Of a stretch of 64,000 bases of DNA, positions 1 to 64,000 are shown one piece after another. The translations under genes and the position numbers were made by a program. The notes beneath the pieces are model-generated. The model was not told the DNA's origin. It searched no databases and saw only the letters and a list, made by a program, of their open reading frames with translations. Numbering within the stretch: position 1 is the first letter of the stretch; the number at the start of each line of letters is the position of its first letter. The stretch comes from Bacteroidota bacterium (GTDB taxonomy: Bacteria > Bacteroidota > Bacteroidia > Bacteroidales > Lentimicrobiaceae), in NCBI GenBank assembly GCA_043806115.1, contig JAZDHI010000059.1, positions 24,349-88,348 on the forward strand. The letters run 5' to 3'.

Positions 1-1
1 T

Positions 2-2929
2 AATGATCCGGTTTTTTCGCAATGGGGCGATTCAATAAAAAAATTCCGCAACGAAGAAGGCATTTACACCGGTATGGTCAAGCTTTCTGACATTGGCACG
101 AGTGTGACGGCAGCCATGCTTGAAACTTATGTAAACAACGCCTATAGCACCTGGGATATCCCACCGGTAGCCGTTCTGCTGCTCGGTGATTTCGGACAGG
201 CCAGCGCCAATACCAACTCTATAACATCACCGATCTGGGATAGCTATTGTGTTTCTGACAACATTTATGCTGATACCGACAACGACGATATGCCGGAAAT
301 TATTTTCGCCCGGATTACCGCTCAGAATGCTGCTCAACTTGAATCAATGGTAGGCCGTTTCATGAAATATGAAAGGCGCCCGCCAACAAACCCCGGCTTT
401 TATTCCAATCCGATTACTGCTCTTGGCTGGCAAACCGAACGCTGGTTCCAGATTTGCTCTGAGACAGTTGGTGGTTTCTGGAAGAACGTACTCGGGAAAA
501 CTCCTGTTCGAATCAATGAAATCTATGATGGTACGCCCAACAATACATGGTCGAGTGCACAAAATACCCAAACCGTATTAAATGTGTTCGGCCCCAATGG
601 ATTGGGATATATACCTGCACTGCCCAGTACATTAGGCGGGTGGAGTGGAGGAAATTCAACAATGATCAACAATGCATTGAACGCGGGTTCATTTATGCTG
701 ATGCACCGTGACCATGGAATGGAAACCGGCTGGGGAGAACCTTCCTATACGAACAGCAGCATCAACGGATTGACCAATACCGATCTTTCATTTATACTTT
801 CAATTAACTGTCTTACAGGAAAGTACAATTACAGCAGTGAATGTTTCACAGAGAAGTTTCACCGGTATACTTACAATAACCAACCGGCCGGAGCAGTTGG
901 CCTTATTGCAGCCTCAGAAACATCATATTCCTTCGTTAACGACACGTATGTCTGGGGTCTGATAGATAATATGTGGCCTAATTTTATGCCTCAGTATGGA
1001 ACCACTCCGGAATCAAGAGGAGTACTTCCTGCCTTTGGCAATGCTGCCGGAAAATACTTCCTTCAACAATCAAACTGGCCTTATAATACAGATAACAAGG
1101 AAGTTACATACAACCTTTTCCACATGCATGGCGATGCTTTTTTAAAGGTTTGCACAGAAGTACCTCAAATTATTTCTGCCACCTATAATAATTTTATATA
1201 TGAGAATGAGACGAACTTTACGATCACTGCATCACCCAACTCATTGATCTGCCTTTCATCCAATGGAGTGATCCTTGGAACAGGTGTAACCGGCTTTCAG
1301 AACACGATTGATATAACCATTCCACCGATGATGGCCGGATCACGCATCAAAGTGACCATCACCCGTCCGAACTGCAATCGTTATGAAGGTTGGGTTGATG
1401 TAATACCTATGGTTACAGCTGCTGTTGCCGGTGAAGATGCAACCATCTGTGAAGGCAGCATTCATCAGCTTTCCGCTCAGGCCACCAATTTTACTGTTCT
1501 TTTGTGGGAAACTAGCGGAACAGGGACTTTCAGTGATGCAACCATTCTTAACCCAACCTACTCACCAAGCACAGAAGATGTTAGCCTTGGTGCAGTAGTA
1601 CTTTCGCTTACTGCTTCCAATCCTGCAGCCAATGATTCAACAGATTACCTGACCCTTTCCTTAAGGGCAAATCCGTTAGTCTTTGCCGGAGAATCCTCGG
1701 AAATCTGTTCTGGTGAAAGTTATTCTGCAACAACTGCCACTGCTGCAAATTATACAGGGATGGAATGGATATCATCAGGTACAGGAACATTTGATGATCC
1801 TGCTTCGATGACACCAAGGTACACTCCTGGTGCTGAAGACATCACAGCAGGCAGTGTCAGTCTCACACTGCGTGCCTGGAACGACATCTGCGAACCGGTC
1901 GGGTCAACTTTTACCCTCACCATCAGGCCTTTGCCGGAACCATCTATTTCCGGACAGAATGCATTATGTCTGAATCAGTCTGGTGTTCTGTATTCCGCAA
2001 CTACTGCTGAGAATACATACCAATGGGAAATCTTCGGAGGATCCATTACCGAAGGTCAGAATGCATCTACCGCCACTGTAACCTGGGAGGTTGCAGGTGA
2101 AGGAGTCATTGTACTGACTGAAACAAACGAATTTGGATGTACACAGACTGCAGAATACACCGTTACCGTTCATGCTCTTCCGACACCTTCCATAGAAGGT
2201 GATGTGCTTGTTTGCGCCAACAGCCAGCATGTTATTTATTCAGCACCTCAGGTTGAAGGCGACTCTTATGAATGGAGTATAACAGGGGGTGAAATGGTTG
2301 CCGGTGCAGGCACGGATGTAATAACCGTAAACTGGGGATCCAACGGACAGGGCATGCTCTCACTCATTCAGACCACTACGGCAACAAGCTGTAATGCAAT
2401 GGCAGAATACAATGTGACCATCAACTCACCGGTTATTACACTGGGCAATGATACCACTATTTGTATTACACATTTGCTTAATCTTACTGTTGATGGCACT
2501 TTTGCAACCTACAGCTGGTCTGATGGAAGCACTGACAACAGTATGTTGATCAACGCAGCGGAGCAGGGTGTCAATTCAACGAACTACACTTTAACTGTGG
2601 CCGATGAAAATGGCTGTGAAGGAAGTTCGTCCATCCAGGTAACTGTTGATGCATGTGCAGGTATTGATGAAAACTCAACCAATGCTTTTCTCAGTATCTT
2701 TCCGAATCCAAGTAAAGGAGAATTCACACTCAGGATAACCAACGCATCAAGGGGCCCGGCAACGATAAAAATAGTAAATGCTTCAGGTGAAGTTCTTTAC
2801 ACCGGTAAAATTCAATTAAGCGGCCAATCACATACTGAGAATTTAAAACCGGATATTGGCAGCGGTGTTTATTTGTTGAGTATTGAAACCCCTGTTGGGA
2901 TATTAAATCAAAAGCTTATTATAAAATAA
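2..2929 (+). CDS. Gingipain-like C25 cysteine peptidase with Ig/PKD-like repeats and T9SS C-terminal domain (5'-truncated by window edge)
   Basis: Frame is open from base 2 (NDPVFSQWGDSIKKF...), so the ATG at 74 is internal. C25 motifs SDNIYAD, GRITAQ-like FARITAQ, catalytic His (MHRDHG..GWG) and Cys (SINCLTGKY), YNLFHMHGD. Two AGEDxxIC..W.TSGTGTF..P.Y.P repeats and two ISG...C...Y.W.I.GG.I..G repeats. CTD IFPNPSKG...GVYLL...KLIIK. Confidence 0.9.
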   Translation, partial: NDPVFSQWGDSIKKFRNEEGIYTGMVKLSDIGTSVTAAMLETYVNNAYSTWDIPPVAVLLLGDFGQASANTNSITSPIWDSYCVSDNIYADTDNDDMPEIIFARITAQNAAQLESMVGRFMKYERRPPTNPGFYSNPITALGWQTERWFQICSETVGGFWKNVLGKTPVRINEIYDGTPNNTWSSAQNTQTVLNVFGPNGLGYIPALPSTLGGWSGGNSTMINNALNAGSFMLMHRDHGMETGWGEPSYTNSSINGLTNTDLSFILSINCLTGKYNYSSECFTEKFHRYTYNNQPAGAVGLIAASETSYSFVNDTYVWGLIDNMWPNFMPQYGTTPESRGVLPAFGNAAGKYFLQQSNWPYNTDNKEVTYNLFHMHGDAFLKVCTEVPQIISATYNNFIYENETNFTITASPNSLICLSSNGVILGTGVTGFQNTIDITIPPMMAGSRIKVTITRPNCNRYEGWVDVIPMVTAAVAGEDATICEGSIHQLSAQATNFTVLLWETSGTGTFSDATILNPTYSPSTEDVSLGAVVLSLTASNPAANDSTDYLTLSLRANPLVFAGESSEICSGESYSATTATAANYTGMEWISSGTGTFDDPASMTPRYTPGAEDITAGSVSLTLRAWNDICEPVGSTFTLTIRPLPEPSISGQNALCLNQSGVLYSATTAENTYQWEIFGGSITEGQNASTATVTWEVAGEGVIVLTETNEFGCTQTAEYTVTVHALPTPSIEGDVLVCANSQHVIYSAPQVEGDSYEWSITGGEMVAGAGTDVITVNWGSNGQGMLSLIQTTTATSCNAMAEYNVTINSPVITLGNDTTICITHLLNLTVDGTFATYSWSDGSTDNSMLINAAEQGVNSTNYTLTVADENGCEGSSSIQVTVDACAGIDENSTNAFLSIFPNPSKGEFTLRITNASRGPATIKIVNASGEVLYTGKIQLSGQSHTENLKPDIGSGVYLLSIETPVGILNQKLIIK

Positions 2930-2947
2930 TCGTAAAAGTACAAACAG

Positions 2948-2979
2948 AAAACCTGCCCTTTTCAAGGCAGGTTTTTTTT
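2948..2979 (+). terminator. Intrinsic terminator after the C25 gene
   Basis: AAAACCTGCC-cttttcaa-GGCAGGTTTT stem followed by a T run, 19 bp after the stop. Confidence 0.8.
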
Positions 2980-3134
2980 ATCTTCTTTAGATAAATTCCA
3001 TCTGTTATTTGTGAATCAGCATAAAATTCATTCCAGGTTTGATGAAGATAATTACAAAATAGCACTTGATTAATTAATGCATATCAAAGTAATTATTATT
3101 TTCACAGTCCGGTATAATTAAATCTTTCCCGATC

Positions 3135-6100
3135 ATGAAAAAATCGTTTTTTACTCTTTTTCTATCCCTGTTGATTACCGTTGTTCCATCATTATTTTGC
3201 TTTGGTCAAAAGATATTAACACCCTCAGGTCTTCCGCAACTCTCACCCATGAGCAGCTACGATTCACTCAAATTGTCGCAGCTGCCCGTGCTGAGATTAC
3301 CCGAAGAAGCAACAAAGCGATTGCTGCCCTATGCAATTGATAACTCCGGCAAGCCCTGGTTCAGACCCCTGATAGCCCAGGTTGGTCTTGAGTGTGGACA
3401 GGCGAGCAGTATCGGGGTTGTATTTACTTATGAAATGAACTATGCGAGAAACGTACCGGGAAATTTACCTGAAAACCAATATGCTACGCATTTTGCCTAT
3501 AATTTTGTAAACAATGGCAGTGATGGAGGCGTCAGTTTCTTTGAAACTTTCGAAATCGTGAAACACGCCGGCAATCCGACAGTTGCCGATTATGGCGGGA
3601 TGGGGACCGGCGGGGCATCCCGATGGATGAACGGGTATGATCTGTACTACAATGCCATGCACAACCGGCTCAGCGAGGTTTATTCCATAAAAGTAAATAC
3701 GGTTGATGGTTTACAAACACTTAAAAACTGGATTTATGATCATGGAAATGGATCTTCAGCGGGAGGATTGGGTTGCTTTTATGCTGAATTTACCCATCCA
3801 CCTTCAGTTTTCCCTGAAGGAACCCCGGAAGCCGGAAAACACGTGATACATGCATGGGGTAATTCAGCCAACCATGCCATGTCGATTGTTGGATATAACG
3901 ACTCCATACGCTGGGATTACAACGGTGATGGAGTATATACCAACAGTATTGATATCAATTCTGACGGGTTGGTTGATATGAAAGACTGGGAGATCGGTGG
4001 TTTTAAAATGGCCAATACATATGGTTCAATCAGCGGCTGGGGTGACAATGGATTTTCCTATATGATGTATAAATCTGTAGCGGATCAGTGGCAGCAGGGT
4101 GGAATCTGGAACAATACCGTTGCAGTAATTGACGTACGCGACAACCATGAACCGCAGCTCACAGCGAAAGTAAGCCTCACATACCCCTGTCGAGACCTTA
4201 TCAGGGTTATGGCCGGTGTATCATCAAATCCGGATGCTCTTGAACCTGATCATATTCTGCATTTCCCGATTTTTGATTTCCAGGGAGGGTGTAATCCCAT
4301 GCAGGGAGGATCAGGTATTCAGAATATTGAATTCGGGCTTGATCTTAACTTATTGCTGAAATATATCAATCCGGGTGAAGAAGCAAAATTTTTTATTCTT
4401 ATTCAGGAAAATGATCCCCTCGGTTCACAAACAGGCACTTTGGAAAGCTTTGCCCTGGTTGATTATACCAACGGAGGCACCATTATTAACAGCCAGACTA
4501 ATGAACTCCCGCTGGTAAATGACAACATCACCATGGTAGGGGTCAATGCCACCCTGAATTTCGATCCAGCACTTGTAACTACCGAAACACTTGACCCCAT
4601 TCAGCTATATAGCAATTATTCATATACCATGCAGGCTTCCGGGGGTACACTACCTTACCGCTGGCACCTTGTTGAAGATTACGACCGTTTTGATTCAACT
4701 TCCGTTATGCCTCAGATAGCTGCCCAGCTACTTCAGTTGTCATCCAACAATAATGGCAAGGCCAAAGTGGAGCTACCTTTCTCATTCCCTTACTTCGGGC
4801 AGGATTTTAACGAAGTCTATGCAACTGCCGACGGATACCTGATGTTTGAGAATTCACTGCTCCCCTGGCCCTACTATATTGAGGGCAGAACATACTTCAT
4901 CCAGACACCTATGATTGCACCTTCAATGTCGAATCCATTTCTGGTTGACGGAGGCCAGAGCGATGGTGTGTGGTATGAAGAGTCACCTGATTATGTTACC
5001 TTCCGGTGGAAACTGAGTGTTAGCGGGGCTTCCGGTGCCACTTTCAATGCAACAGCCAGACTTTATCCCGATGGAAAAATTGAAATTAACTATGGTAACT
5101 GCAATGTGCCGGGCTACATTGAAAGGTTTGCAGGAATATCAGCCGGTGATGGAGAAAACTATGAGATTATGACTTATGACCCTGATTTCACGCCAACCAC
5201 AGATCAGCTGGTCAGATTTACTCCAATGACCCGTCATCCGGGAATCATTTTATCTGCAGATGGTGTGCTGTCAGGACAAACAGATGAATTAATCAGCAAT
5301 CAGCCCGTTACAATTTGTGTAACCGATAAAAACAACCTTAAAAACAGTAAAACCCTGTATCTGAATACGGAAGGGCTGATGATGGAATATGAGATTATAG
5401 CCGGCAATGATAACAACATTGGTTTTGGTGAAGATTGCTTTATGACACTCAATATAACTAATTTCAATAGTTTTCTCATCGGGCCAACAACCTTCACTTT
5501 GAATTCTTTCGACCCATATTTCGAACTTTTAATAACTCAGACCTCTATAGAAGGTTTGGATCCGGGAGAATCAATAACGATAGCCAATGCCTTCCGGTTT
5601 TTCGCCGATGAAATGGTACCCAACGAGCACCAGGCAACATTCATCCTGAACGGCAATTCAGCCGAAGGCAACTGGAGCAGGACATTGCTGCTCACAGCAT
5701 TCCGTGCCGTGACTGAAATAGCCGGAGCTATTGTAATTGATGGAAACAACGGCGTACTTGAACCCGGGGAAACGGCCCAACTGGCGATCAACCTCAGAAA
5801 CGCCGGGGGTGCGATGTTAACCAATGCCTCAGCACTTATTACATCGTGGGACCCTTTCCTTTCGATAGCCTCCGACAGCGGAACCATTGACACCCTTAAC
5901 CCTGGAGAAATCTGGCACCTTCTGTTTGAAGTCAGCCTGGCGCCCGAAACACCTCTTTATCACCTGATTGAGATCAATCTTTCCGTTGCCGGCGACCACC
6001 AGTTCAGTTACCTGAAAACCATTCCATTCTTCACCGGAATCCTTGTTGAAGATTTTGAAAATGGTAACCTCACAACCTTTGACTGGGAAACCGGCGGAAA

Positions 6101-6749
6101 TGCACCCTGGGCTCCCGAACAAGGATATGCCTGGGAGGGTGGTTGGTGCGCCCGTTCCGGAATCATCACAGATAACCAATTATCTGCCCTTACGATAAAC
6201 TGGAATGTGGCCTTTGCCGATACCGTTTCTTTCTGGTTTAAAGTTTCATCTGAGGCCGGTTATGACTTCCTGCATTTCAATACCAAAGATGGGGAAATGG
6301 GGAAATGGGCTGGAGACTGGAACTGGACCCAGGCCAAATATGGAGTGACAGCCGGTGAACACCCCTTTTCATGGAAATATATTAAAGATTACAGTGTTTC
6401 TAACGGCGAAGATTGCTCCCGTCTGGATTATATAGTTCTGCCTGTTTTTGCTGTTCCAACGGCTTCAGGAAGTAAAGAAATATACTCAGCCAGCTTATCC
6501 GTTTATCCGAACCCTGGCCGGGATGATCTGAAAATCGCTTATATTCTCACGGATCCGTCGCCTGTACAGGTCACCATCTGTGACATGCATGGCAGGGTAC
6601 TGTATATTTATAATGAAAACAACATAGTTCCAGAAGGGGAATATAGCCTGACTCCGGAATTCAACACAACCGGACCCGGTGTTCTGACTGTAATACTGAG
6701 AATTAATTCGGGAATTCTGGTAAAAAAAATCATCAGAACCTCAAACTAA
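3135..6749 (+). CDS. Papain-like (clan CA, C1-related) cysteine protease, T9SS cargo, 1204 aa
   Basis: Signal peptide; AQVGLECGQASS (Gln/Cys), NHAMSIVGYND (His), MANTYG (Asn); Ig-like (MQASGGTLPYRW) and MAM-like (VEDFENG...WET) modules; CTD VYPNPG...KKIIR. Confidence 0.8.
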   Translation: MKKSFFTLFLSLLITVVPSLFCFGQKILTPSGLPQLSPMSSYDSLKLSQLPVLRLPEEATKRLLPYAIDNSGKPWFRPLIAQVGLECGQASSIGVVFTYEMNYARNVPGNLPENQYATHFAYNFVNNGSDGGVSFFETFEIVKHAGNPTVADYGGMGTGGASRWMNGYDLYYNAMHNRLSEVYSIKVNTVDGLQTLKNWIYDHGNGSSAGGLGCFYAEFTHPPSVFPEGTPEAGKHVIHAWGNSANHAMSIVGYNDSIRWDYNGDGVYTNSIDINSDGLVDMKDWEIGGFKMANTYGSISGWGDNGFSYMMYKSVADQWQQGGIWNNTVAVIDVRDNHEPQLTAKVSLTYPCRDLIRVMAGVSSNPDALEPDHILHFPIFDFQGGCNPMQGGSGIQNIEFGLDLNLLLKYINPGEEAKFFILIQENDPLGSQTGTLESFALVDYTNGGTIINSQTNELPLVNDNITMVGVNATLNFDPALVTTETLDPIQLYSNYSYTMQASGGTLPYRWHLVEDYDRFDSTSVMPQIAAQLLQLSSNNNGKAKVELPFSFPYFGQDFNEVYATADGYLMFENSLLPWPYYIEGRTYFIQTPMIAPSMSNPFLVDGGQSDGVWYEESPDYVTFRWKLSVSGASGATFNATARLYPDGKIEINYGNCNVPGYIERFAGISAGDGENYEIMTYDPDFTPTTDQLVRFTPMTRHPGIILSADGVLSGQTDELISNQPVTICVTDKNNLKNSKTLYLNTEGLMMEYEIIAGNDNNIGFGEDCFMTLNITNFNSFLIGPTTFTLNSFDPYFELLITQTSIEGLDPGESITIANAFRFFADEMVPNEHQATFILNGNSAEGNWSRTLLLTAFRAVTEIAGAIVIDGNNGVLEPGETAQLAINLRNAGGAMLTNASALITSWDPFLSIASDSGTIDTLNPGEIWHLLFEVSLAPETPLYHLIEINLSVAGDHQFSYLKTIPFFTGILVEDFENGNLTTFDWETGGNAPWAPEQGYAWEGGWCARSGIITDNQLSALTINWNVAFADTVSFWFKVSSEAGYDFLHFNTKDGEMGKWAGDWNWTQAKYGVTAGEHPFSWKYIKDYSVSNGEDCSRLDYIVLPVFAVPTASGSKEIYSASLSVYPNPGRDDLKIAYILTDPSPVQVTICDMHGRVLYIYNENNIVPEGEYSLTPEFNTTGPGVLTVILRINSGILVKKIIRTSN

Positions 6750-6785
6750 TTTGTATAATGTTCTTCCGTTGAAAACCGGTTGTTG

Positions 6786-6793
6786 TAACTTTG
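6786..6793 (+). promoter_or_regulatory. Bacteroidota sigma70 -7 box (TAACTTTG)
   Basis: Exact TAnnTTTG 15 bp before the ATG at 6809; no -33 box verified. Confidence 0.55.
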
Positions 6794-6808
6794 TAAAAAA
6801 AAAGTTGA

Positions 6809-8305
6809 ATGAAACCTGATTCCGGCAAAAGCTTTGGCTGGTTAAAGTATCTGCTGTTTACAGTAATCATGCTGTTTATGGTTCTTCCGGGTTTGCAGGG
6901 GAAATTCGGTTTGATCTCTGAGAAAAAGCTTACAGGTGCTTTTAAAATGCCCGAAAAACCGGATTTTGGTGAATTTACCTGGAAATCATGGCTGAACGCG
7001 ACATTTCAGGAGGATTACAACAGCCGTCTGGAGCAGCACATCGGATTCAGAAACTCATTCGTCAGGGTTAACAATCAGCTTAACTACAGCTTTTTCAGAC
7101 AGGCCAATGCTGAAGGTGTCATCATAGGAAGAAACAATGAATTGTTCGAGGAAGATTATATCAGGGAACACCTAGGACACTATTATATCGGTGACTCAGT
7201 ATGGGAAAAAAAAGCCCTCAAGCTGAAAGCAGCCCAGGACACGCTGGCAAAACTCGGAAAATCCCTGATAGTAGTATTTGAACCAGGGAAAGGCAGTTTC
7301 AACCCTGACCTCTTACCTTCAAGGTTTGCCGGTGCCGAAAAGTCCGTTTCAAATTATGAAACATTAAGTGATCAGCTTACACTAGCGGGAGTTAATGTTC
7401 TTGACCTGAATCAATATTTTATTTCACTTAAAGGGGATACTGAATATCCTTTATTCCCTCAATGCGGTACACACTGGAGTTACTATGGGGCTGCAATTGC
7501 CGCCGATACTACACTAAGGTACATTGAAGCCCTTGAAGGGATCGACCTTCCGGATATGAAAATTGTCCGTAATGAAATTCTGGATACTACACGGCATCCG
7601 GATTATGATATTGGTCTCGCCATGAATCTGATTTTCAGCATACCACATCCCAAAACAGCAAATCCGGTTATACAATTCCGGCAAGGTCCTGCAAAAATCA
7701 AACCCAATGTACTGGTTGTCGGCGACAGTTTTTATTTCAACTGGCTCAATAACCGCATACCATCTGAAGTGTTCAGTAAATGTGATTTCTGGTATTATAA
7801 CAAGAACATAACGCATCAGGACGGTTCAACCGGAGGTGTAGTTACATCAACTGATTTCAGAAATGAAATACTGACGCGTGACATCATCCTTATTATGATT
7901 ACTGGCCGGTTCATCCATTCATTCGCCTGGGAATTTGATGAACAACTCTATGACCTGTTTTATCCGGGTTACAAAGATCCCATTGAATTTTTTTCGAATA
8001 AAATAAGGATTTATGATGATGAATTTCAAAGGATGTATAAGGAATCAGTAGCAATGAATATAAGTTTATCAGACCGCATAAACCAGGAAGCCAATTATTT
8101 GTTTTATAATGACGCCAGGAGCAATCCGGATAAGTACACCAATAAACGGGACCTTATACTTTATTATGAAATGGGTATCAGGGGAACACCTGAATGGATG
8201 GAAGAGATAAAACGTAAGGCAAAAATCAACAAAATCAGTGTTGACAAGCAGGTGCGTACCGATGCTGAATGGATGTTTCAGGATAAATACGAAAAAAATA
8301 AATAA
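6809..8305 (+). CDS. AlgX/AlgJ-like SGNH O-acetyltransferase family protein
   Basis: N-terminal TM helix; GFRNSFVRVNNQLNY and G..N.LFE segments; GTHWSYYGA and VVGDSFY motifs typical of ALGX-type SGNH domains. Confidence 0.7.
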   Translation: MKPDSGKSFGWLKYLLFTVIMLFMVLPGLQGKFGLISEKKLTGAFKMPEKPDFGEFTWKSWLNATFQEDYNSRLEQHIGFRNSFVRVNNQLNYSFFRQANAEGVIIGRNNELFEEDYIREHLGHYYIGDSVWEKKALKLKAAQDTLAKLGKSLIVVFEPGKGSFNPDLLPSRFAGAEKSVSNYETLSDQLTLAGVNVLDLNQYFISLKGDTEYPLFPQCGTHWSYYGAAIAADTTLRYIEALEGIDLPDMKIVRNEILDTTRHPDYDIGLAMNLIFSIPHPKTANPVIQFRQGPAKIKPNVLVVGDSFYFNWLNNRIPSEVFSKCDFWYYNKNITHQDGSTGGVVTSTDFRNEILTRDIILIMITGRFIHSFAWEFDEQLYDLFYPGYKDPIEFFSNKIRIYDDEFQRMYKESVAMNISLSDRINQEANYLFYNDARSNPDKYTNKRDLILYYEMGIRGTPEWMEEIKRKAKINKISVDKQVRTDAEWMFQDKYEKNK

Positions 8306-8312
8306 ACTCACC

Positions 8313-11183
8313 ATGAAAAATCTTTTTACTCTGATTGCAGTAACCGCGTTTACCTTACTGGCAAATGCACAGGGACTTATCAATGTTAATCCCGATCCTG
8401 ATGGTGATCCCTGGCTGGCAGGTGGTCTGCGCGAACTCACAGCTGATGATTACACCCGGATTGCTTCAACCCGGGAACTAACAATGACATCAGCACAACG
8501 AAGCCGGGACCTCCCAACTACATTGGATAATTCCACATTACCCTGGTTCAGGCCGGTTTTCAGCCAGGATGGTGGTAGTTGCGGACAAGCCAGTGGCATC
8601 GGATACAATTTTACCTACGAGATGGATTATGTGCGTGGTATAGCTGCCAACACAACTACAAACCAATACCCCACACATTATACCTGGGATTTCCTTAACG
8701 GAGGCGAAGGAGGTGGTTCATGGTATTTTGATGGCTGGCAAATTATTGCTGCCAACGGCTGTCCGAATGTTGAAACTTACGGAGGCTCCCTTTCGTCAGG
8801 CGGCGACCGCCGTTGGATGAGCGGTTATGATAATTATATGTCAGGAATGAGCAACCGGATGCTCGAGGTTATGACCATAGATGTTTCTGATGAAGAAGGA
8901 CTCCTTACCCTGAAACAATGGCTTTATGACCGGCTTGATGGTTCCTCTACCGGGGGCCTTGCCAATTTCTCTGCGGGAGTATCAGATGTATTCAGTATGA
9001 ATTATCTCCCAGCAGGAACACCAAATGCCGGAAAACTGGTAATCACCGGATGGGGTGAAGTAGTGAACCATGCTATGACATTTGTGGGTTACGATGACAA
9101 CATCCGTTTCGATTTCAACAACGATGGTCAATATACCAATAACCTCGACATTACCGGCGATGGTCAGGTTGACCTGCGTGACTGGGAAATCGGCGGTCTT
9201 CTGATGGTTAACAGCTGGGGTGAAACCTTCGGGAACGGTGGCAAGGTTTATGTCATGTACCGCACCCTGGCTTTGAACGTTTCGGAAGGGGGCATATGGA
9301 ATAACCTGCTGCATGTTATCCGTACCCGTGCCGATTATGAACCGCAGCTGACCCTGAAAACGACTTTGAAACATACTTCGAGACAAAAGATCAGGATCGC
9401 CGTCGGTGTATCTCCAAACACAACTGATACTAAACCGGCTCATGTAATGGAATTCCCGATGTTCTGCAACCAGGGGGGTGACTATTATATGCAGGGTGGT
9501 TCCTCCGAAGCTGATCAATCGATTGAAATTGGTCTGGACATTACTCCTCTGCTCAGCTTCATATCACCACAACAGACATCCAGGTTTTTCCTTCAGGTAA
9601 TTGAACAGGATCCTGAGAATGACGATTCAGGTCAAGTGACCAGCCACTCGGTAAACGTGCTTGATCAATCCCTCGAATTCCAGAGTCAGATGTCGAATAT
9701 CCAGTTAATAAACAATGATACTACCTGGGTCTGGACTGATGCGCCGGTTGATTTCATTCCCGCACAGATTCTTACAGAGCAACTACCCGCAGCCCATATC
9801 GGCACCCCATACTCCTTTCAGCTTGAAGCCTCAGGGGCTCCTTCTCCTTATACATGGGCATTATTACAGGAATACACCGAAAATGATGATCAGGCTGTGT
9901 TTCCCGCCATTATTTCTAATCAGCTGATCCCAAATAACAATGATGATGGGTTTGCCTTGCAGGTAATTGATTTTGCATTCCCTTTTTATGGTGAAACCTA
10001 TGAAAACCTGGTGATTACCACCGATGGTTCCATTGCTTTCGGTGGACAATTCGAGTATATCAGGAGCGAAGCAGCATTAATATCGGCCAGAGCCATAACA
10101 CCTTATGGCACCGACCTCATGATTTATCCGGAATATAACGATGGAATCTATTACGATGGAGATGCGACCCATGCAACTTTCCGGTGGAAGATCTCAAAAT
10201 TCGACAATCCATCTTTCGACAATGATTTTGCTGTAACACTTTATCCCGATGGTAGCATTATCTTCCATTATGGTAATGGAATTACACCCTCATCAGACTG
10301 GGCAGCCGGTATCTCGGCAGGTGATGGAAGTAATTATCTGGTGACTAATATCTCAGGATCAACCAATATCATACCCGGCTCATCATTTCGTCTCACATGC
10401 CCGCCTCTCCCATCTGGCATGAGCCTAAGCAGCGATGGTATATACAGCGGCATTCCCGGACAGGCTGGAGGTTCATGGAACATAACTTTTAAGGCGACTG
10501 CTTCGAACTACCTCTTTTCTGAAGTTACCCTTCCTTTTACCATTACTGAATCAGAACTTCAGGTTGTACCTGACACCCTTATATTTGAAGACGATACCCA
10601 GGCTTATGAAGGCAAGTTTTTTGAAATCATCAATACCACTGACCATGATGTAGTGCTGACCTCCTTCGATTATTCGGGATCTATTGTACTTCAGAATGGA
10701 GAATGGTTCTGGGAAACCTGGTTCTGGGATCCGATGCCCCGTACTATGTTTCCAGGTGAGGTTATTCAGGTGGTTGTAAGTTTGATTCAACCTGTATTTA
10801 TGGAGCCTATGGCATCTTTTGCCATGGATACCCTTCATTTTTCAACGGAAACCGAAAATTATGAAGTTTTACTGATGTATAACGACACCATCAATATCTA
10901 CAATAACACAGTGCAGCTTACTGATCATCCGGAAGAGCTTTATTTCTCTCCGAACCCGGCTTCTGAAATCACAACCATGAACTTCATAAACGAAGATTCC
11001 GGAGTTGCTGATCTGTTCATATACAATAGTACAGGATCCCTTATGAAGCACGAAGCTATTAATGGCCTGGCAGGTGGGATGCAAACCCGAACGCTTGATG
11101 TTTCCGGCTTCGCCAAAGGATTCTATATGGTTAACCTGCGCACCGGATCAAAGATATTTTCAACCCGGCTTGTAATCAGATAA
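8313..11183 (+). CDS. Second papain-like cysteine protease, T9SS cargo; paralog of 3135..6749
   Basis: Start moved to ATG 8313 (MKNLFTLIAV signal peptide), 7 bp after the upstream stop. SQDGGSCGQASG, NHAMTFVGYDD, VNSWG; CTD FSPNPAS...GFYMV...RLVIR. Confidence 0.82.
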   Translation: MKNLFTLIAVTAFTLLANAQGLINVNPDPDGDPWLAGGLRELTADDYTRIASTRELTMTSAQRSRDLPTTLDNSTLPWFRPVFSQDGGSCGQASGIGYNFTYEMDYVRGIAANTTTNQYPTHYTWDFLNGGEGGGSWYFDGWQIIAANGCPNVETYGGSLSSGGDRRWMSGYDNYMSGMSNRMLEVMTIDVSDEEGLLTLKQWLYDRLDGSSTGGLANFSAGVSDVFSMNYLPAGTPNAGKLVITGWGEVVNHAMTFVGYDDNIRFDFNNDGQYTNNLDITGDGQVDLRDWEIGGLLMVNSWGETFGNGGKVYVMYRTLALNVSEGGIWNNLLHVIRTRADYEPQLTLKTTLKHTSRQKIRIAVGVSPNTTDTKPAHVMEFPMFCNQGGDYYMQGGSSEADQSIEIGLDITPLLSFISPQQTSRFFLQVIEQDPENDDSGQVTSHSVNVLDQSLEFQSQMSNIQLINNDTTWVWTDAPVDFIPAQILTEQLPAAHIGTPYSFQLEASGAPSPYTWALLQEYTENDDQAVFPAIISNQLIPNNNDDGFALQVIDFAFPFYGETYENLVITTDGSIAFGGQFEYIRSEAALISARAITPYGTDLMIYPEYNDGIYYDGDATHATFRWKISKFDNPSFDNDFAVTLYPDGSIIFHYGNGITPSSDWAAGISAGDGSNYLVTNISGSTNIIPGSSFRLTCPPLPSGMSLSSDGIYSGIPGQAGGSWNITFKATASNYLFSEVTLPFTITESELQVVPDTLIFEDDTQAYEGKFFEIINTTDHDVVLTSFDYSGSIVLQNGEWFWETWFWDPMPRTMFPGEVIQVVVSLIQPVFMEPMASFAMDTLHFSTETENYEVLLMYNDTINIYNNTVQLTDHPEELYFSPNPASEITTMNFINEDSGVADLFIYNSTGSLMKHEAINGLAGGMQTRTLDVSGFAKGFYMVNLRTGSKIFSTRLVIR

Positions 11184-11255
11184 CCGATAGGAACGTTACT
11201 ACACCAATTGCCTGCTTTTTGGCAAATTTTCATCTTTGAATTATTCCCTGACCTG

Positions 11256-13214
11256 ATGAGATTTTTTTTAATACTTATTATACTGTTTGTTACTGCTGAG
11301 ATGGTGTATACACAGCCTGCCATTCCTGAAAGGGAACCATATCAGCTTTTAGTGCAGCTCAAACATGCTGACTTTGAGATGCTGATCCCTGAATTGATGA
11401 ACAGTTTTTCAAACACAGGACTCAGGCTTGACCGGCGATTGTCAAAAAGAATGAACATCTGGCTTTTCCGGTTCGACAGCCTGGTATCCGACCCTGAAGC
11501 ATTACTTGATAAACTCAGGCTGCATCCTTCAGTCAGTCTTGCCCAGTTTAATCACAAGGTCAGCGAAAGGGAAACAATCCCAAACGACCCTTCCTTTACC
11601 AATGAATGGGGGATGAAAAACACCGGTCAGATGAATGGTACTCCCGGTGCAGATATTAAAGCTACCTATGCATGGGATATAACAACAGGTGGGCTGACAG
11701 CCAATGGCGATACAATTGTGGTGGCAATGATTGATGGCGGGGTTGACCTTGGCCACTCCGATCTGAAACTCTGGAAAAACCGGCTTGAAACCCCCTACAA
11801 TGGTGTTGACGACGACGGGAATGGTTACATTGACGACTACAATGGCTGGAATGCTTACATGAACAGCGGCAATATGCAGCAAAGTGATCACGGCACCCAT
11901 GTTGCAGGAATTGCTACAGCCATAGGCAACAACAATACCGGAGTCACTGGTGTGGCCTACAATACCTATCTGATGCCCATCGCCGGCTCAGGCACCAACG
12001 AAGCAATTGTTGTGGTTGCTTACGATTATGTGTTTGATATGCGGAAACGGTATAGTGAAACCGGTGGGGCAGAAGGAGCATTCGTAGTAGTAACCAATTC
12101 TTCCTTTGGTGTTGATGCGGGGGATCCGGAAGATTTCCCGCTTTGGGGGGCAATGTATGATTCACTGGGATCTGTTGGAATTCTGAATGTAGCTTCAACT
12201 GCCAATATTGGCTGGGACGTTGATAACAACGGTGATATTCCGACAGCCATGACCAACGAATCCATCATTGCAGTGACCAATACTACCAATACTGATATCC
12301 GTAATTCGCAGGCTGCCTGGGGAATCAACAGCATAGACCTGGGTGCTCCCGGAACCAGTATTTACTCATCAAGACAGGGTGATACCTATGGATATAAATC
12401 CGGAACCAGCATGTCGTCTCCTTTCGTTTCCGGCTCTGTCGCCCTTATGTACGCAGCTGCCGATCAGACCACCCTGCAGCTTTATGAAGAAAATCCTGCA
12501 CTGCTTGCCTCTAAGTTCAAACGGTATCTTATTGCATCCGTTGATTCATTGGAAGCCCTTGAAGGTCAAACTGTCAGCGGTGGCCGTCTTAACCTGTTGA
12601 ATACACTCCAAATGGTACAGAATCCTCCCTTCCTTGTGTCAAATCCACCTGAGATAACCATGGTGATGGAACAGAATACCTCCGACACCGTTACGCTCCA
12701 GCTCTCCTCTCACAATACAGAAATCAATCCTTATACTGTGGAGATACCTGACACTATTCACTGGGTATATGCCGATGTGGCCGGAGGATTATTGGTAGGA
12801 AACACCCCAGGAACACTATCAGCAATTTTCAATACTACCGCCTTAAGTCTTGGCAGTCATATGACCACCATGACCATTAAAGATTACTTCCTGAATGACT
12901 TGATAATCAATCTTGAAGTGAAAGTTGAAGAAGAGGTTCAAACCCGTCTTACTTCGCTGACTAAAGCCTTGTTTACCGTTTCACCAAACCCATATTCAGA
13001 TGAAACCATTCTTGGTTTTACTCTTGAACGAGCTTCAGATATATCACTCATCGCTTATGACCTGAACGGGAAGCCTGTTACCACAATCTTCAATGGATTT
13101 GCAAATTGTGGAGCCCATTCCATTCATTGGAAGTCAAATCTTGCTCAGGGGATGTATCTGGTAAAATTAGTATGTCAGGATGGAGTGAGGGTGATGAAGG
13201 TGTTGAAGAGGTGA
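11256..13214 (+). CDS. Subtilisin-like S8 serine peptidase, T9SS cargo
   Basis: Triad VAMIDGGVD / HGTHVAG / GTSMSSP; signal peptide from ATG 11256; CTD VSPNPY...GMYLVKL. Confidence 0.92.
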   Translation: MRFFLILIILFVTAEMVYTQPAIPEREPYQLLVQLKHADFEMLIPELMNSFSNTGLRLDRRLSKRMNIWLFRFDSLVSDPEALLDKLRLHPSVSLAQFNHKVSERETIPNDPSFTNEWGMKNTGQMNGTPGADIKATYAWDITTGGLTANGDTIVVAMIDGGVDLGHSDLKLWKNRLETPYNGVDDDGNGYIDDYNGWNAYMNSGNMQQSDHGTHVAGIATAIGNNNTGVTGVAYNTYLMPIAGSGTNEAIVVVAYDYVFDMRKRYSETGGAEGAFVVVTNSSFGVDAGDPEDFPLWGAMYDSLGSVGILNVASTANIGWDVDNNGDIPTAMTNESIIAVTNTTNTDIRNSQAAWGINSIDLGAPGTSIYSSRQGDTYGYKSGTSMSSPFVSGSVALMYAAADQTTLQLYEENPALLASKFKRYLIASVDSLEALEGQTVSGGRLNLLNTLQMVQNPPFLVSNPPEITMVMEQNTSDTVTLQLSSHNTEINPYTVEIPDTIHWVYADVAGGLLVGNTPGTLSAIFNTTALSLGSHMTTMTIKDYFLNDLIINLEVKVEEEVQTRLTSLTKALFTVSPNPYSDETILGFTLERASDISLIAYDLNGKPVTTIFNGFANCGAHSIHWKSNLAQGMYLVKLVCQDGVRVMKVLKR

Positions 13215-13641
13215 ACATTTCTGATCAAAGAATTTCAGAAAGGGTAGTATTTATCCCGGGTAACAGGATGCAGTTATTGATTTTATTTCTTTAGGCACTC
13301 AAGACAGCGGTATCCCGCATAAGCATTGGGAAGTTATTAACATGGGAACCAGAACCCTTTCCGGAAAATGATGGGTTCTCCTCTATTCTACTGATTCGGA
13401 ATTGATTGCGATACTTCCCGGAGTCCGGTGCCCAGAGTACCTTCCTGTAAAGAAAATCAGGCTTTATGAAAAATCAATATTTATTTACCTTGATTCCAAG
13501 CAATCAGGTAGCCCAATAATTCTACCATTCAATTATCCTTACCACAGGTGAATCGGATATCTGTCGTTTCATCATCAAAGAAATTCTTAATCTCTGATCT
13601 TGGATGAAACCGAAAATCTGCTTTTACAAACTTCGCCCGAC

Positions 13642-14829
13642 TTATTCCACAATCAACACCAACCCCTTCAGGTAAGCCCCTTCCGGATGGAAAATGCTTA
13701 CAGGGTGATCGGCAGAAGGGCCCATATGATGAAGGATGCGAACGTTACGCCTTGCATCAATGGCCGATGACATAATCATTGATGTAAACATTTCACTGTC
13801 AATGGCCTGTGAACATGAAAAGGTGAAAAGCAGCCCGCCAGAGCGGATATTTCTGATTGCTGCTGTATTAATGAATTTGTATCCCTGAAGCCCCTTATGA
13901 CGGTCGGAATGGCGTTTGGCGAAAGCAGGCGGATCAAGTACAATCAGATCAAAATCTTCGGATATTGTTCCCAGATAAGCTTTCGCATCGGCTATAATAC
14001 TTTCATGGTTTGAAGTATCTAATCCATTGAAATGTAAATTTTCCAGCAGAACATCTATTGCCCTGCGTGAACTGTCCAGGGAAGTGACCCGGGTAGCGCC
14101 GGCAGCCAATGCGTAGACCGAAAAACCACCGGTATAACAAAAGGCATTGAGTACATTCCGTCCATTAGCGTATCGTGCCAGCAAAGCCCGGTTATCGCGC
14201 TGATCCAGGAAGAAACCTGTTTTCTGGCCATTTATAAAATCAACGGAGAAACGGTGGCCATTTTCAAAAATTTCAGTTGAATCAATATTCCCGAAGAGAA
14301 AGCCATCTCCTTCGGATTTGCCACCCGACTTATCCAATGCTTCCGAACTTTTATCGTAAACCGCTTTCAGTTTTTTTCCATAAACATGTTGAAGAGCATC
14401 CGCCAATTCATTCCTTAACAGGTACATGCCGGTGCTGTGCGCCTGGATAACAGCTATTGAGTTATAAATATCGATTACCAAACCTGGCATCCCATCGCCT
14501 TCACTGAATACCAATCTGTAGGCATTACTTTTAGATTTATTTGTAAAGCCCAGCAATTTACGTAAGTTGTAAGCATCATATAGCTTACCCTTCCAGAAGT
14601 CTGATCCGGGAGTATCAGATCCGAAATGAAAAAGTTTAACGGCTATCGAGCCTGTACAGGCATGACCCATGGCAAGATATCTACCATAAAAATCAAGAAC
14701 TTCAACAATATCACCATCTTCAGGTTTCCCTTCTACCCTGTCAATTGCTCCTGAAAAAACCCATGGGTGAAAACGTCTTACCGCTACATCACGCCCTTTG
14801 CTGAGGAAAATCCTGCCTGAAACCTTCAT
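13642..14829 (-). CDS. rlmI: 23S rRNA m5C1962 methyltransferase, RlmI family
   Basis: PUA-like N-terminus HPWVFSGAI; SEGDGMPGLVID; GQKTGFFLDQR; VLNAFCYTGGFS; VLDPPAF; YLKGL. Confidence 0.9.
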   Translation of the reverse strand: MKVSGRIFLSKGRDVAVRRFHPWVFSGAIDRVEGKPEDGDIVEVLDFYGRYLAMGHACTGSIAVKLFHFGSDTPGSDFWKGKLYDAYNLRKLLGFTNKSKSNAYRLVFSEGDGMPGLVIDIYNSIAVIQAHSTGMYLLRNELADALQHVYGKKLKAVYDKSSEALDKSGGKSEGDGFLFGNIDSTEIFENGHRFSVDFINGQKTGFFLDQRDNRALLARYANGRNVLNAFCYTGGFSVYALAAGATRVTSLDSSRRAIDVLLENLHFNGLDTSNHESIIADAKAYLGTISEDFDLIVLDPPAFAKRHSDRHKGLQGYKFINTAAIRNIRSGGLLFTFSCSQAIDSEMFTSMIMSSAIDARRNVRILHHMGPSADHPVSIFHPEGAYLKGLVLIVE

Positions 14830-14846
14830 AAATTAAATATTTGTGG

Positions 14847-14854
14847 CAAATGTA
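14847..14854 (-). promoter_or_regulatory. -7 box (TACATTTG) for rlmI
   Basis: CAAATGTA on the + strand, 17 bp upstream of the start. Confidence 0.55.
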
Positions 14855-15169
14855 AGCCTGAATTTGTTCAGAAAAATTAAAAAGAAAGCTTACTTACCGA
14901 TAAATACCGGTTCAAAATCATAATATCCCGTAATAAATTGATAATCTGTATATAAGAATCCGGTCTGAACTTTTCCGGTTTTCCGGACATGGGATTTGCT
15001 TTCAGAAAAAACCTGATAAAACCTTCATTTCTGCCCATGGCAAACAGAATCATTGTGTTTCATCCGACACTACCGGCTAACCTGATTATTACTCCGAATG
15101 GAAGCATACTCAGGTCGTTGTTTTTTTATTAACTTTAAGCCCCTTTATATAAAATCCAAAACCAGTCCC

Positions 15170-17590
15170 ATGAGATTGCATTGTGTTATCAAAAAAACCA
15201 TTACTCTATTATTCCTCTTCATTGCCTTTATTTCCAACGGACAGCAATCAAACAGGCAATTCAGCAGCATCAAGGTGCTGGGCGAGAACATCGAGATACA
15301 GGTCAGCGACGGGAAATACCTGATAGCACCGCTCAATGATTTCACGATACACACCATTTTCTACCCTTCCGGGAAAGCCTTGAAAAATTTCTCCTTCGCC
15401 ACAGACATGAAGGCGGAAAGAGTCGACTTTATGCTGGTTGAAGAAGGGAATAATATCACGGTCAAGTCAAAGGGTATCAACCTTAGAATTTCAAAAGCAC
15501 CTTTTAAAATAGCCTATTATTATAACAATAAATTGTTGATTTGTGAAAACAGGGGTTATACCGGTACAGATTCCCTGGAATTTCTTAATTTTTCGATCGA
15601 GAAAGAGGAGGTCCTTTATGGGGGTGGTGCAAGGGCATTGGGCATGAATCGCAGGGGAAACCGGCTACAATTATATAACCGGGCCCATTACGGCTATGAA
15701 ACACGTTCGGGATTGATGAATTATACATTGCCACTATTTCTTTCCTCAAAACAGTATGCAGTATTATTCGACAATGCCAGTAGTGGATTTCTGGACCTTG
15801 ACAGTCACCAGAACAATGAAATCACTTACGAAACTGTCAGCGGAACGCCTAATTATTATGTAATTGCCGGCGATAACTGGTATCATCTGGTTCAGCAGTA
15901 TACACGCCTAACCGGTCGCCAGCCGCTTCCGCCGCGTTGGGCATTCGGCAATTTCAGCAGCCGTTTTGGTTATCATTCACAGGCTGAAACTGAAGCCACC
16001 GTTGAGAAATTCTTTAAAACCAACATTCCGCTGGATGCAGTAATCATTGATATTTACTGGTTCGGGAAAGAGATTAAGGGAACGATGGGTAACCTTGAAT
16101 GGTTTACCGACAGTTTTCCGAAGCCCGCCCAGATGATCAAGAAATTCAATAAAAAAGGGATCAAAACCATTCTCGTAACGGAACCGTTTATCCTGACAAC
16201 CTCAAAGCGCTGGCAGGAAGCGGTTGAAAATCAAATTCTGGCGACTGACGGCAAAGGGAATCCGTATACTTATGACTTTTACTTCGGAAACACCGGGCTG
16301 ATAGACATTTATGATCCGAAAGCTAGAGCCTGGTTCTGGAATATATACAGGAAGTTAACTGATCAGGGCATCGGAGGATGGTGGGGCGATCTGGGCGAAC
16401 CTGAAGTACACCCTTCGGGCCTGCAACATATAAACGGTTCGGCAGATGAACTGCACAATTCATACGGGCATGAATGGAGCCGTCTGATTTATGAAGGTTA
16501 CCGGCAGGACTTTCCGGATATAAGGCCATTTATTTTAATGCGTGCCGGTTATGCCGGTTCACAGCGATATGGAATCATCCCCTGGACCGGAGACGTGAAC
16601 AGAAGTTGGGGCGGGCTGGTTCCCCAGCCTGAAATATCATTACAAATGGGAATGCAGGGACTTGCTTATATGCATTCCGATCTTGGTGGTTTTGCAGGAG
16701 GAGATACCATCAACAATGAATTGTACACCCGCTGGTTGCAATACGGTGTTTATCAGCCTGTTTACCGACCACATGCACAGGAACATATTCCGGCGGAACC
16801 TGTATTCCAGAATGAAATCACCATGGCCAGGGCTAAAAAATCCATCGAGCTCAGGTATAAGCTGATGCCATACATTTATAATATGGCCTTTGAAAACAAC
16901 CAGACCGGAAAGCCACTGATGATCCCACTCTTTTTCAATGAAAGCAGCTACAAGGAACTGCTAACTTACGATAAAGCCTATATGTGGGGGGACGCCTTCC
17001 TTGTTTCACCGGTAAAAGAACCAGGCCTGACCGAACAGTCTGTATACCTTCCGGGAGGATCACAGTGGACCAACTTCAACACGGGCGAAATCTTTGCCGG
17101 TGGGGCTGAAATTACAGTTCCTCTTACGATTGAAAATATTCCGGTATTTGTCAAAGGAGGATCCTTTATCCCGATGACGCAAAAGGCAGTGAGTTCAACT
17201 GATTATTCTCTGGAAACTTTTGACCTGCATTTTTATTCAGATACCACGGTTAAAAATAGCCATTACAAACTATACAACGATGACGGGGAGAGTCCGTTTG
17301 CCTTTGAAAAAGGGGATTATGAGCTTTTTGAATTCACTGCCGAGGAAAAGGGGAAATCACTCTGCCTGAATCTCAGCAAGCCGAAAGACAATGGGTTTTT
17401 CGGTTACCCGGCAAACCATATAACCCTGAAGGTGCATAACCTGTTGTCGAAACCTGCCGGCATTAAAGTCGGATCTTCCTATGCCAGCCCTAAAGATTGG
17501 GTATGGAATAATCAGGATAAACTGCTTGAGATCACAATAAGATGTTCTGCTTCAGTAGAAAAAATTGATATTATCAAAGAGCTCTATTAA
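15170..17590 (+). CDS. GH31 glycoside hydrolase/transglucosylase, Agd31B-like (oligosaccharide alpha-1,4-transglucosylase type)
   Basis: Nucleophile motif GWWGDLGEPE, WTGDV, HSDLGGF, RWLQYG..QPVYRPH; signal peptide from ATG 15170. The WWGDLGEPE variant is recalled from Cellvibrio Agd31B. Confidence 0.85.
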   Translation: MRLHCVIKKTITLLFLFIAFISNGQQSNRQFSSIKVLGENIEIQVSDGKYLIAPLNDFTIHTIFYPSGKALKNFSFATDMKAERVDFMLVEEGNNITVKSKGINLRISKAPFKIAYYYNNKLLICENRGYTGTDSLEFLNFSIEKEEVLYGGGARALGMNRRGNRLQLYNRAHYGYETRSGLMNYTLPLFLSSKQYAVLFDNASSGFLDLDSHQNNEITYETVSGTPNYYVIAGDNWYHLVQQYTRLTGRQPLPPRWAFGNFSSRFGYHSQAETEATVEKFFKTNIPLDAVIIDIYWFGKEIKGTMGNLEWFTDSFPKPAQMIKKFNKKGIKTILVTEPFILTTSKRWQEAVENQILATDGKGNPYTYDFYFGNTGLIDIYDPKARAWFWNIYRKLTDQGIGGWWGDLGEPEVHPSGLQHINGSADELHNSYGHEWSRLIYEGYRQDFPDIRPFILMRAGYAGSQRYGIIPWTGDVNRSWGGLVPQPEISLQMGMQGLAYMHSDLGGFAGGDTINNELYTRWLQYGVYQPVYRPHAQEHIPAEPVFQNEITMARAKKSIELRYKLMPYIYNMAFENNQTGKPLMIPLFFNESSYKELLTYDKAYMWGDAFLVSPVKEPGLTEQSVYLPGGSQWTNFNTGEIFAGGAEITVPLTIENIPVFVKGGSFIPMTQKAVSSTDYSLETFDLHFYSDTTVKNSHYKLYNDDGESPFAFEKGDYELFEFTAEEKGKSLCLNLSKPKDNGFFGYPANHITLKVHNLLSKPAGIKVGSSYASPKDWVWNNQDKLLEITIRCSASVEKIDIIKELY

Positions 17591-17656
17591 TAATTTTCAG
17601 CGTTCCTCAAACACGAATACAGTCAATCGATAAAACCAATTCTTCACAATTTATCT

Positions 17657-17664
17657 TACCTTTG
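17657..17664 (+). promoter_or_regulatory. -7 box (TACCTTTG)
   Basis: Exact TAnnTTTG 29 bp before ATG 17694. Confidence 0.55.
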
Positions 17665-17693
17665 CCCCTTTAAATCACATAAACCCTTGCAAT

Positions 17694-18551
17694 ATGAAAA
17701 AACTGATTTTCATTGCTTTAATGATCCCCTTCCTTTTCGCATGTAATAGCAAGAAAAAGGAATATGAGTCCCTTCAAACACGTTATGACAGTCTTCTTAC
17801 CATTGGTTTTACCAAAGACACTACCATTCTGGATTATCTGACATCTTTCAATGCGATTCAGGCCAATCTGGACTCGATAAAGCAAGCGGAGATGATTATT
17901 TCGCAAAGCGCGAATGCTGACGGAGAACTTCAACCCGACCAAAAAGAGCAGATTAATCGTGATATCAATATGATTTACGAAATGCTTCAGAAAAACAAGC
18001 AAACCATCGCCGAACTGAAGTCAAAACTGAGAAAATCAAATGGCAAGGTGGTTGCTCTGGAGCAAATGGTTGAACGTATGACCCGCCAGATTGAAGAAAA
18101 AGACGGGCAGATCGCCCAGTTACGTGAACAATTGGAAAAGATGAACATCCAGATAGAAATTCTGAATTCCAATGTTGAGAACCTGGCTTCAGAGGGAAAG
18201 GCTAAATCACAGACCATCAGTGAAAAAACAGAAGAATTGAATACCGCCTATTATGTCATCGGCACCAAAAAAGAACTCCGTGACCAGAAGATCATCACCA
18301 TGGAAGGAGGATTTGCCGGTATCGGAAGGAACAAGAAACTGAAAGAAGACTTTAACCGTGACTACTTTACCCGTGTAGACATCACCAAACTGAGGTCAAT
18401 CCCTGTACTGAAGAAAAAAGCCAGTGTTATTACGACACATCCCACCCAGTCCTATAAAATTTATGGCGAAAAATCTGTAGACAGTCTGGTTATTAAAAAC
18501 GCCAAAGAATTCTGGTCTGCATCCAAATATCTTGTCATTGTAGTTGATTAA
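17694..18551 (+). CDS. Coiled-coil lipoprotein of conserved Bacteroidota type (resembles proteins labelled Cbp1-family)
   Basis: Lipobox LFAC; long heptad region (about residues 45-185); C-terminal LNTAYYVIGTKKEL...FWSASKYLVIVV. Family label from memory only. Confidence 0.6.
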   Translation: MKKLIFIALMIPFLFACNSKKKEYESLQTRYDSLLTIGFTKDTTILDYLTSFNAIQANLDSIKQAEMIISQSANADGELQPDQKEQINRDINMIYEMLQKNKQTIAELKSKLRKSNGKVVALEQMVERMTRQIEEKDGQIAQLREQLEKMNIQIEILNSNVENLASEGKAKSQTISEKTEELNTAYYVIGTKKELRDQKIITMEGGFAGIGRNKKLKEDFNRDYFTRVDITKLRSIPVLKKKASVITTHPTQSYKIYGEKSVDSLVIKNAKEFWSASKYLVIVVD

Positions 18552-18587
18552 ACAGCAAAAACCTGTTTATCAATTTATCTGAATATT

Positions 18588-18776
18588 AAGAGGCTATCTC
18601 ATAAGTTAGTATAGGCTTCGTTCCGATAGCTATCGGAACTGCTCAGCCTGACGTCTGATAATCAATCGATTGTCATATTGAGCAGCTTGCCCCCCGCCGA
18701 AGAAGGCGGGACAAGCTGCCCACTTTGGCGGGGTAGTCGAAATATAGACAATCCCTGACTTTTGAGACAGCTTCTT
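18588..18776. mobile_element. MITE-like 189 bp element with imperfect terminal inverted repeats and nested palindromes
   Basis: Left AAGAGGCTATCTCATAAG (18588-18605) matches the reverse complement of right CTTTTGAGACAGCTTCTT (18759-18776) at 15/18. Perfect 20 bp palindrome GTTCCGATAGCTATCGGAAC at 18620-18639. GCAGCTTG...CAAGCTGC hairpin with inner CCCGCC/GGCGGG. Lies between convergent genes; no ORF. Confidence 0.6.
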
Positions 18777-18817
18777 TTATTTGTCAGGTATACCGGTGCA
18801 CTGAATGCACCGGTCGT

Positions 18818-19252
18818 TCAGGGTTGTACAGGACCGGCACTGTAGTTCACTTCTTTGACCTTCTGTCCGGCTTCATCATAAAACATCCAGATTCCCGTTC
18901 GCTTTCCCATGTTAAAATAGCCTTCATAATATTTTTTCCCATTCGAAAAGTAAACTGTGCGCTTCCCATGACTCTCTCCTTTTACAAATTCTCCTTCACT
19001 CCACAACTTCCCGTCTTTATACCACGAAACCCAATGACCGTTCCTGAGCTCATTCTCATAATTGCCTTCCATATATTTTTGCCCGTTTGAATGGAATTGA
19101 ATTTCTTTAATCAGTTGTTGCTTTCCATCGATTTTCCGGTATGTTTTTTCTGATTTTATTTTTCCATCTTCAAATTTTTCCTTTTTAACAGTTGTGCGTG
19201 AACATGAAGCAAGTAAAATCAGAGCAAGTAAGAAATAACAGAGTTTTTGCAT
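18818..19252 (-). CDS. MORN-variant repeat lipoprotein (often auto-labelled YwqK-like)
   Basis: Lipoprotein signal MQKLCYFLLALILLASC from ATG 19252; repeats F/W.Y.NG.K..EG.Y..G.R.G.W. Confidence 0.75.
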   Translation of the reverse strand: MQKLCYFLLALILLASCSRTTVKKEKFEDGKIKSEKTYRKIDGKQQLIKEIQFHSNGQKYMEGNYENELRNGHWVSWYKDGKLWSEGEFVKGESHGKRTVYFSNGKKYYEGYFNMGKRTGIWMFYDEAGQKVKEVNYSAGPVQP

Positions 19253-19274
19253 AGAATACGGGTATTCGGATTTA

Positions 19275-20633
19275 TTATCGGTTAAATAAGAGACGCTCTC
19301 CCATACAGGATTCGTCAAAATGATTGTTATGCCATGCCAGATGACCGCCTACGAAAGTATGGGTTATTGCTGAATGAAATATCTGACCTTCAAAGGGAGA
19401 CCATCCGCACTTATATAAAATATTTTCCGGCATAACAGTCCATGGTGTCGCAGGGTCAACCAATACCAGGTCAGCATGGTACCCTTGCCTGATGAAGCCC
19501 CTGCGATCGATCCCGAAAATGCGGGCCGGAGCATGGCACATCTTTTCAACGACCTTTGCCGGAGAAAGCTTTTCTTCAAAGCTCAATTCAAGCATGGCTA
19601 CCAGTGAATGCTGAACCAATGGTCCTCCGGAAGGGCATGAAAAATAAGTTTTAGCCTTTTCTTCAATGGTATGTGGTGCGTGGTCAGTTGCAACAACATC
19701 AATCCTTCCATCGAGCAATGCCATGAGCAAGGCATCGCGGTCCACTGCTGATTTAATAGCGGGGTTCCATTTGATTCTGGTACCAAGTCTGGTATAATCC
19801 TGATCCGAAAACCATAGGTGATGAACGCAGACTTCAGCAGTGATACGCTTACTTCCATTCGAAGGTTTATTTGAGAGCAGCGATAATTCATCGGCAGTTG
19901 AGAGGTGAAGGATATGTAGCCTGGTGTTGTGCTTTACTGCCAGCTCAACAGCCATTTTGCTTGACTTCAGGCAGGCTTCACGGCTTCGAATCTTCGGGTG
20001 CGCATTCATAGGTATTATTTCACCGTATCTTTCCCTGTAAATTGCCGTATTTGACCGTATTGTTTCCTCATCTTCGCAATGTACAGCAACCAGTGTAGGT
20101 GAATGTTTAAAAATTCCTTCAAGTGTAACCGGGTTGTCAACCAGCATGTTACCGGTTGATGCCCCCATAAAAACCTTCACACCACATACTGTTCTGGGAT
20201 CTGTTTTTACAATCTCAGCGAGGTTGTCGTTCGAAGCACCCATATAAAACGAGTAATTTGCCAGTGATTTATCCCTGGCCAGCCGGTACTTCTGCTCCAG
20301 CAAATCCTGTGTCACGGTATTCGGGATGGTATTTGGCATTTCCATAAATGAGGTGACCCCGCCTGCAACAGCGGCACGGCTTTCAGTAAGAAGGTCTCCC
20401 TTGTGGGTAAGTCCCGGATCACGAAAATGCACCTGGTCATCAATTACACCGGGGAGAAGCCATTTCCCTTCTGCATTAATAATTTCAGCCCCATCAACCC
20501 CTTCAATGCTATCGGGATGGAAAATTCCTTCAGCCACAAAATTGATAAGACCGTTATTGATCAGGACGCTGCCAATGAAAGCACGGCCTTCATTCAGAAT
20601 GGTTGCTCCGGAAATCAGAAATTTTTTCTTCAT
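19275..20633 (-). CDS. pyrC: Dihydroorotase (amidohydrolase superfamily)
   Basis: LPGVIDDQVHFRDPG, GGVTSFMEMPNT, VHCEDE, HILHLST, KWNPAIK, ATDHAPH; likely start ATG 20633. Confidence 0.88.
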   Translation of the reverse strand: MKKKFLISGATILNEGRAFIGSVLINNGLINFVAEGIFHPDSIEGVDGAEIINAEGKWLLPGVIDDQVHFRDPGLTHKGDLLTESRAAVAGGVTSFMEMPNTIPNTVTQDLLEQKYRLARDKSLANYSFYMGASNDNLAEIVKTDPRTVCGVKVFMGASTGNMLVDNPVTLEGIFKHSPTLVAVHCEDEETIRSNTAIYRERYGEIIPMNAHPKIRSREACLKSSKMAVELAVKHNTRLHILHLSTADELSLLSNKPSNGSKRITAEVCVHHLWFSDQDYTRLGTRIKWNPAIKSAVDRDALLMALLDGRIDVVATDHAPHTIEEKAKTYFSCPSGGPLVQHSLVAMLELSFEEKLSPAKVVEKMCHAPARIFGIDRRGFIRQGYHADLVLVDPATPWTVMPENILYKCGWSPFEGQIFHSAITHTFVGGHLAWHNNHFDESCMGERLLFNR

Positions 20634-20710
20634 GGAAAACAATCGGTTACCCGACAACCATCGGGTTTACTCAGCAAAGGTAAGAATAAATAAAGGAAAA
20701 CATATCCTGA

Positions 20711-21442
20711 TCAGGCAGCCTTTTTGGGTCTGATCCGCTTGAAACGCAACTGGATAACACCCAGGATTGCTTCACGGAAAATACCCCGGCTCATTTTTGA
20801 TTCACCTTCAGTGCGATCGGTAAAAATGATAGGAACTTCGATAATTTTAAATCCAAGCTTCCAGGCTGTATATTTCATTTCAATCTGAAAAGCATATCCG
20901 GTAAATTTTATCCGGTCGAAATCGATGGTATCCAGCAATTTTCTCCTGTAACACTTAAATCCGGCCGTGGTATCCATTATTTTCATCCGGGTAACCAAAC
21001 GGACATAATAGGAAGCAAAATATGACATTAAAACCCTTCCCATAGGCCAGTTGACCACATTCACACCTTTTATGTAACGGGATCCTATTGCCACATCTCC
21101 TCCCTGGTTTGCACAGGCATCGTAAAGTTTCAGCAGATCATCGGGATTGTGTGAAAAATCAGCATCCATTTCAAATACAAATGAATACTCCCTGCTGAGT
21201 GCCCATCTGAAACCATGAATATAAGCTGTACCCAGACCCAGTTTCCCTTTCCGTTCCTCCATATGCAACCGACCCTGGAATTCAGGCATCAACGACCTGA
21301 CAATTGCGGCGGTACCATCGGGGGAATTATCCTCAACAATGAGGACATCAAACTCTTTACTTAACGAAAATACTTTGCGAATAATACGCTCAATATTCTC
21401 TTTCTCGTTGAAGGTTGGGATTACTACCAGACTGTCTTTCAC
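20711..21442 (-). CDS. Polyprenol-monophosphomannose synthase-like GT2
   Basis: IIPTFNE-like VIPTFNEKEN, DNSPDGT, LGLGTAY, MDADFSH, GSRY, D.T.GFKCYR, GYAFQIE. Confidence 0.88.
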   Translation of the reverse strand: MKDSLVVIPTFNEKENIERIIRKVFSLSKEFDVLIVEDNSPDGTAAIVRSLMPEFQGRLHMEERKGKLGLGTAYIHGFRWALSREYSFVFEMDADFSHNPDDLLKLYDACANQGGDVAIGSRYIKGVNVVNWPMGRVLMSYFASYYVRLVTRMKIMDTTAGFKCYRRKLLDTIDFDRIKFTGYAFQIEMKYTAWKLGFKIIEVPIIFTDRTEGESKMSRGIFREAILGVIQLRFKRIRPKKAA

Positions 21443-21518
21443 AAAATATCGGATTAAGATGCGAAATTATATCTATTTCATTAAAATAAAAACCCAAAAG
21501 ATGTTAATCGGTAATGCA

Positions 21519-22568
21519 TCAGTTCTTCTCTTTAATAAGGAATACATATGTGGGGAAATGGTCGCTGTAACCTCCGGCATAGGCTCCTCCTGCAAAGGTT
21601 CTGAAAGGGTACCCCGCATAGGGGCCGTCTTTTTGAATCAGGAACTTCTCGTTGTAAATTCTGGCTTTGTAAAACTTCCAGTTTTTCCCGGGTTCAGAAA
21701 GCAGTGGTTCTGAAATAATAATCTGATCAAAAAGATTCCATGAATCACGGTATGCGAGGGATCCAATCCCGTCGCGATGGAGTTGCCAGAAAGGATTAAA
21801 CAGGTCACCAGATGCCACATCTTCTTTCTTTCCCTTAGCGCCCAGAAACTTTGCAACACTCTTGTCGGTGGGATCATCGTTCAGGTCACCCATAATAAAG
21901 ATTTTCGCATTTTTATGAACCCTGGCAAGAGAATCGCTCAGGGCCCTGCTGAGTTTGGCAGCGGCTTCACGGTATTCAGGACCATTGCCCCTCGATGGCC
22001 AGTGGTTAACAATAATGCTGACCATTTCTCCGTCAAGTTCTCCACTCACCACGAGCTGATCCCTGGTAAACCAGGATGAATCGCCGGGCATATAAACCCT
22101 GTTGGAAGTTGCATTTATAACTTTAAAAACCGCCGGATTATAAAGAAGGCCGACGTCAACCCCTCGCCGGTCGGGTGAATCAAAATGAACGATCTGATAA
22201 CCTGTATTTTTTAATGCAGGTGTTTTCACCAGATCTTCCAGTACACCCCGGTTCTCAATCTCAGAAACACCGATGACAGACGGGCCTCCTTTGACCATTT
22301 CCGAACCAATACCGGCAATAACTTTTGACATGTTGGCCAGTTTGGCTTCATAGCGCTGTGTAGTCCACCGGTTGCTTCCTCCGGGCAGAAATTCCGCATC
22401 GTTGGTATTCGGATCATCAATGGTATCGAACAGGTTTTCAACATTGTAAAATGCAATACATGATGCCTTGTAGGTCTTTTCCTGAGCTACGGACAACAAG
22501 CCGGGGAATAACAACAATACAATCAGAAGCACCTTTAACGGGCTGAAATTTAATGAGGAGATTATCAT
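21519..22568 (-). CDS. Secreted endonuclease/exonuclease/phosphatase (EEP) family nuclease
   Basis: Signal peptide; FYNVENLFD, GVSEIEN, VNHWPSR, MGDLND, FDQIII, YSDHFP. Confidence 0.88.
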   Translation of the reverse strand: MIISSLNFSPLKVLLIVLLLFPGLLSVAQEKTYKASCIAFYNVENLFDTIDDPNTNDAEFLPGGSNRWTTQRYEAKLANMSKVIAGIGSEMVKGGPSVIGVSEIENRGVLEDLVKTPALKNTGYQIVHFDSPDRRGVDVGLLYNPAVFKVINATSNRVYMPGDSSWFTRDQLVVSGELDGEMVSIIVNHWPSRGNGPEYREAAAKLSRALSDSLARVHKNAKIFIMGDLNDDPTDKSVAKFLGAKGKKEDVASGDLFNPFWQLHRDGIGSLAYRDSWNLFDQIIISEPLLSEPGKNWKFYKARIYNEKFLIQKDGPYAGYPFRTFAGGAYAGGYSDHFPTYVFLIKEKN

Positions 22569-22615
22569 AATCAGGCAATTAGTTTTCTCGGTATACCCTT
22601 TCCGGGAAGGGGCAA

Positions 22616-22623
22616 CAAATATA
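22616..22623 (-). promoter_or_regulatory. -7 box (TATATTTG) for the EEP gene
   Basis: CAAATATA on the + strand in the divergent intergenic gap. Confidence 0.5.
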
Positions 22624-22809
22624 TTTATAATCTTACATTAAACTACAGAACAGGAGGTTAATTCTTTTATTATATTATTCATGAGAAAAATTTTAACATA
22701 GCCGCTTTTTTTCGTTCATTTGCAAACATTTATTAATTTGGCTGTTTTTACCCCAAAAAAAACGACATCTAATTCAAAATACAATCGTATTCTCTCTAAA
22801 AAAATCCTC

Positions 22810-25548
22810 ATGAAACAAAAGCTTTTAATCCTGATACTGGCATTCAGCCCGTGGCTTGGATTGTTTGCTCAAACCGGTACAGTTTCAGGTCGGGTAACCG
22901 ATTCGGAAAGTGATAAAGCAATTCCTTCTGTAACGGTGAAAGTAGCAACCCAACAAACAGTAACTGATGCAGATGGGAAATTTAAACTCGATGGCATCAA
23001 TTTCGGTGATGTTATGATAGAGTTTTCCAGTGAAGGTTACCTGTTGATTATCAGACAGGTAAAGATAGCCGGGGAAATTGAACTCGGAACAATAAAAATG
23101 TCTCCGGCGCTGGGTTCCGGCACACAGTCGGGTGGCTTATCAGAAGTTAACATCGGATCTCTTGACTCCGAAGATGAATCAAACGTACAAGACATCAGCG
23201 GATTGCTCAGTTCAAGCGACGACATTTTTTCCTCAATTGCTTCATATACGTTTGGTCCGCTGTATTTCAGAAAGCGTGGTTATGACAATGATTATAACCT
23301 GACATACATCGGTAATACACCCATAAGTGATGTTGAAACGGGTCGTACAACCTGGGCTATCTGGGGCGGTTTGAATGATGCTACCCGGAATAAGGTCTCT
23401 GAATCAGGACTGGCACCATCTTCATTTTCTTTCGGCAGTGTTGGTGGTAACACCAATATTATCTTACGGGCCTCACAACATAGGGCACAGACCAAACTCA
23501 CCTACAGTCTGTCGAACAAAACAAATACCAACAGACTCATGATTACCCACTCAACCGGCATGTTAGACAATGGCTGGGCATTAACTGTCAGTGGGTCGAG
23601 AAGATGGGGGCAGGAAGGCTATGTTGAGGGAACTTATTACGATGCATGGTCATGGTTCGTTGGAATTGAAAAAGAGCTCAATAAAAAACACAGCATTTCA
23701 TTATCGGCCTTTGCCGCACCTGTCCGTAGGGGGATGCAGGGAGGTTCCGTTCAGGAAGCCTATAATATAACCGGTTCAAATTACTACAATCCGAACTGGG
23801 GTTTTCAGAACGGCGAGAAACGAAATGCACGCGAAAGGATTATGAATCAACCTGTGGTTATTTTTAACCATTATTGGAAAATAAATGAAAAAACAAAATT
23901 AACCAATGCAGTAACTTATTTGTTCGGCGAGACAGGAACAACAGCACTTAACTGGTACAATGCCGCTGATCCACGTCCTGACTACTATCGTTACCTGCCT
24001 AGTTATTTCCCATCAACCGGCGAGTTACTAAGCCAGATACTATACAATCCTGAACTTGAGGAAGACATGAGACAGGTTTGGCTATCTGATGATGGCACAG
24101 CACAAATCAATTGGGATAATCTTTATCAGCAAAATTTGCTGGCGAATCTTGAAGGAGAGCAAGCCCGCTATATTCTTGAAAACCGGCATACCGACCAAAA
24201 ACAGATCAGTTTTACTTCAAATATTGTACATGAGTTAAATAACAACACGAAAATTAACGGTGGATTCGAATACGCTTCCAACACAGGCAGTTATTATAAA
24301 ACTGTTCACGATATCCTGGGTGGAAATTACTGGGTTGATAAAGATCAGTTTGCCGAACGCGATTTCCCTGGCAACGATTCAACCATCCAGAATGACCTGA
24401 ATAATCCAAACCGCATAGTTAAAGAAGGGGATAAATACGGCTATGACTATCAGCTTCATCAAAACTCTGCGAATTTATGGGGTACCGCAAATTTTACATC
24501 GCAAAGACTAGACTATTATGCCGGCCTGCAGCTAGTCTATACGTCATTCTGGCGCGAGGGCTTTATGCGTAATGGCCGTTTCCCTGAAACTTCATACGGA
24601 AATGGAGAAAAACACAATTTCGTCGATTATTCAATTAAAGCCGGAGCAACCTATAAAATCACCGGTCGCCATTTTATCGAATTCAACACGGCATTCTTAA
24701 CAATGGCGCCTAATCTGCGTAACTCTTACCTTTCTTCCCGCATCCGCGATGCAGTGGTCCCTTTTATTTCAAGTGAAGAGATTTTAGGTGGAGAATTGAG
24801 TTATCATCTTCGTGCACCGTTGGTTAAAGCAAGGGTTACCATTTATCATACGATTTTCAATAACCAAAGTGAAGTAACCAGTTTTTATCATGATAACCTG
24901 CGCACTTTCGTGAACTATGCAACCTATGGAATCAGCAGGGTACACCAGGGAATCGAAGCCGGGGCTGAGGTTAAGATTTCTCCGGCATTTGCAGTTGTTG
25001 CAGCAGCCAATCTGGGAAATTATCGTTATACAAATCGGCCTACAGCTATCATTACCGTAGAAAACGGATCGCAACCCGATATCAGGAGGCTGATATATCA
25101 GAAATATTTCTTTGTACCCGGTTCACCTCAGACTGCCTATTCCTTAGGGCTGAAATATTCCGGACCCAGGTATTTATTTGTCGATGTCAGTGTTAATTAT
25201 TTCGACAATAATTATCTTGATTTTAATCCGGAACGTCGTACCTCAGCAGCTATTGATTACATTTATGATATGGAATCACCATTGATTGATGAGATAACAA
25301 GGCAGGAAAAATTACCCAGTGCCTTTACCGTTGATGCATCCATTGGTAAATCATTCAGACTTTTCGATAAATACTTTCTTAACCTGAACCTGAGCATCAA
25401 CAATCTTCTCGATAATAAGGAAATTGTTACCGGCGGATATGAGCAAAGCCGGTTTGATTTTCTGAATTCCAATATAAATAAATTCGAACCAAAACGATAT
25501 TATTACTTCGGAAGGACATTTTTCCTGAACATCGGCTTCCGCTTTTAA
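22810..25548 (+). CDS. TonB-dependent transporter with N-terminal carboxypeptidase-regulatory-like domain
   Basis: Signal peptide from ATG 22810; GTVSGRVTD...T.TDADGKF.L N-domain; plug-like FRKRGYD; beta-barrel with terminal GRTFFLNIGFRF. Confidence 0.88.
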   Translation: MKQKLLILILAFSPWLGLFAQTGTVSGRVTDSESDKAIPSVTVKVATQQTVTDADGKFKLDGINFGDVMIEFSSEGYLLIIRQVKIAGEIELGTIKMSPALGSGTQSGGLSEVNIGSLDSEDESNVQDISGLLSSSDDIFSSIASYTFGPLYFRKRGYDNDYNLTYIGNTPISDVETGRTTWAIWGGLNDATRNKVSESGLAPSSFSFGSVGGNTNIILRASQHRAQTKLTYSLSNKTNTNRLMITHSTGMLDNGWALTVSGSRRWGQEGYVEGTYYDAWSWFVGIEKELNKKHSISLSAFAAPVRRGMQGGSVQEAYNITGSNYYNPNWGFQNGEKRNARERIMNQPVVIFNHYWKINEKTKLTNAVTYLFGETGTTALNWYNAADPRPDYYRYLPSYFPSTGELLSQILYNPELEEDMRQVWLSDDGTAQINWDNLYQQNLLANLEGEQARYILENRHTDQKQISFTSNIVHELNNNTKINGGFEYASNTGSYYKTVHDILGGNYWVDKDQFAERDFPGNDSTIQNDLNNPNRIVKEGDKYGYDYQLHQNSANLWGTANFTSQRLDYYAGLQLVYTSFWREGFMRNGRFPETSYGNGEKHNFVDYSIKAGATYKITGRHFIEFNTAFLTMAPNLRNSYLSSRIRDAVVPFISSEEILGGELSYHLRAPLVKARVTIYHTIFNNQSEVTSFYHDNLRTFVNYATYGISRVHQGIEAGAEVKISPAFAVVAAANLGNYRYTNRPTAIITVENGSQPDIRRLIYQKYFFVPGSPQTAYSLGLKYSGPRYLFVDVSVNYFDNNYLDFNPERRTSAAIDYIYDMESPLIDEITRQEKLPSAFTVDASIGKSFRLFDKYFLNLNLSINNLLDNKEIVTGGYEQSRFDFLNSNINKFEPKRYYYFGRTFFLNIGFRF

Positions 25549-25557
25549 TCCCCAATT

Positions 25558-27243
25558 ATGAAAAAACAAACAAAATATATGAAAAAGATTTGGCAACTTT
25601 TTGCAGGGCTTGTATTGATCCTTGCATCAACCACGTTCACATCCTGTGTTGATGATGAATTTGACGTACCTGAAATGTATATTCCCAAGGTTGATTTCGA
25701 CCGGAATACTACCATCGCGGATCTGAAAGCAACATATACCGGATTGGAACTTATTGAGGAAGATATTATCATCAGTGGTATTGTTGTTGCAAACGACAAG
25801 AGTGGTAATCTCTATAAGAAAATGGTAATCCAGGATGAAACCGGTGGTATCGAACTTTCGCTCGATAAAACCTATCTCTGCAATGAATTCTGGGTTGGAC
25901 AAAGGGTTTTCGTAAAGTGTCAAGGCATGTATATCGGCGATTACGGCGAATTGATCCAGTTGGGATATGAGGTGGATGGACTGATTGACGGGTTACCACT
26001 GACCTATATCCCTTTACATATTTTCCGTGACAGCATTCCGGGCGAGGAAATTGAACCCCGGGTTATTGCTATAAATGAAGTTAATGATGATCTCCTCAGC
26101 ACCCTTGTAACATTTAATAATGTTCGTTTTGCTGATGGTGGTAAAGATATATGGGCCACTAAGCTTTACAGTGCGTCGAACCACACCATGACCGATCAGG
26201 CTGGAAATGAAATCGTTGTGCGGACAAGCAGTTATGCAAACTTTGCAAGTGATACCATTCCCAGGGGATTTGGCACCATTACCGGAATACTTACCAGATT
26301 CAATTCAACCTGGCAGGTTACCATCCGCGATACAAGTGATATTCAGGATTTCAGTAATATCATTCCTCCTCCTCCCGGTAGTGGTTCGGGTACCTTTGAA
26401 GATCCTTATGATGTTGCCCGAGGTATCGGTTCATCCGGAACAGACCCTGTCTGGGTCGAAGGATATATTGTTGGGGCCTATGAAACCGATGTTGATCCCT
26501 TTGCAGCTAATTTTGCATCTCCTTTCAGGACCAATTCAAATCTGCTGATAGCTGATTCACCTGCGGAAACCAATGTTTTCAATTGTATGCCGGTTCAACT
26601 ACCTTCAGGCGCTATCCGCGATGCTCTTAATCTGGTGACAGTTCCAGGCAATCAAGGTAAACTGGTAAAAGTGCTTGGAACGCTTGAATCCTATTTTTCC
26701 CTGCCAGGTATCAAAAATCTTAGCGGTTACTGGCTTGACGGTAATGGTATTGTACCTGCCACCGGTTTTTATACAGAAGAATTTAATGAATCTCTTGGGT
26801 CCTTTACACAGTTCAGCGTTACCGGCGATCAGGTATGGTTTGGCGATACATTTGACGGAGGGTGCGTAACCATGACCGGCTATGTTAACCCGGGCTATGA
26901 AGCCAATGAAGACTGGTTGATTTCCCCTTCAATCTCCCTGGCTGGTAAAACCGGTGTAAACATGGTTTTCCGTGAAGCAATCAACTACATTGAGACAATG
27001 AACGATTATAAAGTTTTTGTATCAACCAATTATAGCGGAACCGGCGACCCGAATTCAGCATCCTGGACGGAACTCACCGGTTTTACCCGCTCCACCGGAT
27101 CATCCTGGACTTTTGTCAATACCAGCAATATCAGCCTTGCTGCATACGAGGGCCAGGATATTAGAATCGCCTTCAAGTATACAAGCACTTCCACGAAAGC
27201 CGGAACCTGGGAAATCAGCAGAATGGTAGTGAGTGCCGATTAA
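25558..27243 (+). CDS. Surface lipoprotein with DUF5689-like OB folds, a DUF6359-like module and a choice-of-anchor-J-like C-terminal domain
   Basis: Lipobox FTSC (alternative start 25579); ISGIVVAND.SGN.YK...IQDETGGI; VRTSSYANFA...G.GTITGIL; DPY.V...VWVEGYIVG; NEDWLISP...AFKY...WEI. Confidence 0.75.
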   Translation: MKKQTKYMKKIWQLFAGLVLILASTTFTSCVDDEFDVPEMYIPKVDFDRNTTIADLKATYTGLELIEEDIIISGIVVANDKSGNLYKKMVIQDETGGIELSLDKTYLCNEFWVGQRVFVKCQGMYIGDYGELIQLGYEVDGLIDGLPLTYIPLHIFRDSIPGEEIEPRVIAINEVNDDLLSTLVTFNNVRFADGGKDIWATKLYSASNHTMTDQAGNEIVVRTSSYANFASDTIPRGFGTITGILTRFNSTWQVTIRDTSDIQDFSNIIPPPPGSGSGTFEDPYDVARGIGSSGTDPVWVEGYIVGAYETDVDPFAANFASPFRTNSNLLIADSPAETNVFNCMPVQLPSGAIRDALNLVTVPGNQGKLVKVLGTLESYFSLPGIKNLSGYWLDGNGIVPATGFYTEEFNESLGSFTQFSVTGDQVWFGDTFDGGCVTMTGYVNPGYEANEDWLISPSISLAGKTGVNMVFREAINYIETMNDYKVFVSTNYSGTGDPNSASWTELTGFTRSTGSSWTFVNTSNISLAAYEGQDIRIAFKYTSTSTKAGTWEISRMVVSAD

Positions 27244-27262
27244 AATTTGTTTTCGATCATTA

Positions 27263-27297
27263 ATAACAAAGGCTGCCCGGCGGGCAGCCTTTGTTAT
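27263..27297. terminator. Strong intrinsic terminator closing the TBDT operon
   Basis: Perfect 16 bp inverted repeat ATAACAAAGGCTGCCC / GGGCAGCCTTTGTTAT. Confidence 0.85.
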
Positions 27298-27570
27298 CTT
27301 TACGCTGGTATTGATTTTTCATGAATTCTGATTGTTTCGTATTATTGTATTTAATCAGGCAGAATGTAAGAAAAATATCAGATCTTTATGTCAGAAGCCT
27401 TTAACAGGCACCGGCCACCCTAAAAAAGGAAGATTATGTTTAAAATCGATTTCCCATTCTGTACTTGTCATTACTCCTGAAGGAATAAGATGGCGACTTT
27501 TTTTGTTCACAGCTTTCATATTTTCCCCTCATGCCGAAGATCAATCTATTGATAATAAAATCTCTTTCCC

Positions 27571-28127
27571 GTGTACAAGATATTCTTCATTCTCCTGTGC
27601 CTTTCAGGAACAAGTAACACTTATTGTCAGACCATTTATTCTGTAAATACTGATTCTTTACTTTATATTGAATCCGGAAATTTTATTAATACAATAAACA
27701 GAGACTATATTAGAAATAGCAAATATGTTGTATTTGTTATCAGAGGAGTTGAGAACGATACTGCAGGGAACTCATTTGTTTTATCATTAAGTTATATCCT
27801 GAATTCATATGACTTTGATTTAGTGCCACCATCGCACTATTTTTATATCGATAATAACCTGATAATACTCACTCTCAATGACAATTTTAATATCAAACAC
27901 CTTACTGTGTTCAATCCTGAAACAATTTCTGAATCAGAACGAGAAATGATACAAAAAAACTGTTTCCTAAAGAAATTGGAGGAATAACCTACTCTTCACA
28001 AGGACTGTTATTAATAAAACGTGAAGATGAAGTTGTTTCAACTTTCTATAAAAATGTCGATTTGATGCCTCAGAATAGTCAGAGGTATTTGAATATGCCA
28101 TCAGGAACAATGATCAAAACAAAATAA
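27571..28127 (+). pseudogene. AT-rich hypothetical exported protein apparently frameshifted in an A7 tract
   Basis: GTG start with signal-like N-terminus; ORF stops at 27987, but another frame stays open from the A7 run (27953-27959) to TAA 28125-28127 and reads LFPKEIGGITYSSQGLLLIKRE... Confidence 0.45.
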
Positions 28128-28439
28128 TACTGTGATATTCATCTGGTTAGGGGGGTATCCTTGAATTCTCTGAATAATAATTCCGGAAAAGATCCGAAAC
28201 GTATAAAGTAATAAGGGAATTTTTACACGACTTCATTACTTTGTTTAGCAAAACCCCGAAATTGATGAGGAAAAGCCGGCTTGTCTCAGTGTCAATTTTA
28301 TAAAACAAAAACTGATTTTTCAAAACTGAGGCCATAATATGCCTGAAAAGTTCACCTCCGCAAAAAGAACTCAGGAACAAAAAGTCTCTCAATCATCAGC
28401 ACTCTCTTTGCCCCCGGGTCTTCGCGATATTGTTCCCAT

Positions 28440-31400
28440 TTAACAGGCCAAAACCATCTCCTCCAATGGCACCAAAGCCTGAATGGCTTTCGAAACGGAA
28501 TCAACTTCCCGGAAGGTAAGGCTCAGCCTGTCGTTCACCTCCTTCATACGGCAGTTGTTATGGTAAATCTGAATAAACTGGAGCACTGACGTGAAGATAT
28601 TACTCTGATAAAACGGCGATTCCCTATTGGTAATAAAAGTGGCTGTAAGCAAGCCGTTGCGCAGGCTGATTTTTTCAAAACCAAGGCTACGGGCCATGCG
28701 ACGTAACCGGATCGTATTCAGCAACTCCTGCGTCTGCGGGGGAACCGGTCCAAACCGGTCGATCAGCTTCTCCTGGAATTTCAACAGGTCTTCTTCAGCA
28801 TTCACACTGTCGAGTTCCTTGTAAAGACTCAGCCTTTCGGTGATGTTGTATACATAACTATCTGGCAGCATGATCTCCAGATCGGTTTCAATCAGGCATT
28901 CCCTGACATATTCCTGTGAAACAGATGTTTTTTCATCGTATAATCCTTTAAAGTCAGATTCCTTCAGCTCCATTATGGCCTCATCAAGGATACGCTGATA
29001 CATTTCAAAACCAATTTCCGAAATAAAACCACTCTGTTCTGCCCCAAGGATATTTCCTGCTCCCCGGATGTCAAGGTCGCGCATGGCAATGTTAAAGCCA
29101 CTGCCAAGTTCAGAAAATTCCTCGATGGCCTTCAAACGTTTCCTGGCCTCATCGGTAAGTACTGAAAGGGGTGGTGCCAGCAGGTAACAGAATGCTTTTT
29201 TGTTGGTCCGTCCTACCCTGCCCCTCAACTGGTGCAGGTCGCTCAGACCATAGTTCTGGGCTTCATTGATGAGGATGGTATTGACATTTGAGATGTCAAG
29301 TCCTGACTCTATAATGGTGGTGGCGACGAGAACATCGTAATGACCATCGATGAACTCGACCATTACTTTCTCGAGTTTATGCCCTTCCATCTGTCCATGT
29401 CCTATAGCAACCCGGGCATCCGGCACCAGCCGCTGAATCATTCCTGCAACTTCCAGAATGTTGTTGATCCGGTTATGTACCATAAAGACCTGGCCGCCCC
29501 TTGACAACTCAAATTGAATGGCATCGCGGATAACCTCTTCGTTGAAAGCATGGAGTTCCGTTTGCACCGGATACCTGTTGGGTGGCGGGGTGTTGATCAC
29601 ACTCAGGTCGCGGGCTCCCATGAGCGAAAACTGCAGGGTACGGGGAATGGGCGTGGCCGTTAAAGTCAGCGTATCCACATTTACTTTCAGTTTCCTGAGT
29701 TTTTCTTTGGTCGATACTCCGAATTTCTGTTCCTCATCGATAATCATCAGGCCAAGGTCTTTAAATTTCACATCCTGGCTTACCAGCCGGTGGGTTCCGA
29801 TCAGAATATCAATCCTGCCATCGGCCAGGTCTTTGAGCGTTTTATTCTGCTCCTTCGTGCTCTTGAACCGGTTAATATAATCAACCCTGCAGGGGAACTC
29901 CTTCAAACGGTCACCGAAGGTATGGTAATGCTGAAGGGCAAGAATGGTGGTCGGCACCAGTACAGCAACCTGTTTGCTGTCGGCTACAGCCTTGAAAGCC
30001 GCCCGGATGGCTATTTCTGTTTTTCCGAAACCGACATCACCGCATACAAGCCTGTCCATCGGATAGGATTTTTCAAGGTCACGCTTGACATCGGCGGTTG
30101 ATTTTACCTGGTCAGGGGTATCCTCATAAATAAATGAAGCCTCAAGTTCATGCTGCATGTATGTGTCCGGTGAAAAGGCAAAGCCATCGGCTGCTTTTCT
30201 TTCGGCATAGAGTTTAATCAGGTCACGCGCAATGTCCTTTACCCTTTGCTTGGTCTTGCTCTTAAGCTTATTCCAGGCATTGGAACCCAGTTTGTTAAGC
30301 CCGGGGATTGTCCCTTCCTTGCCGACATACTTTGAGATGCGGTGCAGAGAATGAATACTGATATACAGGATATCATTGTTCTGGTAAATCAGCCGGATGG
30401 CTTCCTGCTGCCGTCCGTTATTTTCGATTTTCTCCAACCCATCGAACCTTCCTACTCCATGATCAATGTGCGTAACATAGTCGCCCGGTTGCAAGTCATA
30501 AATCTCTTTCATGGTGATGGCCTGCTTCCCTGCAAATCCATCCCTGATCCTGTATTTGTGGTAACGTTCAAAGATCTGGTGATCGGTATAACAGGCCAGC
30601 TTTCCGTCGCGGTCGATAAACCCTTCATGCAATGAGAGGTTTATCACGCTGTATTCCAAATCTTTATCCGTCAATCCGCGATTCCCTTTCAGATCATTCA
30701 GAATACCCTGAATGCGTTCTGTCTGCTTTGGGTTGTCTGAAAGAATGAGGTTGCTGATGCCGGTTTTTGTGTTTTGATCCAGGTCTTTCAGCAGCAGGTC
30801 AAAGTTCTTGTTGAACGATGGCTGTGGCAGCATATTGAAATCGAACTGCTTGCTCTCTTTCATCAGGAAATGGCTGCCGAATTCCACGAGGCTGTGGTTC
30901 AGCAAGTCGGATCTGAACTGCCCGGCTGTACTGAAAAGTGCAGATGGCTCAAGGTGTCTGATTTCGGGTGAAAGGGTTGCAAAAGCCTTCTCCGCTTTCC
31001 CGTACTCCCTGCTTATGATATCGGTTGCCAGAGAAAAATCCCGAATCCAGACAATGGAATTCCGGTTAATGTATGACAGGAAGGATTCGCGTTTCTCCAT
31101 CAGTGAGCGGTCCTGAATGTTCGGCGTTATCGTAACGTGGTCGAGCAGGTCGATGGAGAGCTGATCCGAAGGATCGAAGGTGCGGATGGATTCAACATCA
31201 TCGCCAAAGAACTCGATTCTGTATGGACGATCATTGGTAAATGAAAACACATCCACGATTCCACCCCGTATGGAAAACTGGCCGGGCTCCACTACAAAAT
31301 CAACCCTTTCAAAATTATATTCCATCAGCAGATCTATTACAAAATCAACCGAAAGGTTCTCGCCCAACCCGAGACGAAGGGTGTTTTTCTTCAGGTAAGC

Positions 31401-31829
31401 TTTGCTGACCACTTTCTCGGCCAATGCTTCAGGATAGGTAACCACCAGGGTGCCGCCTTCGCGGGTGCCGATCCTTTTCATAACCTCGGTGCGCGAAAGC
31501 ACATTGATGTTATCAATCTTCTCTATTTCGTACGGCCGGCGATAGGTAGTCGGAAAAAACAGGACTTTCTTTTTATGAAATGGCGTTTCCTGCTCACCCA
31601 AAAGATTTTCGAGATCGTTAAAGAAATAGGCTGCTTCTTCTTTTTCGGGAAGTACAAGCAGATGGAGTGGTCCTGCATTGGTAAAAACCGAAGCAGCTAT
31701 CACCGCCGTTGAAGAACCGGTCAGCCCCTTCAGGTGAATCCTGAAAAGCTCCTTTGAATTGCAAAAAGCAGCGATAGCCGCAACAATCTCTTTGTTGCGG
31801 TAGTGTTCAATCAGTTGCGAAGCTTTCAC
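28440..31829 (-). CDS. mfd: Transcription-repair coupling factor
   Basis: GGIVDVFS, HIDHGVGRF, FIYEDTPDQ, GDVGFGKTE, IDEEQKFG, TATPIPRT, QLRGRVGR, DLDIRGAGNILG. Confidence 0.97.
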   Translation of the reverse strand: MKASQLIEHYRNKEIVAAIAAFCNSKELFRIHLKGLTGSSTAVIAASVFTNAGPLHLLVLPEKEEAAYFFNDLENLLGEQETPFHKKKVLFFPTTYRRPYEIEKIDNINVLSRTEVMKRIGTREGGTLVVTYPEALAEKVVSKAYLKKNTLRLGLGENLSVDFVIDLLMEYNFERVDFVVEPGQFSIRGGIVDVFSFTNDRPYRIEFFGDDVESIRTFDPSDQLSIDLLDHVTITPNIQDRSLMEKRESFLSYINRNSIVWIRDFSLATDIISREYGKAEKAFATLSPEIRHLEPSALFSTAGQFRSDLLNHSLVEFGSHFLMKESKQFDFNMLPQPSFNKNFDLLLKDLDQNTKTGISNLILSDNPKQTERIQGILNDLKGNRGLTDKDLEYSVINLSLHEGFIDRDGKLACYTDHQIFERYHKYRIRDGFAGKQAITMKEIYDLQPGDYVTHIDHGVGRFDGLEKIENNGRQQEAIRLIYQNNDILYISIHSLHRISKYVGKEGTIPGLNKLGSNAWNKLKSKTKQRVKDIARDLIKLYAERKAADGFAFSPDTYMQHELEASFIYEDTPDQVKSTADVKRDLEKSYPMDRLVCGDVGFGKTEIAIRAAFKAVADSKQVAVLVPTTILALQHYHTFGDRLKEFPCRVDYINRFKSTKEQNKTLKDLADGRIDILIGTHRLVSQDVKFKDLGLMIIDEEQKFGVSTKEKLRKLKVNVDTLTLTATPIPRTLQFSLMGARDLSVINTPPPNRYPVQTELHAFNEEVIRDAIQFELSRGGQVFMVHNRINNILEVAGMIQRLVPDARVAIGHGQMEGHKLEKVMVEFIDGHYDVLVATTIIESGLDISNVNTILINEAQNYGLSDLHQLRGRVGRTNKKAFCYLLAPPLSVLTDEARKRLKAIEEFSELGSGFNIAMRDLDIRGAGNILGAEQSGFISEIGFEMYQRILDEAIMELKESDFKGLYDEKTSVSQEYVRECLIETDLEIMLPDSYVYNITERLSLYKELDSVNAEEDLLKFQEKLIDRFGPVPPQTQELLNTIRLRRMARSLGFEKISLRNGLLTATFITNRESPFYQSNIFTSVLQFIQIYHNNCRMKEVNDRLSLTFREVDSVSKAIQALVPLEEMVLAC

Positions 31830-31854
31830 GGCTTGCTTATTTAGTAAGAGATTG

Positions 31855-31862
31855 CAAAGGTA
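31855..31862 (-). promoter_or_regulatory. -7 box (TACCTTTG) for mfd
   Basis: CAAAGGTA on the + strand, 25 bp upstream of the GTG start. Confidence 0.55.
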
Positions 31863-31970
31863 AGTGTAATGCAGCTATCTGCCTGCATCGGATTTCAAGG
31901 ATGTCGGAATGCACAATTTGTTCTTTTAAATACTGTGAAATCATCCAATGACGGAATGCGATGAATGACA

Positions 31971-31998
31971 GCAGGGACATGTCATGTCGTGTTCCTGC
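31971..31998. repeat. Degenerate REP-like palindrome
   Basis: GCAGGGACATGTCATGTCGTGTTCCTGC, an imperfect palindrome resembling GTAGGGACACGGCATGCCGTGTCCCTAC-type repeats; related GGACACGGCATG at 36663. Confidence 0.45.
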
Positions 31999-32016
31999 AT
32001 TTTAATTATCCATCGC

Positions 32017-33018
32017 CTATTCCGAATACATCCGCATCATCTCTTCGGCTTTTTCAACCATGGCTTTAGAACCGACAAAGAAAGGTTCTCTTTGGTGAAG
32101 TTCGGTTGGTTGAATGTCAAGGATGCGTTCAAAACCGGTTGAAGCTTTACCTCCGGCCTGTTCAGCAAGAAAAGCAATGGGATTGCATTCATAAAGCAAC
32201 CTCAGCTTACCGTTGGGGTTTTTATGGGTACCGGGGTAAATATATACGCCTCCAAGAATCAGATTACGGTGAAAATCAGCTACCAGAGAGCCAATATAAC
32301 GGGTTGTATAGGGTCGCAATGTTGAAGGATCATCCTGCTGACAGTATTTAATGTATTGTTTTACCCCTTCATGAAAATAGATATAATTTGCTTCATTGAT
32401 AGAATAAATACTCCCGCCATCGGGTATCTTCATGTCAGGATGAGAAAGAAAAAAAAGCCCGACCGAAGGATCGAGGGTAAAGCCGTTTACCCCAAATCCG
32501 GTAGAATAAACCAGAATGGTAGAAGTTCCATAGATTACATATCCGGCAGCAATCTGCTTTGTGCCGGGTTGAAGAAGGTCCTGAACTGTGCCGGGTCCTG
32601 ATTCACTAACTCGCCGGTAAATTGAAAAAATCGTGCCGATCGGAACATTTACCTCAATGTTCGATGATCCGTCCAGCGGGTCCATGGCTACCACGTACTT
32701 ACCTTTCTGTGAAAAAGCATTATCATAGGTATACAGTTCGTCATTTTCTTCTGAAGCCACTGCGCAAACCATACCTCCGTGCCGCATAGCAGCCAGAAAA
32801 CAATCGTTGGCAAAAACATCCAGTTTTTTCTGATCTTCCCCCTGTATGTTTTGTTGTCCGAAATATCCATTGATGTCGGCCAGCCCTGCTTTGTTAATTT
32901 CACGGTTCACCAGCTTGGCAGCAATGCCGATATCGTTTAATAACCGGGTAAACTCACCGGAAGCATAGGCAAAGTCGGCTTGCTTTTCATTGATAAATTC
33001 TACAAGGGTTTTCATCAT
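32017..33018 (-). CDS. fbp: Fructose-1,6-bisphosphatase class 1
   Basis: [52 protein letters not shown]. Confidence 0.96.
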
Positions 33019-33027
33019 ATTTAGGAA

Positions 33028-33075
33028 GTTTCAGGGTTATCGAGTTGCAGGGTTCCAAAGTTACAGGGTTCCTGA
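33028..33075. repeat. Six in-register 8-mer repeats (GTTnCAGG), left flank of four-helix-bundle cassette 1
   Basis: GTTTCAGG GTTATCGA GTTGCAGG GTTCCAAA GTTACAGG GTTCCTGA. Confidence 0.8.
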
Positions 33076-33084
33076 GTCCGTTAA

Positions 33085-33128
33085 TTGAGCGGTAGTGGTT
33101 GAGCGAAGTCGAAACCAGCCGAAACCAC
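33085..33128. repeat. Self-nested REP-like repeat of the TGAGCGnAGYCGAAAC type
   Basis: TTGAGCG[GTAGTGGTTGAGCGAAGTCGAAACC]AGCCGAAACCAC: one full copy inside a split second copy. Confidence 0.55.
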
Positions 33129-33174
33129 CCTTGGTTCAGGGATACAGAACTACCTGATTAATAATATGAAAATC

Positions 33175-33567
33175 TTAAATCTGTTTCTTCTTGTGGCCGT
33201 GATAATCAGATCTGTATAAATAATTGATAAATCCCAGTATCTGACCTGACAGATTAAAGCAATCTTCATGTAATTCTTTATATTTTACTTCACCAACGTA
33301 TTGAGCTTCGTATGTTCTGTGAACCTGAGATCTTGTTTCACCTGATGATCCTTTGGAATAATACAGGAAATTAAGGAATTCCTTCTTGCCAACCCTTTCA
33401 AACCCTTCGGCAATATTATCCATAACCGAACCACTCGAATCAAGGATCTGATTATTTAAACCAAAATCTTTTGAAAGTAAAGTGGTTTCAGCAATCTACC
33501 TGACCTTCTTACAAAATTCCCTGGCTTTCTGCCAGATTTCAAGTTCTTCAAAATGTCTGATCGTCAT
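33175..33567 (-). pseudogene. Four-helix-bundle protein (TIGR02436 / PF05635 type) interrupted by an in-frame TAG at codon 24
   Basis: From ATG 33567: MTIRHFEELEIWQKAREFCKKVR*IAETTLLSKDFGLNNQILDSSGSVMDNIAEGFERVGKKEFLNFLYYSKGSSGETRSQ...; family motifs FEELEIWQKA, NIAEG, EF..FL..SKGS..E. TAG at 33496-33498; the ORF track shows only the 3' 82 aa. Confidence 0.88.
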
Positions 33568-33671
33568 ATTCGAAAATATGTCTTTAAACAATTTGATTAT
33601 CAAACTTCCCTTGAAAAAACCCGGTAAGTTAAGGTGAAATGATTAGCGATACAACAGACATGCATTCAAGT

Positions 33672-33856
33672 AACTCTGAAACCTTGTAACCTTGTAACCT
33701 TGTGATAAAGAAACTTTACAGGCCTGTGGCATCGTTACACTTTTTGAATCAGAATTACAATTTTAAACTCAGTTAATCCGCAAAACACTATGCCGCCTGT
33801 AACTTTGAAACCCTGTAACCCTGAAACTTCAGAACCTTGTAAACAGGAAACCTTGT
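33672..33856. repeat. Two 8-mer arrays (AACCYTGW), right flank of cassette 1, reverse-complement orientation to 33028-33075
   Basis: 33672-33703: AACTCTGA AACCTTGT x3. 33801-33856: AACTTTGA AACCCTGT AACCCTGA AACTTCAG AACCTTGT AAACAGGA AACCTTGT. Confidence 0.8.
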
Positions 33857-33873
33857 TACAAGAACAAATATAT

Positions 33874-33881
33874 TAAATTTG
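33874..33881 (+). promoter_or_regulatory. -7 box (TAAATTTG) for the aspartate kinase gene
   Basis: Exact TAnnTTTG 19 bp before ATG 33901. Confidence 0.55.
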
Positions 33882-33900
33882 TACTACCAAACATCGTGGT

Positions 33901-35163
33901 ATGAAAGTTTTCAAATTTGGAGGGGCATCCGTCAAAGATTCAGCAGCTGTTAAAAACGTCAGGGATATTTTACTCCGTTTTCCCGGCGAATCCCTCTGTA
34001 TCATCATTTCAGCCATGGGGAAGACGACCAATGCCCTGGAGAAAATAGCAGAAGCATGGGTCAAGCAGGATGTCAGTGCATTCAGCCTGCTCTCAGAAAT
34101 TGAAAATTATCACCAGAAAATTGCAAATGAACTGATGCACAGCAAGCTAAGCCCGGTAAAATTGATTATTGACGAAGTACGGCTGATGCTTCAATCTGCC
34201 CCGCCTGAGCTTCCCGATGCAGCCTACGACAGGATCGTTTCACAGGGTGAGCTTTTATCTACCTCCATTGTCAGTGCATACCTCAACCATGAAGACATCC
34301 AAAACAGGCTGCTGGATGCAAGGCATTGTGTTATTACCAACGAGTGCTTCAGAAACGGACGGATATCGTGGAATGAAACCGGAAACCGGATTCAACAGGC
34401 ATTTGCCATTGAAACTGATGATGAAATTCCTGCGATAACCATTACACAGGGCTTTATTGGAAGTACTTCTTCCGGATATCCTGTCACCCTGGGCCGGGAA
34501 GGGTCGGATTTCAGTGCAGCTATTTTTGCCTGGGCGCTAAATGCCAGTGAAATGGTTATCTGGAAAGATGTTCCCGGTGTGCTCAATGCGGATCCCCGGT
34601 ATTTCAGTGATACTGTAAAACTAGACAGGATCAGTTACCGTGATGCCATTGAACTGGCCTATTTCGGCGCATCGGTTATCCACCCCAAGACAATCCAGCC
34701 GCTGCAGAACAAAAACATTCCCCTGTATGTAAGATCTTTTGCTGAACCGGAAGAACCCGGCACGCTGATCAGTAACTTCACCGATGAACACAAACAGATA
34801 CCCTGTTATATTTTCAAACCCGGTCAGGTTCTGATGAGTATCTCGGCCAAAGATTTCTCATTTATAGCAGAAGACGGATTGCACAACATTTTCGGGCTGT
34901 TATCGCATATGGGCATCCGCACAAACCTGATGCAGAATTCCGCCATTAGTTTCTCCATTTGTATTGATGAAAATCCAGGCAAACTTCACCGTCTCATTAC
35001 CGCACTCAGCGGTGACTTCAGGGTAAAATACAATCAGGGACTCGAATTGATCACCATCCGGCATTACAACCAGAGAACCATTGATAAAGTGGTAAATCAA
35101 CGTAAAATCCTGCTGGAGCAGAAGAGCAGGCTCACCGTTCAACTCGTGGTTGAAGGGTCCTGA
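33901..35163 (+). CDS. lysC: Aspartate kinase
   Basis: VFKFGGASV, IISAMGKTTNAL, SQGELLS, TQGFIG, TLGREGSDFSA, IWKDVPGVLNADPR, ELAYFGASVIHP. Confidence 0.93.
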   Translation: MKVFKFGGASVKDSAAVKNVRDILLRFPGESLCIIISAMGKTTNALEKIAEAWVKQDVSAFSLLSEIENYHQKIANELMHSKLSPVKLIIDEVRLMLQSAPPELPDAAYDRIVSQGELLSTSIVSAYLNHEDIQNRLLDARHCVITNECFRNGRISWNETGNRIQQAFAIETDDEIPAITITQGFIGSTSSGYPVTLGREGSDFSAAIFAWALNASEMVIWKDVPGVLNADPRYFSDTVKLDRISYRDAIELAYFGASVIHPKTIQPLQNKNIPLYVRSFAEPEEPGTLISNFTDEHKQIPCYIFKPGQVLMSISAKDFSFIAEDGLHNIFGLLSHMGIRTNLMQNSAISFSICIDENPGKLHRLITALSGDFRVKYNQGLELITIRHYNQRTIDKVVNQRKILLEQKSRLTVQLVVEGS

Positions 35164-35320
35164 AACTACTGAACATAATCAAAAGAGATTTGCTTGTCCC
35201 CGATCCGGTATGACGACATCCCCGGAGAGCAGAAATGTTTTGCAATCCTCCAGGGTAGTTTTGCTGAATCAATGCTGTCTTTACGATAAGTATGCAGACA
35301 CTTTATCTTACTGAAATACC

Positions 35321-35328
35321 TATTTTTG
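35321..35328 (+). promoter_or_regulatory. -7 box (TATTTTTG) for the MFS gene
   Basis: Exact TAnnTTTG 22 bp before ATG 35351. Confidence 0.5.
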
Positions 35329-35350
35329 CCCCGAACAACATCGGAAAACC

Positions 35351-36643
35351 ATGAGCAAAACTGTTGAAGCAAAATCAGGCTACAAGTCATTCCCCCGTAA
35401 TTTCTGGACAGTTATAGTCATGGAATTCTTCGAGCGTGGCTCCTACTATGGGGTGATGTCGGTGCTATCCATCTACCTGATTATGTCTCCGGGTGAAGGC
35501 GGACTGGGCTTTTCAAAAGAGGGTGTCGGGGCAATCAAGAGTACCATCACACCCCTGCTCTATCTGCTTCCCATTCTTGCAGGCGCCCTGGCCGACCGTT
35601 TCGGTTACCGGAGGACGCTTATGATGGCATTCACGGTTATGAGCTCGGGTTACTTCCTCACCAGCCTGTCGTCATCCTACAGCCTGGTATTTCTCAGTCT
35701 GATCCTTATGGCTGTCGGCGCAGGATTCTTCAAACCGGTTATCTCCGGAACCATTGCGAGGGTTACCGATGAAAGCAATTCCACCCTGGGATTCGGTATC
35801 TATTATTGGTCGATCAACCTGGGTGCTTTCATCTTCCCGTTGATTCTGGTACCATTTCTGAAAGGCATCGGATGGAATTACATTTTCATCATGGCTTCCG
35901 TTGGCACAGGTTCCATGTTTTTACTTAACCTGTTTGTCTATAAAGAACCTCCCCGCCCGGCGAGTACCAAGCCCCTTTCCGAAGTACTGAAAGGCATCCT
36001 GATGGTACTGAAGGACTATCGTTTTGTGCTGATGATCGTGGTTTACTCCGGATTCTGGATATTGTATTTCCAGATGTTCGATACCGTACTCTGGTATCTG
36101 AAGGAATATATGGACATGACACCGGTAAATAATTTTGTCAACCAATTCCTGGGCCTCTTTGTGGAGTACCCCTCCTGGAAATTCGATACCGAACATGTGA
36201 CCGTCATCAATGCCGGGGCCATCATTGGCCTGCAACTGATTGTATCATCCATTGTTAAGAAGACCCCTGCCCTACCTACGATGATCGTGGGCATAGCCAT
36301 GGGAACCCTGGGGATGGGCATCCTCGCCATCTCAACCTATGCCTGGGTATTTATTGCCGGTCTGATTGTCTTCTCCATCGGGGAAATGACGGCCCATCCC
36401 AAGTTTATCTCCTATATAGGTCTGATTGCCCCACCTGATAAAAAAGCCCTTTACCTTGGCTATTCATTCCTTTATGGGGTGATCGGCAGCGGTATTGGCG
36501 GCATACTGGGTGCAACCCTCTATGTAAAGTTTGTTGATGAAATGGGCAGGCCGGGGATGTTGTGGTTTATCTTCAGCATGATCGGGGTGGCCACCATTAT
36601 CGGGTTGCTGCTGTTTAACCGGTATCTGAAACCGAAACAATAA
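35351..36643 (+). CDS. MFS transporter, POT/PTR peptide-transporter-like
   Basis: MEFFERGSYYG (ExxER motif), GALADRFGYRR, GAGFFKP, FGIYYWSINLGA; about 12 hydrophobic segments. Confidence 0.85.
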   Translation: MSKTVEAKSGYKSFPRNFWTVIVMEFFERGSYYGVMSVLSIYLIMSPGEGGLGFSKEGVGAIKSTITPLLYLLPILAGALADRFGYRRTLMMAFTVMSSGYFLTSLSSSYSLVFLSLILMAVGAGFFKPVISGTIARVTDESNSTLGFGIYYWSINLGAFIFPLILVPFLKGIGWNYIFIMASVGTGSMFLLNLFVYKEPPRPASTKPLSEVLKGILMVLKDYRFVLMIVVYSGFWILYFQMFDTVLWYLKEYMDMTPVNNFVNQFLGLFVEYPSWKFDTEHVTVINAGAIIGLQLIVSSIVKKTPALPTMIVGIAMGTLGMGILAISTYAWVFIAGLIVFSIGEMTAHPKFISYIGLIAPPDKKALYLGYSFLYGVIGSGIGGILGATLYVKFVDEMGRPGMLWFIFSMIGVATIIGLLLFNRYLKPKQ

Positions 36644-36785
36644 TTAATTTTTTTATACCCTTGGACACGGCATGTCATATCCATGCCGGTTTAAAACCCC
36701 GGGCTTTAAAGCAAACAAATCAACCTTGTGCCGATAACCAGCTACCAATAACCATCGATACTAATTATATAACCATAAATCTTTC

Positions 36786-36793
36786 TAAATTTG
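36786..36793 (+). promoter_or_regulatory. -7 box (TAAATTTG) for pfk
   Basis: Exact TAnnTTTG 55 bp before ATG 36849. Confidence 0.45.
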
Positions 36794-36848
36794 CTCTTCG
36801 CCCGAAAATCGGGTTTCCAATAACAGCAAACTAAAATCCCTTTATACA

Positions 36849-38066
36849 ATGAAAGGTTCTATTGCGATTCTGGCAGGCGGTGGCCCTGCTCCCGGCATCA
36901 ATTCAGTAATTGCTTCTGTTGCCAAGGTTTTTATTAAAGATGGGTTCAGGGTGATCGGATTGCACGAAGGGTACAAAACACTCTTTACCGACAAGCCCAA
37001 TATGATGGAGATCGATTTTGCCATGGCCGATCGCATTCACAACCAGGGCGGTTCGTTCCTGATTATGAGTCGCCACAAGCCAAAAGATGCCGACTTCAAC
37101 ACGGGATTTTTTGTCAACAACAATGTAAAACTGCTGGTAACCATCGGTGGTGACGATACCGCCTCCACGGCCAACCGGATCTCCAAGTTTCTGGCAGCGA
37201 ATAATGTTAAAATCCAGAATATTCACGTCCCAAAAACCATTGACAACGACCTGCCCCTGCCCGATGGCATTCCCACTTTCGGTTACCAGAGTGCCAAACA
37301 GGAAGGTGTCCGTCTCGCCACCACTGTATATGAAGATGCCCGTACCAGCGGCAACTGGTTTGTGGTTTCGGCCATGGGCCGCGAAGCAGGCCATTTAGCC
37401 TTCGGTATCGGCGCCGCCTGCCACTACCCCATGATCATCATTCCTGAGATGTTCAACAAAGCCGAAGTCACTTTCGACCGTATCCTCCGGCTGGTGATCT
37501 CTTCGATGATCAAACGCAGGATCCTTGGCATCAGCTATGGAGTTGCGATTATCAGCGAAGGGGTTTTCCACTTTATGACCGACCAGGAGATCACCTCTAC
37601 AGGCATTCAGTTCTCATTTGATGACCATGGACACCCTGAGCTTGGAAATGTTAGCAAAGCCCATATTTTCAACACCTTACTTCAGAAGAAAAACAAAGAA
37701 ATCGGACTCAGCGTGAAAAGCCGTCCCGTTGAACTCGGCTATGAACTGCGCTGCGTGCAACCCATCGCGTTCGATATGCTATATTGTGCCCTGATGGGCA
37801 TCGGGGTAAAACATTTGTTTGACCAGGGCCTTACCAGCTGTATGGTAGTGAGTGGTCCTAACGGTGACATCAGCCCGCTCTATCTGAAAGATGTGGAAGA
37901 TGAACATGGTAAGGTTAAGCCACGTCTCGTTAATATGGACGGACAAAAATCAAAGATGGTTTTCGAAGACAGCCTTCAATACATAGAACCGGCCGATTAT
38001 GAAGCCGCCCGTAAGTATGTTCCGGATCCGGAGAATTATGATTTCAGGAGGATTCTGAATTGGTAA
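36849..38066 (+). CDS. 6-phosphofructokinase family enzyme, probably PPi-dependent
   Basis: GGGPAPGIN, TIGGDDT, PKTIDND, MGR, ELGYELRC. Asp in GGDD plus Lys in PKTIDND is the PPi-type signature. Confidence 0.88.
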   Translation: MKGSIAILAGGGPAPGINSVIASVAKVFIKDGFRVIGLHEGYKTLFTDKPNMMEIDFAMADRIHNQGGSFLIMSRHKPKDADFNTGFFVNNNVKLLVTIGGDDTASTANRISKFLAANNVKIQNIHVPKTIDNDLPLPDGIPTFGYQSAKQEGVRLATTVYEDARTSGNWFVVSAMGREAGHLAFGIGAACHYPMIIIPEMFNKAEVTFDRILRLVISSMIKRRILGISYGVAIISEGVFHFMTDQEITSTGIQFSFDDHGHPELGNVSKAHIFNTLLQKKNKEIGLSVKSRPVELGYELRCVQPIAFDMLYCALMGIGVKHLFDQGLTSCMVVSGPNGDISPLYLKDVEDEHGKVKPRLVNMDGQKSKMVFEDSLQYIEPADYEAARKYVPDPENYDFRRILNW

Positions 38067-38073
38067 TTGGTGA

Positions 38074-38150
38074 AGAGCGCAGATCACAGGAAAAAGGGCG
38101 AAGAGTTGAGAGCATAGGGCACAGGGCTATGAGTGATGGGTGAAAAGCAC
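38074..38150. repeat. About 11 in-register 7-mers (AGRGCnn), left flank of four-helix-bundle cassette 2
   Basis: AGAGCGC AGATCAC AGGAAAA AGGGCGA AGAGTTG AGAGCAT AGGGCAC AGGGCTA TGAGTGA TGGGTGA AAAGCAC. Confidence 0.7.
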
Positions 38151-38233
38151 CGGGACCAGTGAGCGCAGTGAGTCAGAACAAAGAGTCCTGATCATACAGA
38201 TCAAAGTTGGGAATACAAAGCAGGCACTCGTTG

Positions 38234-38592
38234 TTAATAAAGCGGTGTTTTGCGAAAATTGGTTATTTTCCTGCTCAAAATGAGTAACGCCCGATAAAGT
38301 ACATGCCTGTTCTCTGGGGTGATGATATCTCTTCGTTCAAAAATGATCAGAATGTAGGCGCATTCATATACTGAACGTCGGGCAATGTTCAGGAATTTTG
38401 CAAAATCTCAGTCAGAAAAAGAACCAGAACCTTCTGCAATATTATTTGAAATACATAAGACCGCTGCACTTGATTGTTCAGCAAATTTGAACAACCTTTT
38501 TAATCGGTTGAATCAGCACAATCAAATAGGTGATCAGAACAGGCGATAGCTTCTTTCCGGATGTCCTAATTTTCAAATCTGAAATCATCCAT
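38234..38592 (-). pseudogene. Heavily decayed four-helix-bundle protein gene (absent from the ORF track)
   Basis: Hand translation from ATG 38592: MDDFRFEN*DIRKEAIACSDHLFDCADSTD [frameshift] KRLFKFAEQSSAAVLCISNNIAEGSGSFSD*DFAKFLNIARRSVYECAYILIIFERR...LSRKITNFRKTPLY*. Keeps FRFE, SNNIAEG and F..FL.IARRS..E motifs. Confidence 0.85.
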
Positions 38593-38640
38593 GGTGATGG
38601 TATTTACTGCATTATAATATGATTTTTCAAGTTCTTACAA

Positions 38641-38675
38641 TGTGCTCAGCGCCCTGAGCCCTTTGCCCTGCGCCA
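38641..38675. repeat. Five 7-mers (nnnGCYC), right flank of cassette 2, reverse-complement orientation to 38074-38150
   Basis: TGTGCTC AGCGCCC TGAGCCC TTTGCCC TGCGCCA; abuts the stop codon at 38678. Confidence 0.7.
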
Positions 38676-38677
38676 AA

Positions 38678-39628
38678 CTACCCTGGCTTCCGCAACGACT
38701 CAATCTTCTCTACCAGCACTTTCGCCATTTTATAACTCGATTCATGCGTCCAGCCTGCGATATGGGGTGATAAAATTACTTTATCGCTGCCAATCAGCCG
38801 TTTAAACGAATCCGGAAGTCTGGCAGCATCCAGGTTTTCGAACGAGAGCTTTTCATATTCAAGAACATCCAGGGCAGCTCCCATAACCCTTCCCTTATCA
38901 ATGGCATCCATCAGGGCTGCAGTATCCACACACTGTCCGCGGGCTGTATTCACCAGGTAAACCGGCTTGCTGAATTTTTCAAGATAGGATTGATTTACCA
39001 AATGTCGGGTTTCATCGGTCAGGGGGATATGCAGGCTCACCACATCAGCATCGCTGAAAACCTCTCCCATCTGCACCTCTTTCACATACAATCCGCTGAA
39101 GCCGGCTTTGTATTTGTCGTAGGCAATGACATTGGCCCCGAAACCACTCAGTTTTCCGGCAAAAGCGCTTCCCGTATTTCCATAACCGATGATGGCAATG
39201 GTTTTACCCTGAATCTCTGTTCCACGGTTCCCTTCCCTGATCCATCTACCATTGCGGACTTCAGCATTAACCCTGCAAAGGTGGTTAAAAAGTGAAAGCA
39301 GCATGCCAATGGCATGTTCTCCAACAGCATCGCGGTTCCCTTCCGGAGCATTCAGGCAAACAATTCCTTTTGATTCAGCATAGACCTGATCGATGTTCTC
39401 CATTCCCGCCCCGACACGTGCTATAAACTTCAGTTTAGGAGCACTGTCAATGGCATCCCTGTCAATTTTTATTTTGCTCCTGATAACAATTCCTTCAGCT
39501 TCACCCGCCTGTGCCAGAATTTCATCACGATCCACCATGTGACTGTGAATGCAGGTAAAACCCAACCTTGTAAGTCCTTCATTAAGGAACGGATGGGCTG
39601 TATCGATAAATAAAACTGACGGTTTCAT
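38678..39628 (-). CDS. D-isomer 2-hydroxyacid dehydrogenase (SerA catalytic-domain-like)
   Basis: VIRSK, ARVGAGMENID, NAPEGNRDAVGEH, IIGYGNTG, VNTARG, ALDVLE.E, SPHIAGWT; start reassigned to ATG 39628. Confidence 0.88.
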   Translation of the reverse strand: MKPSVLFIDTAHPFLNEGLTRLGFTCIHSHMVDRDEILAQAGEAEGIVIRSKIKIDRDAIDSAPKLKFIARVGAGMENIDQVYAESKGIVCLNAPEGNRDAVGEHAIGMLLSLFNHLCRVNAEVRNGRWIREGNRGTEIQGKTIAIIGYGNTGSAFAGKLSGFGANVIAYDKYKAGFSGLYVKEVQMGEVFSDADVVSLHIPLTDETRHLVNQSYLEKFSKPVYLVNTARGQCVDTAALMDAIDKGRVMGAALDVLEYEKLSFENLDAARLPDSFKRLIGSDKVILSPHIAGWTHESSYKMAKVLVEKIESLRKPG

Positions 39629-39646
39629 AATGCCTGATTTTCGTAA

Positions 39647-39654
39647 CAAAGGTA
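39647..39654 (-). promoter_or_regulatory. -7 box (TACCTTTG) for the dehydrogenase gene
   Basis: CAAAGGTA on the + strand, 18 bp upstream of ATG 39628; supports the shorter start. Confidence 0.55.
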
Positions 39655-39762
39655 GGTAGCAACATCCAGAAACAAGCAACAATTATTGATGGTTTTAACT
39701 GCATTCCCCTGAATTGTCGTAACTTCGCCGGTCAATTCAGCAAAATAAAGAAAACTATTGAT

Positions 39763-42153
39763 ATGTGGAATGTACTGGTACGGCTGATTCTCAGGAACAG
39801 ACCCGGTATTCTGGTCGTGATCGGATTCATTACGGTTGTAATGGCCTGGCAGGGTTTGGGGGTAAAACTTTCGTACGATATGGTCAGGATGTTGCCCTCC
39901 ACCGATTCAGCAGTTATTGATTACGATGCTTTCAAGAAAAGGTTCGGTGAAGACGGAAGTGTACTGGTAATCGGTGTGAAGAATCCGGATATGTTTAAAC
40001 TGGACGAGTTGAACGCCTGGTATGACCTAACAACCGATATGGGCCGGATTGAAGGCATAGCGGGGGTAACTTCAATCACAAAAGCTGCCAATATTGTTAA
40101 AAATGACAGTCTCCGGAAATTTGAATTTCTCCCCCTGATTGGAGAAAAACCGGTAATACAGGCTCAGGCTGACTCACTGAAAGACAGAATTCAATCACTG
40201 AAATTCTATGAAGGACTTCTTTATAATTCAGAAACCAATGCCTACCTCCTGGCCGTTACCCTCGATAAATCCAAGCTGAATGACAAGAGCCGCTTAACCG
40301 TTACTGATAACATTGTAAAACGGGCAAAGGCATACTCCGAAAAAACCGGCCATGAGCTGCATTATTCCGGCTTGCCATACATACGGTCGGTCATGACCCG
40401 GAAGATCAAGAGCGAATTGTTTCTTTTCATATTCCTCTCCATTGGTATAGCAGCGCTGATTCTTTTCCTTTTCTTCCGTTCGTATAAAGTAGTACTCAGT
40501 TCACTTGTGGTTGTAGCGATCAGCATTGTTTTCACCCTCGGTTTAATCGGGCTCTTCGGCTACAAGATCAGTATTCTCACAGGCGTCATTCCCTCTCTTA
40601 TCGTTGTTATCGCCATAGAAAACTGCATCTATATCCTGAACAAATACCATTGGGAATACCGTCAGCACGGCAATAAAATAAAAGCATTGTCAAGGGTTGT
40701 TCAGCGCATCGGATTTGCTTCACTGATGGTGAATACTGCCACTGCTGCCGGATTTGCTGCTTTTATCCTGGTTTCGAACCAGTTGTTGCGTGAATTCGGG
40801 ATTATTGCCTCCATCAGCATTATGCTAGAATACCTGCTTTGTATCCTTCTGTTACCGATCATCTTCAGTTATATGAAGCCACCGACCGAGAAACACCTGG
40901 CTCACCTCGACAATAGAATCTTCGGAACCGTCCTGGAGAAAATCATTTACTTCATTCAGTATAAAAGGAAAACCATCTTTACTATTGCAGGATTGTCGCT
41001 TGTTGCAGGTATTATTGGCATGATGATGATGAAAACATCGGGAAAGGTTGTCGACGACATCAGCGAATCCAATGTTTTATATAAGGACCTGAAATTCTTT
41101 GAAAAAGAGTTCGGAGGTGTGATGCCCTTTGAAATCTCTATTGATACAAAGAAGAAGAAAGGAGTTATGAGGCTTGCCACCATTGAAAAAATTGATGAAC
41201 TTCAGACTGAAATTCTTAAAAACAAGGAATTCTCAAAACCTCTTTCGGTTGCTGAACTGGCCAAATTCGCCAAACAGGCTTACTTTAATGGCAATCCTGA
41301 TATGTATGAGTTGCCGAATTCACAGGAACGCAACTTCGTTTTTTCCTATTTTCCGCAGAAAGCTGCCAGCCAGAAGGGACTGCTCAATTCCTTTATCGAC
41401 AGTACTCAACAGTTTACACGGGTCAGCTTTCAGATGGCAGATATTGGGACCAAAGAGATGAACCGCCTGCTCGATAGTATCCGGCCAAAAGTAGCTGCGA
41501 TTTTCCCGGCTGACAAGTACGATGTCAATATCACCGGAAACAGTGTGGTTTATACCCGTGGAACCGAATTTCTTATAAAGCACCTGTTCGAGAGTGTACT
41601 TATCGCCATTGGCTTTATCTCCCTGCTCATGGCGCTGATGTTTTCGAGCGCCAGGATGATCGCTGTCTCAATGTTGCCAAACATTATTCCGCTCATCATT
41701 ACCGCTGCCATCATGGGTTTCGTCGGGGTACCTGTAAAACCTTCGACCATCATCGTCTTCAGCATCGCCCTGGGAATCTCAGTGGATAATGCCATCCAGT
41801 ACCTTTCGAGATACCGTCATGAATTAAAGATAACAGGCAACGATATCAAACTTTCCACCATCAATGCATTGCGTGAAGCAGGGTTTAGTATGATTTACAC
41901 ATCAATTGTACTTGTGCTCGGGTTCAGTGTATTTATGGTTTCTAGCTTTGGTGGCACCAAAGCATTGGGTATGCTTGTTTCGACCACGCTGTTTATTGCA
42001 ATGTTCTTCAATATCATGGTTCTTCCATCACTCCTCCTTGTGCTTGACAAATACCTGGTAACCAAAGCCTTTGCTTCTGAACCGCTGATTGAGATTTATG
42101 ATGGAGAGGATACTGAGAATGAACAGGAAGAAGACCTGGAGGATATAAAGTAA
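39763..42153 (+). CDS. RND/MMPL-family membrane transporter
   Basis: Duplicated 1+5 TM layout with periplasmic loops; YSGLPYI and ITGNSVV; IALGISVDNAIQYLSRY; LREFG and TKALG. Confidence 0.85.
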   Translation: MWNVLVRLILRNRPGILVVIGFITVVMAWQGLGVKLSYDMVRMLPSTDSAVIDYDAFKKRFGEDGSVLVIGVKNPDMFKLDELNAWYDLTTDMGRIEGIAGVTSITKAANIVKNDSLRKFEFLPLIGEKPVIQAQADSLKDRIQSLKFYEGLLYNSETNAYLLAVTLDKSKLNDKSRLTVTDNIVKRAKAYSEKTGHELHYSGLPYIRSVMTRKIKSELFLFIFLSIGIAALILFLFFRSYKVVLSSLVVVAISIVFTLGLIGLFGYKISILTGVIPSLIVVIAIENCIYILNKYHWEYRQHGNKIKALSRVVQRIGFASLMVNTATAAGFAAFILVSNQLLREFGIIASISIMLEYLLCILLLPIIFSYMKPPTEKHLAHLDNRIFGTVLEKIIYFIQYKRKTIFTIAGLSLVAGIIGMMMMKTSGKVVDDISESNVLYKDLKFFEKEFGGVMPFEISIDTKKKKGVMRLATIEKIDELQTEILKNKEFSKPLSVAELAKFAKQAYFNGNPDMYELPNSQERNFVFSYFPQKAASQKGLLNSFIDSTQQFTRVSFQMADIGTKEMNRLLDSIRPKVAAIFPADKYDVNITGNSVVYTRGTEFLIKHLFESVLIAIGFISLLMALMFSSARMIAVSMLPNIIPLIITAAIMGFVGVPVKPSTIIVFSIALGISVDNAIQYLSRYRHELKITGNDIKLSTINALREAGFSMIYTSIVLVLGFSVFMVSSFGGTKALGMLVSTTLFIAMFFNIMVLPSLLLVLDKYLVTKAFASEPLIEIYDGEDTENEQEEDLEDIK

Positions 42154-42246
42154 CCGATGGGTTACATTTGAATGATTCTTCGATTATATCTGGTAAACCA
42201 CTGGGATTACAGATCTTCATGTTAAATTGCTAAGAACCTATACTGT

Positions 42247-43104
42247 ATGAAAGGAATTATTCTGGCCGGAGGATCCGGTACCCGTTTACACCCCCTGACA
42301 CTGGCAGTCAGCAAACAGCTTATGCCTGTTTATGACAAACCTATGATTTATTATCCGTTGTCAGTTCTGATGATGGCCGGGATCCACGAGATTCTGATTA
42401 TATCAACGCCACACGACCTTCCAAATTTCGAAAAGCTGCTTGGCGACGGAACAGCGCTTGGCTGTAAGTTCAGTTATATCGTTCAGCATGTGCCCAACGG
42501 TCTAGCACAGGCATTTGTGATCGGTGCGCCTTTCATCGGAAACGATGATGCAGCACTTATCCTGGGTGATAATATTTTTTACAGCTCCGGCCTCCAGCTT
42601 TTGCTGAACGAGTGCCGTAAACCCGAAGGAGGTATTGTCTTTGCCTATCATGTGGCCGATCCGGAAAGGTATGGGGTCGTAGAGTTCGACCAATCCGGTA
42701 TTGCAATCTCCATTGAGGAAAAGCCGAAAGAGCCCAAATCAAACTATGCTGTACCAGGTCTGTATTTCTATGACAACAGCGTGGTGGAAGTCGCAGCGAA
42801 TATAAAACCCAGCGCCAGGGGCGAATATGAGATTACCGATGTTAACCGTTATTACCTTGAGCAGGGCAGGCTGAAGGTGAAAGTAATGAGCCGGGGGACC
42901 GCCTGGCTTGACACTGGAACGTTCTCGTCGCTTACACAGGCATCACAGTTCGTCGAAGTCATTGAAACCCGCCAGGGGCTTAAAATAGGCTGCATCGAAG
43001 AGGTTGCTTTCAGGATGGGATATATCAGTAAAACCCAATTGCATGAAATAGCCAAACCTTTGCTGAAAAGTGGTTATGGTGAATACCTGATGCATTTATC
43101 CTAG
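42247..43104 (+). CDS. rfbA: Glucose-1-phosphate thymidylyltransferase
   Basis: [73 protein letters not shown]. Confidence 0.96.
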
Positions 43105-43114
43105 CTTACCCCGA

Positions 43115-44089
43115 ATGTTTACTATTGAAGAATTACAGGAAAAAATAACCAGGGCTCTCGGGGAATTGCCGGTTTACCATGAACCGGACGGATTGTACCG
43201 GCCGATAAACTATACACTCGGACTTGGAGGCAAAAGGTTGCGGCCCCTGCTGGCCCTGATTTCCACCCAGCTGTTTGGTGGTAATCCCGAGAAAGCTCTT
43301 CCGGCTGCCATTGCCATTGAAATATTTCACAATTTTACCCTGCTTCATGACGATATCATCGACCAGGCTCCATTACGACGTGGGCGGGAAACCGTTTATA
43401 AAAAGTGGGACATCAATACCGCTATTCTTTCGGGCGACACCATGTTTGCCATTGCTTTCGGAGAACTGGCTAAATCTGATCCTGAAAAGCTGTCATCCCT
43501 GATGAAGGTGTTTACCAGAACCGCCATAGAAGTTTGTGAAGGCCAGCAATATGACATCGATTTTGAAAAATCTGATGATGTAAGTATCGAAGGTTACATC
43601 AATATGATCCGGTTGAAAACAGCCGTTTTGCTGGCCGCCAGCCTTAAGATCGGAGCCATCATTGCCGGGGTGCCCGAACATCAGGCTGAAAACATATACA
43701 GTTTCGGCGAAAACATCGGTATTGCCTTCCAATTACAGGATGACCTGCTTGACACATTTGGAAACGAAGCACTTTTCGGTAAAAAAACCGGTGGGGATAT
43801 CGTGAGCAATAAAAAAACATTCCTTTACCTGAAAGCGCTGGAATGTGCCGGAAAAAATGATGCGGAAAGACTAAGATCGCTTTATAGCAATAAAAGTCAG
43901 GAAGAAGATCAGAAAATAAGGGAAGTCACAGAGATATTCAAACAAACCGGAATAGAGGCACTTACCAATACAGCCATCCTGGAATACTACAATAAGTCTA
44001 TGGAATTTCTGTCAAAGCTGGAAACCGACGAAATCGCCCTTGCACCTCTGCTGAAACTGGCCAATGGCATGCTGAACAGAAACCACTGA
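43115..44089 (+). CDS. Polyprenyl diphosphate synthase (IspA/GGPP synthase type)
   Basis: GGKRLRP, HNFTLLHDDIID..PLRRG, EGQQ.D, KTA, FQLQDDLLD.FG, GGDI. Confidence 0.92.
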   Translation: MFTIEELQEKITRALGELPVYHEPDGLYRPINYTLGLGGKRLRPLLALISTQLFGGNPEKALPAAIAIEIFHNFTLLHDDIIDQAPLRRGRETVYKKWDINTAILSGDTMFAIAFGELAKSDPEKLSSLMKVFTRTAIEVCEGQQYDIDFEKSDDVSIEGYINMIRLKTAVLLAASLKIGAIIAGVPEHQAENIYSFGENIGIAFQLQDDLLDTFGNEALFGKKTGGDIVSNKKTFLYLKALECAGKNDAERLRSLYSNKSQEEDQKIREVTEIFKQTGIEALTNTAILEYYNKSMEFLSKLETDEIALAPLLKLANGMLNRNH

Positions 44090-46048
44090 TCAGGTTTCAG
44101 AGCCCAGGCTTCCTTTCATCTCTTCATATTCAAGATGCAGCAATTCCCAATCATCCATTTCTGATTGCAGACTGGTTTTCAAGGTTTCATATTTCTGATA
44201 GATCGAACCATCCGACAACTCTTTTAAATGACTATCGGGATTAGCCAGTATCCTGTCAATGGCAGCAATATCCGATTCAATACGATGAATTACCGTTTCA
44301 GATTTCTCAATACGGCTGACAATTTTGCGGAGTTCTTTATCGAGTAGTTTCTTTTTCTCGTAACTGGCCTTCTGCTGAGACACGGGTTCAGCCGGTTCAT
44401 TTTTTGCGTTGGCTCGCTGGAGGTTCAGCTGATCGAGTGTTGCCAGCCTTCTTTTATCAAGAAAATCGTAGATATCGCCCAGATGCTGTTTGACATTCCC
44501 GCCCCTGAATTCAAATACTTTATTGGTCAATCCCTGCAAAAAGTCACGATCATGTGAAACCACAATCAGGGTGCCATCATACATCAGTAGCGCATTTTTC
44601 AGGATATCTTTCGACATCATATCAAGATGGTTGGTCGGCTCATCCAAAACAAGCAGGTTAACCGGTAAGAGAAGCAGTTTGGCCAGAGCCAGTCGTGATT
44701 TCTCTCCCCCTGAAAGTACTTTCACTTTCTTCTCGATGTCCTCACCTGCAAACAGGAAGCTGCCCAGAATGCCGCGTACCTTAGGCCTGATATCACCTAC
44801 CGCCACATCGTCGATGGTCTGGAAAACCGTTCTTTCGGGATCAAGCAGATCGGCCTGATTCTGGGCATAGTACCCCAGTTTTACATTATAACCGATTTTA
44901 CATTCTCCGGTATGCTCAAGGCCCTCGGTAATTATCTTAGCCAGTGTAGTTTTTCCTTCCCCGTTTTTACCGACAAAAGCAACAAAATCATTCCGTTCAA
45001 TGGCAAAATCCACATTGCTGAAAACAAGGTTTGCTCCATAGGATTTCCCAAGTCCTCCGGCCTCAATAACAAGCTTGCCTGAAGGTGGGGCAGGTGGAAA
45101 CTTAAAATGGATGGACGATTTATCCACATTGTCCACTTCAACCCGCTCGATTTTCTCAAGCAGCTTCTGCTTTGATTGTACCTGCCGGGCTTTGGTGGCT
45201 TTATAACGGAACCTTTCAATAAACCTTTCAATATCGGCCAGTTGACGTTGTTGGTTGTTAAAGGCGGCCAGTTGCTGCTCCTGAAGTTCGCTCCTTTGTT
45301 CAACATAACCTGAATAAGAGGTCTTGAAATCAAAGATTCTTCCCAGCGATATTTCGATAGTACGGTTGGTCACATTGTCAAGAAAAGCACGATCGTGCGA
45401 CACTATGATGACAGCCCCTCTGAAGAATTCAAGGTATTCTTCGAGCCATTGAATGGATTCAATGTCAAGGTGATTGGTCGGCTCATCGAGCAGCAGCAGT
45501 CCGGGTTTCTGCAACAGAAGTTTGGCAAGCTCCACACGCATACGCCACCCGCCACTGAATTCACTGAGTTTACGGTTAAAGTCCGAAGCAGAGAATCCCA
45601 GCCCGATCAGCACTTTTTCCGTCTCCCCTTCCATTTCATGACCACCCGACAGCGTAAACTGCTCGTTGCATTCATTGAGCCTTTCAATCAGTTTCAGGTA
45701 CTCTTTACTGTGGAAATCGTTGCGCTCGGTTAATTCATGGCTCAGCCGATCACCTTCGCTTTTAAGCGCGAGGATTCTGTCGAATGCACGCATGGTTTCA
45801 ACGAAAACAGTGTCCTTGCCGGTTGTCACAACTTCTTGCGGGAGATAACCGATCAGCAGGTCCGATGGCCTGGCGATCGTGCCTTTTTCAGGCTGTTGTT
45901 CACCGTTGATTATTCGCAGTAGAGTCGTTTTACCTGCCCCGTTTTTACCGACCAGCCCAACCCTTTCTCTTTCGGTGATCAGGAAATTAATATCATCGAA
46001 AAGGTATTTCCCGGTGAAATAGACTGAAAGGTTGTTGATTGAAAGCAT
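44090..46048 (-). CDS. ABC-F family ATP-binding protein
   Basis: Two NBDs (GKNGAGKTT / FSGGWRMR / LLLDEPTNHLD and GKNGEGKTT / LSGGEKSR / LVLDEPTNHLD), no TM segments, C-terminal coiled coil. Confidence 0.94.
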   Translation of the reverse strand: MLSINNLSVYFTGKYLFDDINFLITERERVGLVGKNGAGKTTLLRIINGEQQPEKGTIARPSDLLIGYLPQEVVTTGKDTVFVETMRAFDRILALKSEGDRLSHELTERNDFHSKEYLKLIERLNECNEQFTLSGGHEMEGETEKVLIGLGFSASDFNRKLSEFSGGWRMRVELAKLLLQKPGLLLLDEPTNHLDIESIQWLEEYLEFFRGAVIIVSHDRAFLDNVTNRTIEISLGRIFDFKTSYSGYVEQRSELQEQQLAAFNNQQRQLADIERFIERFRYKATKARQVQSKQKLLEKIERVEVDNVDKSSIHFKFPPAPPSGKLVIEAGGLGKSYGANLVFSNVDFAIERNDFVAFVGKNGEGKTTLAKIITEGLEHTGECKIGYNVKLGYYAQNQADLLDPERTVFQTIDDVAVGDIRPKVRGILGSFLFAGEDIEKKVKVLSGGEKSRLALAKLLLLPVNLLVLDEPTNHLDMMSKDILKNALLMYDGTLIVVSHDRDFLQGLTNKVFEFRGGNVKQHLGDIYDFLDKRRLATLDQLNLQRANAKNEPAEPVSQQKASYEKKKLLDKELRKIVSRIEKSETVIHRIESDIAAIDRILANPDSHLKELSDGSIYQKYETLKTSLQSEMDDWELLHLEYEEMKGSLGSET

Positions 46049-46076
46049 AATACCCCGGGCTGTTGAATGGGGAGTG

Positions 46077-46084
46077 CAAAGGTA
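46077..46084 (-). promoter_or_regulatory. -7 box (TACCTTTG) for the ABC-F gene
   Basis: CAAAGGTA on the + strand, 28 bp upstream of the ATG and 40 bp beyond the intron 3' end. Confidence 0.55.
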
Positions 46085-46123
46085 TCATTTTCCTGTTATT
46101 TTTTCCAGATGGTAAGATGGGTA

Positions 46124-46214
46124 ATCGAGTAGGAGGAAAATGAAATAGTTTACCTCCTATTTCATTTTCCGACCTCTCACACCACCGTACGTACCGTTCG
46201 GTATACGGCGGTTC
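46124..46214 (-). ncRNA. Group II intron ribozyme domains V and VI
   Basis: DV GAACCGCCGTATACC-GAAC-GGTACGTACGGTGGTGT (46179-46214) with CCG triad. DVI GAG-AGG...CCT-A-CTC with bulged branch A at 46130 and an internal perfect 14 bp stem GGAAAATGAAATAG/CTATTTCATTTTCC. Confidence 0.9.
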
Positions 46215-46215
46215 C

Positions 46216-47622
46216 TTAATTCACAACCTTTACCCTATGATAACAATCCGAAAAGAAAACGTATCCAGCTGCCCTTAACTTTTCATTGGTGATGGTTGTA
46301 CCGAGGATAAAGCTGCCAGCTATTCGCCAGTATCCTTTCCTTGTGTTCGCCCATTCCCACGCTTTGGATTTATTGACCCCAAGTTTAATGAGATTTGTCA
46401 GTCTGGTTCGTATGCGTTTCCATTGTTTCCATATAACCATCCTTAACCTACGGCGATACCATTCATCTATCTTAAGTTGCAGCTTGTTCATATCGGCATG
46501 CCTGAAGTATTGAACCCAGCCCCTGATATACTGGCGCAGGGCTTCTTTTCTTCTTTCGTTTCCCCATCCATTGCTCCTTGATGTAAGTTGCTTGATTCTG
46601 GCCTTCATCTTCAAAGCACTTTTAGGGTGTAATCGAAGCCGCCCAATGCCTTTGGCCGTGTAAAAAGAATACCCAAGGAATTTTACTTCCTTAATATGGC
46701 ATACCTTGCTCTTATCCCTGTTTACCTTTAGAAACAGTTTGTTCTCTATGAAACAGGTAATGTTTTCATAGACTCTTTGAGCACTTCGTTTGCTCTTACA
46801 CAGAATGACCAGATCATCTGCGTATCGCATAAACTTGTGCCCCCGCCTCTCCAGTTCCGTATCCAGTTCATGCAGCATGATGTTGCTCAGTAGTGGGCTT
46901 AATGGCCCTCCCTGAGGAACACCTTCTTCACTGGGCTCAAACCGGTGCTTGACAATCACCCCTGCGGTGAGGTATTTATGGATGAGCGAGATAACCCGGC
47001 CATCCTTAACCCTACGGGATAGTACCTCTATCAGTTTGCTGTGATTGACCTTGTCGAAGAATTTCTCAAGATCGATATCTACCGCATAGTAATATCCGCT
47101 GGTGATGTATTGTGAGCCTTGCTTTAACGCCTGATGAGCGCTCCGCTTTGGCCTGAACCCATAGCTGAATGGGGAAAACTGTGGTTCATAAAGGGGTGTG
47201 AGAACCTGACCAATGGATTGCTGGATCACCCTGTCAACTACTGTGGGGATACCCAGCTTACGTTTACTTCGGTCGTCCTTGGGTATCTCTACCCGTCGGA
47301 TCGGATTTGGGCGATACTTGCCCTTTTGTATGGATGCTACGATTTCATCTTTGTGTTTGACAAGATAGTCCTGCAAGGACTCGACTTCCATCTTATCAAC
47401 ACCTCCTGCTCCTTTATTCTGCTTTACCTTTAAATATGCAGCGTTCAGGTTAGAAGGTGACAAAATGAATTCAAGCAATCCATGTCCTGTTGGGTGGTTG
47501 TCAGTGAGGTTGTTTTCAGTTATCCCAATGTAGGTCTGCCCTCCCGCATAGCCTTCGGATTCCGTCCTGTTCTTTTGTGGTAAGGCTCCAATTATTGGAG
47601 TTGGCTGCTTTCTATCCTTCAT
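46216..47622 (-). CDS. ltrA: Group II intron reverse transcriptase/maturase without endonuclease domain
   Basis: GAGGVD (RT0), IPK..R.LGIPTVVDRVIQQ, FSYGFRP.RS, DIDLEKFFD, GVPQGGPLSPLLSNI, RYADD, FLGYSF, maturase X domain IRGWVQYF; no HNH. Confidence 0.96.
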   Translation of the reverse strand: MKDRKQPTPIIGALPQKNRTESEGYAGGQTYIGITENNLTDNHPTGHGLLEFILSPSNLNAAYLKVKQNKGAGGVDKMEVESLQDYLVKHKDEIVASIQKGKYRPNPIRRVEIPKDDRSKRKLGIPTVVDRVIQQSIGQVLTPLYEPQFSPFSYGFRPKRSAHQALKQGSQYITSGYYYAVDIDLEKFFDKVNHSKLIEVLSRRVKDGRVISLIHKYLTAGVIVKHRFEPSEEGVPQGGPLSPLLSNIMLHELDTELERRGHKFMRYADDLVILCKSKRSAQRVYENITCFIENKLFLKVNRDKSKVCHIKEVKFLGYSFYTAKGIGRLRLHPKSALKMKARIKQLTSRSNGWGNERRKEALRQYIRGWVQYFRHADMNKLQLKIDEWYRRRLRMVIWKQWKRIRTRLTNLIKLGVNKSKAWEWANTRKGYWRIAGSFILGTTITNEKLRAAGYVFFSDCYHRVKVVN

Positions 47623-48036
47623 CGGGTAGCTTTCATTGACTACTCACTTCTTAAGGTTCAGCCCTTCCCACGATGGTCGTATCATGGTACTATGGCTTCT
47701 GCTGACTTCTCACAGTAAATCTTATTTCAACCGTGCTTCATACGCTGTTTCAACACGTCTGTGAGATCTCCCGTGGTAAGACTAATCACTTTCCCTCCAT
47801 GTCCCCGCCACATTTACACTCCATTGTCTGTGTAGTTTTTGGACTTCGATTTGTTTTGCAATCTCATCCCATCGGAAGTGCCTGATGTGATTCGTATTCC
47901 TCGGGGCAGAGGTTTGCCTTGAGCTTCCTTCAGATTCCACCTCACGGTGGACACCCTTGCTTTTGGCTAATGGTTGGCAACTACAAACCCCCATAGTGGA
48001 CTTTCACCACCAAGTTATTAGTCATGCACGGCGCAC

Positions 48037-48064
48037 AAAAAAAAGGGGCTCTTCTCAGAGCCCC
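48037..48064 (-). terminator. Intrinsic terminator of the giant T9SS gene and intron target site
   Basis: Minus strand GGGGCTCT-GAGA-AGAGCCCC-TTTTTTTT, then intron GTGCG. Confidence 0.9.
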
Positions 48065-48088
48065 CAATATTAGATATCGATTTAACGA

Positions 48089-51000
48089 TTAGCGGGTTAC
48101 AGCAACTTTTTTGGTGAAGCTATCGCCTGATTGGGTAATGAATTTAATCAGGTAGGCTCCGGCCTCATAGTTACGTACATTCAGCTGGATGTTCTTGTCT
48201 TTGGTAATAACCTGCTCATAAACAACCTGTCCGACATAGTTATAAATAACTATCTCACTGATGTCGTTGGTGAGTCCGATATTAACCACACTGTTTGATG
48301 GGTTCGGGTAAACCGAAATTGCGTTGATTCCAACAACCGGCACATCCGTAACATCGATGCAGGCTTCGTTTGAAGGATCTGATTCGCAATCTTCATAAAC
48401 AGCAGTTACAAGGTAGCAATAGGTATTGCCAATCTCAACTGTTTCATCAAGATATTCAGTTTCCGCAGTGTTTCCTAACAGAGCACCATCACGCCATACA
48501 TTGTATCCAACGAGTTCACGACCGGCAGCGGTAGTGTTGTCGGTTACAGTTGCGTTAGCAAGCATCGGGTAGTTACCACGGACAAGCTGAGAAACTGGAC
48601 CATATACAGTGTTGTCGCTGATTGGCTGCAGGGCAGTTACACCATCAACACTTTCTACGTAACCATTGAGGTTCCAGTTATAATCCAGACCATAAGCGGT
48701 TGACATTGATTCCCAAACAGAACCGTCGAGTGAAATCATATCACCAAATCCGGCTACTGCAGGACCTGCATCGCAACCTGCAACGTAGGAACCGGCAGCG
48801 TGAGTAACGGTATAACCAAACCACAGTTCGGTAGCACCGGTTACAGCAACAGGAGCAGTAAGTGCGAATTCATTCCATATACCTTCAGTATAGGAAGCAA
48901 CCGGCTGGGTATGAACGAGCTGGCTTGCATTGGCGCCAGTCCAGACTTTAAGCACGATGGTTCCACCTGCAGAGTAAGGGAACATGCGGATCTTGGTAAG
49001 GCTGGTTCCGGCATACTGACCTAACTGGGCAGGAGTAAACCTGACAGCAACACTAAAGGTTCCACCACTGGTGAGACCGATAGCATCAGCATTGGTACCG
49101 TCATCCCATCCAAGCCATGCGGAAATACCGCCGCCACCGCCTTCAGGAGCTTCCCAGGTAAGGAGAACTTCATCAACAGCAGGGAAGTTAATTTCAGCAG
49201 CGAGATTAACAGGAGGAGAACACAAACGATAGATGTGGATATTGTCAATCTGCCAGTTGAAGATATCAAGTGTATTTGCACCCTTTGCATTGAAGCGGAT
49301 GCGGAATACCTTGTTCTTGGCCTGATTTGTAATATCAACATGTTTCATTTCCCAAGCAACGTCGCCTTCAGCAGTATACGTAGCAACGTTAATCCATGCA
49401 GCTCCGTTGTATACTTCAACCAGCAGAGTCTCGTCACCGGTAGCATTCACGTCGTCAATTTTCAGATCGAAATCGAGGAAGAACTTACCATCGATGTAAC
49501 CTGTCCCATTGATCCATGAGCTGGTGAGTGAAAGAGCGTAGTCAGTCTGAATCGGGCTGTAGGTAAACTCAACCGAAGGCAAAGGATTTCCGGTCTGGCC
49601 GGCGATTTTCCAGTTATCACCATCGGTAGTCCACTGGTTTGTTTCAAACAAGCCGGTGTTCCAGTTTTCGGTGAACGGGAGTTCGTAACCGTAGGTAACG
49701 GTAACTTCAACCGGACCTTCTATCATTGATTCACCTGTCTGGCCTGCAAATCCGTAAGGAGTGAGGTCATAAACGGCAGTTACATGATAGCTGTAGGTAC
49801 CCGGATCGAGGTTAAGGTCGAAGTACTCGGTAGCAGGATGTTCTACATAGGCTGTAAGTGCATTGTCCCTGTAGAGGTTATAACCGATCAGACCCATAGC
49901 AACCCTGCTGGCACGCTGTGAAGCGTTTGCAACACGAGCTGTATTGCCGTCACGGGCAATACGGTCACCTGAAGTACGGTTGGAGCTGTTGCTGATCTTG
50001 GTAAGCGAGCTGGCCGGGAACATCACTACATCGTCGGTGCTTGCTACTGCGATATTATCAACAAACCAGATGTACCACAAACCGGCACCATCACCGTCAA
50101 TTGCCTGGAAGGCAATCTTGATGTCTTCACCTGCATAGGCGCTGAGGTCAACTGAGTAAGGATAATCATAATAGTTCCAGCCACCACCGGTTAAGGTTGA
50201 AGCATCCCATACAACATCCCAGTTGGTACCACCATCGGTGGAAACTTTTACATAATAATGGTCAAGGTAGGTAGAACCTTCGTAAACTGTTGATTCAAAT
50301 GACAGGGTGGTTGTAGCACCGCAGGCGACCTCTGGTGTAATTAACCATTCGTCCTGATGATCATAATCCCACCACAAACCTGCATGATAGACGCCAAATG
50401 GAGCGAAATCAGCAGATGAGTAATCATTGATAGTCCAGTGTGCAGGAGTTCCACCACCGGCAGCTGTGTTGGTCTGTATAATTTCCCAACCTTCGCTCAG
50501 AACACCGGCTTCGAAGTCTTCAGTTAAATTGCCACCGGCTCCGCCGCCTCCAACTGGTTGCTCCCACCACAGGTGAGCGTAGTCGGTATTGAGGGGGCTT
50601 TCACCCTGCAGATTCTGTGGAGGGAATAGGAACAGTGACCTGAACAGATAAGTGTCAAGTTCTGAATAGCCTGAGCTATAAAGCGCTGCAACACCTGCCA
50701 GGTATTCCTGTCCGAAATTCAGATCCTGATAGGTATAGGTTCTTTCCGGAGTATTGTCGACCAATGTTCCATCGAGGAATACGCCGTAACCCTGTAGGGG
50801 AACGCCACCTGATGAAATCTGAATATCGTCAACAGCCCATCCGGAAGCCCAAACTCCATTATCATCACCATGGAAGGCAAGCCATACGCTACCTAAACCG
50901 GTTGCGCCCGAGAACTGTGCAAGATCGATTTCAAGATCAACCCATGAGGAGGAAGGTGAAAGGGAGTTAATGACAGTCCAGGTAGCTCCGGCATCGGTAC

Positions 51001-54000
51001 TGATTTCCACGTACGCACTTTGTGAGTATGCACCATCATAGAAGCTTGCAAAATTCAATCTGTATGATGGAAGATCTGTCCAATTCATTTCAGGAGTGAT
51101 CAGATAATCACAGCATCCATCACCATTATCAGCGTCGTCGTTGGTAACAGCATACTTGGAGTGAGGAGGAATGGTCCAGCTTCCACTGCTTCCGTTGGTA
51201 GTTGCATACCAACCGGTAGTGTTCTGGGTGAGTGCCTGCCATCCGGCCGGTGGGAATACAGAACCTTCGAAATTTTCGATCACCGCGATGGCGAGAGGCT
51301 CATCCCATGTAGCTACAAGGGTAAGGGGATCAACATACAGGTTACGTGGTTTGTATTTCTTTTCAAGAAGGATGATATCGAAAGTACGATCGCTGGTTAT
51401 GTTTACGTTAATGCTGTAATCATCGAAACCAACTTTCATAGCGTCAAGGGCATAGTGTCCGAACCATACTTCCGGGAATATGACCTGTCCGCTTTCAGGA
51501 ACAGTTGCCATATAATGCTCGTAAGGATAATCCTGACCAGTAAACATAACAACAGCACCGGCAGGACTGCCACCTGTTGTAAGGCTTACGTTGACAGTAA
51601 TCTCAGCAAGAATTCCATGACCAACAATGTTTGAAACGATGGTGTCAGAAATGAAGTTGCCGGGATAATTGGCAGCAACACCGTAAGCATACCAGCCACC
51701 AGGCAGACCTGCCCATGTAGCACCACCATCGGTGTAAGTATTGGCATCAACTGCGTTGGCCAAACCAGTAGCTGTACCGGTAGAAGGATCGCCGTCAGGA
51801 TCAAAACTGCTGTAACGTACTACTCTGTAACTTGAAACAGCCCTTGAGCCGTCTTCAAAATCAACAGCGGCTTTATAAATGGCATTTCCTTCAATTCCAC
51901 CCAAAGCAAGTGGTGAATTGGCAGAAATCATGCCGCGCTGTTTCAGCGGAAGGTGGGCGTCACCGGCAGATGCAATGGCATCTGTAGCGGCTGGTGAACC
52001 ATAAAGAATGGCACGTATCATCATATCCTGGAATGGAGATAATCCCCATGCTCCACCGGTACTCACATTGCGTGAATAGCTGCGGTACAGTGTCGGAAGG
52101 GTTTCATCAATTCCAACAGGTGCACAGTTTGGTGACAGGCTACCCTGAACCATCACGAGGTAGAAACTACCATCGGCGATTTCAGCATTCAGGCCTGAGA
52201 ATGTAACCCAGCCATAGTGATTTACAGTTACAGAGATTGAGTCTAAAGTTGTACCTGGCAGGCCGTTGGCTCCGTCATCATCCTTTACCATGGCTCCAAA
52301 AGTTGTGCCTAAGAATCCGGTGGTATTGTTGGGGAAGGTGCCATCACCTACGTAAATCTTACCACCAATAACGGTAGCCGGATATTCGGCAGGAACAAAT
52401 TTAACTGCATTCATGTTGCCTGGCAAAGCCCAAGCAGCATAGTTTTCAGCTGAACCATCGTCGTAAACAACCTCATAAGGACCACTGCCGTCGCCCCAGG
52501 TTACAACGCATTCAGTATCCGTAGCGTTAACTTCGGCATACACAAATGAAGGAGGATAGGCTTCTTCCCACAGTTCTGCATCAAGCGGAGTTACAATACC
52601 AGCCAGTGCGGTGGTGTCCATCTCAAAATAAGACTGGAAACCGGTCTTCTCAAAGCTGACATTGTAAACACCCGGATCAACATACAGGGTATATTCACCC
52701 TCTTCGTTGGTCATAGCCTGGAAGCTCATATCACGTTCACCACTGTGCCTTACGCCCATTCTCGGAGTGTTGAATGAGTGGTTGCAGGCAGCAAGATTGA
52801 CCGGAGCCGCAGACTTGATCACATTTGTATTCTGACCTGGGGTCATCATAACCGTTGTTCCTTCAATAAATGCAGAAACATGTTGTCCGAATACACCAAC
52901 AAATCCATAATCTGCCAGACTTGCCCATGTGCCACCATCATAATAGTATGATAATCCGGCACCTGCATTCGGTCCGTTCTCATCAAAACCCTGATAGCGG
53001 GTAGCACCTGCATTATTCCAATAGCACATTGCATAGAAAGTACCATTGAACGGGATTGAAGGCAATGTAAAGGTGTACCAGCCTACATTAGTTATTAATA
53101 CGGGATCAGAGGCACCAAGCAGAACACCTGCATTGTCATAGATTTCCATCGTTAACGGAACCGTCATCGGGCTGCCGTCATCGAAATAAGCACTCACTGA
53201 ATTGAGGTAACCATAGTCTGATGTAATAAATCTGTTGCCTAACCAACCAACGCCACTTGTAAAAGCAATACCATTTTCGTAAGATCCATCATCAAGTACA
53301 TAATCAGTAAAGTAACCGGTCGGGTTAGCTGTAACAAGAACACCATTGAGAGGTTCTCCGGTGTTTCCGTTGGTTACTGTTCCGGCAAACTGGGCAGGAA
53401 CGAAAACATACATTTCGTTGGTAATGGTAACACTTGGATTGGCAAGGTCATTTGACTCAACAACGAGATCCTGGAGATAGGAGAAACCAGGAGCATAATC
53501 GGTTGCATCCCAGGTAACGGTCACTGTCTGGCTTCCGCCCTGAGGTACCTGACCTTCAGCGGGTACAACAGAAACAATAAATCCGCCACCGCCAACTTCA
53601 AGGGTATAGTCTTCAACATCACCGTAGGAAGTGGTTCCGCAGGATGACAAAGTTCCACCCCATTGCAGTCTTACCCTCATACGGGTAGGTCCGGGAAGTG
53701 CATCATCCGGAACAAGAACGGTCCCGGTGAAAGAAGCTCCACCACCTGATTGTGTGGTTGTATAATATTCACCCGGATCATCAAAACTTTCGTTCTGATT
53801 CCAGTCGCACCATACACCGACGATGTCGCTTGAATATGGAACAGGGTTGGTAATGGTAATGACATAGGCTTCTTCCAGCTCAACTTCAGTTGAAATTGAG
53901 GTGAAATCAGCATAACCACCGCAATTGGAAGTGTTATTGATATCGCCAAACTGAATGTTGGAGATATACTCATCACATCCGCCGCTGGCTGCACAATAAG

Positions 54001-56719
54001 CCAATGGTGCACGGTTACCGTCGTCTTCTACCCATTCGGGGAAACTGAATGCCAGGGTACCTTCACCGATATTGTTGATGGTAATGGTCTGAACAGCCTG
54101 GTTGTTTACCCAAACCTCATCATAGATGTAGGTAGGATCAACGAAGATGGTCGGATTGGGCCATTCCAGTTCAACCGGTCCTGCAGGAGCAGACTGACCT
54201 TCATCATAAACTGCCTGAACGGTATATTCATAAACACCGTATGTTGGCAGGTCATCTGTAAAGGTGTAACCGGCTGTTGTTCCAAGGGAAACACCATCAC
54301 GTTTTACGATGAAATTGATAAAGTCATCGGAAGGAGCAAAAGTCCAGCTTAATGCAACCTGTCCTGTTATGGGGTTGGTCAGCACAGCTGTGAGGTCTTC
54401 AGGAACCGACAAGGCGGGGCCTGCTACAACCATAGTAACAGGAACAGTAACTGTGCCTACATCAGGATCGGAAGTGAACACAACATCAGCTGTATAAACT
54501 TCGCCTGCTTCGGTGCCGGATGCATTGAAGAATGCGGCATTATCGAAGTTGGTGTATGGATTTACCATTCCTTCATACTGGGCCAGGGTAAGCCAGCCGC
54601 CGGCAGCTGCACCTGAACCAGACAAACACATGGCCAGTTTTTCAGTCAGTGCGATGGCGTTCTGATATGCATTGCCGGTTCCGGTATATGTATTCAGCCA
54701 GTAGAAAGTCGGTGAGGCAGTAGTCGCCTGAACCGAAATCCAGCCTGAAGCCATCGATGTTGAAGGCAGCGCAACCGTGAAATAATAGGTATCGTAACCT
54801 ATTACCGGGGTTCCGGTGTTAACCGGGGCAGCATCAACATTCAGCGATGAAACCACTGTGCCCGGGGTAGCACCCGGATTCAGGATCTCAACATTGAAAT
54901 TCATGGTTGCAGGAGGTGCAGATGTAAAAATGGCCCAGAATGTAAGGGTGTTGAAGCTTCCGCTGACACCGACAAATTCCTGGTAACATTTATACCCTGA
55001 AGATACTGTACTGGTATAGCCATTGTCTGAGCCAACCGGAGTATTGCTGAAAACACTTCCGTCGGGGCAGAACATCCCTTCACGGCTGTTCAGGGCCTGA
55101 CCGTTGCCGGGTCCTATCACTGAAACAGGTCCGGTGGGCAGCGAGCTGAAATCAACCTGGGGGATGTTCGGGTCGATGCCGGGAGCCAATGATGTCTCCG
55201 GATAAACAACCTCGGCTGTCCAGGTAAGCGTACCGTCGCCGTTATTATTAATGTTAAGGGCTCCTTCATACTGTTCGTTCGGGTTAACGGTTACACTGTA
55301 TGGATTCGGTGTAACAGCCATCGACGGACGGGGCAGTTCAAAGTTTTGATAGGTGGTTGCACCATCGGAGACCAGGACACCTTCAACTGTTGTTGTATTG
55401 TATCCGTCCTTGGCGGCAGCCATTTCATAAAGGCCTATGTTGACATCGGTCAGTGTATATGAACCATTGGCGGCAGAGGTGGTATAATAGGTACCATTGT
55501 CACCCTGGGCTGCTACAGTAGCATCCCCCAGCGGAACACCAAAACCATTGGTTACATAACCCTGAATCATTCCGGTTGGTAATATACCGGAAGGCTGTAT
55601 GGTCAGATACAGATTGGCCCGTGTAGTATATGAAGCTCCGGGGGTGGTAATATCCACACATCCGTCACCTGTAGGCAGGTCAGTGTGATTATGCACAACG
55701 AGGCCTGATAATATAGTACCATAGACATTGGAGTTAAAATCTGCATAATCATCATTATTAAAACAAATGCTGACCAGAAGACTTGAAGTACCATCCCAGG
55801 CAAACGGGGTGGTCAGGCTGATGGTCTGAACACCGGTTGCCGTTACAGAATAAGTGCCACTGTAAACGGTAGTCCATCCTGCATTTTCAAATGCTGAAAT
55901 GGTGGTACCTGAATAGTTCATCATGGATATGGTAAACCCATTCATCACATACGGATCAAATGAAGAAACATTGAGTCCGATGGCGGTAATATCACCGGGA
56001 AGGCCGCCGGAAGCAAGAATTTCGCTTGCCGGATAGAGCATCTGGGTACGGCTGTCCATGTAATAGGTGTAGAACGGATAGCCGGCTGTGGCTGTGCCTG
56101 TACCAACCTGGCAGTTAACCGGTGAAGGTCCTGTAGATGTTCCACTGATGGTTACATCGTCAAGATAGCAATCGTTGCCATAGGCAGATGTAAACAGGAA
56201 TGCCACATAAAGTGCCGGTTGATTCTCTGCTCCGGCAGGAAGTACATCGGTCTTAACAGTCCAGGCATCGGCTGCACCGGGCCGGTTATAGGTACCGCCG
56301 TTGTTCCAGGTTGTACCATCGGTTGACCATTGTACAACAACATTATCATACGATGTTGCGTAGGCAGTGCTTTCCAGCCAGGCAAATTCAACCGAAATGT
56401 CTTCATATCCCACCGTGGAGAATGAAGAGGTCTGAAGTAGCCTGTTTGAAATTCCGGTTGAAGCCGAATATGAATTAAACCTGACAAAGTAGGTTCCGTC
56501 ATAAGCGGTAAAACCTGAAGGATAAGAAGAAGATGAAACAAACGACAGGTAATCTGAGCCGGAAACAACTTCCTCTGCCCATCCTGCCGGTACTGCTCCA
56601 CCGTTTTCAAAACTCTCGGTGACCAGCACATCCTGTGCCGATACACTGAAAGCAAAAAGCAGGGCCGTTAAAGCTACAAGCCAGGCGCGCCAACCTTTTC
56701 TCTTTGTAATGTTTTGCAT
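48089..56719 (-). CDS. Giant 2876 aa multidomain T9SS cargo protein (adhesin/hemagglutinin-like)
   Basis: Signal peptide; MAM/choice-of-anchor-J-like modules (ESFENG..PAGW; ENFEGSVFPPAGW...DYLITPE; EDFEAG...DEWLITPE); carboxypeptidase-regulatory-like domains (IQGYVTN...G.Y.L; FAGTVTN); GEVED domain (EYISNIQFG...GPTRMRVR...GDVEDY); Fn3-like modules (P..L....V.L.W ... GYN.YRD); CTD VYPNPSN...GAYLIKF...KKVAVTR. No catalytic motif recognised. Confidence 0.9.
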   Translation of the reverse strand: MQNITKRKGWRAWLVALTALLFAFSVSAQDVLVTESFENGGAVPAGWAEEVVSGSDYLSFVSSSSYPSGFTAYDGTYFVRFNSYSASTGISNRLLQTSSFSTVGYEDISVEFAWLESTAYATSYDNVVVQWSTDGTTWNNGGTYNRPGAADAWTVKTDVLPAGAENQPALYVAFLFTSAYGNDCYLDDVTISGTSTGPSPVNCQVGTGTATAGYPFYTYYMDSRTQMLYPASEILASGGLPGDITAIGLNVSSFDPYVMNGFTISMMNYSGTTISAFENAGWTTVYSGTYSVTATGVQTISLTTPFAWDGTSSLLVSICFNNDDYADFNSNVYGTILSGLVVHNHTDLPTGDGCVDITTPGASYTTRANLYLTIQPSGILPTGMIQGYVTNGFGVPLGDATVAAQGDNGTYYTTSAANGSYTLTDVNIGLYEMAAAKDGYNTTTVEGVLVSDGATTYQNFELPRPSMAVTPNPYSVTVNPNEQYEGALNINNNGDGTLTWTAEVVYPETSLAPGIDPNIPQVDFSSLPTGPVSVIGPGNGQALNSREGMFCPDGSVFSNTPVGSDNGYTSTVSSGYKCYQEFVGVSGSFNTLTFWAIFTSAPPATMNFNVEILNPGATPGTVVSSLNVDAAPVNTGTPVIGYDTYYFTVALPSTSMASGWISVQATTASPTFYWLNTYTGTGNAYQNAIALTEKLAMCLSGSGAAAGGWLTLAQYEGMVNPYTNFDNAAFFNASGTEAGEVYTADVVFTSDPDVGTVTVPVTMVVAGPALSVPEDLTAVLTNPITGQVALSWTFAPSDDFINFIVKRDGVSLGTTAGYTFTDDLPTYGVYEYTVQAVYDEGQSAPAGPVELEWPNPTIFVDPTYIYDEVWVNNQAVQTITINNIGEGTLAFSFPEWVEDDGNRAPLAYCAASGGCDEYISNIQFGDINNTSNCGGYADFTSISTEVELEEAYVITITNPVPYSSDIVGVWCDWNQNESFDDPGEYYTTTQSGGGASFTGTVLVPDDALPGPTRMRVRLQWGGTLSSCGTTSYGDVEDYTLEVGGGGFIVSVVPAEGQVPQGGSQTVTVTWDATDYAPGFSYLQDLVVESNDLANPSVTITNEMYVFVPAQFAGTVTNGNTGEPLNGVLVTANPTGYFTDYVLDDGSYENGIAFTSGVGWLGNRFITSDYGYLNSVSAYFDDGSPMTVPLTMEIYDNAGVLLGASDPVLITNVGWYTFTLPSIPFNGTFYAMCYWNNAGATRYQGFDENGPNAGAGLSYYYDGGTWASLADYGFVGVFGQHVSAFIEGTTVMMTPGQNTNVIKSAAPVNLAACNHSFNTPRMGVRHSGERDMSFQAMTNEEGEYTLYVDPGVYNVSFEKTGFQSYFEMDTTALAGIVTPLDAELWEEAYPPSFVYAEVNATDTECVVTWGDGSGPYEVVYDDGSAENYAAWALPGNMNAVKFVPAEYPATVIGGKIYVGDGTFPNNTTGFLGTTFGAMVKDDDGANGLPGTTLDSISVTVNHYGWVTFSGLNAEIADGSFYLVMVQGSLSPNCAPVGIDETLPTLYRSYSRNVSTGGAWGLSPFQDMMIRAILYGSPAATDAIASAGDAHLPLKQRGMISANSPLALGGIEGNAIYKAAVDFEDGSRAVSSYRVVRYSSFDPDGDPSTGTATGLANAVDANTYTDGGATWAGLPGGWYAYGVAANYPGNFISDTIVSNIVGHGILAEITVNVSLTTGGSPAGAVVMFTGQDYPYEHYMATVPESGQVIFPEVWFGHYALDAMKVGFDDYSINVNITSDRTFDIILLEKKYKPRNLYVDPLTLVATWDEPLAIAVIENFEGSVFPPAGWQALTQNTTGWYATTNGSSGSWTIPPHSKYAVTNDDADNGDGCCDYLITPEMNWTDLPSYRLNFASFYDGAYSQSAYVEISTDAGATWTVINSLSPSSSWVDLEIDLAQFSGATGLGSVWLAFHGDDNGVWASGWAVDDIQISSGGVPLQGYGVFLDGTLVDNTPERTYTYQDLNFGQEYLAGVAALYSSGYSELDTYLFRSLFLFPPQNLQGESPLNTDYAHLWWEQPVGGGGAGGNLTEDFEAGVLSEGWEIIQTNTAAGGGTPAHWTINDYSSADFAPFGVYHAGLWWDYDHQDEWLITPEVACGATTTLSFESTVYEGSTYLDHYYVKVSTDGGTNWDVVWDASTLTGGGWNYYDYPYSVDLSAYAGEDIKIAFQAIDGDGAGLWYIWFVDNIAVASTDDVVMFPASSLTKISNSSNRTSGDRIARDGNTARVANASQRASRVAMGLIGYNLYRDNALTAYVEHPATEYFDLNLDPGTYSYHVTAVYDLTPYGFAGQTGESMIEGPVEVTVTYGYELPFTENWNTGLFETNQWTTDGDNWKIAGQTGNPLPSVEFTYSPIQTDYALSLTSSWINGTGYIDGKFFLDFDLKIDDVNATGDETLLVEVYNGAAWINVATYTAEGDVAWEMKHVDITNQAKNKVFRIRFNAKGANTLDIFNWQIDNIHIYRLCSPPVNLAAEINFPAVDEVLLTWEAPEGGGGGISAWLGWDDGTNADAIGLTSGGTFSVAVRFTPAQLGQYAGTSLTKIRMFPYSAGGTIVLKVWTGANASQLVHTQPVASYTEGIWNEFALTAPVAVTGATELWFGYTVTHAAGSYVAGCDAGPAVAGFGDMISLDGSVWESMSTAYGLDYNWNLNGYVESVDGVTALQPISDNTVYGPVSQLVRGNYPMLANATVTDNTTAAGRELVGYNVWRDGALLGNTAETEYLDETVEIGNTYCYLVTAVYEDCESDPSNEACIDVTDVPVVGINAISVYPNPSNSVVNIGLTNDISEIVIYNYVGQVVYEQVITKDKNIQLNVRNYEAGAYLIKFITQSGDSFTKKVAVTR
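48486..48901. repeat. 416 bp block nearly identical to 61622..62037
   Basis: Hand alignment gives 11 mismatches in 416 bp (about 97%); a more diverged third copy lies at about 58430-58915. Confidence 0.9.
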
Positions 56720-57882
56720 AGTGTAGGGTTTTAAATAAATACTAAAGCATTAATTAATTGTATTCTGATTTTAATAATTAGTCACACAATGTAAGCCGTG
56801 TGGGGGTCATATTCTGATCCCGGATGATTTCGGGACTATAATTCTAAAAGATTTGTTACGCTGTATCTCCCCTGCAACACCTCCTTTCTTCAATATTGAA
56901 TATTATACAATAAGGCGATATATTAATTGTTGTGTTTTCACACTTGTAAAAAATGCAATATACAGATGTCAGGAGGCCGTAAAAACCGGTTCCGGGTGAC
57001 ATTGATTGAATAGAGAAGGGAGAAAAACCTGTAATGGAAATTTTGCGAGGAATTTTATAAAAAAATATGCAGAACAGCTTAAATACAAACAGAAAAGGCA
57101 GACAGTAGGAGAGTCTGTCTGCAAAACATACCCGCGACTTTGCCACGGAAAGAATTGATCCGGCATTCACTTTACTCATGTAACATCCATTTTACCATTC
57201 TGAATTACCTGGGGAAAGGGTTCAGAATGTATTGGTAAGCAAAATAAACGGTCAATCCAAAGAAATCTGTATCCGAGTATTGCAGGTAAGCCCCGGGTGC
57301 TGGTCGGAAAGCCGAAGAAATGACACCCTGATTACCTTATTTAACTATTCCTAAACCACTATTCTTCTGTTCTTTTTTCAACTTTTCAGCATTTTAGGAT
57401 AGTAGCGTAATGCGAAGATATAATAATAGACAATTAAAAACCAGTTTACCCCTATTCAATTTCGAAAAAAAATCAACAGGGGATTGTTTGCAAACAGGAA
57501 TTCTCCGGGAAAAAGAAAATCTTCAGATTTCAGACATTGATCGAAAAATCAGACAAATTTCATCTATATTGTTGATTAACAATGTATTGAAGGGAAATTG
57601 GAAAAGCAAATCCCTGAGGTCATCTTTGGTAAAAACGGGATTAAAGATGAGATGTTAGAATGGTTTTCCTGAAAGCTCAGTGATATTAACCCTGAATTGT
57701 TAATAAACCCGCTTCATTTATCTATAACACTATATTCGTGTCATTTAAGCTATCATTCGAAAATAGAGGCCTGTTAAGTTAAATGCACTTCTGGTGAGAC
57801 CTGCATACTTCCAATGAGAAACATATGTAAGAATGAAAAAGGGCTCATCGTTTCCCTTTGTCAGTAATCATATGAACGGATC

Positions 57883-60800
57883 TCAGTTTACAATAACCTT
57901 CCCGGTGATTATCTCCCCTGAACCGGACGTGAATTTAGCAAAATAGATTCCGGAACTGTATGCTGAAACATCCAGTTCAAACAACTGACCTGCAGAAACA
58001 AGAAATTGATGAACCTTTTCGCCCTTCAGGTTATATAAAAGAAGAACACCTTCTTTCCTTTGAAAATCAAAGTAAACGGATTTTCCGGCCGGATTAGGAT
58101 AGATTATAAATTCTTTGCCGGAAGTTTTATTCACACTCCTGATCACAATACATAGATCATCAGTGAATTCAGACTCGCAATCTTCATATATCGCGCTGAT
58201 GTAATAACAGTACCAACCAGCATCCAGATCAATGTCAGTAAATAAAGTTTCCGTAGTATTTCCGATAAGTTCTCCGTCGCGCCAGACATTAAAACCAACA
58301 AGTCCGCGACCGGCTTTTTTCAGATGATCATCATCCGGCACCAGTGCATCAGGGAGTTCCGGCAGGTGACCGTAAATCAACGGTGACCGGGGTCCATAGA
58401 TTGTTTTGTCGGTCAATGGCTGCAGGGCAGATGTGCCCTCAACACTTTCCACATAACCGTTCAGGTTCCAGTTATAGTCGAGCCCGTAAGCGGATGACAT
58501 TGATTCCCAAACGGATCCGTCAAGTGATATCATATCACCAAATCCGGCAACTGCCGGACCGGCATCGCAACCTGCAACGTAGGAACCGGCAGTGTGAGTA
58601 ACGGTATAACCAAACCACAGTTCTGTAGCGCCGGTTACAGCAACAGGAGAAGTGAGTGCGAATTCATTCCATACACCTTCAGTGTAAGAAGCTACCGGCT
58701 GGATAAGAACGAGGGTGCTGGCATTGGCACCTGTCCAAACTTTCAGCGCGATGGTTCCACCTGCAGCATATGGAAACATACGGATCCTGGTCAGGCTGGT
58801 TCCGGCATACTGAACCAACTGGGCGGGTGTAAACCTGACAGCTACGCTGAAGGTACCACCATTGGTGAGACCGATGGCATCATCGTTAATCCCGTTGTCC
58901 CATCCGAGCCAGGCTGAAACTCCGCTGCCTCCTCCGTAAGGATCTTCCCACTGAAGTATAACATCATTTGTATCCGGGAAATCAATCTCAGCCAGGAGAT
59001 TCAGTGGAGGCCTGCACTCACGGAACACGTGAATATTATCAATCATCCAGTTAAATATATCAAGACTGTTTGAGCCATAGGCCCGGAAACGGATCCGGAA
59101 AAAGTTACCTTTGGCTTCAGCAGTAATGTCCAGGCTTTTGTGAAACCAGCCTGTACTTTCTGTATTGCTGTATTCAGCTACCTTTAACCAGAACGACCCC
59201 TTATAAACCTCTATGGCAAGATATTCCGCCCCTGTTGCATTGGTAAGGGTATGTTTCAGATCAAAATCAAGCAGAATACTGCCATCGGTGTGGATGCCGT
59301 TAATACAAAAACTGGTCAGTGCCGAAGAATAATCAGTGGTTGCCGGATTATAGTAAAATTCTGCCGAAGGGGCCGGACTTCCTACCTGACCAGCGATTCT
59401 CCAGTTCCCTTCAACATTCCACTGGTTTGTTTCAAAGAGGCCGGTGTTGAAGTACTCAGTAAAAGGAAGCTGAAAGCACCATTGAAAATCAATCACAATG
59501 GGGTCAGTTGCGGCAGATTCACCTGTTTGGCCGGGAAATCCGTAAAAACCCAGATCATAAACGGCTTTGACCTGATAGCTGTATATTCCCGGAGCCAGGC
59601 TCAGATCAAAGAATTCCGTAAAAGATTGATCCACAAAAGCAAGCAGGATATTGTCCCTGTAAATATTGTACCCTGTAAGCCCCGGGATGGTATAGGTAGA
59701 GTCATCCTGGTATTCAGGCTGGTCCCACCATAGGTGCACATAATCAACATTAAAAGGAATAACCCCTTCAAGGTTACGCGCAGGAAACAAAAACCTGCTG
59801 ATAAATGTGTTAGTATCTGGATCGGAATATCCCGAACTGTACAATGCTGAAACGCCTGCATTATAGTATTGACCGTAGTTCAGCAGGTGACTCATGGAAT
59901 AGGTCGTTTCGGGGGTATAATCCAGCAGCAATCCGTCAAGGTGCACACCATAACCCAGAATAGGAATAATACCTGAACATACTGAAACATCGTCAATGGC
60001 CCAGCCTGACCCATCACCCCCCGAATCCCCGGCATGAAAGGCCAGCAAGGCGTTGACCGAACCAACATTTCCGCAATATCCGGAAAGATCAACAGTTATT
60101 TGATTCCATGAAAAAGGGCCGGGGCTCACCGAATAAACTACATTCCATGAGGCCCCATGGTCAAAACTGATCTCTATTGTGGCAGTCTGTTCAAATGCCC
60201 CGGTATAGTAACCAGAGAAACTCAACTGGTAATCGGGACGGTTTCTCAGATCAAGTCCGGGCAAAATCAGATAGTCACAACAGCCATTTCCGTTATCATC
60301 CTCATTCGTAACAACCGCATAGGTTGAATGCGGAGGAATTGTAAAACCGGGTATACTTCCGCTATCTGAGGCGTACCATCCCGGAATATTCTGTGTAAGT
60401 AACTGCCAACCTTCCGGGGGGAAATCATTCCCTTCGAAGTTTTCATGGATTAAGACATCGCGGGGTGCCTCCCAGGATGCAGTCAACGTCATGCTATCGA
60501 CCATCAGGTTAAGGGGCCTGTAGCGTTTTTCCTGCATTATAATGTTAACCAAAGTATCTGAATAAAGAGCAATATCAAGTGAATATTCATCAAATCCGGG
60601 CTTTGTTGCTTCAAGAAGATAATCAGCCTGTCCCACCCCATTAAATAAAACAACACCTGATTCAGGAACGATCTGTTCAAAAACAGTATATGGTGGTTCC
60701 AGGCATTCAAGTCTTACTTCAGCACCTGCCGGATTTTCTCCGTTTGTGCAACTGAAGTTACAGGTTAAAGTGGAATTAAGTCTTATTGCTTGATCCACGG

Positions 60801-60939
60801 AACCCGGATCGTCAATATATCTCTGGATGCTGATTGGCTCAGTTGCAACTTTGACGGTATTAACAGTTGATGAGGAAAAACCGTCGAAGGCAAAAAAACA
60901 AAAGCCAATAAAAGACAATGATAACGGGCGACAAAACAA
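57883..60939 (-). CDS. 1018 aa T9SS cargo, shorter paralog corresponding to the C-terminal part of 48089..56719
   Basis: Same module order (carboxypeptidase-regulatory-like, MAM-like with CCDYL, Fn3, NTGLFETNQW domain, SAWLGWD module, CTD IYPNPAG); TTG start, no in-frame upstream ATG before a TAG. Confidence 0.85.
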   Translation of the reverse strand: MFCRPLSLSFIGFCFFAFDGFSSSTVNTVKVATEPISIQRYIDDPGSVDQAIRLNSTLTCNFSCTNGENPAGAEVRLECLEPPYTVFEQIVPESGVVLFNGVGQADYLLEATKPGFDEYSLDIALYSDTLVNIIMQEKRYRPLNLMVDSMTLTASWEAPRDVLIHENFEGNDFPPEGWQLLTQNIPGWYASDSGSIPGFTIPPHSTYAVVTNEDDNGNGCCDYLILPGLDLRNRPDYQLSFSGYYTGAFEQTATIEISFDHGASWNVVYSVSPGPFSWNQITVDLSGYCGNVGSVNALLAFHAGDSGGDGSGWAIDDVSVCSGIIPILGYGVHLDGLLLDYTPETTYSMSHLLNYGQYYNAGVSALYSSGYSDPDTNTFISRFLFPARNLEGVIPFNVDYVHLWWDQPEYQDDSTYTIPGLTGYNIYRDNILLAFVDQSFTEFFDLSLAPGIYSYQVKAVYDLGFYGFPGQTGESAATDPIVIDFQWCFQLPFTEYFNTGLFETNQWNVEGNWRIAGQVGSPAPSAEFYYNPATTDYSSALTSFCINGIHTDGSILLDFDLKHTLTNATGAEYLAIEVYKGSFWLKVAEYSNTESTGWFHKSLDITAEAKGNFFRIRFRAYGSNSLDIFNWMIDNIHVFRECRPPLNLLAEIDFPDTNDVILQWEDPYGGGSGVSAWLGWDNGINDDAIGLTNGGTFSVAVRFTPAQLVQYAGTSLTRIRMFPYAAGGTIALKVWTGANASTLVLIQPVASYTEGVWNEFALTSPVAVTGATELWFGYTVTHTAGSYVAGCDAGPAVAGFGDMISLDGSVWESMSSAYGLDYNWNLNGYVESVEGTSALQPLTDKTIYGPRSPLIYGHLPELPDALVPDDDHLKKAGRGLVGFNVWRDGELIGNTTETLFTDIDLDAGWYCYYISAIYEDCESEFTDDLCIVIRSVNKTSGKEFIIYPNPAGKSVYFDFQRKEGVLLLYNLKGEKVHQFLVSAGQLFELDVSAYSSGIYFAKFTSGSGEIITGKVIVN

Positions 60940-61174
60940 TGTAACATATGGCTTTATTTTAAGATTTGTGAATATTCCGGACGCTATATTAAGCTAATTA
61001 TAATAATGCAATTCTCCCTATTATGTTAAGCCAATTGGTATCAATATTACCGTAAAAGTGATTCATATAATAAAGACAATCATAATTCAATCTACCCCTA
61101 TTCCACAACCCGAATAATTACCATGAAATTGGAGATTAAAATTTTCTGAATCTTAACAGGGTTGATGCATTGAT

Positions 61175-61205
61175 AAAAAAAGGGGCCCCTTCCGGAGCCC
61201 CTTTT
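61175..61205 (-). terminator. Intrinsic terminator of the third paralog
   Basis: Minus strand GGGGCTCC-GGAA-GGGGCCCC-TTTTTTT (one G-U pair), homologous to 48037-48064. Confidence 0.85.
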
Positions 61206-61224
61206 AAGAATATCGATTGAACGA

Positions 61225-63999
61225 TTATTTGGTAACAACAACTTTTCTGGTGAAGCTGTCGCCGGCACCGGTGATAAATTTCACCAGGTAAGCACCGGAT
61301 TCGTAGTTGCGTACATTCACCTGAATGGTCTGAGCCTTTGTAACAATCTGCTCATAAACAACCTGGCCTACATAGTTGTATATAACAACCTGGCTGATGT
61401 CGCTGGTGAGTGCAATGTTCACAACGTTGTTTGACGGGTTCGGATAGACAGATACTGCATTCTTGTCAAGGTTGTTTACGTTGTCTGGGATAATACATAC
61501 TTCATTAGAAGGAAGTGATTCGCAGTCTTCATAAACAGCTGTTACAACATAGCAATATAAGGTTCCGATTTCAACGGTTGCATCAACATATTCTGTTTCT
61601 GCAGTGTTGCCAATCAGGGCGCCATCACGCCATACATTGTATCCAACGAGTTCACGACCGGCAACGGTAGTGTTGTTGGTTACAGTTGCGTTAGCAAGCA
61701 TCGGTAGGTTACCACGGACAAGCTGAGAAACCGGACCATATACAGTGTTGTCGCTGATCGGCTGCAGGGCAGTTACACCATCAACACTTTCTACGTAACC
61801 ATTGAGGTTCCAGTTATAATCCAGACCGTAAGCGGTTGACATTGATTCCCAAACAGAACCGTCGAGTGAAATCATATCACCAAATCCGGCTACTGCAGGA
61901 CCTGCATCGCAACCTGCAACGTAGGAGCCGGCAGCGTGAGTAACGGTATAACCAAACCACAGTTCGGTGGCACCGGTTACAGCAACAGGAGCAGTGAGTG
62001 CGAATTCATTCCATATACCTTCAGTATAGGAAGCAACAGGCTGGGTAAGAACGAGGGTGCTGGCATTGGCACCTGTCCAAACTTTCAGCGCAATGGTTCC
62101 ACCTGCAGCGTAAGGGAACATACGGATCTTGGTAAGACTGGTTCCGGCATACTGAGCCAACTGGGCAGGAGTAAACCTGACAGCAACACTGAAGGTACCA
62201 CCATTGGTGAGACCGATAGCATCGTTGTTGGTTCCGTTGTCCCATCCAAGCCATGCAGAAACACCACCACCACCACCGGTTGGGGCTTCCCAGGTAAGGA
62301 GAACCTCATCAACTGCCGGGAAATTAATGGCAGCTACGAGATCAACCGGAGGAGCACATACACGATAGATGCTGATATTGTCAACTAACCAGTTGAAGAT
62401 GTCGAGGGTGTTTGCACCGTTGGCGGTGAAACGTACACGGAATACATGACCCTTGGCAAGACTGGTCAGATCAACTGATTCGGTTGTCCAGTCAAAATTG
62501 GCTGTGTTCTTGAACTCACCAACTTTAACCCATGCACCACCATTGGAAACTTCAACAGCGAGGAATTCTTCTTCGGTTGCGTTTACAAGGGTATGTTTCA
62601 GGTCGAAGTCCATCATAATCTTACCATCAATAATGCCACTGCCAATCATATAGAAGCTGGTGAGCGACTGGGTATAATCAGTTGCAGCAGGATTGTAGTA
62701 GAATTCTACTGAAGGAGCATCGTTGCCAACCTGGCCGGCGATTCTCCAGTTACCATCAACAGACCACTGGTTTGTTTCGAACAATCCTGTGTTGAAGTTT
62801 TCGGTGAATGGCAGTTCATAGCCATAGGAAATGGTAACATCAACCGGACCTTCGATCATTGATTCACCGGTCTGACCAGCAAATCCGTAAGGAGTCAGGT
62901 CATAAACAGCGGTAATATGATAGCTGTAGGTACCTGGCATCATGTTAAGGTCGAAATACTCAAGCGCTGGTTTTTCAACGTAAGCGGTAAGAGCATCGTC
63001 GCGATAGATGTTATAACCAAGGAGGTTGGCAGGAGTAAGACCTCCGCCACCTTCACCAAGCTCGAATCCAACGATGAAGTTAGGATCCTGCTGAATGTTG
63101 GCGAGAAGTACAAATTTATCAGCAACAACATTGTTGGAAGCGGCCATACCACCTGCCAGACCTGCGTTGAAACCGGGAACAGTTGAAGCATCATGCATTA
63201 CACCTGTAAGAGCAAGTGTTTCAGTGCTGAACTGGTGAATGTCGGCTCCGTTTCCACCCTGATCAAATAACCAGAGGAAAGGACCACCATCGGACTGACC
63301 ATCCCAGGCTGAACCATACAATCCGGTAAACGGAAGTCCGCTTACTGTCTGAAGAGTAGCACCTGTCATGCTGATCTGTGCAAGGTCTGACCAGTTACCT
63401 GCCCAGAAACCTCCGCTACCACCATCGGCAGTCGGATCGTATGCAATGTGACGTACACTCACACTTGAAGCAATCGTACCAGCAAGCGTCTGTGTATTGA
63501 AGTCCATTTTGTAAATGGTTGTGCTGGCCTGACCGCCATAGAAGAATTCGCCGTCATAAGCCATATCACGGATGTTGGCTGCACCGGAAACGGTGAAGTC
63601 TTCAACCCATGTACCATCAAACTGGTATTTACCGAAATTGGTACCCTGCCAGTTGGAAATGTAGATAAACTGTTCGTCAGCTTCGAGACCAGGTAAACTG
63701 GCAGCCTGAGCGTTGAATGAAACAAGAACATCCCACAGTTCGCGTGAACCGCTGTTGTTGGCATAAGTTACATTGGTAACCATCGGGCTGTATTCAACCG
63801 AGCTTAATGGCATCTCTGTACGTGCAACAGGAGTGGAAGCTGTGTAGTCAGCAGGAGTTACAGGAGCAACCCATGTGAGGTGTGCATAGTCGGTCTGAGC
63901 CGGGCTTTCACCTGCGAGGTTGGTCGGAGGAATGAGGTATACACAGGTAAATCTGTAAGTGTCAAGTTCTGAATAGCCTGAGCTGAACAGAGCGGCAAC
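61225..63999 (-). CDS. Third T9SS cargo paralog, 5' part outside the window
   Basis: Frame stays open past the called ATG to the window end (VAALFSSGYSELDTYRFTCVYLIPPTNLAGESPAQTDYAHLTW, homologous to the giant protein). Has a distinct propeller-like module (IRDMAYDGEFFYGG...RHIAYDP) and CTD VYPNPSN...RKVVVTK. Confidence 0.88.
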   Translation of the reverse strand, partial: VAALFSSGYSELDTYRFTCVYLIPPTNLAGESPAQTDYAHLTWVAPVTPADYTASTPVARTEMPLSSVEYSPMVTNVTYANNSGSRELWDVLVSFNAQAASLPGLEADEQFIYISNWQGTNFGKYQFDGTWVEDFTVSGAANIRDMAYDGEFFYGGQASTTIYKMDFNTQTLAGTIASSVSVRHIAYDPTADGGSGGFWAGNWSDLAQISMTGATLQTVSGLPFTGLYGSAWDGQSDGGPFLWLFDQGGNGADIHQFSTETLALTGVMHDASTVPGFNAGLAGGMAASNNVVADKFVLLANIQQDPNFIVGFELGEGGGGLTPANLLGYNIYRDDALTAYVEKPALEYFDLNMMPGTYSYHITAVYDLTPYGFAGQTGESMIEGPVDVTISYGYELPFTENFNTGLFETNQWSVDGNWRIAGQVGNDAPSVEFYYNPAATDYTQSLTSFYMIGSGIIDGKIMMDFDLKHTLVNATEEEFLAVEVSNGGAWVKVGEFKNTANFDWTTESVDLTSLAKGHVFRVRFTANGANTLDIFNWLVDNISIYRVCAPPVDLVAAINFPAVDEVLLTWEAPTGGGGGVSAWLGWDNGTNNDAIGLTNGGTFSVAVRFTPAQLAQYAGTSLTKIRMFPYAAGGTIALKVWTGANASTLVLTQPVASYTEGIWNEFALTAPVAVTGATELWFGYTVTHAAGSYVAGCDAGPAVAGFGDMISLDGSVWESMSTAYGLDYNWNLNGYVESVDGVTALQPISDNTVYGPVSQLVRGNLPMLANATVTNNTTVAGRELVGYNVWRDGALIGNTAETEYVDATVEIGTLYCYVVTAVYEDCESLPSNEVCIIPDNVNNLDKNAVSVYPNPSNNVVNIALTSDISQVVIYNYVGQVVYEQIVTKAQTIQVNVRNYESGAYLVKFITGAGDSFTRKVVVTK

Positions 64000-64000
64000 A

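What the first reader, a model, noticed from the sequence alone, without database searches (positions are those of the whole stretch)
33028..38675. Recurrent cassette: four-helix-bundle (Avd-like) gene flanked by inverted short-tandem-repeat arrays
Seen: twice within 6 kb a TIGR02436/PF05635-type gene sits between housekeeping genes (fbp|lysC and pfk|dehydrogenase). Each has a tandem array on its left and the reverse-complement array on its right, and each cassette uses its own unit (8-mer GTTnCAGG versus 7-mer AGRGCnn). The two proteins are divergent, so these look like independent arrivals of one architecture rather than a local duplication. No transposase is present. Established: this family has no known function, is patchily distributed, and is structurally related to the nucleic-acid-binding Avd protein of DGRs. 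Inference: a non-autonomous mobile cassette whose inverted arrays act as ends (or fold the RNA/ssDNA into a long stem around the gene), with the protein recognising its own repeat unit. Best candidate here for an undescribed system.
Basis: partly seen in the sequence, partly recalled or inferred. Interest (0 to 1): 0.8.

Follow-up and report, generated by a model that had tools for sequence, protein, structure and literature searches.

The report
Four-helix-bundle gene inside inverted short-repeat arms
Two broken copies of a small gene from the family first seen inside ribosomal-RNA "intervening sequences" each sit between mirror-image arrays of 7- or 8-base repeats, and comparison with relatives shows that this gene-plus-arms package is gained, lost, moved and swapped between housekeeping genes as one unit.

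Summary
Both cassettes hold a PF05635/TIGR02436 gene on the minus strand, and both genes are pseudogenes. Each gene is bracketed by a tandem array and its reverse complement: 8-mers of the GTTNCAGG type in cassette 1 and 7-mers of the AGRGCNN type in cassette 2. These patterns occur nowhere else in the window.

The layout is general. In this genome 12 of 15 family members show both arms. In a class-wide sample, 22 of 30 loci score as inverted-flanked, against 1 of 57 controls.

Relatives have empty fbp|lysC and pfk|dehydrogenase junctions, or hold a different family member with a different unit. One cassette allele (67% amino-acid identity, different unit in both arms) lies between flanks that are 98-99% identical. 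Another cassette type shows reciprocal presence and absence at two sites.

Intact copies are under purifying selection. Paralogues within a genome are at most 74% identical and do not share arms.

About 360 solitary arrays in the genome draw on the same units as the cassette arms. So the arrays are not exclusive to the gene, but the inverted bracket is.

Best reading: an IVS-type hairpin cassette outside rRNA. Binding of the protein to its own repeat and cleavage by RNase III are inferred, not shown. No transposase, target duplication or recent burst of copies was found.

The parts
32017..33018 (-). fbp (fructose-1,6-bisphosphatase), left neighbour of cassette 1
   Evidence: PF00316 and PF18913. 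Its ATG lies 10 nt from the first repeat unit.
33028..33075 (.). Cassette 1, arm downstream of the gene: six 8-nt units of type GTTNCAGG on the + strand
   Evidence: Read directly from the sequence. Pattern hits fall at 33028-33067 on the + strand only. Inverted pairs I1-I4 link it to 33796-33842.
33087..33132 (.). Unrelated small hairpin / 10-mer repeat (GGTTTCGRCT type) lodged between the arm and the gene
   Evidence: Read from the sequence. Absent from the orthologous G016 cassette, which has about 15 octamer units there instead. Related 10-mer arrays and a related hairpin occur elsewhere in the genome.
33175..33567 (-). Cassette 1 gene: PF05635/TIGR02436 four-helix-bundle protein, 130 codons, pseudogene with one in-frame TAG at 33496-33498
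   Evidence: The G016 ortholog is intact and 85% identical, with dN/dS 0.29.
33671..33703 (.). Cassette 1, proximal block of the arm upstream of the gene: (AACCTTGT)x3 on the + strand
   Evidence: TRF array at 33680-33703, 100% matches. Pattern hit on the - strand.
33796..33860 (.). Cassette 1, distal block of the arm upstream of the gene: about eight units of CCTGWAAC, the reverse complement of the left arm
   Evidence: TRF array at 33796-33827. Pattern hits on the - strand. It pairs with 33028-33075 in the minimum-energy and centroid RNA folds, z = -4.3.
33901..35163 (+). lysC-type aspartokinase, right neighbour of cassette 1
   Evidence: PF00696.
36849..38066 (+). pfk (phosphofructokinase), left neighbour of cassette 2
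   Evidence: PF00365.
38069..38160 (.). Cassette 2, arm downstream of the gene: about 13 degenerate 7-nt units (conserved AG-R, four variable bases), starting 3 nt after the pfk stop codon
   Evidence: Read from the sequence. Periodic pattern gives 5 hits against 0.16 expected. AGRGCNN hits on the + strand.
38246..38554 (-). Cassette 2 gene: decayed PF05635/TIGR02436 pseudogene with several stops and frameshifts
   Evidence: HMM match of 63.6 bits with 4 stops inside. Three-frame translation. Pfam 59.5 bits on the C-terminal 88 aa.
38641..38676 (.). Cassette 2, arm upstream of the gene: 4-5 units GGCNNAG on the - strand, ending 2 nt from the dehydrogenase stop codon
   Evidence: AGRGCNN hits on the - strand at 38644-38676. 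It pairs with the left arm in the minimum-energy and centroid folds, z = -3.1.
38678..39682 (-). D-isomer-specific 2-hydroxyacid dehydrogenase, right neighbour of cassette 2
   Evidence: PF02826 and PF00389.

Best explanation
Each cassette is a decayed copy of a compact gene-plus-repeat module. The module is a PF05635/TIGR02436 four-helix-bundle gene lying between two inverted arrays of one 7- or 8-nt unit.

SHOWN.
- The module behaves as one heritable unit that fills a whole gap between genes.
- It is present, absent, or replaced by a non-orthologous member (with another unit) at the same junction in related genomes.
- It can sit at different junctions in close relatives.
- It is exchanged with breakpoints at its own edges.
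- Both arms change unit together as the protein diverges.
- Intact proteins are under purifying selection.
- Each genome keeps about 10-15 deeply diverged paralogues that do not share arms.

INFERRED.
- In the transcript, or in single-stranded DNA, the arms pair into a long stem with the ORF in the loop. This is the anatomy of ORF-bearing 23S rRNA intervening sequences, whose stems RNase III cuts. That would let the insert sit between host genes, or inside rRNA, with little harm.
- The Avd-like, probably pentameric protein recognises the conserved 4-5-nt core of its own unit on the G-rich strand. This would tie each protein to its arms and to the solitary arrays of the same unit elsewhere in the genome.
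- How a module first enters a junction is unknown. Later spread and swapping between relatives goes by homologous recombination in the flanking genes.

The two window copies are dead. Cassette 1 died recently (one nonsense codon, arms still good). Cassette 2 died long ago (gene and arms both eroded).
For: ARCHITECTURE.
- 12 of 15 family genes in this genome show both arms, and 2 more are cut by contig ends.
- The inverted-flank score is >=13 in 9 of 15 family genes against 3 of 300 control small genes.
- Among 3612 genes, 19 score >=14. Six of these are 4HB genes. Two more are bracketed by 7-nt arrays of unit families also used by 4HB cassettes (one adjoins a 4HB cassette). The rest are mostly terminator-like palindromes and A/T-rich matches.
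- In a class-wide sample, 22 of 30 loci score >=13 against 1 of 57 controls.

GAIN, LOSS AND REPLACEMENT.
- The fbp|lysC junction is filled only in G000, G016 and G007. It is empty (44-256 nt) in 11 other same-genus genomes, and in G034, from another family of the order.
- The pfk|dehydrogenase junction holds three different members with three different units in G000, G007 and G015. It is empty (28-160 nt) in five genomes.
- Non-orthologous occupants sit at the C29:4384 and C29:207 sites.
- At C59:152469 the flanks are 98-99% identical to G007 up to the last codons of the flanking genes. Between them the cassette is 67% identical in amino acids, with pS 0.92 and a different unit in both arms.
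- The GCAGTTG cassette sits at one site in G000 that is empty (125 nt) in G007. Its 75% relative sits at another site in G007 that lacks the gene in G000.

COVARIATION. Both arms switch from GGAGTAG to GAGTTGT, and from AAAGYTC to AAAGTAA, along with protein divergence.

SELECTION. dN/dS is 0.02-0.29.

STEM. The terminal arms pair in the minimum-energy and centroid folds, z = -4.3 and -3.1.

FOLD. pLDDT is 93. The top structural matches are 2RLD and 2GSC, followed by DGR Avd.

UNITS.
- 144 of 344 solitary arrays share an exact unit with a cassette arm, against a mean of 14.6 for shuffled units.
- Variation within unit families is concentrated at 1-3 positions (p from 1e-9 to 0.03 in 10 of 11 families).

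PRECEDENT. In the Coxiella IVS the same gene family sits in a 28-bp stem with tandem heptamers that RNase III cuts (PMC4990558).
Against: - No target-site duplication and no conserved terminal motif were seen at any filled/empty comparison.
- No enzyme is encoded in the cassette.
- No near-identical copies exist within a genome: the best true paralogue pair is 74% identical. So recent transposition is not seen, and most copies are syntenic among the three closest genomes.
- Arm-to-arm mismatches show no excess of G.U-compatible changes on the sense strand: 22 against 31, with 98 transversions. The arms also differ widely in copy number. Strict selection for RNA pairing is therefore not supported.
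- Most of the roughly 360 arrays are solitary. Unit families persist in genomes that lack the cognate gene.
- Covariation of protein and unit is also expected from simple co-inheritance.
Confidence: 0.55

Rival explanations
1. The repeats come first. Arrays of 7/8 nt are a host-wide class of intergenic repeats, like cyanobacterial STRR or Xanthomonas GGGNATC repeats, with their own role in transcript ends, insulation or G-quadruplex formation. On this view the four-helix-bundle gene is only a passenger that lands or survives best inside pre-existing hairpins, and the protein does not recognise the repeats.
For: - There are about 360 non-coding arrays, and only about 30 flank the gene.
- Array sites are largely conserved between G000 and G007: 17 are shared against about 2 expected.
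- G-rich arrays lie next to the upstream stop codon and C-rich arrays lie nearer the next start codon, as published for Xanthomonas and Nostoc (PMC4692102).
- Some junctions carry arrays of different units in different genomes without any gene.
Against: - Gene-less inverted pairs are rare: about 5 hairpins against about 300 solitary arrays. Ready-made landing pads are therefore scarce, yet 12-14 of 15 genes are bracketed.
- Both arms change unit in step with the protein.
- The gene moves with its arms: the same unit is found at different sites.
- Gene and arms are swapped together inside 98%-identical flanks.
- The arms erode once the gene is dead, as in cassette 2 and the G007 remnant.
Confidence: 0.2
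2. The genes are domesticated regulators. On this view each four-helix-bundle paralogue is a host nucleic-acid-binding factor whose flanking arrays are its own operators. The solitary arrays form its regulon. The modules are not mobile, and the presence/absence pattern reflects allele exchange by homologous recombination together with loss.
For: - Selection is purifying (dN/dS 0.02-0.29).
- There is one copy per unit type per genome.
- Solitary arrays use the same units as the cassette arms.
- Cassettes are interleaved in operons, with three in a carboxylase/acyl-CoA operon and three in a polysaccharide locus.
- Recombination breakpoints lie at the cassette edges.
- An arm-less copy is as conserved as a housekeeping gene (dN/dS 0.03).
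Against: - Pseudogenes are frequent: 2 of 15 in this genome, and more in G007.
- Distribution across the genus is patchy.
- Non-orthologous occupants, and even the opposite orientation, occur at the same junction.
- The same family lies inside rRNA intervening sequences, where no regulon is plausible.
- Unit families persist without the cognate gene.
Confidence: 0.15
3. The pattern is chance or plain microsatellite slippage around an ordinary small gene, or it is an Avd gene belonging to a diversity-generating retroelement.
For: The arrays vary in copy number between close relatives, as microsatellites do: 6 units against about 15 at the same arm. The protein fold resembles Avd.
Against: - Pattern counts are far above the shuffled expectation.
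- Control genes almost never have inverted periodic flanks.
- No reverse transcriptase and no template/variable repeat pair lie next to either cassette. The only RT-type element nearby is a group II intron about 9 kb away.
Confidence: 0.02

Closest known systems
ORF-bearing intervening sequences (IVS) of 23S rRNA (Coxiella burnetii; by citation also Leptospira and others), encoding 'S23p'
   Same: The protein family is the same (PF05635). The ORF sits in the loop of a long stem made by terminal inverted repeats. Tandem heptamers lie in the 5' arm (GACAGAT in Coxiella), and their copy number varies between strains. The ORF tends to decay. The element is patchy and apparently horizontally acquired, and no mobility enzyme is known (PMC4990558).
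   Different: These cassettes lie between protein-coding genes, not in helix 9, 25 or 45 of 23S rRNA. Here the arms are long degenerate arrays of 7- or 8-nt units, and each paralogue has its own unit. There are 10-15 paralogues per genome. RNase III cleavage has not been tested here.
Heptamer simple-sequence repeats of Xanthomonas and Nostoc (GGGNATC, GGGGAYT; STRR class)
   Same: Intergenic arrays of 7-nt units are abundant. A few units per array is usual. [quoted passage not shown] The arrays are transcribed (PMC4692102). The polarity found here is the same.
   Different: That work treats the repeats alone, as quadruplex formers, and reports no link to a gene family. Here many unit families coexist, including 8-mers. 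Most units cannot give four G-tracts. The arrays bracket a specific gene.
REP / RAYT systems (REPINs and their single-copy domesticated transposase)
   Same: This is a functional analogy only. A single-copy gene is flanked by inverted copies of a short repeat, the same repeat is dispersed through intergenic DNA, and there is one gene per repeat family.
   Different: The protein is a 120-aa four-helix bundle with no HUH/Y1 nuclease motif. The repeats are tandem arrays, not single palindromes. The match between gene and repeat family within a genome is incomplete.
Avd, the accessory protein of diversity-generating retroelements
   Same: The fold is the same four-helix bundle (TM 0.71-0.87 to 4DWL and 8UB7). 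Avd is a pentamer that binds RNA and the reverse transcriptase.
   Different: There is no reverse transcriptase and no template/variable repeat nearby. Sequence identity is about 11%.

Membership tests
PF05635 / TIGR02436 (23S rRNA IVS protein, four-helix-bundle protein) | Profile score above the curated cut-off | tested here: met
   TIGR02436 gives 97.1 and 61.1 bits (cut-off 24). PF05635 gives 98.6 and 59.5 bits (cut-off 33.8).
PF05635 / TIGR02436 (23S rRNA IVS protein, four-helix-bundle protein) | Four-helix-bundle fold like 2GSC and 2RLD | tested here: met
   The intact G016 ortholog of cassette 1 gives pLDDT 93 and four helices. Foldseek top hits are 2RLD and 2GSC (TM 0.73-0.90).
PF05635 / TIGR02436 (23S rRNA IVS protein, four-helix-bundle protein) | Pentameric assembly | not testable with these tools
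   Both PDB relatives have five chains per entry. No oligomer prediction was run.
ORF-bearing 23S rRNA intervening sequence | S23p-family ORF enclosed by terminal inverted repeats that can form a stem | tested here: met
   Searches show the arms. Searches show that the arms pair in the minimum-energy and centroid folds.
ORF-bearing 23S rRNA intervening sequence | Inserted in a 23S rRNA helix (9, 25 or 45) | tested here: not met
   Both cassettes lie between protein-coding genes. Rfam finds no rRNA in the window.
ORF-bearing 23S rRNA intervening sequence | Excised from the precursor by RNase III | not testable with these tools
Diversity-generating retroelement (Avd component) | Adjacent reverse transcriptase plus a template/variable repeat pair | tested here: not met
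   The neighbours are FBPase, aspartokinase, a POT/MFS transporter, PFK and a dehydrogenase. The only retroelement signal is a group II intron at 47661-47951.
Transposon / MITE | Target-site duplication and defined conserved termini | tested here: not met
   The filled/empty and allele alignments show none. The insert replaces the whole spacer from stop codon to start codon.
Transposon / MITE | Several near-identical copies in one genome | tested here: not met
   The best true paralogue pair is 74% identical in amino acids, and most pairs are below 50%.
REP/RAYT-like gene-repeat system | Single-copy gene flanked by inverted copies of a repeat that is also dispersed in the genome | tested here: met
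   An exact unit is shared by 144 of 344 solitary arrays, against 14.6 expected.
REP/RAYT-like gene-repeat system | HUH/Y1 transposase domain in the gene | tested here: not met
   Only PF05635 is found. There are no PADLOC hits of note.
Heptamer SSR class (STRR, GGGNATC) | Excess of 7-nt tandem arrays in non-coding DNA with the G-rich strand after the stop codon | tested here: met
   There are 256 non-coding period-7 arrays against 9 of period 6. For position and polarity.

The most novel reading that the evidence does not exclude
Four-helix-bundle (PF05635) proteins and tandem 7/8-nt arrays may form one genome-wide two-part system, comparable to RAYT and REP.

On this reading, each paralogue is the sequence-specific reader of one unit family, perhaps with one unit bound per subunit of a pentamer on the G-rich single strand. 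The protein would keep its own arms, and the dispersed arrays of that unit, homogeneous. It might also help to seed or move them.

Several known puzzles would then be faces of the same system: 23S rRNA intervening sequences, cyanobacterial STRR repeats, Xanthomonas GGGNATC repeats, and the roughly 360 intergenic arrays of this genome.

Paralogues would diverge, protein and arms together, so as to avoid cross-talk. This would explain why no two copies in a genome share a unit, and why anciently diverged cassette alleles persist inside nearly identical flanks.
Probability: 0.25. Interest if true: 0.9.

Novelty: new variant of a known kind. Interest (0 to 1): 0.7.

Why it matters
The origin and mobility of rRNA intervening sequences have been open questions since the early 1990s. 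So has the role of their S23p ORF. The excess of heptamer repeats in bacterial intergenic DNA is a separate unexplained observation. PF05635/TIGR02436 is a large family, multi-copy in most genomes of this class (94 of 121 sampled), with solved structures but no known function.

This clade ties the three puzzles together in a testable way:
- The gene nearly always carries inverted arrays of its own unit.
- The same units populate the rest of the genome.
- Natural filled, empty, swapped and relocated alleles exist among close relatives.

If the protein proves to read its own repeat, it would be a new kind of compact, diversifiable recognition module for nucleic-acid repeats. It could also give a mechanism for how such inserts live harmlessly inside operons and rRNA.

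Tried and rejected
1. Counting shared 8-mers between flanks was too noisy. About one shared word is expected by chance. I replaced it with an ungapped inverted-match score.

2. Single-linkage clustering of arrays chained unrelated units into one cluster of 210. Exact-dimer counts did not separate the periods. I replaced both with seed-based families.

3. RNAduplex on 340-nt flanks gave meaningless full-length duplexes and no difference between sense and antisense.

4. G.U asymmetry in arm mismatches was tested as a sign of RNA-level pairing selection. The counts were 22 sense against 31 antisense, with 98 transversions. This gives no support.

5. A strict one-to-one match of unit families to family genes within this genome does not hold. 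Several abundant families (AAAAAGT, AATGAGT, AAATTCTC) have their cognate gene only in G007 or G016.

6. I considered that the C-poor 5' arm exists to place stop codons in all three frames, since 7 and 8 are not multiples of 3. In a hand count of the units, 12 of 18 contain a stop. About 0.56 is expected from composition alone, so the count is not above composition.

7. A guessed orthologous region for the C19 site was wrong. BLAST then located the right region.

8. The DGR reading is rejected because no reverse transcriptase or template/variable repeats are present. A defence-system reading has no PADLOC support.

9. The repeat finder at seed 7 missed the cassette 2 arms. They appear only as a periodic degenerate pattern.

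Full report
WHAT IS IN THE WINDOW

Two PF05635/TIGR02436 genes lie on the minus strand between housekeeping genes.

Cassette 1 fills the 882-nt gap between fbp (32017-33018, -) and a lysC-type aspartokinase (33901-35163, +).
- Its gene (33175-33567) has 130 codons and one in-frame TAG at 33496-33498.
- On the fbp side there are six 8-nt units of type GTTNCAGG (33028-33075).
- On the lysC side the reverse complement appears in two blocks (33671-33703 and 33796-33860).
- A 24-nt pattern for the unit gives 6 hits in the window against 0.01 expected. The hits are on the + strand only on the left and on the - strand only on the right.

Cassette 2 fills the 611-nt gap between pfk (36849-38066, +) and a 2-hydroxyacid dehydrogenase (38678-39682, -).
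- Its gene (about 38246-38554) is broken by several stops and frameshifts.
- Its arms are degenerate heptamers. About 13 units lie at 38069-38160 on the + strand, and 4-5 units lie at 38641-38676 on the - strand.
- They are detectable only as a periodic pattern: 5 hits against 0.16 expected, and 7 against 0.37 expected.
- The arms start 3 nt after one stop codon and end 2 nt from the other.

Folded as RNA on the gene strand, both cassettes close their terminal arms into an outer stem in the minimum-energy and centroid structures (z = -4.3 and -3.1).

I add that both genes are pseudogenes and that cassette 1 carries a second, unrelated small hairpin repeat at 33087-33132.

IS IT MORE THAN CHANCE, AND IS IT SPECIFIC TO THE GENE?

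The assembly (5.1 Mb, 85 contigs) has 15 family members.
- Twelve show an array upstream and the reverse-complement array downstream, each with its own unit.
- Two more are cut by contig ends and show one arm.
- One (C24:61927) has none.

An ungapped inverted-match score between the two flanks reaches 13 or more in 9 of 15 family genes, against 3 of 300 control small genes. Of 3612 crude gene calls, only 19 reach 14.
- Six of these are family genes.
- Two are genes bracketed by 7-nt arrays of unit families also used by family cassettes (C42 DegT, which adjoins a cassette, and C22 peptidase).
- The rest are mostly terminator-like palindromes and A/T-rich matches.

In a sample of 30 loci from about 30 genomes spread over the class, 22 score 13 or more, against 1 of 57 shifted controls. 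Sixteen have tandem arrays of period 7 or 8 on both sides.

The arrays themselves are not confined to the gene.
- Non-coding DNA holds 256 period-7 and 139 period-8 arrays, against 9 of period 6.
- After removing overlaps and low-complexity units, this gives about 360 arrays in about 79 unit families, most of them solitary.
Arrays are common without the gene, but the inverted bracket at 250-900 nt spacing is nearly specific to it.

EMPTY SITES, REPLACEMENT AND RELOCATION

Loci returned by the genome search are not flipped for minus-strand matches. I allowed for this.

The fbp|lysC junction.
- It is filled in G000.
- It is filled in G016, with an intact gene that is 85% identical and has about 15 octamer units in the arm downstream of the gene.
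- It is filled in G007 by a decayed remnant with decayed arms.
- It is a 44-256-nt spacer without arrays in 11 other genomes of the genus, and in G034, from another family of the order.

The pfk|dehydrogenase junction.
- G000 has cassette 2.
- G007 has an intact member of a different clade (69% identical to G000 C42:54104), in the opposite orientation, with the 8-mer TTAGAGAC.
- G015 has a third member, with the 7-mer AATGATG.
- Five genomes have 28-160-nt spacers.

Other sites.
- Non-orthologous occupants with different units also sit at the C29:4384 and C29:207 sites.
- At C71:112300, G007 and G016 carry an 8-mer cassette where G000 has only a solitary heptamer array of another family.

The clearest case is C59:152469.
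- G000 and G007 are 98-99% identical in both flanking genes, up to the last roughly three codons of the upstream gene and from about the ninth codon of the downstream gene.
- Between these points the cassette is 67% identical in amino acids, with synonymous sites saturated (pS 0.92), and a different unit in both arms.
- The module is therefore exchanged as a block, with breakpoints at its edges.

Reciprocal presence and absence.
- The GCAGTTG cassette of G000 (C19:82395) lies at a junction that is a 125-nt spacer in G007.
- Its 75%-identical relative in G007, with the same unit, lies at another junction. In G000 that junction has no gene, only a degenerate GnnGTTG array.
- This pattern is what relocation, or two separate acquisitions, of one cassette type would give.

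WHAT ARGUES AGAINST A CLASSICAL TRANSPOSON

- No target duplication or conserved end motif appears in any comparison.
- No enzyme is encoded in the cassette.
- Paralogues within a genome are at most 74% identical, and usually below 50%.
- Most copies are syntenic among the three closest genomes.
- Movement, if it occurs, is rare. Much of the spread between relatives is by homologous recombination in the flanks.

THE PROTEIN

- The intact ortholog of cassette 1 folds as a four-helix bundle (pLDDT 93).
- It matches 2RLD and 2GSC best, and then the Avd pentamer of diversity-generating retroelements.
- Ortholog pairs give dN/dS of 0.02-0.29, so intact copies are functional proteins.
- The one arm-less copy is as constrained as lysC (0.03 against 0.04-0.07). 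It lies between a serA-like dehydrogenase and a DUF1015 gene.
- There is no reverse transcriptase or template/variable repeat nearby, and no meaningful PADLOC hit.

THE ARMS

Orthologous cassettes change unit in both arms together as the protein diverges. GGAGTAG in G000 and G016 becomes GAGTTGT in G007, and AAAGYTC becomes AAAGTAA. Members of one protein clade at unrelated sites share related units, namely GCGACTTAA, GCGAGGGA and TTAGAGAC.

Within unit families, independent variants concentrate at 1-3 positions and leave a core of 4-5 nt. The chi-square p ranges from 1e-9 to 0.03 in 10 of 11 families.

The two arms of one cassette are not collinear.
- They differ in copy number and at the wobble positions.
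- Their mismatches show no excess of changes compatible with G.U pairs on the sense strand (22 against 31, with 98 transversions).
- This fits a constraint on unit identity better than strict selection for base pairing. Arm-to-arm gene conversion could also keep the arms alike.

The element has a fixed handedness.
- On either strand the first arm is G-rich and C-poor, and the second arm is the reverse.
- This holds in 13 of 17 cassette types in the three genomes.
- In the class sample, 18 of 20 left arrays and 16 of 20 right arrays follow it.
- This polarity is symmetric under reverse complement, so it is a property of the element and not of gene orientation.

Solitary arrays follow the same rule. 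G-rich ones sit a median of 42 nt after the upstream stop codon, and C-rich ones sit nearer the next start codon. This matches the published pattern in Xanthomonas and Nostoc.

Solitary arrays use the same units as cassette arms: 144 of 344 match exactly, against 14.6 for shuffled units. Between G000 and 800 kb of G007, array sites are mostly shared (17 in both, 14 in G007 only, 9 in G000 only, out of 359 mapped spacers). Several sites carry different units in the two genomes.

READING

Shown:
- a gene-plus-arms module that is inherited, lost, swapped and found at new junctions as one unit;
- a functional protein in intact copies;
- concerted change of protein and arms;
- a shared unit repertoire with the genome's solitary arrays.

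Inferred:
- the arms pair in the transcript, as in rRNA intervening sequences, where RNase III cuts the stem;
- the pentameric Avd-like protein recognises the core of its own unit.

Unknown: how a module first enters a junction.

The window's two copies are dead. Cassette 1 died recently and cassette 2 long ago, and the arms of cassette 2 have eroded with its gene. That erosion argues that the arms have no host role independent of the gene.

COMPARISON WITH WHAT IS KNOWN

The nearest described thing is the ORF-bearing 23S rRNA IVS. These cassettes meet its features of anatomy but not its defining location. They are not part of a DGR. As an analogy of function they resemble a REP/RAYT system, but they lack the nuclease.

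I found no paper in the searchable library that links PF05635 genes to inverted 7/8-nt arrays outside rRNA.

Earlier notes of this scan describe the same layout in many genomes. I treated them as leads and re-tested the points I use. New here:
- the very high share of armed copies in this clade;
- the block swap inside 98-99% identical flanks;
- the reciprocal presence and absence of one cassette type;
- 8-mer as well as 7-mer units;
- the core-plus-wobble statistics;
- the reverse-complement-symmetric handedness.

LIMITS

- Gene calls are crude ORF picks.
- Unit families depend on a one-mismatch rule.
- The assembly breaks at arrays.

Noticed in passing
window 47661-47951 (-): Rfam finds group II intron domains (RF02001 at 144.8 bits, RF01998 at 51.8 bits). 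This is the only retroelement signal in the window and lies about 9 kb from cassette 2.
   Followed up: no
window 33087-33132; also G000 C45:3421-3778 and C12:33803-33991: There is a second small repeat class: 10-nt units (AGTCGAGACC / GGTTTCGRCT) and hairpins of type GGTGGTCTCGGCT...GACCACC. One copy is lodged inside cassette 1 and is absent from the orthologous G016 cassette.
   Followed up: partly
G000 C24:61888-62298 (outside the window): This is the only family member without arms. It is 93-98% identical in G007 and G016, has dN/dS 0.03, and lies between a serA-like dehydrogenase and a DUF1015 gene. It could be a domesticated or trans-acting copy.
   Followed up: partly
G000 C29:207-6004 and C42:49241-54421 (outside the window): Three cassettes are interleaved between the genes of an acyl-CoA dehydrogenase / carboxylase operon. 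Three more are interleaved in a polysaccharide-synthesis locus (DegT aminotransferase, sugar transferase). Counting the two cassettes in the window, eight of the 15 copies lie in three clusters.
   Followed up: partly
G000 C18:63331-63509, C36:118277-118555, C59:110865-111051, C34:112201-112609: These are gene-less inverted array pairs with 115-365-nt loops. The loops hold a further recurring hairpin of type GCCTGCC...GGCAGGC / CTGACGGCAGTCAG.
   Followed up: no
G000 contig ends (for example C70:157-600, C44:973-1400, C71:176336-176498): Sixty arrays lie at contig edges, and some contig ends are stacks of several different unit arrays. The arrays evidently break the short-read assembly, so counts of arrays and of family genes are lower bounds.
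   Followed up: no
G000 C59:150976-154093 compared with G007 C1:495827-499147: This region is 98-99% identical between the two genomes, while most syntenic flanks are 76-92% identical. Several G007-G016 cassette pairs have dS of 0.03-0.04 against 0.70 for lysC. The genomes of this genus are recombination mosaics.
   Followed up: partly
G000 C22:148404-149215: A 225-aa zinc-metallopeptidase-like gene is bracketed by inverted AAAGTTC-type heptamer arrays. Together with a DegT gene that adjoins a family cassette (C42:51520-52662), it is one of only two non-family genes with such a bracket.
   Followed up: no
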